A stretch of DNA of 57,784 nt, counting the filler, from Dugesia japonica (Eukaryota): the NCBI GenBank assembly GCA_001938525.1. It is 6 parts of 6 records of this genome, joined end to end, with 100 filler letters (N's around TTAATTAATTAA, not from the genome) between each part and the next. Parts side by side here need not be neighbours in the genome. Positions count along the whole stretch, not along the records: positions 1 to 10,027 come from MQRL01624652.1; 5 more parts are not named here. One strand, given 5' to 3'. The notes beneath the pieces were generated by a model. The model worked only from the letters and a program-made list of their open reading frames with translations, ran no database searches and was not told the origin of the DNA. The position numbers were made by a program, and so were the translations under genes. Positions 1 through 57,784 of this stretch are shown here, piece by piece (within the stretch, counting starts at the first letter, position 1; each line of letters begins with the position of its first letter).

Positions 1-657
1 TTCATTTTTATATTTTCACAAATTATTGAATTTTATTCTCAAGTTATTGATTATTATTATTGATTATTATTATTGATTATTATTATTATTGAGTATTATT
101 ATTATTGATTATTATTATTGAGTATTATTATTTTTGGTTATTATTATTATTCATTATTATTATTGATTATTATTATTTTTGATTATTATTATTATTGATT
201 ATTATTATTGATTATTATTATTGATTATTATTATTGAGTATTATTATTGAGTATTATTATTATTGATTATTATTATTATTATTGAGTATTATTATTGATT
301 ATTATTATTGAGTATTATTATTATTGATTATTATTATTGATTATTATTATTGAGTATTATTATTATTGGTTATTATTATTATTGATTATTATTATTCATT
401 ATTATTATTGAGTATTATTATTATTGATTATTATTATTATTGAATATTATTATTGATTATTATTATTGAGTATTATTATTTTTGGTTATTATTATTATTG
501 ATTATTATTATTTTTGATTATTATTATTATTGATTATTATTATTGATTATTATTATTGAGTATTATTATTATTGGTTATTATTATTATTATTCATTATTA
601 TTATTCATTATCATTATTCATTATTATTATTTTTGATTATTATTAGCCATTATTATT
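1..657. repeat. Complex (ATT)n microsatellite with GATT/GAGT interruptions
   Basis: Continuous ATT runs punctuated by TGATT/TGAGT/TTCATT units. Confidence 0.95.
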
Positions 658-1193
658 GCAATGTTAAAGTAACTATGTAAAATTTTGTTCCATAAGAAGT
701 ATGAATTGATTTTCCGATTCCTTTTGAATTTAAAAACTTATTGCAAAATATAAAATATTGGAATAGAATTTAGAAAATTTCAAATGTAATTACAAAAATA
801 AATACAAAATGTGGTTCTCACGTAGAACCGCAAAATTTTCGTTTGAACTTGAACGTTTTAAAAATCAAATATATTTATTTAAATTACAGAGTTATTAGTT
901 TAACTAATTGTATCTTGTTTCCTGACTAGTTTTTTCAAAATTGAGATTTTTTTTGAAATTTAGCTGAAGGAAGACGAAGTAAGAGATACGTTAAAGATTA
1001 TCGGTATTCCAACTGGAATTATACCGAAATTATCGGAATTATATACAAGTGTTCAGGCACATTTTGCAAGTTTAAATTCAGANNNNNNNNNNNNNNNNNN
1101 NNNNNNNNNNNNNNNNNNNNNNNNNNNNNNNNACTAATTGTATCTTGTTTCCTGACTAGTTTTTTCAAAATTGAGATTTTTTTTGAAATTTAG

Positions 1194-1571
1194 CTGAAAG
1201 AAGACGAAGTAAGAGATACGTTAAAGATTATCGGTATCCCAACTGGAATTATACCGAAATTATCGGAATTATATACAAGTGTTCAGGCACATTTTGCAAG
1301 TTTAAATTCAGAAAAACTTATTAATGAAAGAAGTTACAAAGATTTAAAATGGCGAATTGATATTGAGTTATCATCGAAATTCGTTGAAAACAATCCGAAA
1401 CCTGTAATTTATTTGCATTTGATTACGAAAAACCCGGTTTCTGGAGAAGACGAAACGAAAATATTTCAAACTGATCCTTGCAATATTCGTCATTTAATTA
1501 GTGAACTCGAAATGGCACAAAAGGAATTAGACTCGGTTTATTGTCAACGCGTTGAGAAATACATTAAATAG
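1194..1571 (+). CDS. COMMD2: Terminal exon of COMM domain-containing protein 2
   Basis: After acceptor ttag, open frame LKEDEVRDTL...YKDLKWRIDIELSSK...IFQTDPCNIRHLISELEMA...YCQRVEKYIK*. It matches the COMM domain (W-R-x-D) and the COMMD2 motifs QTDP..HL...LE.A and C.RV...IK. Not in the ORF track because it has no ATG. Confidence 0.85.
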   Translation: MKEDEVRDTLKIIGIPTGIIPKLSELYTSVQAHFASLNSEKLINERSYKDLKWRIDIELSSKFVENNPKPVIYLHLITKNPVSGEDETKIFQTDPCNIRHLISELEMAQKELDSVYCQRVEKYIK

Positions 1572-2818
1572 CCTTCTGATATTTGATTTGTTATAAAAAA
1601 TTTTATTAATAACATTTGTTTACTTTCTTTTCTCTATATAATCAATATATAATCAATAATTTCTTTTGTTTATTGTGAAAATTACATTTTGGGTATTTAT
1701 TCACTTTTAATATATTTTTAACCATTGATTTCTGAATGATAAAATTAAATATTTTCAAAATTACGGAAATAAACTAAGGCTTACATCAAAAAAGTTTCAA
1801 AAAAATATTTTTTCTTTAAATTTTTATTAAAGTTACAAAAAAAAATTCAAAAAAGCTTTAATCAATCACAACTCCTAAAGAAGATGAAATCGATAATTTT
1901 GGAAAACCAAAATATCGATTTTTCAATTTGAAGGTAAATATTAATTTTGTTTAAATTAAATCTTTTTATTCTTATTTTGATTGGATAATATTATTAAAAT
2001 TTATATTGATGTCTGATATAATTTTTTTGATCAAAATTTCTTCGAGTTTTTTTCTATAGAGTGGTCAGAAAAATTAGCAACTCAAAAAATTTTGAAAAAA
2101 TTCATTATAAGGATTTACCATTCCCGATTAAATACTTGACTAAATCTTCCAAAAATTACCAAAACTGAGGAAAAATTTGACCACATTCCACCTCACCGAA
2201 TAAATTCCCAACTAAACACAAAGGAAAAATTAAACACCACTTTCAATTTATTTTTAAAAATTTATCCCCTTTTTTAATTTCTTTTAAAAAACGTATCCCC
2301 TCTTTTTCTAACGTCGACGGGGGCTTATTATGGATAAAATCAAGAGGGGATACGCGCGACTATCTACCTACTACTTAAATTATATTAAACGTTTCTATCT
2401 ATCTGCTATCTATCTTTCTCTGCTGAGGTTTCTACCAAACACCGTTTCTGCTGGAAATGGATGAAGATTTCAATATGGGGACGGATCTAATACCCAAGTT
2501 GTTGTCAGATTATGCGCTGGATTTTAAGTCCCTACGTTTTAAATCCACTGAAAAGGAAACGACCAAAACATACAACGAAAATAATTGTGGAGAATATGAA
2601 CAACGTGGAGAACAAAAAGAGAGTAGAAAGAATGCAGATCAATATGCTACAGGCAAGCAAAGCGAGAAAGAGTAAATCGTTATGGCACCCACCATCTTCT
2701 GACAAAGATAATGAAACCATTAAGCAAGTATTTGAATTGCAAACGATAATGGAAGAAATAAATAATAAAGAGGAAAATAATTTGTTATTGGATGTCGCCG
2801 AAGTGCTAATGGCGTTCA

Positions 2819-4549
2819 ATGAAATTAAACCAAGTTTCGATAGGTTACATCAGACTTTTGCTGGAGAAATTGATCCTAGATCGAGGTAAACAGTTGATGG
2901 AATTGGAGATTAAGTCATTTAAAGTAAAGATTTATGTGGAACACCAAGTAACCCGTCATGTACGAATACATAAAACGGATCGATGGTGCGACATTGCAGA
3001 AAGAGTCAGATGCATGATAAATATGGTTGGAAAAAGCCTATATTTCAGTCATGATAGAATAGAAGATACTTCGATAGAGCCTGCGTTGTTAAATGGATTA
3101 GGGAGTAACTCAAAGATTGGTCTATATCTTAGAAGCAAACCGGATCATAACCAGGTTGGTGGAGGAGCTGAGAATCTCCAAAAGAAAGTTAAACAGATTT
3201 GGAAGTGGGTGAGAGACAATATGGAGTTGGCATGTCACCAAAAAGTATTGAAAGTGATAAACAAGGAACAACAGCAGCAAATAGAGAGTATGGAAGCAAT
3301 CCATAAAAGGAATGCGGACAATATNNNNGAAAAAACCAGGAAAGAAAGTGAGTTGGATTACGAAATACAAAATTTAGTGAACATTATACAGAGAACTACA
3401 AAGAATTTTCAAGAAATCACAAGTGCATCTCATTATCTTTTAGCACAGCAAATTGGGGACGAAAGACGAGCGGATTTGGAAAAAGAATTTTATGGTTTTC
3501 AAAAACAAGGAGAGGCAATGGATATGATTATTACGCTTTTACTGTCGTCGTGGAGAATGGTAACAGAAGATGAAATTATTACTAGACCGAGGATCACATT
3601 ACCATCTCCAATAGAATTTCCAGAAAATCGATAGTTATTGTTGTGTGAGTATTGTGGAAAATTTGGACACCAAGAAAGTAGGTGTTGGTTGTTAAAGATA
3701 TGTTTCAAATGTCAAGCAAAAGGACACGTCTAGAAGAATTGTCTGGTAAGAAATAGACCAAGCATTATAAGTGAAAATCAACAGGTAAACAGATGTAACT
3801 CTAGAGTGAATGAATGTCGACGAATACATGAGGTTCTAAATAATAGAAGCGTTGAGATCAATGGAGCAGGTCACTATTAAGAAGCTACTAGGAGGAATAA
3901 TTTATGCAACCGTTATCCAGAAAGAAAACCGCAAAATCTATGCCCAGTAACAATTCCAGGTGATGATATTCTGATGAAAAAGATGAGGATAAATGGCATA
4001 GAAATCAAATGCATGCTAGATACCGGGGCGAGCAGATCGAAAATCGATTTTAAAACAATAAGTGAAGAAGATGTAATAAGAATTCGTAAAGAAAAAACTC
4101 AGATGCTTACAGTAACAGGAAAGTCAATCGACGTAATCGGGGAACTGGATTGTCGGATATCCGATGGTGACTTCAAGTGTATGTATTCAATGAAAGTAAT
4201 CGAGAATTCAATGTTTGAATGTGTTATTGGATTAGACCTGTTAAGAACAATGTTTCCAGATGGTCAACTGGATATGAATAGATTCAAAAAAGAGGTTAGT
4301 AATGACTCTGATGAAATTGAAGGTAGAAATGAATCCTATACAAAAGAAAACGAAACAAGGAAAGAATATCAAGAAAAGGTGATTGGGAGAAAGCAAGAAC
4401 AAATTGATCACAAAACAAATCATGTTACGAACCAGGGTTTTGTGTTTAAACGGCGGCAATCAAGGCTAAGAGAATGGAAAAGTTTGAGTTGCGCCAGCTG
4501 CGTGAAGGAAAAGGCTGAAGTAGATCTGCCTGTTAGAAACGGTGGGTAA
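2819..4549 (+). pseudogene. Gag-protease polyprotein (Ubl domain, coiled coil, two CCHC knuckles, retropepsin)
   Basis: One frame with premature stops at 3632, 3731 and 3878. CEYCGKFGHQESRC (3644-3685), CFKCQAKGHV*KNC (3701-3742), MLDTGASRS (D at 4019) and CVIGLDLL. Probably begins further upstream (2457/2512) via frameshifts. Confidence 0.85.
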
Positions 4550-6689
4550 AATTTTGTGTTTGGAGGGTACAATTGATATGCGTAGTCCATTAAAAGATAC
4601 GGTAAATGTGTTGCATGAGGCAAAGACACGGATGAAGTTAATACAAGCCGTACATGTCAAAGGTCAATCATTGTCACCAACAGAACAAGAAGGATGGTGG
4701 AGTGATATTATGCCTCAGGTGCAAGGCATCGACGAGGACGTCGATTTTTCGAAAGAGGGGAGTGATTATGGATCACTACTATTTGAAGCACGCCGGAGGA
4801 GAATGCATCAACAACTAACTAATAAAAAGCAAATAATTAAAGAAATACAAGGAGACAATAGAGTATTTACTGAATTAGCAAAAAGAACGTTATCGGACAG
4901 GTCTGAACAAAGTTTGGAAGATATGTGGGCAGATCTGTGTCAGGCGGGACTTGAAGTGAAAACGAACCATGTGGAATACAAAGCAAAGCAAGTCAACAAG
5001 ATAGCGGAAGCGGTACAATTTATAAAAGAACACAACGGGCATGGAGACCCCAAAGTGGAACAATTAAAAGGGTCCGTACAGCTAGTACAAACATTGGGAA
5101 AACTAGTAGAAGAGTTGGAGGCAGAGAGAAATGAAATTCAACAAGATCAGGAAATTCCAAGGAAGGCGTGTCAGATATCAAATAAATGGAACAAGCGGAT
5201 GTATGCAGTGTTATTATTAATTGTATTTAAAGTGGTAAATAGCGAGGAGTGCTATAATTATGAAGATGTAAACAATGAACATAAAATACACATAACACGT
5301 TATAATACTGAAATACAAACGATATCTAGAAAACGGTTAAAAAGAGTAACGTCAACTAATGATTGCAGTGAAAGTATAAATAGCAAAATTGCGTATAAAT
5401 GGATGGAACCCACCATCTCAGTCGAGGACCAGTCAATTGGGGCAGTGATACACAGAGAATTTTGGAGTTTATCGATTGAGGTCAAAGGCAACATACTACA
5501 GGAATTAAGGCTCGCACACTATAACAAGGAAACAGGAGATGTATATCGAGACGAAAATTGGCAACTTATTTGCAAAGGGAAGACAAAATTGTTTAGAGTA
5601 TATTGGGTTTTCAGTATATATTATCGTACCGAATTTCTGATCCAGTATATAACGCAAGACGGTAAAAATCCAGTATGGTTAACTAACCGAGATGATTGTC
5701 CGAGAAGCAAGCATTATACGTGTTACAGTTGTGAAAAATCGGATCGAATAAGATAATTAGAGTACGATGGGAATGACGAACCCAGCAAATTAAAAGACAA
5801 AGAGAAACATTACAATTTGGGGGATGGAGTGAAATTGGCATGCAAATAAATAACTTGAAAACGGAGAACATGGTGGACACGTTTACAATTACCATAAAAC
5901 GAGGTAATAAACAAAAGGCACGATTTGGATATTACAAAGAATTACGAGAATGGACAAACGGAGAGTTTCTACTGGAATTTGAATGGTGGAAAAGTCAACA
6001 AGAGTTAGTAATAAAAATGAAAAAAAGTTTGGAGTATGGGTCAAGTTAGAATATATTGTAGTTTTTGGATTACCGCTGAGCAAAAATTCGTTAAAATCTA
6101 ATATTACCGTGACAACAGCAAAATCGACTTCATTAAAAACAACGACGAAAACGTATCCAAATACGACGACAATAGCGACAACACCAATAATGAAGAGTAG
6201 TACGAGAGATACAAGTGCGCGAAGAAAAGTGATAAATATTACGATGACTAGGTATGTGACGGCGACAATAGAAAGCGAACAAAAGAGAATGCCATCAAAT
6301 GTGTTAAATAAACAACAGGAGGATTTTATTGAAAAATTGATGAAAGAGTTGGTAAGGACCGGTTCACGAAGGACATTTCCGGCAAAAGCTAAGTTGAGGC
6401 ACGAGGCATCAACGATGCAAAGCAAAATGGAAAATGAAAGGAATTGGTCAGCAGGACTCATTGGTGAAGTAGCAGGGGTCATTACGATGATCATGATGAC
6501 GATTATAACAATATTAATTTGTAAAGCAAAACGAGGGCAGTATCCGAGACTGCGTTTAGAACCNNNNNNNNNNNNNNNNNNNNNNNNNNNNNNNNNNNNN
6601 NNNNNNNNNNNNNTATAACAATATTAATTTGTAAAGCAAAACGAGGGCAGTATCCGAGACTGCGTTTAGAACCGGAATTAAGAGAGTAG
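4542..6689 (+). pseudogene. Helical domain followed by env-like type I glycoprotein (frameshifted)
   Basis: Internal signal-like MYAVLLLIVFKVVNS (5199), RKRLKR furin site (5328-5345), Cys/Trp-containing ectodomain, Thr-rich stalk, TM GVITMIMMTIITILIC followed by KAKR. Spans ORFs 4542, 5840 and 5983. Confidence 0.6.
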
Positions 6690-7077
6690 ACAGAAAAATA
6701 TTTACACCAGCCAAGAGAGTTCGTGCAGTTGAGAGTTTCTGAGGGAGGAACTGAGTCGTTGTGGAGTTATTGAGGAGATCAGTGGAAGCAAAGTTGTAAA
6801 TAAATTACCTGAAATGTAACAGTAAGGTACACAATTTAGTTTTTGAGTAGCTCGAATTGTAAAGTAGAGCATAGCTGAGTAAATTAAAATTAAAATATGG
6901 AGTAATTTGTAAACTTGTTTTGGAATGGATCACTGTAGTATCTTCATAGTAGTATTTATTTAGTAAAATGGAACAGAAACAAATGACAATGAATGGACGA
7001 CTAACAGTAAATGTGGATCNNNNNNNNNNNNNNNNNNNNNNNNNNNNNNNNNNNNNNNNNNNNNNNNNNTTAGTAAA

Positions 7078-7593
7078 ATGGAACAGAAACAAATGACAAT
7101 GAATGGACGACTAACAGTAAATGTGGATCTAGACGACGTCGACAGAACGATTACGGAGGAGCCGGCGCAAACTTATATCCAACTGCTTAATCAGCTTTTA
7201 AATCCTTATTTTACAATGGAAAACTTGTGGGACGAACATTGCAGAAGCGTAATGAGAAATTCAGATGTACTAAATGAACAATTACAACAGACCCAACAAT
7301 TAAATGCAACCCTTGTGGAGAATCAAAATTTTTATGTGATGCAGGTACACCGATTGAATGAAATAGTGGAAATTCAGAGATAACAGATTACCGAGAATCA
7401 GAATTTTTACCTACAAACTTTGAGTGGAACTAACAAAATAATAGAGGATCTGAGACACCAAGTGGAGGAGTTACAAGCCTATAATGCAGAACTTATTCTA
7501 TCCCAAATTAACCGATTACCGAGCGTATCCGCCATCCTGAATACTATCGAGACGAGCGAGACGATGTGGTATCGAGAAGAGAGTAACGTATGA
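7078..7593 (+). pseudogene. Accessory coiled-coil ORF with duplicated ENQNFY motif
   Basis: ORF 7078-7383 reads on past a TAA into QITENQNFYLQTL...; heptad-rich. Confidence 0.45.
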
Positions 7594-7777
7594 CAACGGA
7601 TGCCAAGATGTAGAGTATTGTAAAGTATGTGTTAAATAGTAACTGTATTACTATGCAAAATAAATGTATTCCAAAAATCAAAAACAGTAAAAGTAACAGT
7701 AAAATATCGTATAAGTAGAGTGCCAATTATAGTTATATAATCAGTGCGTAATCAGAATAATTCCATTTTGTATATAG

Positions 7778-8027
7778 AACGTTTGAGGATTTTCAAAAAT
7801 TGTGGAGGTGTGTGGTGAAAGAATTTGAGGAGACTGTAGCATTAATATGTAAAGCAAAGACAGAGAAAAGGATGAGGTGAGGAGAATGCGAAGTTGAAAC
7901 AGTTTCAGTATTAAATTTACCTTGTGAGCATGTAGCAGTTTGTCAGAAATATCACCAGAGAAACGAGCTCAAACGATGCGCAATGTGTAAATGGTCGATA
8001 GAGTAGTGGTATGTGGTGTATCTATGA
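7778..8027 (+). pseudogene. IAP/MDM2-type C-terminal RING finger exon
   Basis: *GEC...LNLPCEHVAVCQKY...LKRCAMC...WYVVYL*. First Cys codon reads TGA; preceded by an AG acceptor. Confidence 0.7.
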
Positions 8028-8233
8028 GTGAGATACCCGGTAAACCTGTAAATAAAGTTACAATCAAGATACAGTACAGTAAAAGTAACTAAGGAAACAA
8101 TATTTAAACAATTTGTAAATATAAGTCTCAACTAAAAATTTGGTTAAATAGTAAATTCAATGATTTTTAACTCCTAATGTCTGAATTATGCAAATAAAGT
8201 ATATCGTGTATTACTTATATTTCAATTAAGAAA

Positions 8234-9127
8234 ATGGCATCTCGAAGTTCAAGTAGTATGGCTCAACAGAGAGGAGCAATCAGACGATACTGTGAAAATA
8301 ATGCTCGACCCCATTCAGCCAATGAACCTGTAAAATTCAGTGCGATCAAGGAGAAAACGAACCTCAATGCGCCCAGAGGCGAAATAAAGTCGTTTGAATT
8401 GAGAGGAGTAGAATCAAAAAATTACCTGACTGAAGGGGAATCACGAAGAAGGCGGGGTGATGTACGAATTCAAAGAGAAAACAAGCAAATACACGATAGT
8501 GTAAGAGAAAGATTCTTTTGGAAAAACTTATGCGCTGAAAGAGAGGAGGAGATCATAAAGTTGCAACAAGAGCTAAATAACATTCGCAAGCGACCAATAA
8601 AGCAAATCCACGAATTAGAAACTTAAATAAATTGGCAACAGAAAAAAATTAAAATGCTAGAGAAAACTATTGAACGTAATAATGAAGGCCGTATTACAAA
8701 TCAACAAGTACAACAATAGAGACTGGATCAGATACTACAAAACAATGAGCGGCTGATGAGAGAAAGCTTAATATGGAAATTGGAGAAAGAACAGAACAAT
8801 ATAGACATACAACATCTAGAAAATGCTGTAAAACATCTTCATGACGAAAATGCGCGTCTCAAGGAAGTTACAATCCGAGTAGTGATTCCCCCTCGACAAG
8901 TCAATTTGACGAAAGTGGAACAAACATTTTACACTTATAAAACAAATGGGCGACCTGTAGCCCCACAGATTAGTTTACTTAATCAACAGGCCATCCAGAA
9001 GAGACAAACACCACGATCCAATTCCCAATCCAGTAGATCCAGTACATCTTATCTTACGACTTCGACAAATGAGCAGTCGCAATGGCCATATTCAGCATCC
9101 GAGGAGGATCTGTTCTGGGGCCGATAA
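8234..9127 (+). pseudogene. Accessory coiled-coil protein (about 297 codons, two internal stops)
   Basis: ORFs 8234 and 8756 are in the same frame, and the sequence between them reads as coiled coil. Confidence 0.5.
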
Positions 9128-10027
9128 ATTCTTCGTGTCGAGCAGTTCTATGCTGCGTGTAAACTATGTAAATATTTTTCGTAATGAGTAAAACTATTCA
9201 TATTTGTGTCTCTGACAATTTCTATACCCAAATGTTCTCTGACAATTCAATGCTGTCCATTTGGTCGTCTCATGTGTATTCTGCCGTCTATGTTGTCAAT
9301 CTATTCCAAATCAATTCAGCTATCTACGAGCCGAAGGTGTCCTCCGAATCCGGTATGTCGATCAAGAGAAGATCTAAACAAGTTGACTTTTTGATTGTTT
9401 TATGATCCTATGGAGATGTGAATTCGATGTTGTTAATTATATTAAAGTGATCCGGTTATTTATAATGACAATTAAGATTTAAATAGTGAACATAAAATTG
9501 ATTCAGTGGTGAAATTTGATTAACATCTGCATGTGTATTTATGATATTTGATCGAAATAATGTATTTTCAATTGTTTTTGTTATTTTCTTCTTATTTCTT
9601 ATCTGTGTTTATTTTATGACATATCAGAATCTTGCTTGAGGGAACTTTCTAACTAGAGTGTGAATGGAAATCGAGCTTCCATAGACCTAGTTTTCGTTGA
9701 AAAGAGTATTATGAAATTGAGAAGAATTGACGACAACATAAACAAAGAATTTAATGAGAAATTCCGGGACAGGATTTTTTCGAGGCCCCCAGTAATTTGT
9801 TGGGAGGGAACACCAAAATGGTGAAATAATAGAAGAGGTAAAGATGGGCAATGGTTGCCGAAAATAGAAAAGAATCGACACAAAATTGATGGTCTAGACC
9901 AGAAAATTGAGTATTATGTACAATAAAATCATTATTATTATTATTATGGTCACTATTATTATGTAGTTATTATTATTATAATTATTTTGGATTATGCTTA
10001 GAAAATATCGAAAAATGAAAATTGGGC

Positions 10028-10127
10028 NNNNNNNNNNNNNNNNNNNNNNNNNNNNNNNNNNNNNNNNNNNNTTAATTAATTAANNNNNNNNNNNNNNNNN
10101 NNNNNNNNNNNNNNNNNNNNNNNNNNN
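10028..10127. other. Artificial scaffold linker
   Basis: 44N + TTAATTAATTAA (stops in all six frames) + 44N. Confidence 0.95.
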
Positions 10128-10369
10128 GGCCAGAGATATCCGTAAAAAACAGATTTTCGTTTAATTTTCGTTTATTTTTATTTTAAAATTAATTAATTCT
10201 TTCATATTAATTAATTATTTTTCATAATATTTTTTCTTGGTGATTCTTTTTATTCATTAATTTTTCTTGATTACGGATCCTATGTTGTTTCTCTTTTCCT
10301 TGTATCNTCTTTATTTTCTCTTTATTTCTTTTTTACGATTGCTTTTCTTTTCATTTCTTTTCTTCTCCT

Positions 10370-11000
10370 TTAGTGGGTGTTTCACCCCAACACAAATATT
10401 AGATATCGGCCAACTCGCTTTCAAGAATATCCACATTTTGAACAAAGTAAGCCTATACAAATACAAGGTCAGTACAATAATTTCCCGCAGTATTCTTTGA
10501 AAAATTTAGCAAATAAACTATATTGTAAAGCTAAAGGAAAGATACCGCCGCGAAACAAAATCCTAAAAACAGGAGCATGTTTTTGCTGTGGAGAAACTAG
10601 TCATAGAAATATAAATATCCCATTGCAAAAAAATGTTTAATTTGTTGAAAGGAAGGTCAAAGTTTTCGGGGTTGTTTACTAATTCGACTAAAAAAATTTT
10701 CGGTGTCTAAAGTTTGTGTATTGCAGAAGAGGGCGATAATCGGTCCTGTACAAGAGAATCTATAAATTATATACATGATGTCCCTACAGACGATGACGGA
10801 TTAAAAAACGATTGGCAACCCACTGCATCCATCTTATTGGTGATATTGCAATAATCGATCGTAAAACCAGAGATGCAAGAATGATATTTGATTAAAAGAA
10901 GGTATTTCAGAAGAAAGATGAAAGAGAATGGAGTATAAAGCAGTGTAATGTATATGACGTTGAAATGTTATGGGATTGAAGAGCATATAATTTTGAATTA
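10370..11000 (+). mobile_element. Ty3/gypsy gag-pro remnant, homologous to 33640-34140
   Basis: CFCCGETSH knuckle; shared nucleotide blocks (aactcgctttcaagaa, ttcggtgtctaaagttt, atacatgat..ccta.agac). Confidence 0.65.
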
Positions 11001-11665
11001 CTGCTAATAAATATATATATATATTTATATTAATGAAAACCTTTATAATTAAATTGTCAAATAAAATATACTAAATAATTTTAAGATTAAATTTTAATAT
11101 GCTATGATAATTTCAATACGCTTTAAAATTTAAAAATTTCCTAAGTTATGAGTTATCGACCTCTTTTCGGTTAGTTGGCGACAGTAAATCCAATTAAACG
11201 TTGAAATGAATCATAGAAATAAGAGATTTGCATTAATTATTTTATTGGCAGTATTGAAAGCATATCATTCAAGTTCAAATACACAACAGGATCTAGCTGA
11301 CTATCGATCCTCACTGTGCTGTATATTATGTTTAATAAATATTGTATATTTGATATTATACTCTTTAATTTGAGTCAAGCAAGAAAAAAACTAATTATCA
11401 CATAAATATAAAACTGATTACTACTAACACTCGCTGAACACCAAAAATAGGCGATGTATTCTGCAAATACTTGAAGTATCTGTTTTTCAAATAAAAAGAA
11501 GTCAAAGATGGAGGAAAGTATTTCTATTCAAACACCTAAAATTATCAGGAATCCAACAAATGTATGAATTGAATTTTGGAAACAAACAACAAATATATAA
11601 ATTTAACAAAATCAAAATGTCAAATGTAATAATTTTTTCAATCATAACTTATTGAATTATTAATT

Positions 11666-12568
11666 TCACAAAGATTCACTATCATCGAAAACAAAATTAA
11701 GAAGTTTTGACTCAAATTCCACTAGACTTTGAGTGTTCCTTATTCTTTGCAAAATGATCAATAAGTACCCACCGCTTACACAAATAATTAAAGATGTGAA
11801 GCTAAAAATAATTAAAAATGCTGTTTTCAAAAAGTGATCATTGAAATTTATATAATCATTATGAACTTCAAAATTGAAAATCTCATCATTGATAATTGTA
11901 TAATTAAACAATGTATCCCGACATTTTATTTTCTTTAATAGCATTGTTCTTTCTAAAAGAATTAATCCCATATGATTTTTTTCACTATTTGGATAATAAA
12001 AATGGGTTTTATTCAAATTATCGTCCATAATTTCTAAAATCGTCCGACCACCTTTATTATCATAAAGTCGACAACCCACCAGAATTATATCACCTTCTTT
12101 CAAAAACCGTTGTTTGAATTTCCTTTGAGAAGTATGAATCCATTCTATTTCCATATCTCTTAAAGTAGCTTTTTGAATTGGGATTTTAATGGTTTTCATT
12201 GGAGATTTGAAAAATAAATAAATAATTTCCCAATTATCACGAGTTTCATTTTCATTTAACAATAAAATTATCAAAATTTTCGGTTGATCTGGATATTGAA
12301 TTATTTTAAATGTGTGTTTGATTTCGTTTTTTAATGATCTATCGAGAAAATTTAAATTCGGATTTATCGATAAAATCCGATTTTCATTTTGATAAATTTC
12401 TAATTCACAATTCTCTGTCCATTTATTCAGTAATGATCTAATTGAAATTGTTGTGTAAATATGTTGAACTACAAGTTCAGGATAAAACTTTACTTCAATG
12501 TTAGCATGGAGAATTCTCCATATTGAAATAAATACAATATTAATTAATAATTGAATTTTCTTTTCCAT
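11666..12568 (-). CDS. Intronless 300-aa type I membrane protein, possibly two Ig-like domains
   Basis: Uninterrupted 903-nt ORF in very AT-rich DNA; N-terminal signal peptide, beta-rich ectodomain with LKEGDIILVGC...KIKC, several N-x-S/T sites, one TM, short tail. Confidence 0.7.
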   Translation of the reverse strand: MEKKIQLLINIVFISIWRILHANIEVKFYPELVVQHIYTTISIRSLLNKWTENCELEIYQNENRILSINPNLNFLDRSLKNEIKHTFKIIQYPDQPKILIILLLNENETRDNWEIIYLFFKSPMKTIKIPIQKATLRDMEIEWIHTSQRKFKQRFLKEGDIILVGCRLYDNKGGRTILEIMDDNLNKTHFYYPNSEKNHMGLILLERTMLLKKIKCRDTLFNYTIINDEIFNFEVHNDYINFNDHFLKTAFLIIFSFTSLIICVSGGYLLIILQRIRNTQSLVEFESKLLNFVFDDSESL

Positions 12569-13414
12569 ATACTAACTAATCGATATAATTTCATAAATGA
12601 AATAGAAATAGAAATTAAGAAAAACATACTATTGCACTGTGACGCTCCCTCCTCCGAAGAGAAGTATTGAACTTATGGAGTTCTATAGTAGTTCTTCGGA
12701 TTTGTAATTTTTTGTACCAGTTGTACGGACATTTTTATGACTGTCCATTTTAACTCTTTACCGCTACTACTGATCTTTCATTTGATTTTATTTTTCTTTC
12801 TTTCACTTCATTTTTTTCTTATCATCTAATGTTTCTGTTTCTTTCTTTATAGTCTTTACTTTTATTATATGAGTCTTCTTTCCTTTCTAGTCATCCTTTG
12901 GCACTGATGCTCGCTTAACAGTTTCCATATTTGTAATTATATTTCTTTCTTATTTCTCTCATTATTGTTTTGTTTAATATGTTTATTTATATCATTCTTT
13001 CCCTTGCTATATACTTACATTTCAGACATTTTTCACTTCCAATTTTTGTTCTAACTTTCTCCTGCCACTTCTCTTGTTTTTTTATCTATGTTTCTTCGAT
13101 TTCTTAGTATTTCTTTCTTTTATGTAGTATTATTTATATTTCTTTCGATTCCTTTCTTTACTATTGATTTGATATAGTTCTTATCTTTCTCGACATTTTC
13201 TTTCTACGTTTGCTTTTGTCTCCCGCTGATTTTGATTCCTACTTTGCATTTAAACACTTCAACTTCTTTCATTATGTTTATATCTTCCAATTTTCTTTAA
13301 AGGTTATGCCTTTTAGTTGTGATTAAACACTTTGTGCTTAGAAGTTTGTTTCTTTCATGTAATTCTTTTACCTCCTGCCTGTTTCGTCTTTTTGTCCCTA
13401 GAAATTTCCATATA

Positions 13415-13759
13415 CACCCATCCCTCGCTTAACACGATACTCACTTAACACGGTTTCGCTTTAACACGGTTTTTAAAAAACAGTTTTGTTCGATTAAATC
13501 TTGCTTTGCAGACGTGCGCACAGCTGTGGAAATTTCTAAGAATAACGGTCAGGGTATTTCTGGACAATAACTGTCCATTTTAAAAGTAAAAAAAATTTCG
13601 AAATTGTCTGAATATAATCGCATTGGCAATAACAGACATTAAAAAATCTACTTTAAATGCATGTTGGAAAGCATATATTTGTTAGTCTTGCTTAACACGG
13701 TTTCGTTTAACACGGTGATCTAGCAGAACCTATCTTCCGTATTAAGCGAGGGATGGGTG
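13415..13759. mobile_element. pogo/Tigger-derived MITE
   Basis: TIRs CACCCATCCCTCGCTTAA / TTAAGCGAGGGATGGGTG, TA on both sides, subterminal TTAACACGG repeats, residual STLNACWK transposase scrap. Confidence 0.9.
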
Positions 13760-14089
13760 TACATCTGTTAAGCAATATAAGGGAAACTTTTAAAAATGTT
13801 TTAAAAGGAGAAGTTTTTAGGTTGTTTTAATTTTTCAGTTTTTTTAAACTTGTTTGGCGAAAATTTGCATTTGGAGAATATTTGATAAGAAAGTAAATTT
13901 TGTACATTTTTATAAAGTTTTCACTATTTGATTGTAATTGATTTGTAATTTAAGTATTGATTAAGTTTTTATTAAGTTGTAATTTATTTGTAAATAATAA
14001 TTATATTTATTTAAAATATGTTTTATTCTAAAGATCTATAATCATTGTCTTCAGTTATTTTTTGTAATGAATACAAAGGAAGAAAGAGG

Positions 14090-14320
14090 TGCGTATTTCT
14101 CAAGACCATACTCAAGGTCATTTTCTTCTTTTGTTGTTATTGACCATGTTTCTGCACCATATGTCGATATGAGTCTTCCTCTGTAATTTGATGGGACCCT
14201 TGTTACTCCTTTTCTTATGTATAATATCCGTACTTCTGCGTCTTTCCATTTATTGTGGGAAGACTGCTTTCCCCATCTACATAGCGTCTAGTTTCTCTCT
14301 GTCTTATCAATTAATTCGTC
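14090..14320 (-). mobile_element. RTE-like non-LTR retrotransposon scrap
   Basis: WKDAEVRILYIRKG..PSNYRG joined directly to TYGAETWS. Confidence 0.55.
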
Positions 14321-14324
14321 AATT

Positions 14325-14570
14325 CCAATTCTTTGCATGTTTCATGGCAATCCTCTTTCAATAGAATTACTAGATGGTCCCCATTAAACTGGAATTGTCG
14401 ACTGGAGTGGACAGTATCTTAAAGATCAATTTGCCATTTTAAAACTTAGTAAACCAATCTTTTGCAGTACTCCAGATCATTGCACCTTCTCCGTATATAG
14501 CTCAATTATCTTGGACCACCTTTGCGACTTTTAAACCTCAATTAAAAGCAAATTAAAGTATGTCTAAAAT
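14325..14570 (-). mobile_element. mariner transposase N-terminal HTH remnant
   Basis: IYGEGAM..STAKDWFTKF*NG ... LLKEDCHETCKEL. Confidence 0.6.
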
Positions 14571-15659
14571 GTTGTTTTTTATTTATTTGGCGTGGTGGTG
14601 TGGTTAATGGTGTGGTTAAACTAACTACAATTTAAAATAAAAAAATAAAATCACGAAAATAATTTATTTATAATATTTTACTCAAAACTACCACCTTTTT
14701 TAATTTATTTTTTAAAAATAAACCCCACTTTTTAAAAACCTTTTGCCAGCGTCGACGGAGAACGGGCTTGATAAGGCTTTTTCAAGTAGGATTATGCGTT
14801 ACTATACAAGAAGTTAACCCAATACAATAAGTTAATTAATTTTTATAGATAATAATATCGAGAATTACGTGCAAAAAGATTTATTTTTTACTAAAGTTTA
14901 TTAAGAAAGAAAATTATAAACAAGATTTTGTCAATCATATATTAAATCATAGCTGATATATTCTAAAATATTATTTACAACCGTTATAAAAATATACTGT
15001 CATCAATTTTTGTCATCAATTTTATTCATTAATTTGGTAAATAAATGGTAAATAACTAATGATATAGTTTTCGCGATTGTTACTAATGAAGGTTATGCGA
15101 TGTTTCTGCTTATTTCCTTATTCGCCTTAAAATTACTGCTCCTGTAAATATTGACATTGGCTCCTTTTTTTATCTGCTTTTGACAGACTTAATTATTTTA
15201 TTTCATAATTTTCCCGGGTCTAATATCTTGTCTGTCATATTTTGCGTCTTTCATTTTATTAATTTTGGTTAACTTTCTAATTACTGTTTGTTATTTCTAA
15301 ATAATTTTTTTCTAAATAATTATTTCTAGATTTGCGAATGCTTGACTTCTCACAATCTTAGAAAGCTGATTGTGGTAGCCGGCTAAATCATCCAAATGTG
15401 GGGGGAAAGGTTAAACTACTAAAATAGTATATCTATATCAACACCCAAATAAAGAACAAAAACAAAATTTCTTATTTATGTTAGATTACTTGTGGGGTGA
15501 AGGTTTNAAAAATGAATTCTAGATCATTAATATTAATTGGGATCCAGGTAAAATTATATTTATAATTAATTACATAATATTAGGTAATGCAGGAAGTAAT
15601 GGTGGGTTTTGAAATGAAACTTTAAACTTTCATTACTAAGTCCATTACAAAAGTTTTAT

Positions 15660-16175
15660 TAAAAATAAGCACCATTGGAATCTAAAAATTTTTGCAAAAC
15701 TAATTTAAGTTTATTGATTCTCACGTGAAAAAAAATCTGGAATTAATGAAATCTCTGAACGCTGTTTTGATACCGCATTAAATTTTGAACACTTTATCCT
15801 TAAAGAAGTGACCAAGCTGTTTAATGAATTGGAAATGTGTGAGAGCCAGATTTGGTGAGTATGATGGGTTTGCAAGAGTTTCATATCCTAACTTGTGTAG
15901 TTTTTGTACGACCATTTGTGAAACATGGCAATGTACTTTGTCTTGAAGAAGTATTGGACCCTTCGATTGACTAAAGCTGGCTGTTTTTGCACCAATGTTA
16001 TATACTTTTCTTCGAACTGCTCACAGTACGATGTCGCAGTGATTATTTCGTCAGACTGGATATAAGAATATCGAATAACTTCCCCAGTTGACAACCATAC
16101 AGTACAAATAGACTTCTTTAAATTGAGATTCATTTTTTGGAATTGTTTAAGGGACTCATCAATAGGTAGCAGCAT
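15660..16175 (-). mobile_element. mariner transposase catalytic-domain remnant
   Basis: TVW...ITATSYCEQ...KQPALVNR and YETLANPSYSPNLA (cf. HPPYSPDL). Confidence 0.8.
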
Positions 16176-16510
16176 TCACTCTGTTTCATTTTAAAACTAT
16201 CAATTACATATTACTTATTAAGATATTTTAACACTACAAATGTATATTTCCTATAATTAGTATCAGTATGAATAAATCTAAGAATTCATTATACTTTTAT
16301 AAAAATGAACACAAATACAATAAATAAATAATTCTTAAATTATTAATAAAATATACATAATATATAATAAAAAAACAAATATATAACAACATTTATTTCA
16401 TCATTTAAACACAAAATCACAATAAATTGTTAAATAATCATCGTTTCGTCGTCTTCTTCTTTTTCTTTTACAATCAAAGGTCATTAAAATAAAGATTAAA
16501 CTCTTATTGT

Positions 16511-17200
16511 TTAATTATGAATTTTATAATGACCATATGTCATACTAGTATTTCTTTCGCTCCAAAAACGCTTATCATCCAGGCAAGACAATACACGTTT
16601 CTTACTCTCTGTCGGGGTAAATAAGACAATTGAGCTCTTTTGTTAAATTATCACTATCTAAAATCCAACCGTATTCAGATCAAGTGCGTCTCTGTTAATT
16701 AATTCTTCCAAAAATAAATAATAATTACTTTATTTGAATTAAATCAAGATAGATTTCTCTCCAATAAATTTATTCAATTAACTTTATGAATTTAATCCAT
16801 ATATTTCTTCTGCAAATCTGCAAATTTCATGCAAAACTGAATCTATATTTATAGTATATTTTACGCACAAGTACAAGTTAACTTTTTAAAATTCACACAA
16901 AAAATATAACAAATAAAATCTTAACATACTCAATTTTGACTTTTACAAAAGGCCTTCAATAAAATACTTCGTCAAATAAAATTCATAAGGTAAATTTCCA
17001 ATCAAATCATTTGTTCACATCGAAATCCGATTGGTCGCACATCGACTTTTAATTTTTGCTATCAACAGAGGATTTGCGATCAAACCCCTTAATATTTTAA
17101 AATAACTCCATGTTCTCTCAAAATTGATAGTAACCTCCAAATATCTTATGTATAAAATATTTTGCATTCAAATTAATTATTTTGTCTAAATTCAATTATT
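16511..17200 (-). pseudogene. Polinton/Maverick protein-primed PolB, decayed C-terminal part
   Basis: KRVLSCLDDKRFWSERNTSMTYGHYKIHN* matches the pPolB C-terminal LS..DDKR...YGHY motif; upstream motifs are heavily degenerate. Confidence 0.6.
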
Positions 17201-17612
17201 CGAAGGTTTCATAATTTGTTTTTAACCACCTTCTCTTCTAAAAAAATAATTTAACATTATTTACGATGATTTGTGGTGTTTAGACTTCATTTTAAATTAT
17301 ATATTTATATTTATTATTAAACTATGTTTTCCTTTTANATACTCTTTTTCAACAATATACCACTATTATCATGAATTAAATGTTTGTTTCATTATTCATA
17401 TTGATTTTGTATTTTAACATTATTTATTTCTACAATTTAATTTACAGTGTTATATGCATTTAAATTTACAATCGATATGTTTTAATTTATTTTGATCTTT
17501 TGGAATTTCAATTTTTATATTTTTATTTTCTCAACTATTACATCTCTATTGTGTAAACCTNNNNNNNNNNNNNNNNNNNNNNNNNNNNNNNNNNNNNNNN
17601 NNNNNNNNNNNN

Positions 17613-18000
17613 TCTGTCTATATTTTTGTTGTACTCATTTAAATAATTTTTATGATTGATATCAGTTTGCTTTAAACTGACTTCTTTGACCTTCATTGTT
17701 TTATTACATCTTCTTTCTTCAAACTATAACATTTTGGCCTTAGGAATAATTCAGTATAATCTTCACTTTCTTATTCATCTTTAAACAATCCAATTTTGTT
17801 GGCCACATTGTTGGAATAGTGTGAATGATCTTTTGGATAATTGCTTGTATTCAAGGGACCATTCGATTTCATCTAAGACAACAGTTGGTTTCTATTTACT
17901 TTGGTACATGATAAGAAAAAACTANNNNNNNNNNNNNNNNNNNNNNNNNNNNNNNNNNNNNNNNNNNNNNGATAATTTTCCAACTCTTGTTTTTGTGCTC
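17613..18000 (-). pseudogene. Polinton pPolB fragment
   Basis: NTSNYPKDH / YSNNVANKIGLFKDE / LRPKCYS (cf. DTSNYPKDH..K..GKFKDE..LRPKMYS). Confidence 0.7.
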
Positions 18001-18449
18001 ACTGTTTTTAGAATAGTATAATTTTAATTTTGCTAACAATTTCAATGTAAGCATCTCTTAATCTTGAGGCTCTAGGCTGAAGCCTATAAGAAGCTTCTAG
18101 TTAGCCTATAAGAAAATCCGGCCCTGTCTATAGAAAACCCCTATAAAAAACCATGTTAAACCCTTATAAAAGCATTATAAAACCAATTATAACATCATAT
18201 AAAATATCATTATAAAACCACAATAAATACCATAAAATTCATGAAACTACCCACAAATCCGTTAAATTTTATGAAAACCCCCCAAGAAAATATTTGAATT
18301 TTTACGTAGGATTTAGGTAAAATTCTATCAGAAACTTTACAAATTATTAAGCACTTCAAGATTACCTCAATTTGGAACCAAATTTTACAAAATCATGTCA
18401 CACTTCTAGAAAATACAATTTTATCTTTGGCAAAGCTCATAGAATTTCT

Positions 18450-19343
18450 CTTATTCTGATAATTGAATGATTGTTTATATCAAGAATTCTTTGAATTGTA
18501 TGGAATATCTATTAGAAGGGAAATAAAGTAATTTGTTAAGAAACCTCAAAATGTCTTATACCAGTTGGAGTAGCTGGTAAATAATCAAAATATTTAATAA
18601 AAACTACTTTTTACCAGAGGTGTTTTCAAGTTTATTTCGAAAACTTAAGGAAAACAATTTTTATACCACCAAAAAAATTATAAAGTGCATTAAAACTCGA
18701 GTGAATGCCANAAGAAAAGAAAAATTAAGATCTTTGTTAGATACCTGCATTGTGGAAAAATTTCTCGAAGTAATGAAGATTTAACATATTCATAAAAAAT
18801 AATAATACATACCATAATAGCTAATAACATGTATCCAAATTTTATTATTTCTTAAAGTTGATGTAATTGATGCAGATAATAAATCAATGACATCTAAATA
18901 TATAAACTTGAAAGAACATAATCAAGAACTACAAAATAACAGAAAAGAGAAAGCAGATTCCAAAAGAAAATAAACCAGAAAATCAGAACAATACATTAAA
19001 GATTGGAGATGGGGTAATGGTAAAAACAGAAGAGAGATGGTTACTTAAAAAAAAGATATAGAGGACCGTGGATAGTAAGCAAGTTACTCAGTAATTATAA
19101 TTTAGAATGGGATGATGGAATGAAAGAAATTCGTCGAAATCTTCACCAAGTTAAACGATTCAATGGAATATTCAGAAATAAAAAAGAAACAGAATCGATC
19201 ATTAGTGTCACATATTCGTCAGTAAACAACAGTGATGTAAAAGCTGTTCTTATAGACAACTCAGAACAATATAAAAGGCGATATCCAATTAGAGAAAGGA
19301 AGCCAAATCCCAAAAATATGATCAACTCTTAAAAGAAAGGGGA
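18450..19343 (+). mobile_element. Ty3/gypsy integrase C-terminus and polypurine tract
   Basis: GD.VMVK...KRYRGPWIV (GPY/F module), RRYPIRERKP tail, PPT AAAAGAAAGGGGA at 19331-19343. Confidence 0.7.
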
Positions 19344-19344
19344 T

Positions 19345-19590
19345 TGTGATGTATCTTAATAATATTAATAAATTTGTGTAGTTTGCAAATAAATTGCAGT
19401 TACTTTATTGCTTATCAATAACAAATAGATAACTATATTTTTGTTGGGAAACATTAAATACTCATAACAAACATAAATATAACAAACACAGTATCCAAAC
19501 AACTCAAATACAAGATTCAGAAGAAAAAAATCTCACAATCATCCGATTCAAGCCAAAATCCAACACCAGCAAGCGGCAACTTGATCAACA
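19345..19590 (+). repeat. Putative 3' LTR
   Basis: Starts TGT right after the PPT; candidate end ...TCAACA. Confidence 0.5.
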
Positions 19591-19878
19591 TTTTATAATT
19601 CAGATATTTTTATTAAACTTCTATTAGAAGATTAATTTTATTTTATGTGTAATAATAATTCATGTACAAAATTTATTTTATTTTTCATCTGTATCTGTAT
19701 GTTGGGCTGGAACACCAAAATTAGTCGAGNAACTAAAGAAATACAGAAGGGTGAAAATATATAAAATAAAGAAGAATTTGCACCAAAATCGATGATCTGG
19801 ACCAAAAATATTATTAAGAAAAGCATTATTATTATTATTATGGTTATTATTATTATGTAGTTATCATTATTATAATTA

Positions 19879-19978
19879 NNNNNNNNNNNNNNNNNNNNNN
19901 NNNNNNNNNNNNNNNNNNNNNNTTAATTAATTAANNNNNNNNNNNNNNNNNNNNNNNNNNNNNNNNNNNNNNNNNNNN
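19879..19978. other. Artificial scaffold linker
   Basis: N-TTAATTAATTAA-N, 100 nt. Confidence 0.95.
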
Positions 19979-19980
19979 TG

Positions 19981-20085
19981 GATATAAAGTTTGCTAAAGC
20001 TTTGGAGGCGCCAGCATATGTTATAATATATGGAGCATTTGAAAGCGAAATCCGAATAAATGCTAACAGAACAGTACTACTGTAA
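19981..20085 (+). CDS. C-terminus of Polinton major capsid protein (double jelly-roll)
   Basis: DIKFAKALEAPAYVIIYGAFESEIRINANRTVLL* resembles the Polinton MCP end (F..AL......IY..F...I.I...R.V) and lies just upstream of the protease. Confidence 0.65.
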   Translation, partial: DIKFAKALEAPAYVIIYGAFESEIRINANRTVLL

Positions 20086-20296
20086 ACAATATCTAATAAA
20101 ATCAAATAATCAAAAGTATGAAGTAAGTTTTTTATTTAATTTNNNNNNNNNNNNNNNNNNNNNNNNNNNNNNNNNNNNNNNNNNNNNNNNNNNNNNNNNN
20201 NNNNNNNNNNNNNNNNNNNNNNNNNNNNNNNNNNNNNNNNNNNNNNNNNNNNNNNNNNNNNNNNNNNNNNNNNNNNNNNNNNNNNNNNNNNNNNNN

Positions 20297-20500
20297 GAAC
20301 ATTGGATAGCAGTTTATCATAAGCCTGAAATTATTTCAGTTTTTGATCCTCTTGGATTTTATTATCCACATATATTGATCTCAAATCTCTCAAAAATATC
20401 AAAGTTAATTGAATATAACAGAATTAGATTTCAAAATCCTTTTACAACAACATGTGGTCAACATTGTCTATTGTGGCTTAAAAGTCAACATTTTATGTGA
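20297..20500 (+). CDS. Adenain-like (C5) cysteine protease of a Polinton, 5' part in gap
   Basis: EHWIAVY...FDPLG...FQNPFTTTCGQHCLLWL carries the H, D, Q and C catalytic pattern. Confidence 0.85.
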   Translation, partial: EHWIAVYHKPEIISVFDPLGFYYPHILISNLSKISKLIEYNRIRFQNPFTTTCGQHCLLWLKSQHFM

Positions 20501-20804
20501 AAAATAATCAACATTGTAGTTGAAAATGTATATGTTGTATGTAAATAAATGTATTATATGAAAATATTTGATTTATTTTTATTTAAATTATAAAATAATT
20601 AATTAATCTTTATTAAAATCATAAAAATATAAAGCAGCTAATTGACCTTTGTTATAATAAAAACATGTCTTTGTTATTTTCATGACTAATAAATTTGTAA
20701 ATGCAAAAATATACTACGTTGCAGTACTTTAAAATTATTTTATCAAAAAAAAAATTATTTCTTGTCACAACTTGTTATACTACGTTGTGGTATTTTAAAA
20801 TTTT

Positions 20805-20975
20805 TGATATACACTTACAAAGAGGATAGAAAAAGTTATGATTCATACACAAATAGTTTAATGGGAATAGAAAATATATTATACACACATACAAAGGGAT
20901 AGAAAATATATGATACACACATACAAAGTGGATAGAAAAATTAAAATGCATGCATACAATGGTGAAAGAAAAATT
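20805..20975 (+). repeat. Imperfect ~31-bp tandem repeats
   Basis: About four copies of (g)atacacacatacaaag.gatagaaaa. Confidence 0.7.
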
Positions 20976-21103
20976 ATTTTGACATTATAAAAGCAGTTAA
21001 TTTTGAAAAATTTTCAATTTTCAAAAAACTATTTTTAAAAGCGACAAATTTGATACGTAGGTTTATTATTTTTTATATTTCTTTTATATATATTTTTTAG
21101 ATT

Positions 21104-21389
21104 ATGAACAATCAAAGTATATTGAGAACATTGTTGAGCGAAGAAAAGGTAAACTATTTCCATTATTATTTTTATTTATTTTACATTTTCAGGTTATGGA
21201 CAAAATAAACGATAAACGAAATATGAATTCGTCAAGTTTAATGATGGATAATGTAAATTTACTTTTAGTATTTAATGATTATTAATTTTATTTTAGAATC
21301 ATAATAATTCAAAGCAAGGTGGAAGAGGTATCAAAAGAAAGAGTTTAATTAAAATAAATTTATTATCAACAGTTTATTTTCCAGTGTAA
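21104..21389 (+). CDS. Small spliced ORF (46 or 65 aa)
   Basis: TATAAAAG at 20986; GT-AG introns 21057-21100, 21149-21192 and 21253-21296, each 44 nt; exons join in frame as MNNQSILRTLLSEEK|VMDKINDKRNMNSSSLMMDN|NHNNSKQGGR... Confidence 0.6.
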
Positions 21390-21719
21390 AAAACAAATTT
21401 CATATTAACTTTTAATACAAAATTTCACAATAATTCCGTTTTTGTTCGTTTGCCTTACAAATTAATTGAACTATTAATCATTTAATTCAAGAAATAAATT
21501 ATTATTATTTAGCTACTTATCATATATAAATAATATAATCTTTTAAATTATTATATAATGTTAAAAAAGAAAAATCTTTCTATAACAACATAATTTAGAT
21601 ATACAGATAATACAAAATGAACGTATACTAATAAATATTAAAGTAAAATTTTAAAAACGATTAATTTCAAATAACTAAAATATTTCTGTTTAATTATTTA
21701 AAATAATAATTATTAGTAC

Positions 21720-22242
21720 CGTCAAATCTTCATTTATGGAACATTCCGATAACAATTGTTTTGATTTATTTGGTTCATTTCTACATGTTGTACCAATCAA
21801 AGTGATTTCGAATTCAACTAATAATCCAGCAACAATCTTAAATAATAGTAAAAAAAAGAATTAATTTTACTTTCAATTTAAATAGTGAATCATGTTAATT
21901 AATAAAATATTGAAAACTATTTTCAACATTAAAATTAGTAATTTGAAAACTTAAATTTAAAATTAATTTCATTTAAAATATAAATATGTTCTATTTAATA
22001 AGAAAAAAGTTTTATAAATTACATGAAATAGTTACCTGTTTATAAATACTATGAACTTGATAAGGAGCATATGAAAAAGCACTGTTCAATCTTCCATTAT
22101 ACATGTTTATTGCTTCTCGAAAAATTTCTTCCAAGTGAGGATCTTTTCTTAATTCTGTAACACTAACACCTCGTTTTTGTCCGGTACATAGTAAATGACC
22201 AATTTGAATAAAAACAATGAATAGAATTTTTAATTGAATCAT
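21720..22242 (-). CDS. Secreted type 2 cystatin, exons 1-2 (22242-22036, 21836-21720)
   Basis: Signal peptide, N-terminal Gly, Q|IVAG motif formed across a phase-0 GT-AG intron, TTC...C disulfide pair; third exon not identified. Confidence 0.85.
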
Positions 22243-37498: not shown

Positions 37499-37599
37499 AG
37501 TCGACACTGCTCACGTTATAAGTACTAACGAGGCCTAGTGCTGCTTAACTTCCGAGATCGAACGAGATCGGGTGTACCCAAACTAGTATGAGCGTCGAC
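37499..37599 (-). pseudogene. 5S rRNA-derived sequence (internally deleted; pseudogene or SINE3 head)
   Basis: GTCGACGCTCATAC...CCCGATCTCGTTCGATCTCGGAAGTTAAGC...GTTAGTACTT...GTGTCGACT; 101 nt, with the TGGGAATAC segment missing. Confidence 0.85.
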
Positions 37600-37799
37600 A
37601 AAAACTACAAATGTAAATTTTTCCGAAGAAAATCCATTGCTGAAATTTTTACACAAAAATATAAGTTAACGCTAAATAAAGAATTACATTGATTTAAAAG
37701 ACGAAATTTCTGAAACTTTTTTTTATGAAATTCAAATGATACAAAAGATACGAAATCAATCAAATATAATGAAATCAATGAAAAACTCTGCAGCTGAAT

Positions 37800-38250
37800 T
37801 TTAAAACTAGAATCGTTGGATGGAGTATTTACTGAAAACAATTTACAAGGAAAAGAACGTAAAATTTCTAAGGAATTGAATATTACTGAGTTTTCTATGG
37901 GTGGTGGTTGTATAGGTTAAAATCAAAATATGGTAATTTGCGAAAAATATTATCCGGGGAAACGTCAACTAAATCCAAAAATTATTATAAATAATTTAAT
38001 GAAAATGCAATTTCAAAAATATAAAAACTATTCACCTGACGATGTTTTTAATTGTGACGAAACTGCATTGTTTTTAAAACAAGCTCCCTCTTAAAATTTA
38101 ATGATGAAAATAAGAAACAGGATTAAGTTATACAAATAATGCCTATCAATTTTGTTATGCACAAACATCACAGGGATAAAAATAAATTAAAGCCGTTTAT
38201 TATTGGAAAAGCAAAAAATCCTCGAGCATTGAAAACTTTTAATTATTCCT
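37800..38250 (+). mobile_element. pogo/Tigger transposase remnant
   Basis: YSPDDVFNCDETALF, LLCTNITG, KLKPFIIGKAKNPRAL. Confidence 0.85.
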
Positions 38251-38401
38251 CATTCCTACTAATTTTAGACCACGAGTAAACTTGTGGAAATATCAAAATT
38301 CATTCAGTATACAATTTTATTCAAAGTTTTATAATACTTAACTTTATATCAATATCATGTTAACCATACTTTTTTTCATAAATTAAATGTTTTTTGTATA
38401 G

Positions 38402-38629
38402 TAATCTCACCAAATCCACCAGTTTCTCAGAACCGACCGATTGCCAGACAAAATTCATTGAGAGAACAAAGAAGACCTGTTTCAGCCATGATTTCATCAG
38501 TCATCGATGATTCTGTCAAATACAGACCAAGTAGTCAATTGGCAAAGACTCATGTTAAAGAAAACTATTCAAATGAGAAGACTTTATCATCACAATCATC
38601 ACAATCTAGAGTTACATCAAGGAAATCTA
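38402..38629 (+). CDS. Internal exon of an unidentified host gene (Ser/Arg-rich)
   Basis: Polypyrimidine+AG at 38400-38401, GT at 38630, 228 nt phase 1-1, open frame ISPNPPVSQNRPIARQNSLREQRRPVSAM... Confidence 0.55.
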
Positions 38630-38637
38630 GTAAAATA

Positions 38638-38640
<3 letters not shown>

Positions 38641-38703
<63 letters not shown>

Positions 38704-38803
38704 NNNNNNNNNNNNNNNNNNNNNNNNNNNNNNNNNNNNNNNNNNNNTTAATTAATTAANNNNNNNNNNNNNNNNNNNNNNNNNNNNNNNNNNNNNNNNN
38801 NNN

Positions 38804-38863
<60 letters not shown>

Positions 38864-38865
38864 TT
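38641..38865. repeat. (TAT)n and (AAT)n tracts flanking scaffold linker 38704-38803
   Basis: Direct observation; TTAATTAATTAA at 38748-38759. Confidence 0.9.
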
Positions 38866-39531
38866 AATATATTAAAAATTTCACATAACATATTCGAAAT
38901 TATATTTGTTAGACTAGTTTATCATTGTGTTATAGTTTATGTTAAATATCTTGCTAGTTACGTTCAGTTAATAAAAAACATCAAAGGTTTATTGTATATT
39001 TTATATTGCAAAAATTGGTAAATTGGCATTCAAACTTAAAAACGATTAGTTTCACATATATTATCTAAGAAAATTCAATGATAATTTTATAAAATGAAAT
39101 AAAATTGATTTCCTAATAAAAATAATTTTATAAAATTTATATTGGTTAATATTTTTCACAATTAATTTATCTTCATTAAAATAAACATTTTAAAACTCTT
39201 AAAATTATTTTGTAAAAATTTTTAAATATTTTCAAATAACAATTTGTCGTTTTTAAAATTTCCTCATATTTACAATAAAGCCTTTCTAAATTATGAAATG
39301 AAAAATTTTTCTATTAACTTTAAGTTTTCTATAGAATTGTTTCCAGCTCATGCGAATATCAACTGTTTATTTCTTACTTTAAAATCTGTAAAATTAACAT
39401 TTTATTTGCCATCTATATGTAATAGTAACAAATGTTATGAATTAAAAACAGAATAAAAAGACAATCGATATGTTGAATTGCCTAAGTATATCTTTTCAAT
39501 CTCAGATTTGACCTTAATCAATATAATATGA

Positions 39532-40019
39532 CATGGATATCCAACACGAGGCCCGTGGGCCGCATGCGCGCGTCTTGAAAAATTTTGCGGCTCGCAAGAC
39601 TCATCACACTTTTACAAAATATATTTATTTTATAATGGTCAAAGTAGTGAAAATCAATGTGTGATAAATCCTCACATGTTCATTAAAATCATTCAATTTA
39701 AGAATTTTATTAAAATCAAGTAAAATCATTTAAATTGTGAATAATTGCTTTTAAGTTAAGCATATTTATTTAAAAAATTGTAATTATAAGATTGAATTAT
39801 ATGTGTGTTTAAAATCATTATTATTATATTATATATGTTTACATGTAAGAATAATAGTAACCGCAATAATAATAACTCATTATGTTACAATTTTTGATTC
39901 CAAAAAAATGTCCATAGTGGGTCTAAATTTAATATGGGGTTATAATTTTATATGCGGTCCGCGGAGTTATGATGCATTTCCAAAGTGGCCCACAAGATCA
40001 TTTGGGTTGGCCACCCCTG
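39532..40019. mobile_element. hAT-family non-autonomous element
   Basis: Termini CATGGATATCCAAC / GGTTGGCCACCCCTG, GC-rich subterminal GGCCC motifs, perfect 8-bp TSD TAATATGA (39524-39531, 40020-40027). Confidence 0.9.
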
Positions 40020-40549
40020 TAATATGATTTACTCTCGGCTTCTGTATCTGGTATTAGTGATGGACATACAGAATCGTTACAGCAATAATTATTTATTTTT
40101 AGCAACGTGTTTCGTTTTTTTTTAACTAATTTTCAGGACTAATTTTAAATAGATTTCGTTAAATTAAAAGCTTCGATCAAAATATTACTTTTTTTCTTTT
40201 CATTCTTTTCTGTTGTTAGTTTTCAAATTTTTGAAGTTTGTATTCTTCATGAGAAAATATTAAAATAAGACATTCAATGGTTACGTCCAACAATTATTCT
40301 TGCAGTAAATGTGAGAAATAATTTTTAATGCCTCAATAAAATTAAAAATACTTATAAGTATTAATAGTTTGTATTCATCACACTTTGTACATTGTTTGTA
40401 CATTGTATTTATTTATCATGGCTTTACATATAAATCTTCAAATAATCAGTAAATAATATGCTCAAAATTTTAAAAATTACTCATATTCTTATTGATTTAT
40501 CTTTTTTTTGAAATTTATATAAATAATATAATATAATATTTAATATCAG

Positions 40550-40797
40550 AATTTCGGATTTGTTCTTGGATTGAAAAATAATACATATTATTTTGGATAT
40601 TGGAAAGAAGATAGCGAATTTCCAATAACGATTTTACCAAATTTGTCGGATAAGTTTAATTGGTATGTATTTCGAAGTAATTTTGAACAAATTAATCAAA
40701 AAATATTTGGTATAAATGAAATTTGCGATCCAAATTCTTTCTTTTACCTCGCAGATATTCCTGATAACGAAATAAATTTAATTGACAAATTAAAAAG
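40550..40797 (+). CDS. Internal exon of an unidentified host gene
   Basis: cag acceptor, 248-nt open frame NFGFVLGLKNNTYYFGYW..., AG|gtaaat donor. Confidence 0.55.
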
Positions 40798-41929
40798 GTA
40801 AATTACATTTATTCTGATTAATGAAATTAATTTAAAANTTTTTATCGCTTTTCATTGATACTTTATTTTTGTGTTTGTTAGTATTTACTAACATTTATAC
40901 TTAATGAAAGTATTTGCCGCTCTGAGCGGTCCATAAATTTTGACGCCCTTCTCACAACTTTCACACGACATCAGGAAAAATGATTTTATTCGGTAGAATT
41001 TTTTATTGTTTCGAAAAATTAGTGAGAAAATTTTTAAACAATTATGAAACCGATATTGGAATAAATTCGATCTGGTAATTAATCCCTCTTCCTTGATTAA
41101 TAGAAACAAAAATTGTCTCGACCATCGCCCAACCCTCCTTACTTCACTGACGTCAGTACAACTGTTATAATATATTTAAAAAGAAAATTAAGTAGATTAT
41201 TTAATTTTATCTGTTTTGCTTTTATTTGAAACATTATTTACTTATTTAATTTTTCATAAAATAAAATAAAGTTATTTATTTTATGAAAAAAAATTTATTT
41301 TATTTTCTACATTCATAAAGCGCTAATTGTGTGATATATATATATATATATATTTTTTTTTCTGTGAATTAAATCAATATTAATTAATATATTTAATATA
41401 TTAAATCAATTATATTGTAAAAGAAAGTGCGTTTTAGACCAAGCGTCAATAAATTTCTGATTTTCTGCATCAGTTTTCTACATTTTGTCAGCATAAGATT
41501 GATATGTGAACATTAATTAATTAATAAATAAGAATTAATAGATCAACAAAATTTAATTTTACAGAGAGTTCGATTGTTTTAAATAAATTTAAAATACTCA
41601 GATCTTACAAGTAAACTAAATAATTTTTATAGAAAAATCGGTTTGTTTTTAGATAGAGTTTGTGGATATATTATACTGTATATTATATTGCATATATATA
41701 TATATATGGTTCTTTGCCAACTTTTGTGGCTCAATTATAATCGTTAAAGTTACAACTAAATTTTTTAAATTTTACTCCTATTTGGTTGTTTTTTATGCAC
41801 GCAAAAAATAAAGTTTCTTTTATCATTTTTTCCCATTCAGGAAATCAAATTCATGAATTTTGTTTCTTTTTATTTAATAATAATATTCAATTTAGTTTTT
41901 TTAATAAATTTAATAGTTAATCTTAATAA

Positions 41930-42670
41930 AAATTAGAAACTGAAAAGAAAGAAAGAAGACAAGAGTCTGAATAAATTAATTGACTTACTTCATAAAAATG
42001 GTTATTCTAAATTGTTAACGGACAAATTAGTTTATAAAACTTTGAATAAACTAAATAGTGACTTGTCGCGTGTTGATGAGGTTGTATAAAGAGATCCTAA
42101 AATTATTTTATCCTTATCTTATTTCGAAGTCTTTAAAAAATTCAAACTTTCGATTGAAAATGCTCTAAAGATTATTTTAAATATAAAAGTTTATCTCAAT
42201 CTCATAACTTTATAAATATGTTCAATAATAAATCTATAACCCCTTTAGGCTTGTGATCTGATCTGGTCTATCAATTTTAATGTAATGGATATAGCGCTAC
42301 ATACATTGGAAAGATTTTCCGTCATTTCTTTACCAGACTTCAAGAGCATAGTCGAAATAGTGAAAATAGTAATATTATTGAGCATCGAAGAAAATGTATA
42401 AATTCAATCGGGTTTTCTAATCTTGTACAGTTGATTTAATAATTATTGGGAGAGAATGATGAGTGAAGCTTTGTTGATAAGACCAATAAATTCTAAAATT
42501 AATGTTTAGTTGACGGCTTCAACATCGCTCTTAAAATTATTTTATTGATTATGTATATAGATTGCATAATTGGAATTATATAATCATTTAAACTTTATAA
42601 ATAGTTTGTTTTAATATTCATTAATTTCTTGATGATGACGGTTATTCCGTCGAAATTGATCGCAACTAAT
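41930..42670 (+). mobile_element. Penelope-like element remnant (RT C-terminus, GIY-YIG, hammerhead)
   Basis: LLHKNGYSK; LVYQF*CNGYSATYIGK...RLQEH...SEALLI; HHR-like core at 42629-42655. Confidence 0.8.
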
Positions 42671-43094
42671 AAATATTTTAAAAAATGGTGTTCTATTTTT
42701 TATTTGAAAAGAAAAAAATAGGTTTTTTTAATATTATCTATAATAATAAAATTAAATTCAGATTCGTTTTATATCGAAAACCTGTGGCACAACAGCGTTT
42801 TTAAACTTTCGAAAATAGTTTCCCACACATAAACTTCTGTTATATTATGACTCTTAGATATAGATATAACTTCAATATCAGAAGACGATAAATTCAAATT
42901 CAAAGATTTATTTATAATACAAATTTNNNNNNNNNNNNNNNNNNNNNNNNNNNNNNNNNNNNNNNNNNNNNNNNNNNNNNNNNNNNNNNNNNNNNNNNNN
43001 NNNNAATTGTTGGACTTAACTATTAATCGCATTTGAGATTTCATTAAAATAAAGAAAAGGCTTCAATATAAATAAAATGTATTTGTAAAGAAAT

Positions 43095-43127
43095 TAAAAT
43101 TTTCGACAATAGTCTTCTTCAGAAATG
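43095..43127 (-). ncRNA. Minimal hammerhead ribozyme motif
   Basis: CTGAAGA-A-GAC-TATT-GTC-GAAA-ATTTTA; stem I weak. Confidence 0.55.
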
Positions 43128-43565
43128 GTGACAATAGGATAAAAGGACAATAGATCTATGCTACAAAATTCTTTATCTTTTATCGAAATTTTATTGGTTT
43201 ATTTNAAGTATAAAGTTTTTNCGAGAATAACTGTTGGGCGTAACCATTGANNGTTTTACAGAATTCATTTAAAATAAAAGCTTCGATCAAAAATTTTTTT
43301 TAAAACAATGTTTTTATTTTAAAATTAAATCTCAAAAAATCATTTTTTATTAATATTAAAATATTACAATATTAAAACTCTAATTTCTCACTAATTCTTT
43401 CAAATTTTTTTAAAATTATTTTAATTATTGAAAGTTTTTTATTTTGAAATTATTTAAAATTATTTATTTTAAAATTATTTATTATTTATTTATTAGATTA
43501 TTTATTTTTATAAACTTCATTTAAAATAAAAGCTTCAATCAAAATTTTTTTTTGTTTTTGAGATT

Positions 43566-43600
43566 GATTCGATATTTTGACCTTGTCTTCGTCAGGAATC
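43566..43600 (-). ncRNA. Minimal type I hammerhead motif (G12 mutated to A)
   Basis: GATTC-CTGACGA-A-GAC-AAG-GTC-AAAA-TATC-GAATC with perfect stems I and II. Confidence 0.6.
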
Positions 43601-43748
43601 GACTTTTTTCCAACAATTATTCTCGCAATAACTGCAATTGTAAAATTATATAAACTTATTGTAATTATTGAAAATCTTTGATAATTTTAATTATTGAAAA
43701 AATTATTGAAAAAAAATTCTAATTATTGAAATTATTGAAAATCATGTT

Positions 43749-44170
43749 TTACTTAGGTTTCACCTCTTTAATTAATATTTTTTCATATTTTTTCTGTGAA
43801 GTGTAGAAATGTAGTCTGTTCTTAATGTTTTCCATGTAATATGATGATTTTCTGGTAAAATATTCTGTTTTTTTGAAAGTGTTTGAAGACTTCACTTTCT
43901 TTCCGTTTGAGATGTTCTTTAATTCTTGTACGGATGGTTCTGAANNNNNNNNNNNNNNNNNNNNNNNNNNNNNNNNNNNNNNNNNNNNNNNNNNNNNNNN
44001 NNNNNNNNNNTTGCATTTATTTCTACCATCACAAATGCATTTGGGACCACACAAATTCTGTCTTGGTTTCTGTCATTAGATACCCGAAGAACTTCGCAAA
44101 ACCTATACAAATATTATTGTTATTTTACAATATAAAAATCAACTGTATTATCAAATTCAATATGTAATAT
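43749..44170 (-). mobile_element. Penelope-like GIY-YIG endonuclease remnant
   Basis: CGPKCICDGRNKC...RTIRTRIKEHLKRKESEVFKH...KEVKPK. Confidence 0.75.
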
Positions 44171-44959
44171 GTATGAAATAATATGTATGACAATTGGCAA
44201 TGTTACAATAAAATTTACTTATCCAAATTTATTAAATAATACTAATAAAATGTACAATTAAAAATGTAATTAAAAATAATGTTTACAGTTTCATAATCTT
44301 TCTGATCATTTTAAAAACGGGAAAGCCTTTTTCCAAGTATCGAAGCTCCAATTTGTTATAAAAATCGGTTCTAAGACAAAATTAGGTAAACGCAAATATT
44401 GAAATTAGAATTTTTGTTTATATAAATTATTTTGAATAGTGAATAGGCAATGTGATGATCGAGAAAAATTTTTCAGAAATGTTTTTTAATACTAGTATTA
44501 CTAAAATTCTAATTTAGATGTCATTTGTGGTTCTGAATAATAAAATAACTTATACATATAATGGTGATTTGGATTTGAATATTTAATGGATTGTAAATAT
44601 TTGTTTAGTGGTAAATATTTGTTTAGTCAGTTGTTTAGTTTCGTATAATTGAAACAACACATAAGAAATAATAGATATAAATAGGAAAGAATGTTAACTT
44701 TTAAAATTTGAGAATTGTTTCAAGTGATCCAAATTTAGATATAAAAAAGATAAATGAACAAAGTTTATTCCAAATTTTTCAAACATGTTCATAATGTTTG
44801 ACTGTAATTTGACTTTCCGTTGTTATAATGTCGATGTTTTATGGTATACGACAGAGCAGTCAACGGAAGAAATTCTTATTTGTTTAGAAGTGATAAAGTT
44901 AGTAAGATGGAATTGAAAATGACTCCTTAGATTTTGTGCATTTACAAATTATGACAATT

Positions 44960-45672
44960 TATTATCGAAAAGAATAAAAGAAAATCATTCCTGCATCGCA
45001 TAATTACTGGAGATGAAAAGCGGGTCTATTTCACCAATCCCGAGCATAAACGATGGTGGTTTGATCCAGAAGAACCGCCAAAGTCAACGGGAAAACGGAA
45101 TTTTCATGGGAAAAAGGTGCTTCTATGCATATGGTGCGATCACAAAGATATTCTGTTCCATGAGCTACTGAAACCTGGTGAAACAGTTAATGCTATCCGT
45201 TATGAACAACAGCTTTTGCTATTAAATGAAGAAATCACTGCCAAACGACCAGAATGGGCTGACAGTCATGGCAAAGTAATATTGCTCAATGACAACGCTC
45301 GGCCTTATGTCGCAAAACACCTTGCTGAGGCGATAAAACAGCTGAAATGGGATGTATTACCCCACCCGCCATACTTTACAGATATTGCTCCATCAGATTA
45401 CTATTTGTTCCGTTTAATGGCACATCATCTGTCAGAGCACAGTTTCAAAAATTACGAAGATGTCAAAATATGGTTGAACGAGTGGATTGTCACCAAATAA
45501 AACAAATTATTTTATGACGGTATTCATAAACTGCCCAAACTTTGGGAGGATGTTGTTAAGAATGATGAAAATTATTCCCAATAAAAGTTTTTAATAAAAC
45601 TGCTTTGTCTTTTTTTATATAGACTTTTTAAAAAAAGAGGTAAAAACGGCAAAGTCAAGCTTGTAGACTTAA
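44960..45672 (+). mobile_element. mariner (Mos1-like) transposon, 5' truncated
   Basis: ITGDEK...DNARPY...HPPYFTDIAPSDYYLF (DD34D), one stop; 3' TIR-like end ...AGCTTGTAGACTTAA + TA. Confidence 0.9.
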
Positions 45673-47399
45673 TATGTTCTTTTTTTTAAAAGTTAAAAAA
45701 TATTTTCTGGAGTAATTGTTTGGCTGAATTATTGATACATTTTAAATTTTATTGAAAATAAATGAACATAGAAAAGATTCTTATTTAGTTTTCATTTGGG
45801 TTATGTTGGTTACCCGAAATATTGTGACAGTATTTACAAAAATTTGGAAACAGGTGAATATAATTGTAATTTAATTTAAATAATAGCAACTTTGGACATC
45901 TAACTTTATTTCGAATTGTTTGCACTTTAATTTGAATATTTTCCACATAAAAAATTATTTTCAAATATCAAAAACTTGGTTGAAATTGTTTAGTATTTTT
46001 AAAGAATTGCACCATGTTTATATTATTTTAATTCAAAATGTAAAATTAAATTTTATCAATAAGTAACTATTTATCTACATGGGTTTTTTATGTATTTATG
46101 AATTTTTTTATAAAAATTTTTAATCAAAAGTATTTAGTAATTAATATAATTTGAAGGAAATAATGAAAATTAATCTGTGAAACTATGTCAAATAATTTTA
46201 GAAAAAACATAAAATAAAGTAGACAACATAGAAATTATATTTCAACATTTATATTTTTTAATTATATTGTAATAACATTTTTTAATAATAATAGTATACA
46301 TTAATATACATTGTAATGCATTTTTCTTTTTTGATTATTATTTTTTATAAAATATATATATATATGTATATGTATAATAAAATAATACTTAATACATAAT
46401 CAAGTACATAATCATATATCCGAATTATCATTGCGTACATCACCAATAGTTAAAACCCAGTGACATTTAGCCATTTCAAAATGCAAACTATTCATTCTTA
46501 TTGGGAGCCTAAATTAATTCAAGTGAGATTTTTCTTTTATTTAATATCTTTGTTTGAATTTGAAATATCTTTTTTGTGTTTTATACTTGTTTCTAATAGA
46601 AACATTTTATCTAGTGCACAATATCGAAGTTAGTCTGCAATTAATTGTTACCTATTTGAAAAATTAATTGAATACCTCCTTAAATTTCTTTGAAAATGTC
46701 GAAAGTTAAGAAATATTTATTCTGGTTCGAACAGCAAAAATTATTATTTTTTCTTTAAAAATATCTTTGTTAAGAAAATCGTCTGAAGACAATGTATTTT
46801 CAATAAAAACACTAATAATTTTACACATAATTAATTTAACTAAATTTAAAGATAGATTTATAAAAAACATAAATAAACATTATTTTCGTAATTAAGTTTA
46901 TTTTAACCAATTTTTATTGGTTAATAATTTTTTTTATTAAATTAAAAATTTTAAATATTTTTCCTTCTTATAATCTTAAAGCTTGTTATTTTATGAGATC
47001 ATTTAATAACCAACTTTATGCAATCGAAACTAAATTTATGAAAAAGAAATGTTTTGTCATTTTAATGTGAAAGATCGTGATAAAATTTGGAAATTTGTAT
47101 TGTAAATATAATTTTACAATTTAACTACGTACAAAAATAAATATTTTAAACTTTAAATATGAATATCTTTTAAAACATTTATTAATAATTCTATTAAATT
47201 GCTTAGTTTTTAAATTAAACACTTTCGATAAAACTTATTAAGACTCAAAGTTTCAAATTTCGGATTCGTTGGAGAAATGAAGTTTACAGTTAATAAGAAA
47301 AATGAATTTCAAGTTTTGGCGACCAGATTCATTAATATCGTATTTTTATTTAATGTAAAATTTTGTTAAAGAATTTTGTATTTTAAAAGATATATTTAG

Positions 47400-47573
47400 G
47401 ACCGAGTTCGAGATAACAAGTTTCAATCTCTTTTTATTTCTTCAGACGCAAAAAACCCTATTGAAATTAATAAAAGTTTATTTAATGACCTTTTACAATC
47501 TGGATTCAGTTTTACAGTCAATTTTCTTGGTCAACCATTAACAAAAACCATAACGTTATTTTCAGTAGAATTG
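47400..47573 (+). CDS. Possible internal exon of a host gene
   Basis: ttag|GAC...TTG|gtaac, 174 nt open in phase 0 (DRVRDNKF...ITLFSVEL). Confidence 0.4.
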
Positions 47574-47653
47574 GTAACATTCGTTTGTAAATAATAAAAA
47601 TAATAATAATAATAATAATATTAATACTAATAATAATAGTATTAATAATAATA

Positions 47654-47684
<31 letters not shown>

Positions 47685-47784
47685 NNNNNNNNNNNNNNNN
47701 NNNNNNNNNNNNNNNNNNNNNNNNNNNNTTAATTAATTAANNNNNNNNNNNNNNNNNNNNNNNNNNNNNNNNNNNNNNNNNNNN
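47685..47784. other. Artificial scaffold linker, preceded by an (AAT)n tract
   Basis: N-TTAATTAATTAA-N. Confidence 0.95.
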
Positions 47785-49212
47785 AAAGCGTTGGAGACGG
47801 AGAATAAACTCCTCCTCCAACGTAAAATAGAGTTCCTCAAGCAATACATCTCCGATTTCTCGCGACAACTGGGAAATCCCAACACATCCCAGTGGGATGA
47901 TGATGACGATATCGCGGCGTTCAACCTTGTTGTCACCTCCCCTGACCAATGGTTGGATCCAGGTGCAATGGATCTAATCTAAATGTTTATTAATACAAAA
48001 TATTGTAGTTATGAGTCTTTGTTTAATTCTATTAAGCATAAAATATCGCAAACATAAGACGGTGCGCCATTCCATAGTAACAGGGAAAAATATCGAACCC
48101 GAATAAAAGGTTTATTGATGAGCACCTTCCATTAAGGGCAAGGTCAACCGCAATGAACTGAAAACCTGCCATAGGGACGGTAGGGTTAAATTCTTGAAAG
48201 GGTTCCCCTGAGGACTGTTTTTTCCCCAGTCATTTCTTTCAACTCAGGTAGAACCCCAACATATTTAATGTATCTAAAACTATACCACTATAATATATTG
48301 TTACTCAAGACTTTATCAATAAATTTTAATAAACATTTTTGTCAAAAATTGATAATACAAAAAGGATGCACTTAATATTTTTTTATAAAATACTAGAAGA
48401 TATATAAAAGTTCCATTAATATGGTAAAATTATGCTAAAAGATTCGTTTTAATGGTTCCATATGATAACTAAAATGTGTTATATGATGGATAAAAGATTG
48501 ATAGACTTGTATTAATTATTTTAATTAATTAATTCAAAATAAAGGCGCATTCAGCATTAATTATTTCTATTTATACACTTTATCCATTCGTACAAATCCT
48601 GATGAAGTATCAACTAGTGCGCAATAATCGTCAGAATGCAATCAGTTATCGCCAACCATTGGCTGCCCGAGAATTGATCAAACTAGTTTACCGCATTAAT
48701 CCTGTATTGCGTGCGTGAGAACAGGATATGTTGAGTATATCAGTTATCGCTCATCACTGGTTGCTACAGAGCTGATCGTTTACCGCATATGTATATATAG
48801 ACAATTAATTCAATGAAGGTGAGTCAGTGTACTATATGCATGATTGATCGAGCGAGAACTCGTATGGCAGAAAGAATGTCATATGCAATATCGCTCGCGC
48901 GAAGATGCCGATGGTTCACTTTCATTAAAAAAATTATTTATTTAAAAAATTAATTAAAACAAGTAATTAATTCGATAAAGATGAACCAAGGGGCCAGATG
49001 TAAGTTCGTTAGTGCGTGAATCTCCGTATGACACACATTATGGGATAAGTACATAGTGTCATACACACAATCACTCGACCGCGAACTCATAATGTAGACT
49101 GGTTCGCTGTTATTAATTAAATTAATTATTTAAAGAAAAATTGTAGAAAAATAAAATTTATACATCCATTAACATATGAGTGGGAGGATGTAGCCGAAAT
49201 TGTTTATTATAT

Positions 49213-49320
49213 TGTTTTATATGCTTTGAATATCCAGTACTACCTCGAATCATAAAATGTGGGCACTATTTTTGCCTCCAATGTATCAACAAAACCTTAC
49301 GGTACAATTCAAAGAGATGT
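49213..49320 (+). pseudogene. RING-HC finger remnant
   Basis: CFICFEYPVLPRIIKCGHYFCLQCINKTLRYNSKRC; last Cys lost; no intact start. Confidence 0.75.
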
Positions 49321-50769
49321 TATCTCAATCAGTAATATACAGAATGATATATGCACGGCTAAAGTCCTTAATTAATTAATGCACAATACCGATTGGAGCT
49401 ATTAAATCTACAGATTATGGAACTTCCCAATGAAATTGCCCGACAAATTACTGCAATAAGCACAGAAATAGTCGAATATGGACATGGCATTCTATATACT
49501 AGAAAATCATAAAAGTCAAAATAGATATTCATCATAAATTAACGATGGGTGAAATGTCGAAACAAGCACCACTCTACATTCATTTGAAGAAAATTATCCT
49601 AAAAGAATCAAAACAAAATTTATTAGCAAAAAAGTGGCAAATAGTTAAAATAACAAGAGGAGAGCCCGTAAGAATACTGTCAAAGAATGAATTACCGCTA
49701 CATGTCTTTTCTTGTCCAACCTCCACAAATTCAAATTTTTAATGAGCTTTGTCATAATAGTTTCCTCTCTGGTCTTCCTGACATGAGTTGCTCATCCTTC
49801 ACATTGTTCTTAACTCAAGGTTCGGGAGCAGCTACTTATGAGGGAGGGATATTTGATAGAGAAAGCTAAACCCAAAACCAAAATATGAACATCCACCTAT
49901 ACATTACATGCACACAATACACATACAACAGAGAACAATTAGTTCAGAAGTCGAGTAATCCCAGAACAGAGTCAACAGTTATTTCAATCCAATTCAAATA
50001 AACAATCAATATCAATGTATTTTGGCAGTTTAACATCGTGTGATCCGATTATTTGATCTGACTGTTTAGTCCAATGACTCAATTTTCTTATTATCTGACT
50101 ATTTAATCTAATGATCCCATTTTTCTTATTTTATTATTTAATTCAACGTATTGTATTTTACTGTATTATTATTTTATTATTTTATTAATTTTACTGTATT
50201 ATTATTTTACTGTTTTATTATTAATAATCATATGTAACGTAAATAAAGGAATTAAGAATCGATTTTAAGCAATTGATTTTGTTAAATCACTTAAATTCAA
50301 TTGATTTTCTGAAATTATATTCAAGTGTAAATAATAAAAATTAATATTGAAAATTTTATTAAATTTCTGTGTAATATTGAAAATTCTGAGACTTCTTTAC
50401 AATTATTTATAGAGGGTCACTTATGTGATAAGTGTGTAGAAAAAGTATAAATACCGTTGAAGAATCTCAAAAATCTACAATAGAGTCTGGATCTTTTGAA
50501 ATAACGACTCTTAGAAGAAATTATTAACGCGTGATTTGAATTTTCTAATTATATAATCTTTCATACAAATACATATTTAAAAATTAATAATTTGGCTTGT
50601 TATATAGAAACACTATATAGTTTATTTATAATCGTATTCCATATACATTAAACATATTAAAGTTGACAACAATTATCATTTTATATCTAGATTAAAGTTA
50701 ATTTTAACTCAACTCACGCAGTTGTTGATTTGGGTTTGTATTAATCCCGAATTCATCTCAACACAACCA

Positions 50770-50880
50770 CTATAAATTACCGATAACAAAGCCATAGGTC
50801 TCCAAGATGAAACCTTATCATAAAGATTAGATTTGTCTGGTTTGTGGTAAGATGAATATTATTATCAGTAAGAGTTTTTG
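50770..50880 (-). mobile_element. Non-LTR RT scrap
   Basis: KPDKSNLYDKVSSWRPMALLSVIY resembles the LINE RT motif ..(Y/W)RPI.LL. Confidence 0.45.
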
Positions 50881-50999
50881 AATTACAAATGTAATATTCA
50901 TCATTTTTTTTAGTCAATAACAATCAGAATGTCATGAGAATATGATGGCCAAATTATAACAAAAATAGTAGAAGCGCTTATTTATTTAAGCTCCTGAAA

Positions 51000-51350
51000 C
51001 CTTGTACAGAGATAACAGGCAGTATCGCAATGTATGTGGCATCACGCCCATTACATTTAAATTGATAAACAAGGTTAGAACACAAATCAATTGATGTATA
51101 GGATTTATTAACAAAGCTATTAACAATCTTATGTGAAGTAAAAACAATTTTCAATAAAAGAAGATCCTTAGCAACTTCCAAAATCGAATTCTTAAACTTT
51201 TTAAAACCGTCAGAATAAGAAATCGATAAAAAAATGACCCAACACAGTTGGGCAAAGTGTTATCAGATTCAGGATTATTTAACACAGTTTCAATCTTTTT
51301 GTCAAAATTAATCTATATGATTATAGCCATCTTATATTTAGTATAATTGC
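51000..51350 (-). mobile_element. Penelope-like element remnant
   Basis: SISYSDGFKKF...KIVFTSHKI...SNLVYQFKCNGRDATYI. Confidence 0.8.
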
Positions 51351-51398
51351 TTGAATCTTTGTTTAAATAATAGTATGAATAAACCTATTTTTTTAATT

Positions 51399-51433
51399 TT
51401 TGTCTGATGATGATGGTTGAAATATATAACAAT
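51399..51433 (+). ncRNA. Minimal hammerhead motif
   Basis: TTGT-CTGATGA-TGATGGTT-GAAA-TATATA-ACAA; intact core, stem I, palindromic stem III; stem II poor. Confidence 0.55.
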
Positions 51434-54400
51434 AAAATTTTATTTTAAATGGCGTTATTTATTAATTATATATTTAATTTTCTGTTATCATTTTACTTAT
51501 ATTCCATTTCAATCATTATAAATAATAATAATAATATATATTAGATATTTTCTGCCTGGTTCAACTTTTCTTTATTTTGTTTTATTATGTTGGGCTTAAA
51601 GGTTTTTTTATTTCATTCTTAAATCAATTGTGACAAAAACACCAATTCGATACACTCATTATCAAGAGGAAATAAATATTTTGAAGAACTACACACTCAC
51701 CCTTGACGAATTATGAACCGATAGTGTCAACTATGTTCGAGAAGGAGTGCAAAATGTTCCCGCAGAACTTGAAATAGAGATAATAATCTACGACAGCATT
51801 CCTATACCATTTCTAATGTTTCGGGCAATAATGAACATTGTAAAACTGACGGAACGAAACATCAACATCGGAAAAATAGAACCAGATAACCATTTCATAG
51901 ACGAAAAGAAAGCGCAATGATACGCAAATAAATATGCGAAATGTACAGAATAATAACGTCTATAATACATTCGGAAATAGAAAAATAAAACTAATGAGTG
52001 ATGATATTTTAATAATTATATTTTCAGGCAATAGATCCAGAAAATGAAAACCGCAAAATCTTTCTACACAACAAATGTAAAATTATATTGCATGCAAAAC
52101 AACGCTCCAGTACGCTTCAAATTAAGGGTGGATGATGTCGCTAAAATCATCATGTACATATATGCCCTTCAACAAGCAAATATATTGATGGCCGAACTCA
52201 TCAAGGGCTATCCAGACAGAGAGGCTGAAGGATTTTGCCACCTTATGCACTCTGGAGGGCCTGTCAACCAGATAAAGATAGGTCAACAGACGACAAACAC
52301 GTAGTGAATCTAGATGTAGATTAACCACGGCAAAATAAGTTTAATAATGGCAATTTCTTTATATTTAACATTTTTGGCTATGTATGGCCTATGATCGACA
52401 ACAGAATGAAGCAACGATAATCACTGAGCAAGGAGAAAGTTGTCCGTAAACACGTAGTAAGACTTGATACCACAAAGTCGCTCTGGACCCAGGAAATGAG
52501 AGGTACGGCGCATAGGTGTGATAAATGCTTGTGGATTCTAGGTATGTCCCTAGACTGTGGAAGTAATAAAAATATATGAGAATGAAAATAAATCAAGTGG
52601 TAAATTTAACTCAAATTTCAAAAGCCTAGAATCCCAACATATACAATAATATAACATATAATGATAATAATTATAACATAATAATTCAGTCATTCCCTAA
52701 ATCATATTTTCCTCGTAACTAATTATTTTCTATTACATGAATTTTTTATTATCAAATCGTTGATTTAGACTTTAAAGAAACCACTTACCCAATGATCGTG
52801 CCCCCGGCTCAGTCATAATTATCAGCGGTTCAGAGTGACGTGTTGCCAACAGAATTAATTGTTAACTTCAAAATAATATGAAGATGCAAAAACTATTTAT
52901 CAACAATAGAATGAAATGAAATGACGGAATCATTTATCAATCCTACATTGAAACGAGATAACAAAATTGTTTACTAATCATAAATTTAAAGAAATATTTA
53001 TCATTTATCAATCATAAAATAGATGGAGAACGAAAAAATCAATTGTTAATTTCAAAATGGAATGAGATTGAGAGGATAAATTATAGAAGGAGCTGGAAGT
53101 TCAAAAATGATTTGTCACTTGTAAGAGGAAATAAAGATGAGATTCTTCCCCAAGTGTGGCTCTGAAATAAATAGGAGTATCTGAGCGAAAAACTATAAAA
53201 GGTTTGTGTCTACTGTAAAAAGAGTATGAAGAGGAAAGAATTATTTTTTAATTGTAACGGTGGCAGAAAGACGAGAGGGGAGGCAAAATAACCAGACATT
53301 TTTAGTGACAGAAAGATGCAAAAATATTAAACAAATTAACTAAAGCTGAAAATCCGATGGTTGAGTTAATGTTGGGTAAACGGAGAATTAGTTGTGGATT
53401 TAAGTCGTGTGAAAGCCTTATTTGATGTACTCGTCAGTCTAGACGAAGAGAAATGTCGGGAGAAACAATCGATGAAATTGAAACACATTACACGCATGCA
53501 CAACACAAAATACAATAAACTCAACACAAATCATGTTGCAACATATATCGAAATTCAATATTCGAACAGATCCAAGTAGACAACAAGCCAACAATCAAAC
53601 CAATCTAAAGTCAATAATCAATCCAAATAATACTATTCAAAGGAAAATTTTTATATTATCTTTGATCATTTATTATTCAAAGAATAATTTTTGTATCATC
53701 TTTAAAAATGTATTTATTCAAAGGACAGTTTTTGTGATTTGATATCATCTCTAACAATTTAATCTATTTTATTTCGTCAATGATTTCATTTTAGTTTTAA
53801 TTCTGTAAATTTTATTAAATATACTATGTAAATAATTTTTATTATTACTTTTATTTTTATTAGTAATCCAATCTTATTTTATACATTTTCAATATTGATT
53901 TTATTTATAATCTATCAATCGGATTCTATTTAATTCAACTATTGATTTTATTTCTACAAGACATAGTGGTGAGTTAAACAATTTTCAAATAATTATTATT
54001 TTTGTTAGATCTCGTGGGTAAGATTTAACAATTAAAAAGGGCTGACTCCATTTTTAACTAAATAATTTATGCGTGGAGATATTTTTTTAAAATAATTCAA
54101 TATAATAATATCAATATATAATTAAGAAAATTCGTTTAGGTTTTTAAAACTTTAATAAATAAATATACAAAACGATTGAATAAGAAATTACAATTGAATA
54201 TAAGGGCAGACTGATTTTACGGGTTTAGTGAAATACTGCTCTATAAATTTTAATTTTAGAAAGAGAATAACGGTATTACAATACCGTCCTAACAAGATTG
54301 AATGGTGGGACAAATTGTTTCCTCGCCACACGTAATGATACAAGATTTCAATTTAGGCGCATGAGTTTTTCACAAAATGAGCCGTCAATATATCAGTGTT

Positions 54401-54479
54401 TAAACCACTGTATAATTACTAATAACTATGATTGATTAAAATATGAAATGAGATAATAATCCTTAACAGATCTTATTCA

Positions 54480-56348
54480 CTTCAAAATAAAGCAACTTGT
54501 TCATAAAATTCTTCTTAATGAAACCATAGAAAAAGAACAATCCACACCTAAAATTCAAAAAGCTTCACCTTTGATATTAAACTTTGTTAAGCGAGACAGT
54601 TTGGAAGATATAGTATCGAAGTTGGCTGCAGTTGATAATATTTCCATACGTGCTATAACGAATTCTGCATTTATTCGTGAATCAATTTCTAGTCGGGGTT
54701 ATTTTTTACCAAACTGCGAAACCAGTGTTATGAAATTGATACATCGTAATTTTGAATTAAAGAAAGACGAGGTGATTAAAATCATTGAACAACGTAAAAT
54801 ACTTGGCAATAAATTTAGTATCACCAGTGATGAATTGACAAGCTTAAGGAGACGTAGATACCTGAACATAAATATCCATGGAGAAAACGACGTATGCGTA
54901 AATCTTGTGCTTGTTCGAATTCCAGGATTTTGTAATGCAAATTATATGGTGAATAAAGTGAAAAATCAGTTGCTTAAATTTAAAATTAATTTTGAAAGTG
55001 ATATTGTATGCACTATTCATGATGGGGCTCCAATGATGTTAAAGTATAGAAGAACTTGCCCAGCTGAAATGATTATATATTTAAACCACAGTATACACTT
55101 AGGNNNNNNNNNNNNNNNNNNNNNNNNNNNNNNNNNNNNNNNNNNNNNNNNNNNNNNNNNNNNNNNNNNNNNNNNNNNNNNAGATGATTTTCAAGATTCT
55201 GAGGATGATCCCGGTATCGACAATTATGATGACGAAAATGTAACTATTTTTGAACAGTTAAAGCTGGTGAGGAAAATTGTGTGCTTTTTTAGATATTCTC
55301 CAGTACACAACAGCATCCTGCAAAATCATGTCAGAAATGAATTCGATCGTGAGTATGAACTACTCTTAGATATAAAGATTCGATGGAACTCGATTGCGCC
55401 CATGATAGAAAGATTTTTGAAGTTGAAAACGCAAATTTTACAAGGTTTAACAGATTTAAAATGCTCATTATTTGATGGAAAAGGTTGACTTTGAGCTATT
55501 GAAAAATCTCAATCATTCTCTACAGACTATAAAACTAACGGTGGAAGCATTAAGTCGAAAAGACGCAAATATTTTTGGTGTTGAGGACGTTTTATCTTTT
55601 TTGAAAAACAAAATGAAAGCAATCAAAAAGCAGAAATAAGTCGCGATTGTTATAAGTCAATTGAAAATCGAATTAAATTGAGAAAAAATTACATTAATGC
55701 TTTAATAAAATGTCTTGTTGATCTAACTTCAACAAATGGTCCAACAAAATCTACTCTTAGTTTTGCTACAGCTCTTATGAAGAGACTTTTTCCTGTTGAG
55801 ACTATGCGGTTCTCTGAGGCTGGACAAGAAATTATGTGTGAAGAATCCGCAGTCATAGTTGAATCAGATATAGAATTGGCTGAAGAACTGAATTCAGATA
55901 TTTCAAAAGCGTGCAACGTTAAGTAGAAATATCAAATGATATCATCACTTTAAAGCAAGAATTCAACAGCTACAAGAAAACTTCTATNAGAACACAAAAT
56001 CTTGAATTGCATTATATGGCATTGAAAACAGCGAAGTCGACTTCAACAGATTCGGAGCGAACTTTTTCGGTTTCTGGAATGTTCTGCACACAGATCAGAT
56101 CTCGTCTCTCATGCGCATCGCTTAATGCATTATTTTTTCTAAAATTTTATTATTTAAATGAAAAAATGCCGAAAATTTAATTTTATCTCTTTTAAATTTT
56201 ATTTATAAGAAATAAAAGTAATTTTTGTGAAGTTCAATATTCAACAATTTATTTTATTTTTATTCAGTTATCCGGTATACGCCGGATAATTTCAAAACGT
56301 CTATCCGATAACCGCGGTTTCAGAAAATCCGAATATTTGGAAATCCTA
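54480..56348 (+). mobile_element. hAT transposon with pseudogenised transposase
   Basis: FSITSDELTS, DGAPMM, HSIHL, LDIKIRWNS, hATC TSTDSERTFS...IRSRLS; CCGG-rich subterminal region ending ...AATCCTA. Confidence 0.9.
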
Positions 56349-57304
56349 CTTGTAGTCTATTTGTATTTTACTAAAAAAATCTTACTAAAAAAATAATGTT
56401 TGTCTAAATTTGTCTGGATTTATAAAGCAGCTCTAGTGGAACACAAATTACTCGTTTTCCCAGGGAGAAAAATTATTCGCATTATTATTCTTCCTAAGAA
56501 AATCGATTATTAACAATTCGTTATCTGAATTTGTGATTTAATATGTCGCATTTTATACGATCAAAGCACAAAGTAATTTTCATTATTGGTGAGAATTATT
56601 AATAATTTTCATAAATTCCTGTCCGATGAGATTATCCACCCCCAGATGACAAATTGAAAAAGAAATTAACGATTTAATAAACGAAAGATTGATGACAATT
56701 TGAAACAGAGATGGGAGGCTATAATAATAGAAAACTTGATAACAAATTGAAATAGAATTGACGATTCAACTAAAAGAAAGCTTTAAAAAAAATTGAAAGG
56801 GGCATCGATGAGTAAAATAAAAGAAGGTTTGGTAACAAATGAAAAGAGAAATCAATGAGTAAAAGTGTTATATTTAAATGATTCGATTTGAGTGTTTTTT
56901 AATATGATTGTTATATTGAGTATATTTTGAATTTGATTAAAAATCTTGATTGTACATTTCTTTATTTTGATTATTTATTCCAGTTTTACACAACAGTATT
57001 ATTAGAATAATTTACAGGTATTAACTCGTTAATTAAATACAGTATTATTAGGATAATTAGCATTTCACGCAACAAAAAGTAAAGAAAGATAAACAATACT
57101 TTGAATTAGAAATCAATGATTGAAATAAAATAAAAATCATAGCTCACTGAAATAGAACCCGATGAATGAAATATAAAGAATATTGATGATAATATCGATG
57201 ATGAAATAAAATAGATACCCATGGATGGCAAATCTTAAGTTTAGAGTAAAAATATACTTGGTGAATAGATCCTTTTCTCTTACCATGAAATTTATCATAA
57301 TCAT

Positions 57305-57784
57305 AAGAAGTGGATCCAGGTAACTTTGGTTTATTATCTGATCAACATAAAACAGTTGAAATTGAAATCACTTAACTATTTACGTTAATGCGGGATGTTT
57401 TTGTTGTTGGCGGAAGCTCGCCTCATAACATGTCAGTAGACGCATCATCATCCGACGATAAAATGTCGGTTGACGAATCTGCTGGGAAGCGGATGTTGCA
57501 TCCGCTGATACCAAAGTCCGGCGCTATAAAAAGAAGTGGATCCAGGTAACTTTGGTTTATTATCTGATCAACTTAAAACAGTTGAAATTGAAATCACTTA
57601 ACTATTTACGTTACTGCGTGATGTTTTTGAGGTTGGTGGAAGCTCGCCTCATAACATTTCAGTAGTCGCCTCCTCATCCGACGGTAAAATGTCGGTTGAC
57701 GAATCTGCTAGGAAGGGGATGTTGCATCCGCTGATACCAAAGTTTGGCGCTATAAAAAGAAGTGGATACACGTAACTTTAGTTT
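57305..57784. repeat. 226-bp tandem repeat (2+ copies, runs off the window)
   Basis: AAGAAGTGGAT unit starts at 57305, 57531 and 57757; scattered substitutions, no indels. Confidence 0.95.

What the first reader, a model, noticed from the sequence alone, without database searches (positions are those of the whole stretch)
2233..9990. Retrovirus-like element with gag-protease-env and accessory genes but no RT, RNase H or integrase
Seen: one strand carries Gag-like ORF (Ubl, coiled coil, two CCHC), retropepsin, a helical domain, an env-like glycoprotein and at least four accessory ORFs including an IAP-type RING. No YxDD RT, RNase H or DDE integrase motif follows the protease, where Ty3/gypsy pol normally continues, and that interval has no assembly gap. 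Inference: either a non-autonomous particle/envelope-encoding satellite of an invertebrate ERV, or a giant element with pol elsewhere. I recall giant 'Burro' LTR elements described from planarians, so that comparison comes first. This copy is decayed.
Basis: partly seen in the sequence, partly recalled or inferred. Interest (0 to 1): 0.85.

Follow-up and report, generated by a model that had tools for sequence, protein, structure and literature searches.

The report
Retroelement family missing its copying enzymes
A decayed copy of a repeated element in what is likely an invertebrate genome carries retrovirus-type RNA-binding and protease genes, a predicted membrane protein and a RING-finger gene, but no detectable reverse transcriptase or integrase, so it likely spread by borrowing those enzymes from a related, far more abundant element.

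Summary
Partly confirmed. Two CCHC knuckles, a retropepsin and a degenerate IAP-type RING are real. A six-frame Pfam scan finds no RT, RNase H or integrase, while a decayed gypsy control in the window scores for RT and RNase H.

Contigs from two studies, about 95% and 82% identical to this copy, cross the protease-to-ORF2 junction with no insert. The loss of pol is therefore shared across copies. Depth suggests roughly 10-25 copies of the 5' half, while 6.3-7.8 kb is shared with a family about 100 times more abundant.

Not supported: ubiquitin-like domain, capsid, and env homology (only a predicted signal peptide, Thr-rich stalk and transmembrane helix, in three frames). No LTR pair lies on the 10-kb scaffold. 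The Burro domain order is not met, and the host was not identified.

Best reading: a dead copy of a non-autonomous gag-protease LTR-retroelement subfamily, like plant TR-GAG elements, unusual in carrying a membrane-protein cassette and accessory ORFs. Mobilisation in trans is inferred, not shown.

The parts
2130..2420 (.). 5' non-coding region with short tandem units; possible remnant of a terminal repeat (inferred; no partner on the scaffold)
   Evidence: 31-nt tandem at 2241-2307; similar stretch near 14650-14810; very high laid depth in bin 2162-2442
2491..2889 (+). ORF0, 132 codons, no family; in a different frame from the Gag-like ORF here, possibly one ORF in other copies (inferred)
   Evidence: 0 Pfam hits; contigs of other copies run across it into the Gag-like ORF (records 1 and 7)
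2897..3631 (+). Gag-like N-terminal part: 90-aa domain (Ubl by eye only) and long predicted helices; no capsid signature found
3644..3742 (+). two CCHC zinc knuckles (nucleocapsid-like); the second carries a stop in this copy
3881..4549 (+). retropepsin-type aspartic protease, same frame as the Gag-like ORF, followed by a charged tail
4578..5198 (+). ORF2 predicted helical domain, unknown family; part of it is shared with far more abundant relatives
   Evidence: depth in bin 4691-4971
5199..6100 (+). predicted signal peptide (5199-5240) and beta-rich predicted ectodomain, broken by a stop at 5754 and frame changes near 5850-6050; low-copy cassette
   Evidence: hydropathy; no homologue; joints 5048/5050 to 6293/6294 in other copies
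6100..6690 (+). Thr/Ser-rich stalk (6103-6222, 20 of 40 residues S/T), four N-glycosylation sequons, predicted transmembrane helix (6466-6522) and short tail
   Evidence: the tail crosses the duplicated 50-N gap
7078..7593 (+). accessory ORF, 171 codons, Gln/Asn-rich, one internal stop; in the highest-copy stretch
7776..8027 (+). degenerate IAP-type C3HC4 RING, no BIR detected, two internal stops
8234..9127 (+). accessory ORF, 297 codons, charged, with a Ser-rich end; two internal stops
6692..9600 (+). four AT-rich spacers between or after the 3' ORFs, sharing short motifs
   Evidence: 14-nt match at 7684 and 8076 (0 of 200 shuffles); all 5 plus-strand TGTAHATA sites of 2101-10027 lie in or at the edge of spacers (post hoc)

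Best explanation
This is a decayed copy of a low-copy repeat family that has a zinc-knuckle Gag-like gene and a protease but no detectable RT, RNase H or integrase, and it is likely a non-autonomous Ty3/gypsy-type LTR retroelement subfamily copied by the enzymes of a related autonomous element. Shown: the domains, the missing pol block in this copy, the same pol-free junction in at least two diverged lineages of copies, and the sharing of 6.3-7.8 kb with a much more abundant family. Inferred: an ancestor lost or replaced RT-RH-IN as a block and gained or kept a membrane-protein cassette. Its RNA would be packaged in particles that also hold a helper's RT and integrase, with its own knuckle protein and protease able to bind RNA and process polyproteins. 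The 3' ORFs would be made from separate or spliced RNAs, and the RING would act as an IAP-like ubiquitin ligase. This copy can no longer code for these proteins.
For: CCHC-CCHC-retropepsin in one frame is the Gag-protease junction of LTR retroelements (established knowledge). No pol in 6 of 6 frames, with a working RT/RNase H control. X1 record 2 spans 4235-4767 (28 other letters, 2 gaps, depth 83.9) and X4 record 9 spans 4213-4783 (99 other letters, 8 gaps); the runs are from two studies. Six contigs in each run carry a difference at place 4552, where total depth (156 and 80) matches the protease bins (141-165 and 81-95). Other contigs link knuckle to protease (3733-4201), helical domain to signal peptide (4951-5250), transmembrane helix to spacer, and RING to spacer. 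A second organism label (X8) holds about 96%-identical pieces. Depth profiles of X1 and X4 agree (log r 0.98). GAG/PROT-only non-autonomous families are a known class: 28 of 115 sugar-beet families (PMC13570524 passages).
Against: No LTR pair on the scaffold, and no PBS or target-site duplication was identified. No capsid signature. No helper was identified; the abundant family's sequence could not be fetched. No laid contig spans the element, and one search showed only 15 of 151 joints, 24 of 2450 loose ends and 24 of 20556 pieces, so a rare pol-bearing copy could be hidden. The tool warns that summed contig depth is no copy number. One oligo-dT RNA run (about 25% read) put almost no reads on the coding body. 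No relative was found in any protein or contig collection, so the lineage is unplaced.
Confidence: 0.58

Rival explanations
1. Part of a giant autonomous element with rearranged gene order, whose pol lies beyond the right end of this copy or was lost by terminal truncation.
For: The scaffold ends at 10027 and no right terminus is seen. Giant planarian elements carry RING/BIR, ubiquitin-like and env cargo (second-hand).
Against: RT normally follows the protease and is cut out by it; here the protease frame ends at 4547. A host COMM-domain gene closes the left side at 1571. After 9127 come about 500 nt of non-coding DNA and a different repeat.
Confidence: 0.15
2. An old internal-deletion or recombination derivative that multiplied passively (segmental duplication or capture by another transposon) and never used a helper.
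For: Copy number looks modest and depth is mosaic, from about 10-fold to about 2000-fold single-contig depth. No termini found.
Against: Lineages about 18% apart keep the same junction, and one 545-nt contig has about six times single-contig depth, suggesting recent near-identical copies. Long open frames persist.
Confidence: 0.15
3. Chance pile-up or scaffolding chimera of fragments from several repeat families.
For: Three contigs are joined at two gaps inside a very high-copy stretch; depth classes differ about 100-fold.
Against: The low-to-high depth change near 6.1-6.4 kb lies inside one contig. Other copies read across both gaps (joints 6553-6695, 6563-6696, 6996-7119). All ORFs are on one strand with shared spacer motifs. 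The RING and last ORF are not linked to gag-protease by any single laid contig, so this rival stays open for the 3' third.
Confidence: 0.08
4. A host-domesticated gag-protease gene family (DDI1-like or PEG10-like logic) rather than a mobile element.
For: The best PDB matches of the protease are DDI1-type (E 0.002).
Against: This copy is riddled with stops; 33 listed difference places fall 8/12/13 over codon positions 1/2/3, as in neutral decay; almost no RNA in the one run laid.
Confidence: 0.04

Closest known systems
TR-GAG / GAG-PROT-only non-autonomous LTR retrotransposons (plants)
   Same: Multi-copy, keep gag and protease, lack RT, RNase H and integrase (PMC13570524, passages seen).
   Different: Here the host is likely an animal, and the element also carries a predicted type I membrane protein and three 3' accessory ORFs including a RING. 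Terminal repeats are not shown.
Burro / GYPSM1 giant gypsy-like elements of planarians
   Same: Large cargo with coiled coil, RING and a membrane or env-type ORF; tandem repeats; AT-rich host (PMC6431247 section 7 read in full; B-IAP RING+BIR known only second-hand from PMC13465017 passages).
   Different: Burro keeps PR-RT-RH-IN in a polyprotein of about 4900 aa, with a retrotrans_gag motif and env between gag and protease. Here the knuckles sit directly before the protease, the membrane ORF follows it, and no BIR or pol was found. No sequence link was shown.
Env-bearing Ty3/gypsy elements (errantiviruses) and complex retroviruses (recalled)
   Same: gag, protease, then a membrane ORF and accessory ORFs on one strand.
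   Different: No pol; the membrane ORF has no detectable fusion-protein homology and follows a 200-aa helical domain in the same frame.

Membership tests
Ty3/gypsy LTR retrotransposon (autonomous) | CCHC nucleocapsid followed by retropepsin | tested here: met
Ty3/gypsy LTR retrotransposon (autonomous) | RT-RNase H-integrase after the protease | tested here: not met
   0 hits in 6 of 6 frames, control positive for RT and RNase H; 338 nt to the next ORF
Ty3/gypsy LTR retrotransposon (autonomous) | capsid domain in Gag | tested here: inconclusive
   no Pfam hit; model pLDDT 37.8, only coiled-coil matches below Z 8
Ty3/gypsy LTR retrotransposon (autonomous) | paired LTRs, PBS, PPT, target-site duplication | tested here: inconclusive
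   no long direct repeat on the scaffold, but the scaffold ends at 10027; the only purine run of 13 or more is inside an ORF; PBS and target-site duplication not tested by a call
TR-GAG-like non-autonomous LTR element | gag/protease kept, RT-RH-IN absent | tested here: met
TR-GAG-like non-autonomous LTR element | structure shared by several copies | tested here: met
   bridging contigs about 95% and 82% identical in two studies
TR-GAG-like non-autonomous LTR element | terminal repeats and an autonomous partner | not testable with these tools
   no genome held; laid contigs cannot be fetched
Burro / GYPSM1 | single giant ORF with PR-RT-RH-IN | tested here: not met
   against the description
Burro / GYPSM1 | env homology between gag and protease | tested here: not met
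   only about 90 codons lie between the second knuckle and the protease active-site motif, with no hydrophobic segment
Burro / GYPSM1 | BIR plus RING accessory gene | tested here: inconclusive
   IAP-type RING present; no BIR in the six-frame scan of a decayed copy
Burro / GYPSM1 | sequence similarity to Burro; planarian host | not testable with these tools
   no Burro sequence available; two published BURRO1 primers do not match the window, which says little
Viral envelope fusion glycoprotein | signal peptide, ectodomain and C-terminal transmembrane helix | tested here: met
   hydropathy prediction only; pieces lie in three frames, so one protein is inferred
Viral envelope fusion glycoprotein | homology or fold match to a fusion protein | tested here: inconclusive
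   no hit in Pfam, PDB or Atlas; 0 of 226 Foldseek matches at E<=0.001 from a pLDDT-38 model

The most novel reading that the evidence does not exclude
A helper-dependent satellite retroelement of an animal genome that dropped its replication enzymes but swapped in its own surface glycoprotein and kept an IAP-type ubiquitin ligase. It would trade cell-entry and anti-apoptotic functions for the RT and integrase of a thousand-copy partner that lacks the ectodomain.
Probability: 0.2. Interest if true: 0.78.

Novelty: new variant of a known kind. Interest (0 to 1): 0.5.

Why it matters
Non-autonomous LTR elements usually shed cargo. A family that lost pol yet kept several kilobases of membrane-protein and accessory genes across lineages about 18% apart suggests that the cargo, not the enzymes, was what selection kept. 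Pipelines that classify by RT or integrase would miss such families. If the partner turns out to be a Burro-like giant element, it would make division of labour between retroelements testable.

Tried and rejected
Protein homologue searches at near lengths found none for ORF2 (0 of 2241 candidates), gag-protease (0 of 2897) and the 7078 ORF (0 of 40); longer or shorter forms were not searched. The profile-scale search of protein representatives gave no result, so distant relatives remain untested. ESM Atlas: no usable hit for ORF2 or its ectodomain; the Gag-like ORF has no Atlas result. No related loci in viral contigs or metagenome contigs, no tblastn hit in phages, and 0 of 7 proteins found by exact look-up. 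Both single-sequence structure models had pLDDT of about 38; fold searches gave only generic helical bundles. A weak caspase-7 match of the 90-aa domain (E 0.27) and DUF6908 (E 0.0015, below cut-off) were set aside as chance. The ectodomain does not resemble the membrane-protein ORF at 11666-12571 (E 1.5). No tRNA or Rfam match. No RNA holder on record was listed. The one YxDD-like string is in a stop-rich frame. Earlier findings: no look-alikes by sequence, place or the first word search. Literature: 9 searches listed no description of a pol-less gag-protease-glycoprotein family in an invertebrate. The primary Burro papers (Grohme 2018; Lee 2026) are not held and were not seen; they, their supplements and Repbase may already describe it. 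A supplementary PDF of PMC8532177 could not be read.
Full report
Setting. The window is a string of scaffolds of about 10 kb joined by N44-ttaattaattaa-N44 spacers; the finding lies on the first (1-10027) and runs to its end. No genome is held. A COMM-domain host gene ends at 1571 (Pfam E 1.4e-12). The segment 2400-9130 is 36.7% GC against 26.9% for the other scaffolds, with strong A and G skew on the + strand. The host is likely an invertebrate animal (inference from the COMM gene, the composition and the mariner and gypsy neighbours); it was not identified, and a planarian host is neither shown nor excluded.

What the sequence shows. One frame (2810-4549) holds a 90-aa domain, long predicted helices, two CCHC knuckles (3644-3742) and a retropepsin (LDTGA 4016, IGLDL 4226), with stops at 3632, 3731 and 3878. 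The knuckles match EIAV nucleocapsid (E 9.6e-6); the protease passes the Pfam Asp_protease cut-off. ORF2 starts 338 nt after the protease motif, in another frame: about 200 aa predicted helical, then a signal-peptide-like segment at 5199 and a beta-rich region. After frame changes come a stalk with 20 of 40 residues Ser/Thr, four sequons and a transmembrane helix at 6466-6522. Three 3' ORFs follow (7078-7593, 7776-8027, 8234-9127). The middle one is a degenerate RING whose top three PDB hits are cIAP1/cIAP2; no BIR was seen. With ORF0 (2491-2889) that makes four extra ORFs.

Absence of pol. Pfam on all six frames of 2101-10027, stops read as X, returned only protease families and one sub-threshold DUF. 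The decayed gypsy at 24.9-30.0 kb, treated alike, gave RVT_1 at 7e-16 and RT_RNaseH_2 at 9e-22. That control had no integrase hit, so integrase sensitivity is uncontrolled, but there is no room for one after the protease. There is no N from 3329 to 6563.

Claims not supported. The ubiquitin-like domain has no Pfam, PDB or model support. No capsid signature was found; the Gag model (pLDDT 37.8) gave only coiled-coil matches below Z 8. The env label rests on predicted topology: no homologue in the protein collection, Atlas, PDB or Pfam, and 0 of 226 Foldseek matches at E<=0.001 from a pLDDT-38 model. These tests are inconclusive, not negative.

Other copies. Eleven of 24 listed runs, from 6 studies and 2 organism labels, hold part of 3400-6500 (best share 0.33). 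I laid 4 of them on 1600-10027 at 80% likeness. X1 record 2 covers 4235-4767 with 28 other letters and 2 gaps at depth 83.9, and X4 record 9 covers 4213-4783 with 99 other letters and 8 gaps. Both are other copies, from two studies, and neither has an insert where pol would be. Depth is level from the protease across the junction (X1 165, 141, 134; X4 95, 81, 87). So the pol-free junction is shared by lineages about 5% and 18% away from this copy. Because those contigs carry gaps, it is open whether protease and ORF2 share a frame in other copies. Further contigs link knuckle to protease (3733-4201), helical domain to signal peptide (4951-5250), transmembrane helix to spacer, and RING to spacer. 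Joints across both 50-N gaps show the duplicated 60-mers there are assembly overlaps. No record spans the element, and only 15 of 151 joints, 24 of 2450 loose ends and 24 of 20556 pieces were displayed.

Mosaic depth. Dividing by a hand-picked single-contig depth (medians 13.5 and 10.2 from 12 values per run), the 5' half and ectodomain sit at about 8-28, the RING at about 40-55, 8.1-9.2 kb at about 35-365, bin 4691-4971 at 175-300 and 6.4-7.8 kb at about 800-2200. The two runs agree (log r 0.98). The tool warns that this is no copy number; I use it only as a relative guide. Joints from 5048/5050 to 6293/6294, in one contig per run each and with unknown sequence between, show copies in which the helical domain reaches the transmembrane part without this ectodomain. 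The simplest reading is a small subfamily of a very large family, marked by its own gag-protease and an ectodomain cassette. It is also possible that the abundant relatives are merely under 80% alike in those parts.

Activity. One oligo-dT run (about 25% read) laid 161 reads, 159 only partly, mostly on the low-complexity ends; depth over 2724-6657 was zero in 13 of 14 bins. Thirty-three of the 40 listed difference places fall in ORFs (7 left out as outside the frames counted) and split 8/12/13 over codon positions, as expected for neutral decay of this copy (a biased sample of 1065 rows).

Spacers. Spacers 2 and 3 share a 14-nt match (0 of 200 shuffles reach it). All five plus-strand TGTAHATA sites lie in or at the edge of spacers; four counted inside, against 0.48 expected (0 of 500). 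The motifs and zones were chosen after seeing them. The motif resembles the Pumilio element (recalled), which would fit separate 3' UTRs for the accessory ORFs; this is a lead only.

Mechanism. Most likely (0.58) a non-autonomous Ty3/gypsy-type subfamily mobilised in trans by a related element's RT and integrase. Rivals: pol elsewhere in a giant element (0.15), passive amplification of a deletion derivative (0.15), pile-up or chimera (0.08), domestication (0.04). LTRs, primer site and helper were not seen, so mobilisation is inferred.

Comparison. It works like plant TR-GAG elements: 28 of 115 non-autonomous sugar-beet families keep only GAG/PROT (PMC13570524, passages). It fails membership of autonomous Ty3/gypsy (no pol) and of Burro as described in PMC6431247 (section 7 read), though it shares the theme of RING cargo (PMC13465017, passages). 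PMC8532177 (passages and part 1 of one supplement), PMC11410931 and PMC10899757 (passages) added nothing structural. Nine searches listed no matching description, but the primary Burro papers were not available. An earlier scan note on a Burro window in another genome was not tested here.

Verdict. A real, multi-copy, pol-less gag-protease element with unusual cargo; a new variant of a known kind; interest 0.5. The satellite-with-its-own-envelope reading has probability of about 0.2.

Noticed in passing
window:903-1571: 3' part of a COMM-domain (COMMD) host gene; 903-1082 is duplicated at 1133-1312 across a 50-N gap, an assembly overlap.
   Followed up: partly
window:9650-9990 and 19700-19878: Two scaffolds end in the same repeat (73% over 192 nt) running into an ATT-rich tail, with a decayed reading frame of no known family.
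   Followed up: partly
window:2227-2390 and 14650-14810: Related non-coding stretch with a CGTCGACG palindrome at both places; very high laid depth and partial RNA reads suggest an abundant dispersed repeat or LTR end.
   Followed up: partly
window:11666-12571 (-): Intact 301-codon ORF with a hydrophobic N-terminus and a C-terminal hydrophobic segment, no Pfam family, not in the protein collection by exact look-up.
   Followed up: partly
window:24991-28315: Decayed canonical gypsy element with CCHC, RT and RNase H; used as the positive control.
   Followed up: yes
window:20297-20500: Fragment that by eye resembles an adenain-type cysteine protease of Polinton/Maverick elements (recalled); no Pfam hit.
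   Followed up: partly
window:44955-45500 and 54460-55926: Mariner transposase (Pfam Transposase_1, E 2e-19) and a probable hAT-type transposase fragment (by eye; no supporting Pfam hit).
   Followed up: partly
window:10631-10986 and 33756-34110: A second repeat family present on two scaffolds at 79-86% identity.
   Followed up: no
window:1-650: AT-rich satellite of alternating 13- and 16-nt units.
   Followed up: no

What the first reader, a model, noticed from the sequence alone, without database searches (positions are those of the whole stretch)
5199..6689. Env-like glycoprotein with furin site and mucin stalk
Seen: an internal signal peptide, RKRLKR about 30 residues after it, a Cys/Trp ectodomain, a Thr-rich stalk, one TM and a basic stop-transfer. 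It sits at the env position of the element. I cannot see a fusion peptide after the furin site, and I do not recognise errantivirus F, class II or gB features. It may be a new attachment/fusion protein or a captured host receptor.
Basis: partly seen in the sequence, partly recalled or inferred. Interest (0 to 1): 0.7.

Follow-up and report, generated by a model that had tools for sequence, protein, structure and literature searches.

The report
Orphan envelope-like protein, decayed retroelement
A broken copy of a repeated, retrovirus-like element in an animal genome encodes, right behind its capsid and protease genes, a membrane glycoprotein that matched no known viral envelope in our searches; it looks more like an attachment protein than a fusion protein, but its function is untested.

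Summary
The features are real but lie in three frames of a decayed copy: internal signal sequence (5199-5243), beta-rich Cys/Trp head, Thr-rich stalk with four N-glycosylation sequons, one TM (6466-6522), KAKR. The protein continues a 225-residue helical region behind gag zinc knuckles and an aspartic protease; no RT or integrase was found in 2300-11600. Public DNA contigs cover gag, protease and ectodomain alike at 9-17 times single-copy depth, so it is element-borne, not a single-copy host gene; stalk end, TM and downstream DNA are at 1000-2000 times. The best-supported other copies lack two frame breaks upstream, pointing to one Gag-PR-X-Env-like polyprotein. No fusion peptide, no Pfam env family, no homologue among 1.84 billion proteins; single-sequence folds were unusable (pLDDT 40). 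Two poly(A) RNA runs show it nearly silent. Best reading: a type I attachment-type glycoprotein cut from the Gag polyprotein by signal peptidase; fusion unproven. Host not identified; Repbase-type libraries could not be searched.

The parts
2491..3742 (+). gag-like region, broken (frame change near 2860, stops at 3632 and 3731), ending in two CCHC zinc knuckles (3644-3685, 3701-3742)
   Evidence: zf-CCHC E 1.1e-4, 22.5 bits, above cut-off; other copies differ in length at the break near 2860 (table 4)
3971..4249 (+). retropepsin-type aspartic protease (LDTGA)
   Evidence: Pfam Asp_protease E 2e-6, gag-asp_proteas E 5.5e-6
4524..5198 (+). helical region X, 225 codons, in frame with the signal sequence; cytosolic in the model; no known family
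   Evidence: (all-helical, pLDDT 44.6); frame break to the protease near 4530 is absent from the deepest contig of each DNA run
4728..4767 (+). purine-rich 40-base motif inside X, shared with a far more abundant relative; resembles a gypsy polypurine-tract context (resemblance recalled)
   Evidence: depth spike 3708/1510 in bin 4697-4993 and loose ends at 4728 and 4767; loose end keeps 4 of 9 residues, all by different codons, in the X frame only
5199..5243 (+). internal signal sequence, likely cut after VNS
   Evidence: hydropathy; no SignalP available, judged by n/h/c-region rules from established knowledge
5244..5753 (+). N-terminal ectodomain, predicted beta-rich, 6 Cys, 5 Trp, no N-sequon
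   Evidence: depth 11-17 times single-copy control
5328..5345 (+). basic cluster RKRLKR; canonical furin P4 Arg only in this copy
   Evidence: (table 3, place 5334)
5754..6050 (+). broken zone of the ectodomain: stops and at least two frame changes; coding frame not settled
6091..6465 (+). stalk: Thr/Ser-rich part (about 6091-6270) then a basic, partly helical part; 4 N-x-S/T sequons
   Evidence: a 347-base gapless contig piece at depth 72.6 spans 6060-6406 (table 8)
6466..6534 (+). single transmembrane helix and KAKR stop-transfer
6564..6673 (.). assembly artefact: 50 N plus a second copy of 6504-6563
   Evidence: skipped by a contig table 5
6798..6825 (+). AATAAA followed by ACAGTAA; similar cassettes follow the next two ORFs (7658-7697, 8050-8089); candidate 3' end of the gag-PR-X-env-like unit
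   Evidence: found post hoc; function untested
6968..7590 (+). downstream ORF, coiled-coil-like, broken, with a second N gap; lies in the stretch at 1000-2000 times control depth
7884..8006 (+). decayed C3HC4 RING finger
   Evidence: zf-C3HC4_3 E 1e-4, 22.5 bits, below the 27-bit cut-off
8198..9127 (+). further broken accessory ORF(s), coiled-coil and Ser-rich
   Evidence: no Pfam family

Best explanation
The stretch is the C-terminal, envelope-type part of a Gag-protease-X polyprotein of a multicopy gypsy-like retroelement that carries no pol at this locus; this copy is dead. In intact copies the ribosome would make Gag, protease and the helical X region in the cytosol, the internal signal sequence would thread the rest into the ER, signal peptidase would release a type I glycoprotein (beta-rich head of roughly 280 residues on an O- and N-glycosylated stalk, one TM, basic cytosolic tail), and the glycoprotein would sit on the membrane where Gag buds, made one-to-one with Gag. 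It most likely works as an attachment or adhesion protein that helps particles or producer cells bind target cells, not as a stand-alone fusogen; reverse transcriptase and integrase would come in trans from a related autonomous family. Shown: anatomy, linkage and equal copy depth with gag/protease, absence of pol in 2300-11600, decay of this copy. Inferred: single polyprotein, signal-peptidase release, particle display, attachment role, trans-mobilisation.
For: Equal repeat depth for gag-protease (13.7x, 9.0x) and ectodomain (17.3x, 10.6x) against a single-copy COMMD exon contig. Signal sequence is in frame with 225 upstream codons, preceded by basic residues as in internal signal anchors. Frame breaks near 2860 (4 and 3 contigs, 2 of 2 RNA reads) and near 4530 (1 contig per run, depth 83.9 of 95.1 and 47.8 of 47.8) are not shared by the best-supported other copies (table 4). 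N-sequons fall only in the luminal stalk (4) and not in X (0). Coding constraint on the X frame between this subfamily and an abundant relative: 4 of 9 residues identical, all by different codons, at 9 of 30 bases identical; 0 of 9 in the other two frames. No hydrophobic peptide after the basic cluster and none above a 19-residue mean of 1.14 between signal and TM. Six-frame Pfam scan of 2300-11600 finds only the protease. In-frame env inside a gypsy polyprotein has precedent (PMC6431247, section 7).
Against: No displayed contig bridges 5407-6060, and only 40 of 896 substitution rows and 12 of 29 indel rows were shown, so the stops at 3632, 3731, 3878 and 5754 and the breaks at 5850-6050 are not shown to be open in other copies. 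One single-depth contig (4235-4592, depth 11.1, no gap) has the window's length at 4530. Depth jumps about 100-fold within 6182-6478, so stalk end and TM are shared with a much larger family and could have joined the head recently. No homologue or usable fold supports any function. Almost no sense poly(A) RNA over the ectodomain in 2 runs. Summed contig depth is not a copy number, by the tool's own note.
Confidence: 0.5

Rival explanations
1. It is a true fusogen of an unrecognised or very diverged kind (small beta-rich class II/III-like head with internal fusion loops), making the element an infectious endogenous retrovirus-like agent.
For: Type I topology and env-like place behind gag-protease; beta-rich prediction; aromatic-rich strands such as 5589-5654 could be fusion-loop-like; in gB-type errantivirus Env the furin site is not always conserved and fusion uses loops (PMC13524379, section 6), so loss of the furin site does not exclude fusion.
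Against: About 407 codons from cut site to TM, of which about 125 are stalk, and only 6-7 Cys: small for gB-type or class II proteins (sizes recalled); no Pfam env family at E up to 1; no N-terminal fusion peptide.
Confidence: 0.15
2. It is a captured host cell-surface protein kept as an accessory gene (for example modulating the host cell surface, immunity or protein turnover together with the downstream RING protein), not built into particles.
For: Signal-head-mucin stalk-TM is a common host receptor plan; the element carries other accessory ORFs (RING, coiled coils); planarian Burro elements carry many host-like domains (PMC6431247); PMC5408684 warns that TM, glycosylation and cleavage motifs alone do not make an env.
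Against: No host homologue in 1.84 billion representatives or in the nearby host SP-TM gene at 11666-12571 (best E 1.5); fusion to Gag-PR ties its amount to capsid supply.
Confidence: 0.2
3. The features do not belong to one protein: the head is a decayed ORF of a minor subfamily, and stalk end plus TM come from a different, very abundant repeat (an LTR or another family) joined by recombination or by the assembler.
For: About 100-fold depth step within 6182-6478, two N gaps with 60-base overlaps at 6564 and 7020, three frames, one of them (90 codons) within chance.
Against: The frame is open from 5983 to the gap at 6563, across the depth step (0 of 2000 resamples reach that length); a gapless contig at depth 72.6 spans 6060-6406; loose ends at 4767, 7776 and 9176 look like diverged, co-linear relatives rather than junctions (table 7, compared by eye; 4767 tested).
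Confidence: 0.15

Closest known systems
Burro (GYPSM1) giant gypsy elements of planarians (PMC6431247, section 7 read)
   Same: env-like segment in frame inside a Gag polyprotein; CCHC knuckles; ubiquitin/apoptosis-type accessory domains; very high copy number of the family
   Different: Burro Env is homologous to gypsy F-type Env and lies before the protease, with RT-RH-IN behind; here the glycoprotein follows the protease, shows no F-type features, and no pol was found
Errantiviruses with F-type or HSV gB-type Env, including GAG-ENV-POL elements of nematodes, bryozoans and flatworms (PMC13524379, sections 5, 6, 14 read in part)
   Same: signal sequence, ectodomain, TM; linked to gag; multicopy
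   Different: no fusion peptide, furin P4 not shared by other copies, ectodomain short and Cys-poor, mucin-like stalk, no pol; that survey required a full POL and would not recover this element
Bdelloid rotifer LTR elements with orphan TM ORF3 (Vesta4, Vesta6c) and non-autonomous env-keeping TelKA2n (PMC5408684, passages read)
   Same: membrane ORF without detectable viral source; env kept in an element lacking most of pol
   Different: those ORFs are separate, 210-230 residues (or canonical F); here about 450 residues, fused in frame to Gag-PR-X, with a Thr-rich stalk
sORF2/FAST-like proteins of MDG1-group retrotransposons (PMC11952523, abstract and outline only)
   Same: shows that LTR elements can spread between cells with a non-canonical membrane protein
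   Different: sORF2 is a short TM protein; this one has a large ectodomain

Membership tests
Errantivirus/baculovirus F-type (class I) Env | conserved furin site R-x-K/R-R | tested here: not met
   present in this copy only; P4 codon differs in 7 of 7 and 6 of 6 covering contigs
Errantivirus/baculovirus F-type (class I) Env | hydrophobic fusion peptide directly after the cleavage site | tested here: not met
   mean hydropathy -0.46 over the next 20 residues
Errantivirus/baculovirus F-type (class I) Env | profile match to gypsy Env / baculovirus F / paramyxovirus F families | tested here: inconclusive
   no such Pfam family at E up to 1, 0.5, 0.02, but single decayed sequence, HMMER only; Burro Env needed HHpred
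gB-type (class III) Env | five-domain ectodomain with conserved cysteine bridges and fusion loops | tested here: inconclusive
   only 6-7 Cys and about 280 non-stalk residues argue against; model pLDDT 40.3, Foldseek best E 0.19, VIA best Z 2.4 cannot test the fold
Class II Env of BEL/Pao elements (phlebovirus Gc-like; features recalled) | Cys-rich three-domain beta ectodomain in frame with gag-pol | tested here: inconclusive
   beta-rich and in frame, but Cys-poor and no Pfam hit; fold not testable
Ty3/gypsy LTR retrotransposon (Metaviridae) | Gag with CCHC knuckle(s) followed by retropepsin | tested here: met
Ty3/gypsy LTR retrotransposon (Metaviridae) | RT-RNase H-integrase in gypsy order | tested here: not met
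   none in six frames of 2300-11600, while the same library finds RT/RNase H of another element at 27269-28312; family members elsewhere not testable
Ty3/gypsy LTR retrotransposon (Metaviridae) | paired LTRs, primer-binding site, target-site duplication | tested here: inconclusive
   no LTR pair in 1600-11000; both ends abut other high-copy repeats and a scaffold gap
Burro elements | multi-kilobase polyprotein with F-type env between BCL2-like domain and protease, pol behind | tested here: not met
   order here is gag-PR-X-glycoprotein; no BIR, MATH, BCL2, ankyrin or pol family; Burro sequences themselves were not available for comparison
Single-copy host receptor | single-copy depth, unlinked to gag | tested here: not met
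   depth 10.6-17.3 times control, contiguous with X and protease

The most novel reading that the evidence does not exclude
A so far undescribed kind of retroelement envelope protein, neither F, gB nor class II, made as the tail of a Gag-protease polyprotein in a pol-less satellite element and sharing its stalk-TM module with a family of a thousand or more copies: a helper-dependent, Gag-plus-Env particle system in an invertebrate whose head domain is swapped or rapidly diverging between subfamilies.
Probability: 0.25. Interest if true: 0.8.

Novelty: new variant of a known kind. Interest (0 to 1): 0.5.

Why it matters
Surveys of env-carrying invertebrate retroelements start from known Env types and an intact pol (PMC13524379, section 14), so an orphan glycoprotein fused to Gag-protease in a pol-less element would be missed. 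If it reaches particles it widens the set of ways such elements move between cells, and the steep conservation contrast (stalk-TM shared with a huge family, head not) would point to receptor-driven divergence. If it is only an accessory host-derived protein, it is one more example of cargo capture.

Tried and rejected
Homologue searches without result: word-index search of 4524-5753 (0 of 2028 candidates); HMMER over 1.84 billion representatives with 4524-6005 read through its stops (1 hit), rejected as a summed match to five repeats of a barnacle protein within X, not the ectodomain; gag-protease against longer proteins (0 of 1578); PDB sequences (0 at E 10); PHROGs (best E 0.0025, unnamed); locus scans of viral contigs, metagenomes (28, 47) and prokaryote genomes (75), all empty. 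ESM Atlas: ectodomain best score 0.88 (haemagglutinin fragment, aerolysin-like clusters), below the tool's reliability line, rejected; X no usable hit. DUF6908 (E 0.0015-0.0045, under cut-off) rejected as weak. Single-sequence AlphaFold models pLDDT 40.3 and 44.6; fold searches gave nothing, which shows neither novelty nor absence. Rfam scan of 1600-11000 for hammerheads or other RNAs: 0. No tRNA in the window. Troyka considered and dropped: defined by termini and RT phylogeny that cannot be tested here (PMC12440569, first fifth read). No listed holder run was on record as RNA (no evidence either way). Host placement by the COMMD exon failed: 2 unnamed relatives at 74% and 79%; a planarian-like host is only a guess from AT content and repeat types. 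No whole genome is held. Earlier scan notes: none. Literature searches listed no paper that describes this arrangement; the original Burro paper was not held, Repbase-type libraries cannot be searched here, and no supplements were read, so a prior description is not excluded.

Full report
Setting. The window is AT-rich (GC about 0.2-0.3 outside elements), with microsatellites, scaffold gaps and decayed transposons, as in a draft animal genome. No whole genome is held and the host could not be placed: the COMM-domain exon at 1194-1571 found only two unnamed relatives. A planarian-like host is a guess, not a result. From about 2400 to 9700 the + strand is richer in GC and strongly purine-skewed and carries a run of same-strand ORFs.

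The observation. They lie in three frames. The long open stretches (410 and 192 codons) exceed chance (0 of 2000 resamples reached 193 codons); the 90-codon piece at 5777-6046 does not (412 of 2000), so the coding frame between 5757 and 6040 is open. The end of the finding crosses an assembly artefact: 50 N and a repeat of 6504-6563.

The element. Upstream lie two CCHC knuckles and a retropepsin. The signal sequence is not a gene start in the usual sense: it sits 225 codons into an ORF that begins at 4524, right behind the protease, and that region (X) is predicted helical. Downstream come a coiled-coil ORF, a decayed C3HC4 RING (E 1e-4, under cut-off) and further broken ORFs. A six-frame Pfam scan of 2300-11600 found only the protease, whereas RT and RNase H of another element in the window were found readily. 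No LTR pair was found; both ends run into other repeats and a scaffold gap.

Other copies. Of 24 listed public runs, I laid 2 DNA contig sets and 2 of the 7 raw RNA runs on 1133-10027 at 85% likeness. Against a single-copy contig on the COMM exon (depth 11.4 and 12.3), gag-protease bins average 13.7 and 9.0 times, ectodomain bins 17.3 and 10.6 times, and 6182-7666 about 2015 and 997 times (the spike bin 4697-4993 and the edge bins were left out of these means; summed contig depth is not a copy number). So the head is repeated like gag and protease, which rules out a single-copy host gene. The frame breaks near 2860 and 4530 are not shared by the best-supported contigs, which read through those places in frame (table 4, frames worked out by hand); one single-depth contig has the window's length at 4530. 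This points to one Gag-PR-X-glycoprotein polyprotein, but the stops at 3632, 3731, 3878, 5754 and the breaks at 5850-6050 were not among the rows shown (40 of 896 substitutions, 12 of 29 indels), so it remains an inference. The 11 displayed differences in the 4524 frame fall 4, 3 and 4 on codon positions one to three, as expected if this copy decayed without selection.

The first base of the P4 arginine codon of RKRLKR differs in 7 of 7 and 6 of 6 covering contigs, leaving a non-basic residue; the canonical furin motif is therefore not a family feature, though a dibasic site may remain. The stop at 6687-6689 differs in 24 and 21 contigs and 6 of 6 RNA reads, so the cytosolic tail is probably longer. 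Contigs drop rare variants, so these rows show the majority form, not every copy.

A larger relative. A 40-base motif at 4728-4767 has a depth spike, and its loose end (17 contigs) keeps 4 of 9 residues, each by a different codon, at only 9 of 30 identical bases, in the X frame alone (one of 24 displayed loose ends, chosen after the fact). With the very high depth over stalk end, TM and the next ORF, this suggests an abundant co-linear family whose gag, protease and head have diverged below 85%. A gapless contig piece at depth 72.6 spans 6060-6406 and the frame stays open across the depth step, which argues against a simple misjoin; no displayed contig bridges 5407-6060.

Expression. In the stranded run the COMM exon has sense depth 64.5, the four ectodomain bins 0, 0.42, 0 and 0; the second run shows 0 from 2618 to 6478 (about a quarter of each run read). 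The element is near silent in these two poly(A) samples; tissue- or piRNA-dependent expression is not tested.

What it resembles. No relative was found by sequence; the one HMMER hit was a repeat artefact in X. Language-model and fold searches gave nothing usable. F-type Env is defined by a conserved furin site and hydrophobic fusion peptide, gB-type Env by five domains with cysteine bridges and fusion loops (PMC13524379, section 6 part 1 read; also passages and sections 5 part 1 and 14). The F features fail here; gB and class II folds could not be tested, though about 280 non-stalk residues and 6-7 Cys are few for them (sizes recalled). In-frame env within a gypsy polyprotein is known from planarian Burro elements, but there it is F-type, before the protease, with pol behind (PMC6431247, passages and section 7). 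Orphan TM ORFs and a pol-less, env-keeping derivative are known from rotifer LTR elements, and that paper cautions that TM, glycosylation and cleavage motifs alone do not prove an env (PMC5408684, passages). sORF2 shows non-canonical spread (PMC11952523, abstract). PMC8532177 and PMC11410931 (passages) and PMC12440569 (first fifth) added nothing specific. Eight searches listed no description of this arrangement; the original Burro paper was not held, no supplements were read, and repeat libraries could not be searched.

Mechanism. Most likely (0.5) the glycoprotein is released from the Gag-PR-X precursor by signal peptidase, travels to the membrane, and acts as an attachment protein: a compact beta head held out on a glycosylated stalk, made one-to-one with Gag, in an element that borrows RT and integrase. 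Rivals: accessory captured host surface protein (0.2), unrecognised fusogen (0.15), chimera of two repeats (0.15). An AATAAA-ACAGTAA cassette about 110 bases behind the ORF, repeated after the next two ORFs, would fit a transcript ending just after the glycoprotein, but is untested.

Verdict. Observation partly confirmed, interpretation partly supported: a real, element-borne, orphan envelope-like glycoprotein in a dead copy, without a reliable furin site and without evidence of fusion. New variant of a known kind; interest 0.5; 0.8 if it proves to be a new envelope type (probability 0.25).

Noticed in passing
window 6182-7666: Depth 2015 and 997 times the single-copy control in two DNA runs, with patchy high depth on to 9450: a very abundant related family shares the stalk end, TM, tail and next ORF but not gag, protease or head at 85% likeness.
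   Followed up: partly
window 6798-6825, 7658-7697, 8050-8089: A similar AATAAA...ACAGTAA cassette follows each of three successive ORFs; ACAGTAAAAGTAAC occurs exactly twice, 392 bases apart. Suggests separately polyadenylated accessory genes, unusual inside an LTR element.
   Followed up: partly
window 4728-4767: A polypurine-tract-like motif (recalled resemblance to gypsy internal-region ends) sits in frame inside region X and is shared with the abundant family; coding constraint continues past it.
   Followed up: partly
window 6513-6530 and 7841-7858: 17 of 18 bases identical (LICKAK) just after the TM and just before the RING finger (E 0.19): chance or trace of a duplication linking TM and RING.
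   Followed up: no
window 11666-12571 (-): Uninterrupted 301-codon ORF with signal-like N-terminus and C-terminal TM, no Pfam family, unrelated to the env-like protein: probably a lineage-specific host surface protein.
   Followed up: partly
window 1194-1571: Last exon of a COMM-domain gene (E 1.4e-12), expressed and spliced in both RNA runs; used as single-copy control.
   Followed up: yes
window 24991-28315, 10374-10986 and 33579-34607: Other decayed gypsy-like elements: one with zinc knuckle and RT/RNase H, and a two-copy family at about 80-86% identity.
   Followed up: no
window 20300-20500, 44955-45500, 54460-55488: Fragments that look like a Polinton-type cysteine protease, a mariner transposase and a hAT-type transposase (recalled resemblance; the first gave no Pfam hit, the other two were not scanned).
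   Followed up: no

Follow-up and report, generated by a model that had tools for sequence, protein, structure and literature searches.

An IAP-type RING in a planarian retrotransposon is already known. Burro1 of Schmidtea mediterranea encodes B-IAP, a BIR-plus-RING protein which is reported to be anti-apoptotic and to shield stem cells from caspase-mediated apoptosis (Lee et al., Dev Cell 2026, as related in PMC13465017). Burro elements are described in PMC6431247 as giant, with a polyprotein of ~5000 aa bearing BIR/BCL2/MATH/ankyrin domains and an env between gag and protease. The same source lists CCHC Gag, SUMO-like, Smc-like coiled-coil, BCL2, BIR, env, and protease domains plus accessory ORFs, and reports decayed Burro fragments in Dugesia japonica. 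Flatworm errantiviruses have a gB-type env and the order GAG-ENV-POL (PMC13524379), and rotifer LTR elements capture other extra ORFs, a RING not being mentioned in the accessible portion of that paper (PMC5408684); PMC8532177 and PMC11410931 provide background on the subject only. Two systems are relevant as to mode of action: MDMX, which has no ligase activity and lowers MDM2 auto-ubiquitylation (PMC8700063), and baculoviral Op-IAP3, which stabilizes a host IAP (PMC7900435).

Here we analyze a D. japonica locus lying within a stretch of 57,784 nucleotides (the window) that joins parts of six records of assembly GCA_001938525.1. As with B-IAP, an IAP-type RING is found on what is likely a gypsy-like LTR element that may influence host cell survival. 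The two differ, by comparison with the published description of B-IAP only, in that B-IAP has a BIR plus a RING and an anti-caspase role, whereas the present ORF is BIR-less, has 82 codons, probably lies in an LTR, and is dead in this copy. The idea of a transposon-borne IAP advanced in an earlier, sequence-only reading of this DNA is therefore not new in kind, Burro1 B-IAP having been published. What sets the locus apart is a BIR-less RING mini-gene in a probable LTR, in which the likely E2 contacts are degenerate and the dimer tail is retained. Judged by titles and the opening lines of abstracts, the literature describes no BIR-less RING in a retrotransposon LTR, although the B-IAP paper, the original Burro description, and supplements may do so.

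A BIR-less, IAP-like RING ORF

The RING frame is as follows:

7779..8027 (+): 82-codon RING mini-ORF without a BIR; a helix at the N terminus, the C3HC4 RING itself at 7878-7988, and a hydrophobic tail in which an aromatic residue is conserved

The frame's hydrophobic tail terminates in YL-stop. With X in place of both in-frame stops, the protein matched Pfam zf-C3HC4_3, the check suggested in the sequence-only reading, at E = 2.4e-4 and 21.3 bits, under the 27-bit gathering cut-off; the last 54 residues alone gave E = 6.1e-5, and the window copy scores 21.3 to 23.2 bits with six of the eight zinc ligands present. Six PDB sequences were matched at E ≤ 1, the best three being cIAP1 (E = 0.0031), cIAP2 (0.031), and cIAP1 again (0.036), in keeping with the IAP-like RING that had been claimed. 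A RING-HC core pattern run over the six frames of the window had a single match, this ORF. The IAP-type trait of a C-terminal RING with a hydrophobic/aromatic tail is present, the tail Tyr aligning with the Phe of XIAP via P0003, a relative described below. Word-indexed homologue searches (longer or near lengths) returned nothing for the ORF, nor did a metagenome search with the RING locus. A helix is predicted over residues 2 to 31 with low confidence (model pLDDT 59). The fold search with this model gave no match at E ≤ 0.001, the top rows being the RINGs of IDOL, XIAP, and cIAP2; small BIR-less RING proteins occur among its viral fold matches, weakly, all at E > 0.2.

The absence of a BIR, also noted previously, holds for the window: there is no Pfam match and no strict BIR pattern in six frames, and the one match to a relaxed pattern is on the opposite strand, inside a coiled-coil ORF. 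IAP family membership is defined by at least one BIR domain, according to PMC4966970; the ORF is hence an IAP-like RING and not an IAP.

The window copy of the gene is dead. Its frame does not begin with a start codon (codon 1) and is interrupted by stops at codon 34, the position of zinc ligand 1, and at codon 76 in the tail. At codon 58 a Tyr takes the place of the sixth zinc ligand, so that ligands are intact at six of the eight positions.

The element and its other copies

The RING ORF is the middle one of three small genes in an LTR-like block of ~2.9 kb, downstream of a decayed coding region on the same strand:

2882..3175 (+): probable SUMO/ubiquitin-like domain, Gly-Gly motif near its end
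3644..3742 (+): pair of Gag-like CCHC zinc knuckles; below the Pfam cut-off for zf-CCHC_4 (E 0.0017) as well as for zf-CCHC (E 0.0061)
3881..4549 (+): aspartic protease of the retropepsin type with a DTG motif; above the cut-off for Asp_protease (28.4 bits, E 2e-6)
4524..5756 (+): unknown ORF; coiled coil, signal-peptide-like hydrophobic stretch at 5199, basic RKRLKR motif
5983..6689 (+): Thr-rich stalk, transmembrane segment (6466-6522; Kyte-Doolittle 2.27), and short tail, spanning the gap 6564-6613
6741..6750 (+): polypurine-tract (PPT)-like run, the only purine run of at least 10 bases in 6301-7000; putative PPT role
6752..9621 (+): putative gene-bearing LTR, ~2.9 kb, TG ... CA ends, T-rich U5-like end; presumed boundaries
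7078..7593 (+): coiled-coil ORF 1, 170 codons, one in-frame stop; no family found
8234..9127 (+): coiled-coil ORF 2, 297 codons, two in-frame stops, Ser/Thr-rich tail; no family found
9622..9648 (+): primer-binding-site (PBS)-like stretch directly after the CA

CCHC Gag-like knuckles together with an aspartic protease are traits of a Ty3/gypsy LTR element, and both lie upstream of the RING. The broken frames of the SUMO-like/CCHC/protease/membrane region run from ~2450 to 6690, with stops beside and inside the knuckles; since other contigs carry small indels near some of the frame breaks, the region is likely a single polyprotein in the family. No viral contig was recovered in a search with the protease locus. 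Of the ubiquitin-like domain claimed in the sequence-only reading, what stands is a lead, a probable SUMO-like domain that scores 0.90 in the Atlas against two Rad60-SLD/SUMO-like clusters, in 7th and 9th place after clusters without a name; on the other side, it had no Pfam match and its fold model was unusable (pLDDT 38). Sequence matches of this domain to caspase-7 in the PDB (E ≥ 0.25) were taken as chance.

The region 4524-6689 (+) resembles a type I membrane protein with a Cys-containing ectodomain; it follows the protease immediately, without an intervening RT or integrase, and may be a noncanonical env of an RT-less element. The ORF at 4524-5756 had no Pfam family, no word-indexed homologue, and no usable Atlas match. 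RT, RNase H, and integrase gave no Pfam match among the ORFs scanned over 2491-9124, and no YxDD or HHCC pattern occurs in the element.

From its layout, 6752-9621 would be an LTR followed by a primer-site-like motif. The AT skew turns to -0.195 at 9128-9620, and RNA reads from two runs have 9612-9648 in common and diverge on both sides of it. The window contains no second copy of the putative LTR. No complementary match of at least 9 bases indicative of self-priming was found for the PBS-like site, and none in the putative LTR either. A polypurine tract before and a PBS-like site after a single LTR would imply either tandem elements or a scaffolding chimera. An unrelated repeat of ~190 bases (9798-9984 and 19700-19878, 73% identity), running into an ATT microsatellite at scaffold gaps, truncates the element. 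Two assembly gaps joined by exact 60-base overlaps separate the protease region from the RING, so the protease-RING linkage could be chimeric between copies; the first 60 bases of coiled-coil ORF 1 are duplicated across the gap at 7020-7069.

Burro/GYPSM1, as described in PMC6431247, shares with the present element the CCHC knuckles, a probable SUMO-like domain, coiled coils, a protease, a membrane protein, and accessory ORFs. In contrast, the element here is ~7 kb, has no match for RT/RNase H/integrase, BIR, MATH, BCL2, ankyrin, or dUTPase, and places the Ubl ahead of the knuckles and the membrane protein behind the protease, the reverse of the order given for Burro. It is not filed as a Burro member and is at most Burro-like; both this affiliation and the LTR status are putative.

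Elsewhere in the window, a host COMM-domain exon lies at 903-1571 (+; Pfam E 1.4e-12), the first 180 bases of which occur on both sides of an assembly gap. A 301-codon ORF with hydrophobic ends and no Pfam match occupies 11666-12571 (-). By eye, 19024-19700 (+) resembles the integrase C terminus, purine tract, and ~350-base LTR of another gypsy element, an ORF at 20060-20500 (+) resembles an adenain-type (Polinton/Maverick) cysteine protease, 22012-22284 (+) may be a secreted cystatin-like exon, and 44955-45500 (+) and 54460-56180 (+) look like mariner-like and hAT-like transposase remnants, respectively. A decayed conventional gypsy with CCHC, RT, and RNase H (Pfam E 1e-6 to 1e-22) spans 24991-28315 (+).

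The sequence-only reading had placed the RING inside the element. Contigs of run X1 over 2200-9900 (5431 records) covered all 30 bins with graded identity: 744 at ≥99%, 1260 at 95 to 99%, 2143 at 90 to 95%, and 1284 under 90%. Their summed depth, which is not equal to copy number, was 158 to 665 over 2457-6311 (except one bin with a depth of 6344), 13,382 to 64,371 over 6312-7853, and 1,681 to 7,942 over 7854-9395, the jump falling in the bin 6312-6568, upstream of the putative PPT. Variable sites were represented by up to 35 distinct contigs each, with graded differences and a depth far above that of a single contig. The RING therefore belongs to a multi-copy mobile element, as had been proposed.

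These data bear on whether the RING is an independent host pseudogene brought beside the element by chance or misassembly. The two assembly gaps between the RING and the protease region, as well as the host COMM-domain gene on the same stretch (Pfam match at 1194-1571), would be compatible with such an origin; the number of distinct contigs per site, their graded differences, the excess depth, and the strand and junction motif (see below) that the RING shares with its neighbors speak against it. This explanation is largely refuted by the multi-copy evidence and we regard it as improbable in the extreme.

At the four lesion codons, the depth of contigs differing from the window, out of the total, was as follows:

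Codon 1: X4 950.5/1006.7; X9 38.9/44.7; X8 10.7/10.7
Codon 34: X4 313.1/316.5; X9 16.7/22.5; X8 21.4/21.4
Codon 58: X4 371.7/380.3; X9 44.8/44.8; X8 16.7/16.7; X1 1271.6/1271.6
Codon 76: X4 608.7/636.6; X9 51/51; X8 10.2/10.2

Because most of the depth in X4, X8, and X9 differs there from the window (94 to 99%, 100%, and 75 to 100%, respectively), the four lesions look private to the window copy. Other copies are open at all four codons, an initiation codon heads their RING frame, and they differ from the window at both lost zinc ligands (codons 34 and 58). Third-position sites in the RING ORF accounted for 5 of 6 sites polymorphic among copies versus 3 of 13 near-fixed differences (19 variable sites listed; binomial p = 0.018, Fisher p = 0.024), the sites coming from 40 of 112 rows and "polymorphic" meaning an X4 share below 0.8, a threshold set post hoc. 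This bias modestly suggests purifying selection across the family and neutral decay of the window copy.

The same observations weigh on the view that the element carries the RING along passively, as what is left of a captured host IAP or a truncated B-IAP, and that it has no function there. Depth in X4 was 133 to 820 over the RING body versus up to 14,716 in the flanks, indicating loss of the RING, or divergence past the 80% threshold, in many related elements; this would agree with passive carriage, as would a dead window copy and thin expression. Against it stand the third-position bias at polymorphic sites, the open frames of other copies at all four lesions, a start of its own and a downstream junction motif, and intact BIR-less relatives at 32 to 35% identity. 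We hold passive carriage to be very unlikely.

Stand-alone gene, splicing, and expression

A motif, AATAAA-N(10-22)-ACAGTAA, trails three successive ORFs, i.e., the polyprotein region, coiled-coil ORF 1, and the RING ORF:

6799..6825 (+): motif after the polyprotein region; putative polyadenylation/junction signal
7659..7690 (+): motif after coiled-coil ORF 1
8051..8082 (+): motif beginning 24 bases past the RING stop

The pattern, picked by eye and defined post hoc, has five matches in the window versus 0.28 expected, a number reached in none of 100 shuffles; the remaining two matches neighbor each other around 50,200, where the sequence is A/T-rich. Coiled-coil ORF 2 is not followed by the motif, and pairwise alignment of the intergenic spacers gave no significant pair out of 15. 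One X8 contig has a loose end of 19 A's behind 7664, which could reflect internal priming on an A-rich tract.

The sequence-only reading treated the RING as an exon onto which the upstream coiled-coil ORF might splice, and a last exon of a spliced accessory transcript (joined to coiled-coil ORF 1 or to a more distant exon) is a reading with some points in its favor. An AG stands just before 7778 and a GT donor-like site at the end of coiled-coil ORF 1; read by hand, a second AG ten bases on, at 7786-7787, would preserve the frame from that donor. RNA coverage is also low, and the joints considered were the two listed from 7440 on. Neither of these two joints connects coiled-coil ORF 1 with the RING, however, and the acceptor proposed in the sequence-only reading, when read by hand from the obvious donor, leads to a stop no more than three codons on. 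In addition, the RING frame of other copies opens with an initiation codon, and ORF 1 has an AATAAA motif of its own plus the one poly(A)-ended contig, internal priming being possible for the latter. Splicing of coiled-coil ORF 1 onto the RING is thus unlikely, the exon interpretation was not upheld, and a spliced last exon in general appears to us quite improbable.

RING expression is thin. Raw RNA reads covered the RING body in only one of four runs (X16, depth 2.42 over 7854-8110), with zero depth in X19 and X15 over 7854-8110 and in X17 over 7832-8055. The X16 reads come from other copies, since most of them have less than 90% identity. The RING body is spanned as well by two contig sets whose RNA origin is a guess.

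Relatives, E2 contacts, and proposed mode of action

An exhaustive HMMER search with the RING gave four matches at E ≤ 0.001 (P0001 to P0004). P0003 (111 aa) and P0002 (134 aa), from Logan assemblies, are intact short BIR-less RING proteins, with zf-C3HC4_3 scores of 38.8 and 32.1 bits, respectively, and P0001 is a double-RING protein; P0004, a repetitive bacterial-type Ig-domain protein, was dropped as spurious. P0002 and P0003 resemble the RING ORF in being short and BIR-less, in ligand spacing (including eight residues between ligands 6 and 7), and in a W-x-x-x-Y tail, but they are only 32 to 35% identical to it and have longer N termini. The 17 PDB matches of P0003 are headed by ten cIAP/XIAP/ML-IAP RINGs, followed by IDOL, MUL1, and MEX3C, and its tail Tyr aligns with the tail Phe of XIAP and with Tyr81 of the window. 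A phage collection had no match, nor did a P0003/P0002 alignment find one in viral contigs. The alignment recovered seven loci in metagenomes, five of them short matches; the two inspected, L001 and L003, are a RING gene with no relation to this one and, judged by eye, an IAP-like ORF with two BIRs, neither in an element context. The latter, at L003:598-1368, is an intronless ORF on a short metagenome contig, by eye a two-BIR plus RING IAP, and is unrelated to the element studied here.

Compared with the C-terminal RINGs of cIAP1, cIAP2, and XIAP (PDB 6hpr, 3eb5, and 4ic2), the window RING has the same C3HC4 core, preceding helix, and tail aromatic. It differs in having two extra residues between ligands 6 and 7 (the 8-residue spacing) and, ahead of ligand 2, an acidic residue in place of Val; the Pro that follows ligand 7 is missing, as are BIR, UBA, and CARD domains. 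Both the acidic residue (Val in cIAP1) and the missing Pro recur in P0002 and P0003, while P0001 keeps a hydrophobic Leu before ligand 2. The RING ORF and P0001 to P0003 have in common their zinc ligands, their tail, and a linchpin Lys. We take the positions before ligand 2 and after ligand 7 to be E2 contacts and the tail aromatic to serve dimerization. On this assumption, the E2-contact residues of the RING are likely degenerate and its dimer tail kept, a combination that would point to an MDMX-like partner. The homodimer prediction for P0003 was uninformative (score 0.02).

The main rival has the same element-borne mini-gene encode an active E3, with the helix binding a substrate (a host restriction or piRNA factor, or element proteins) that the RING ubiquitinates, apoptosis not necessarily being involved. 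The zinc ligands, tail, and linchpin Lys common to P0001 to P0003 fit such an enzyme, as do the small BIR-less RING proteins among the weak viral fold matches (all E > 0.2) and the probable Ubl in the same element. It is opposed by what the window RING, P0002, and P0003 have at the likely E2-contact positions, an acidic residue before ligand 2 and no Pro following ligand 7, and by the lack of a recognizable substrate-binding domain. We consider an active E3 with its own substrate possible, if on the unlikely side. With no BIR, a dead copy, and E2 contacts that are likely degenerate, the E3 or anti-apoptotic function attributed to the locus in the sequence-only reading was overstated.

Our best explanation, to which we give roughly an even chance, is that the window holds a dead copy of a stand-alone BIR-less RING mini-gene, likely an LTR accessory gene of a Burro-like gypsy element, whose working copies would act mainly as dimerization partners tuning IAP-type ligases and not as caspase blockers. 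It takes as established the RING similarity, the four lesions, the absence of a BIR, the multi-copy status, and the protease and CCHC knuckles upstream. Under this dimerization-partner explanation, 6752-9621 would be an LTR bearing three separately polyadenylated small genes, and selection would keep the family's RING ORF open. The N-terminal helix and aromatic tail would pair with a host IAP or an element-encoded B-IAP; the protein itself, with degenerate E2-contact residues, would have little or no ligase activity. By pairing, it would lower the self-ubiquitination of its partner and so keep host stem or germ cells alive, MDMX stabilizing MDM2 and Op-IAP3 stabilizing the host IAP serving as model cases. 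Both (PMC8700063, PMC7900435) resemble the mode proposed here in that a RING-bearing partner stabilizes another ligase by binding; unlike the RING ORF, for which binding is only proposed, both have further domains and experimental proof. A bolder version, which we find doubtful, would make the LTR a cassette of separately polyadenylated mini-genes in which a BIR-less pseudo-ligase RING heterodimerizes with host or element IAPs, with RT-less copies and solo LTRs spreading an apoptosis-tuning gene.

At present the locus amounts to one dead copy, and the function of the gene is hypothetical. Burro1 B-IAP is reported to support planarian stem-cell survival and regeneration. A second RING cargo, BIR-less and in another element layout, would suggest repeated recruitment of IAP modules by planarian retrotransposons and, if the dimerization-partner explanation is true, would indicate a second mode of action, ligase tuning via dimerization rather than caspase binding. 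Working copies may tune host ubiquitin ligases. If the gene does lie in the LTR, solo LTRs would multiply the RING gene independently of intact elements.
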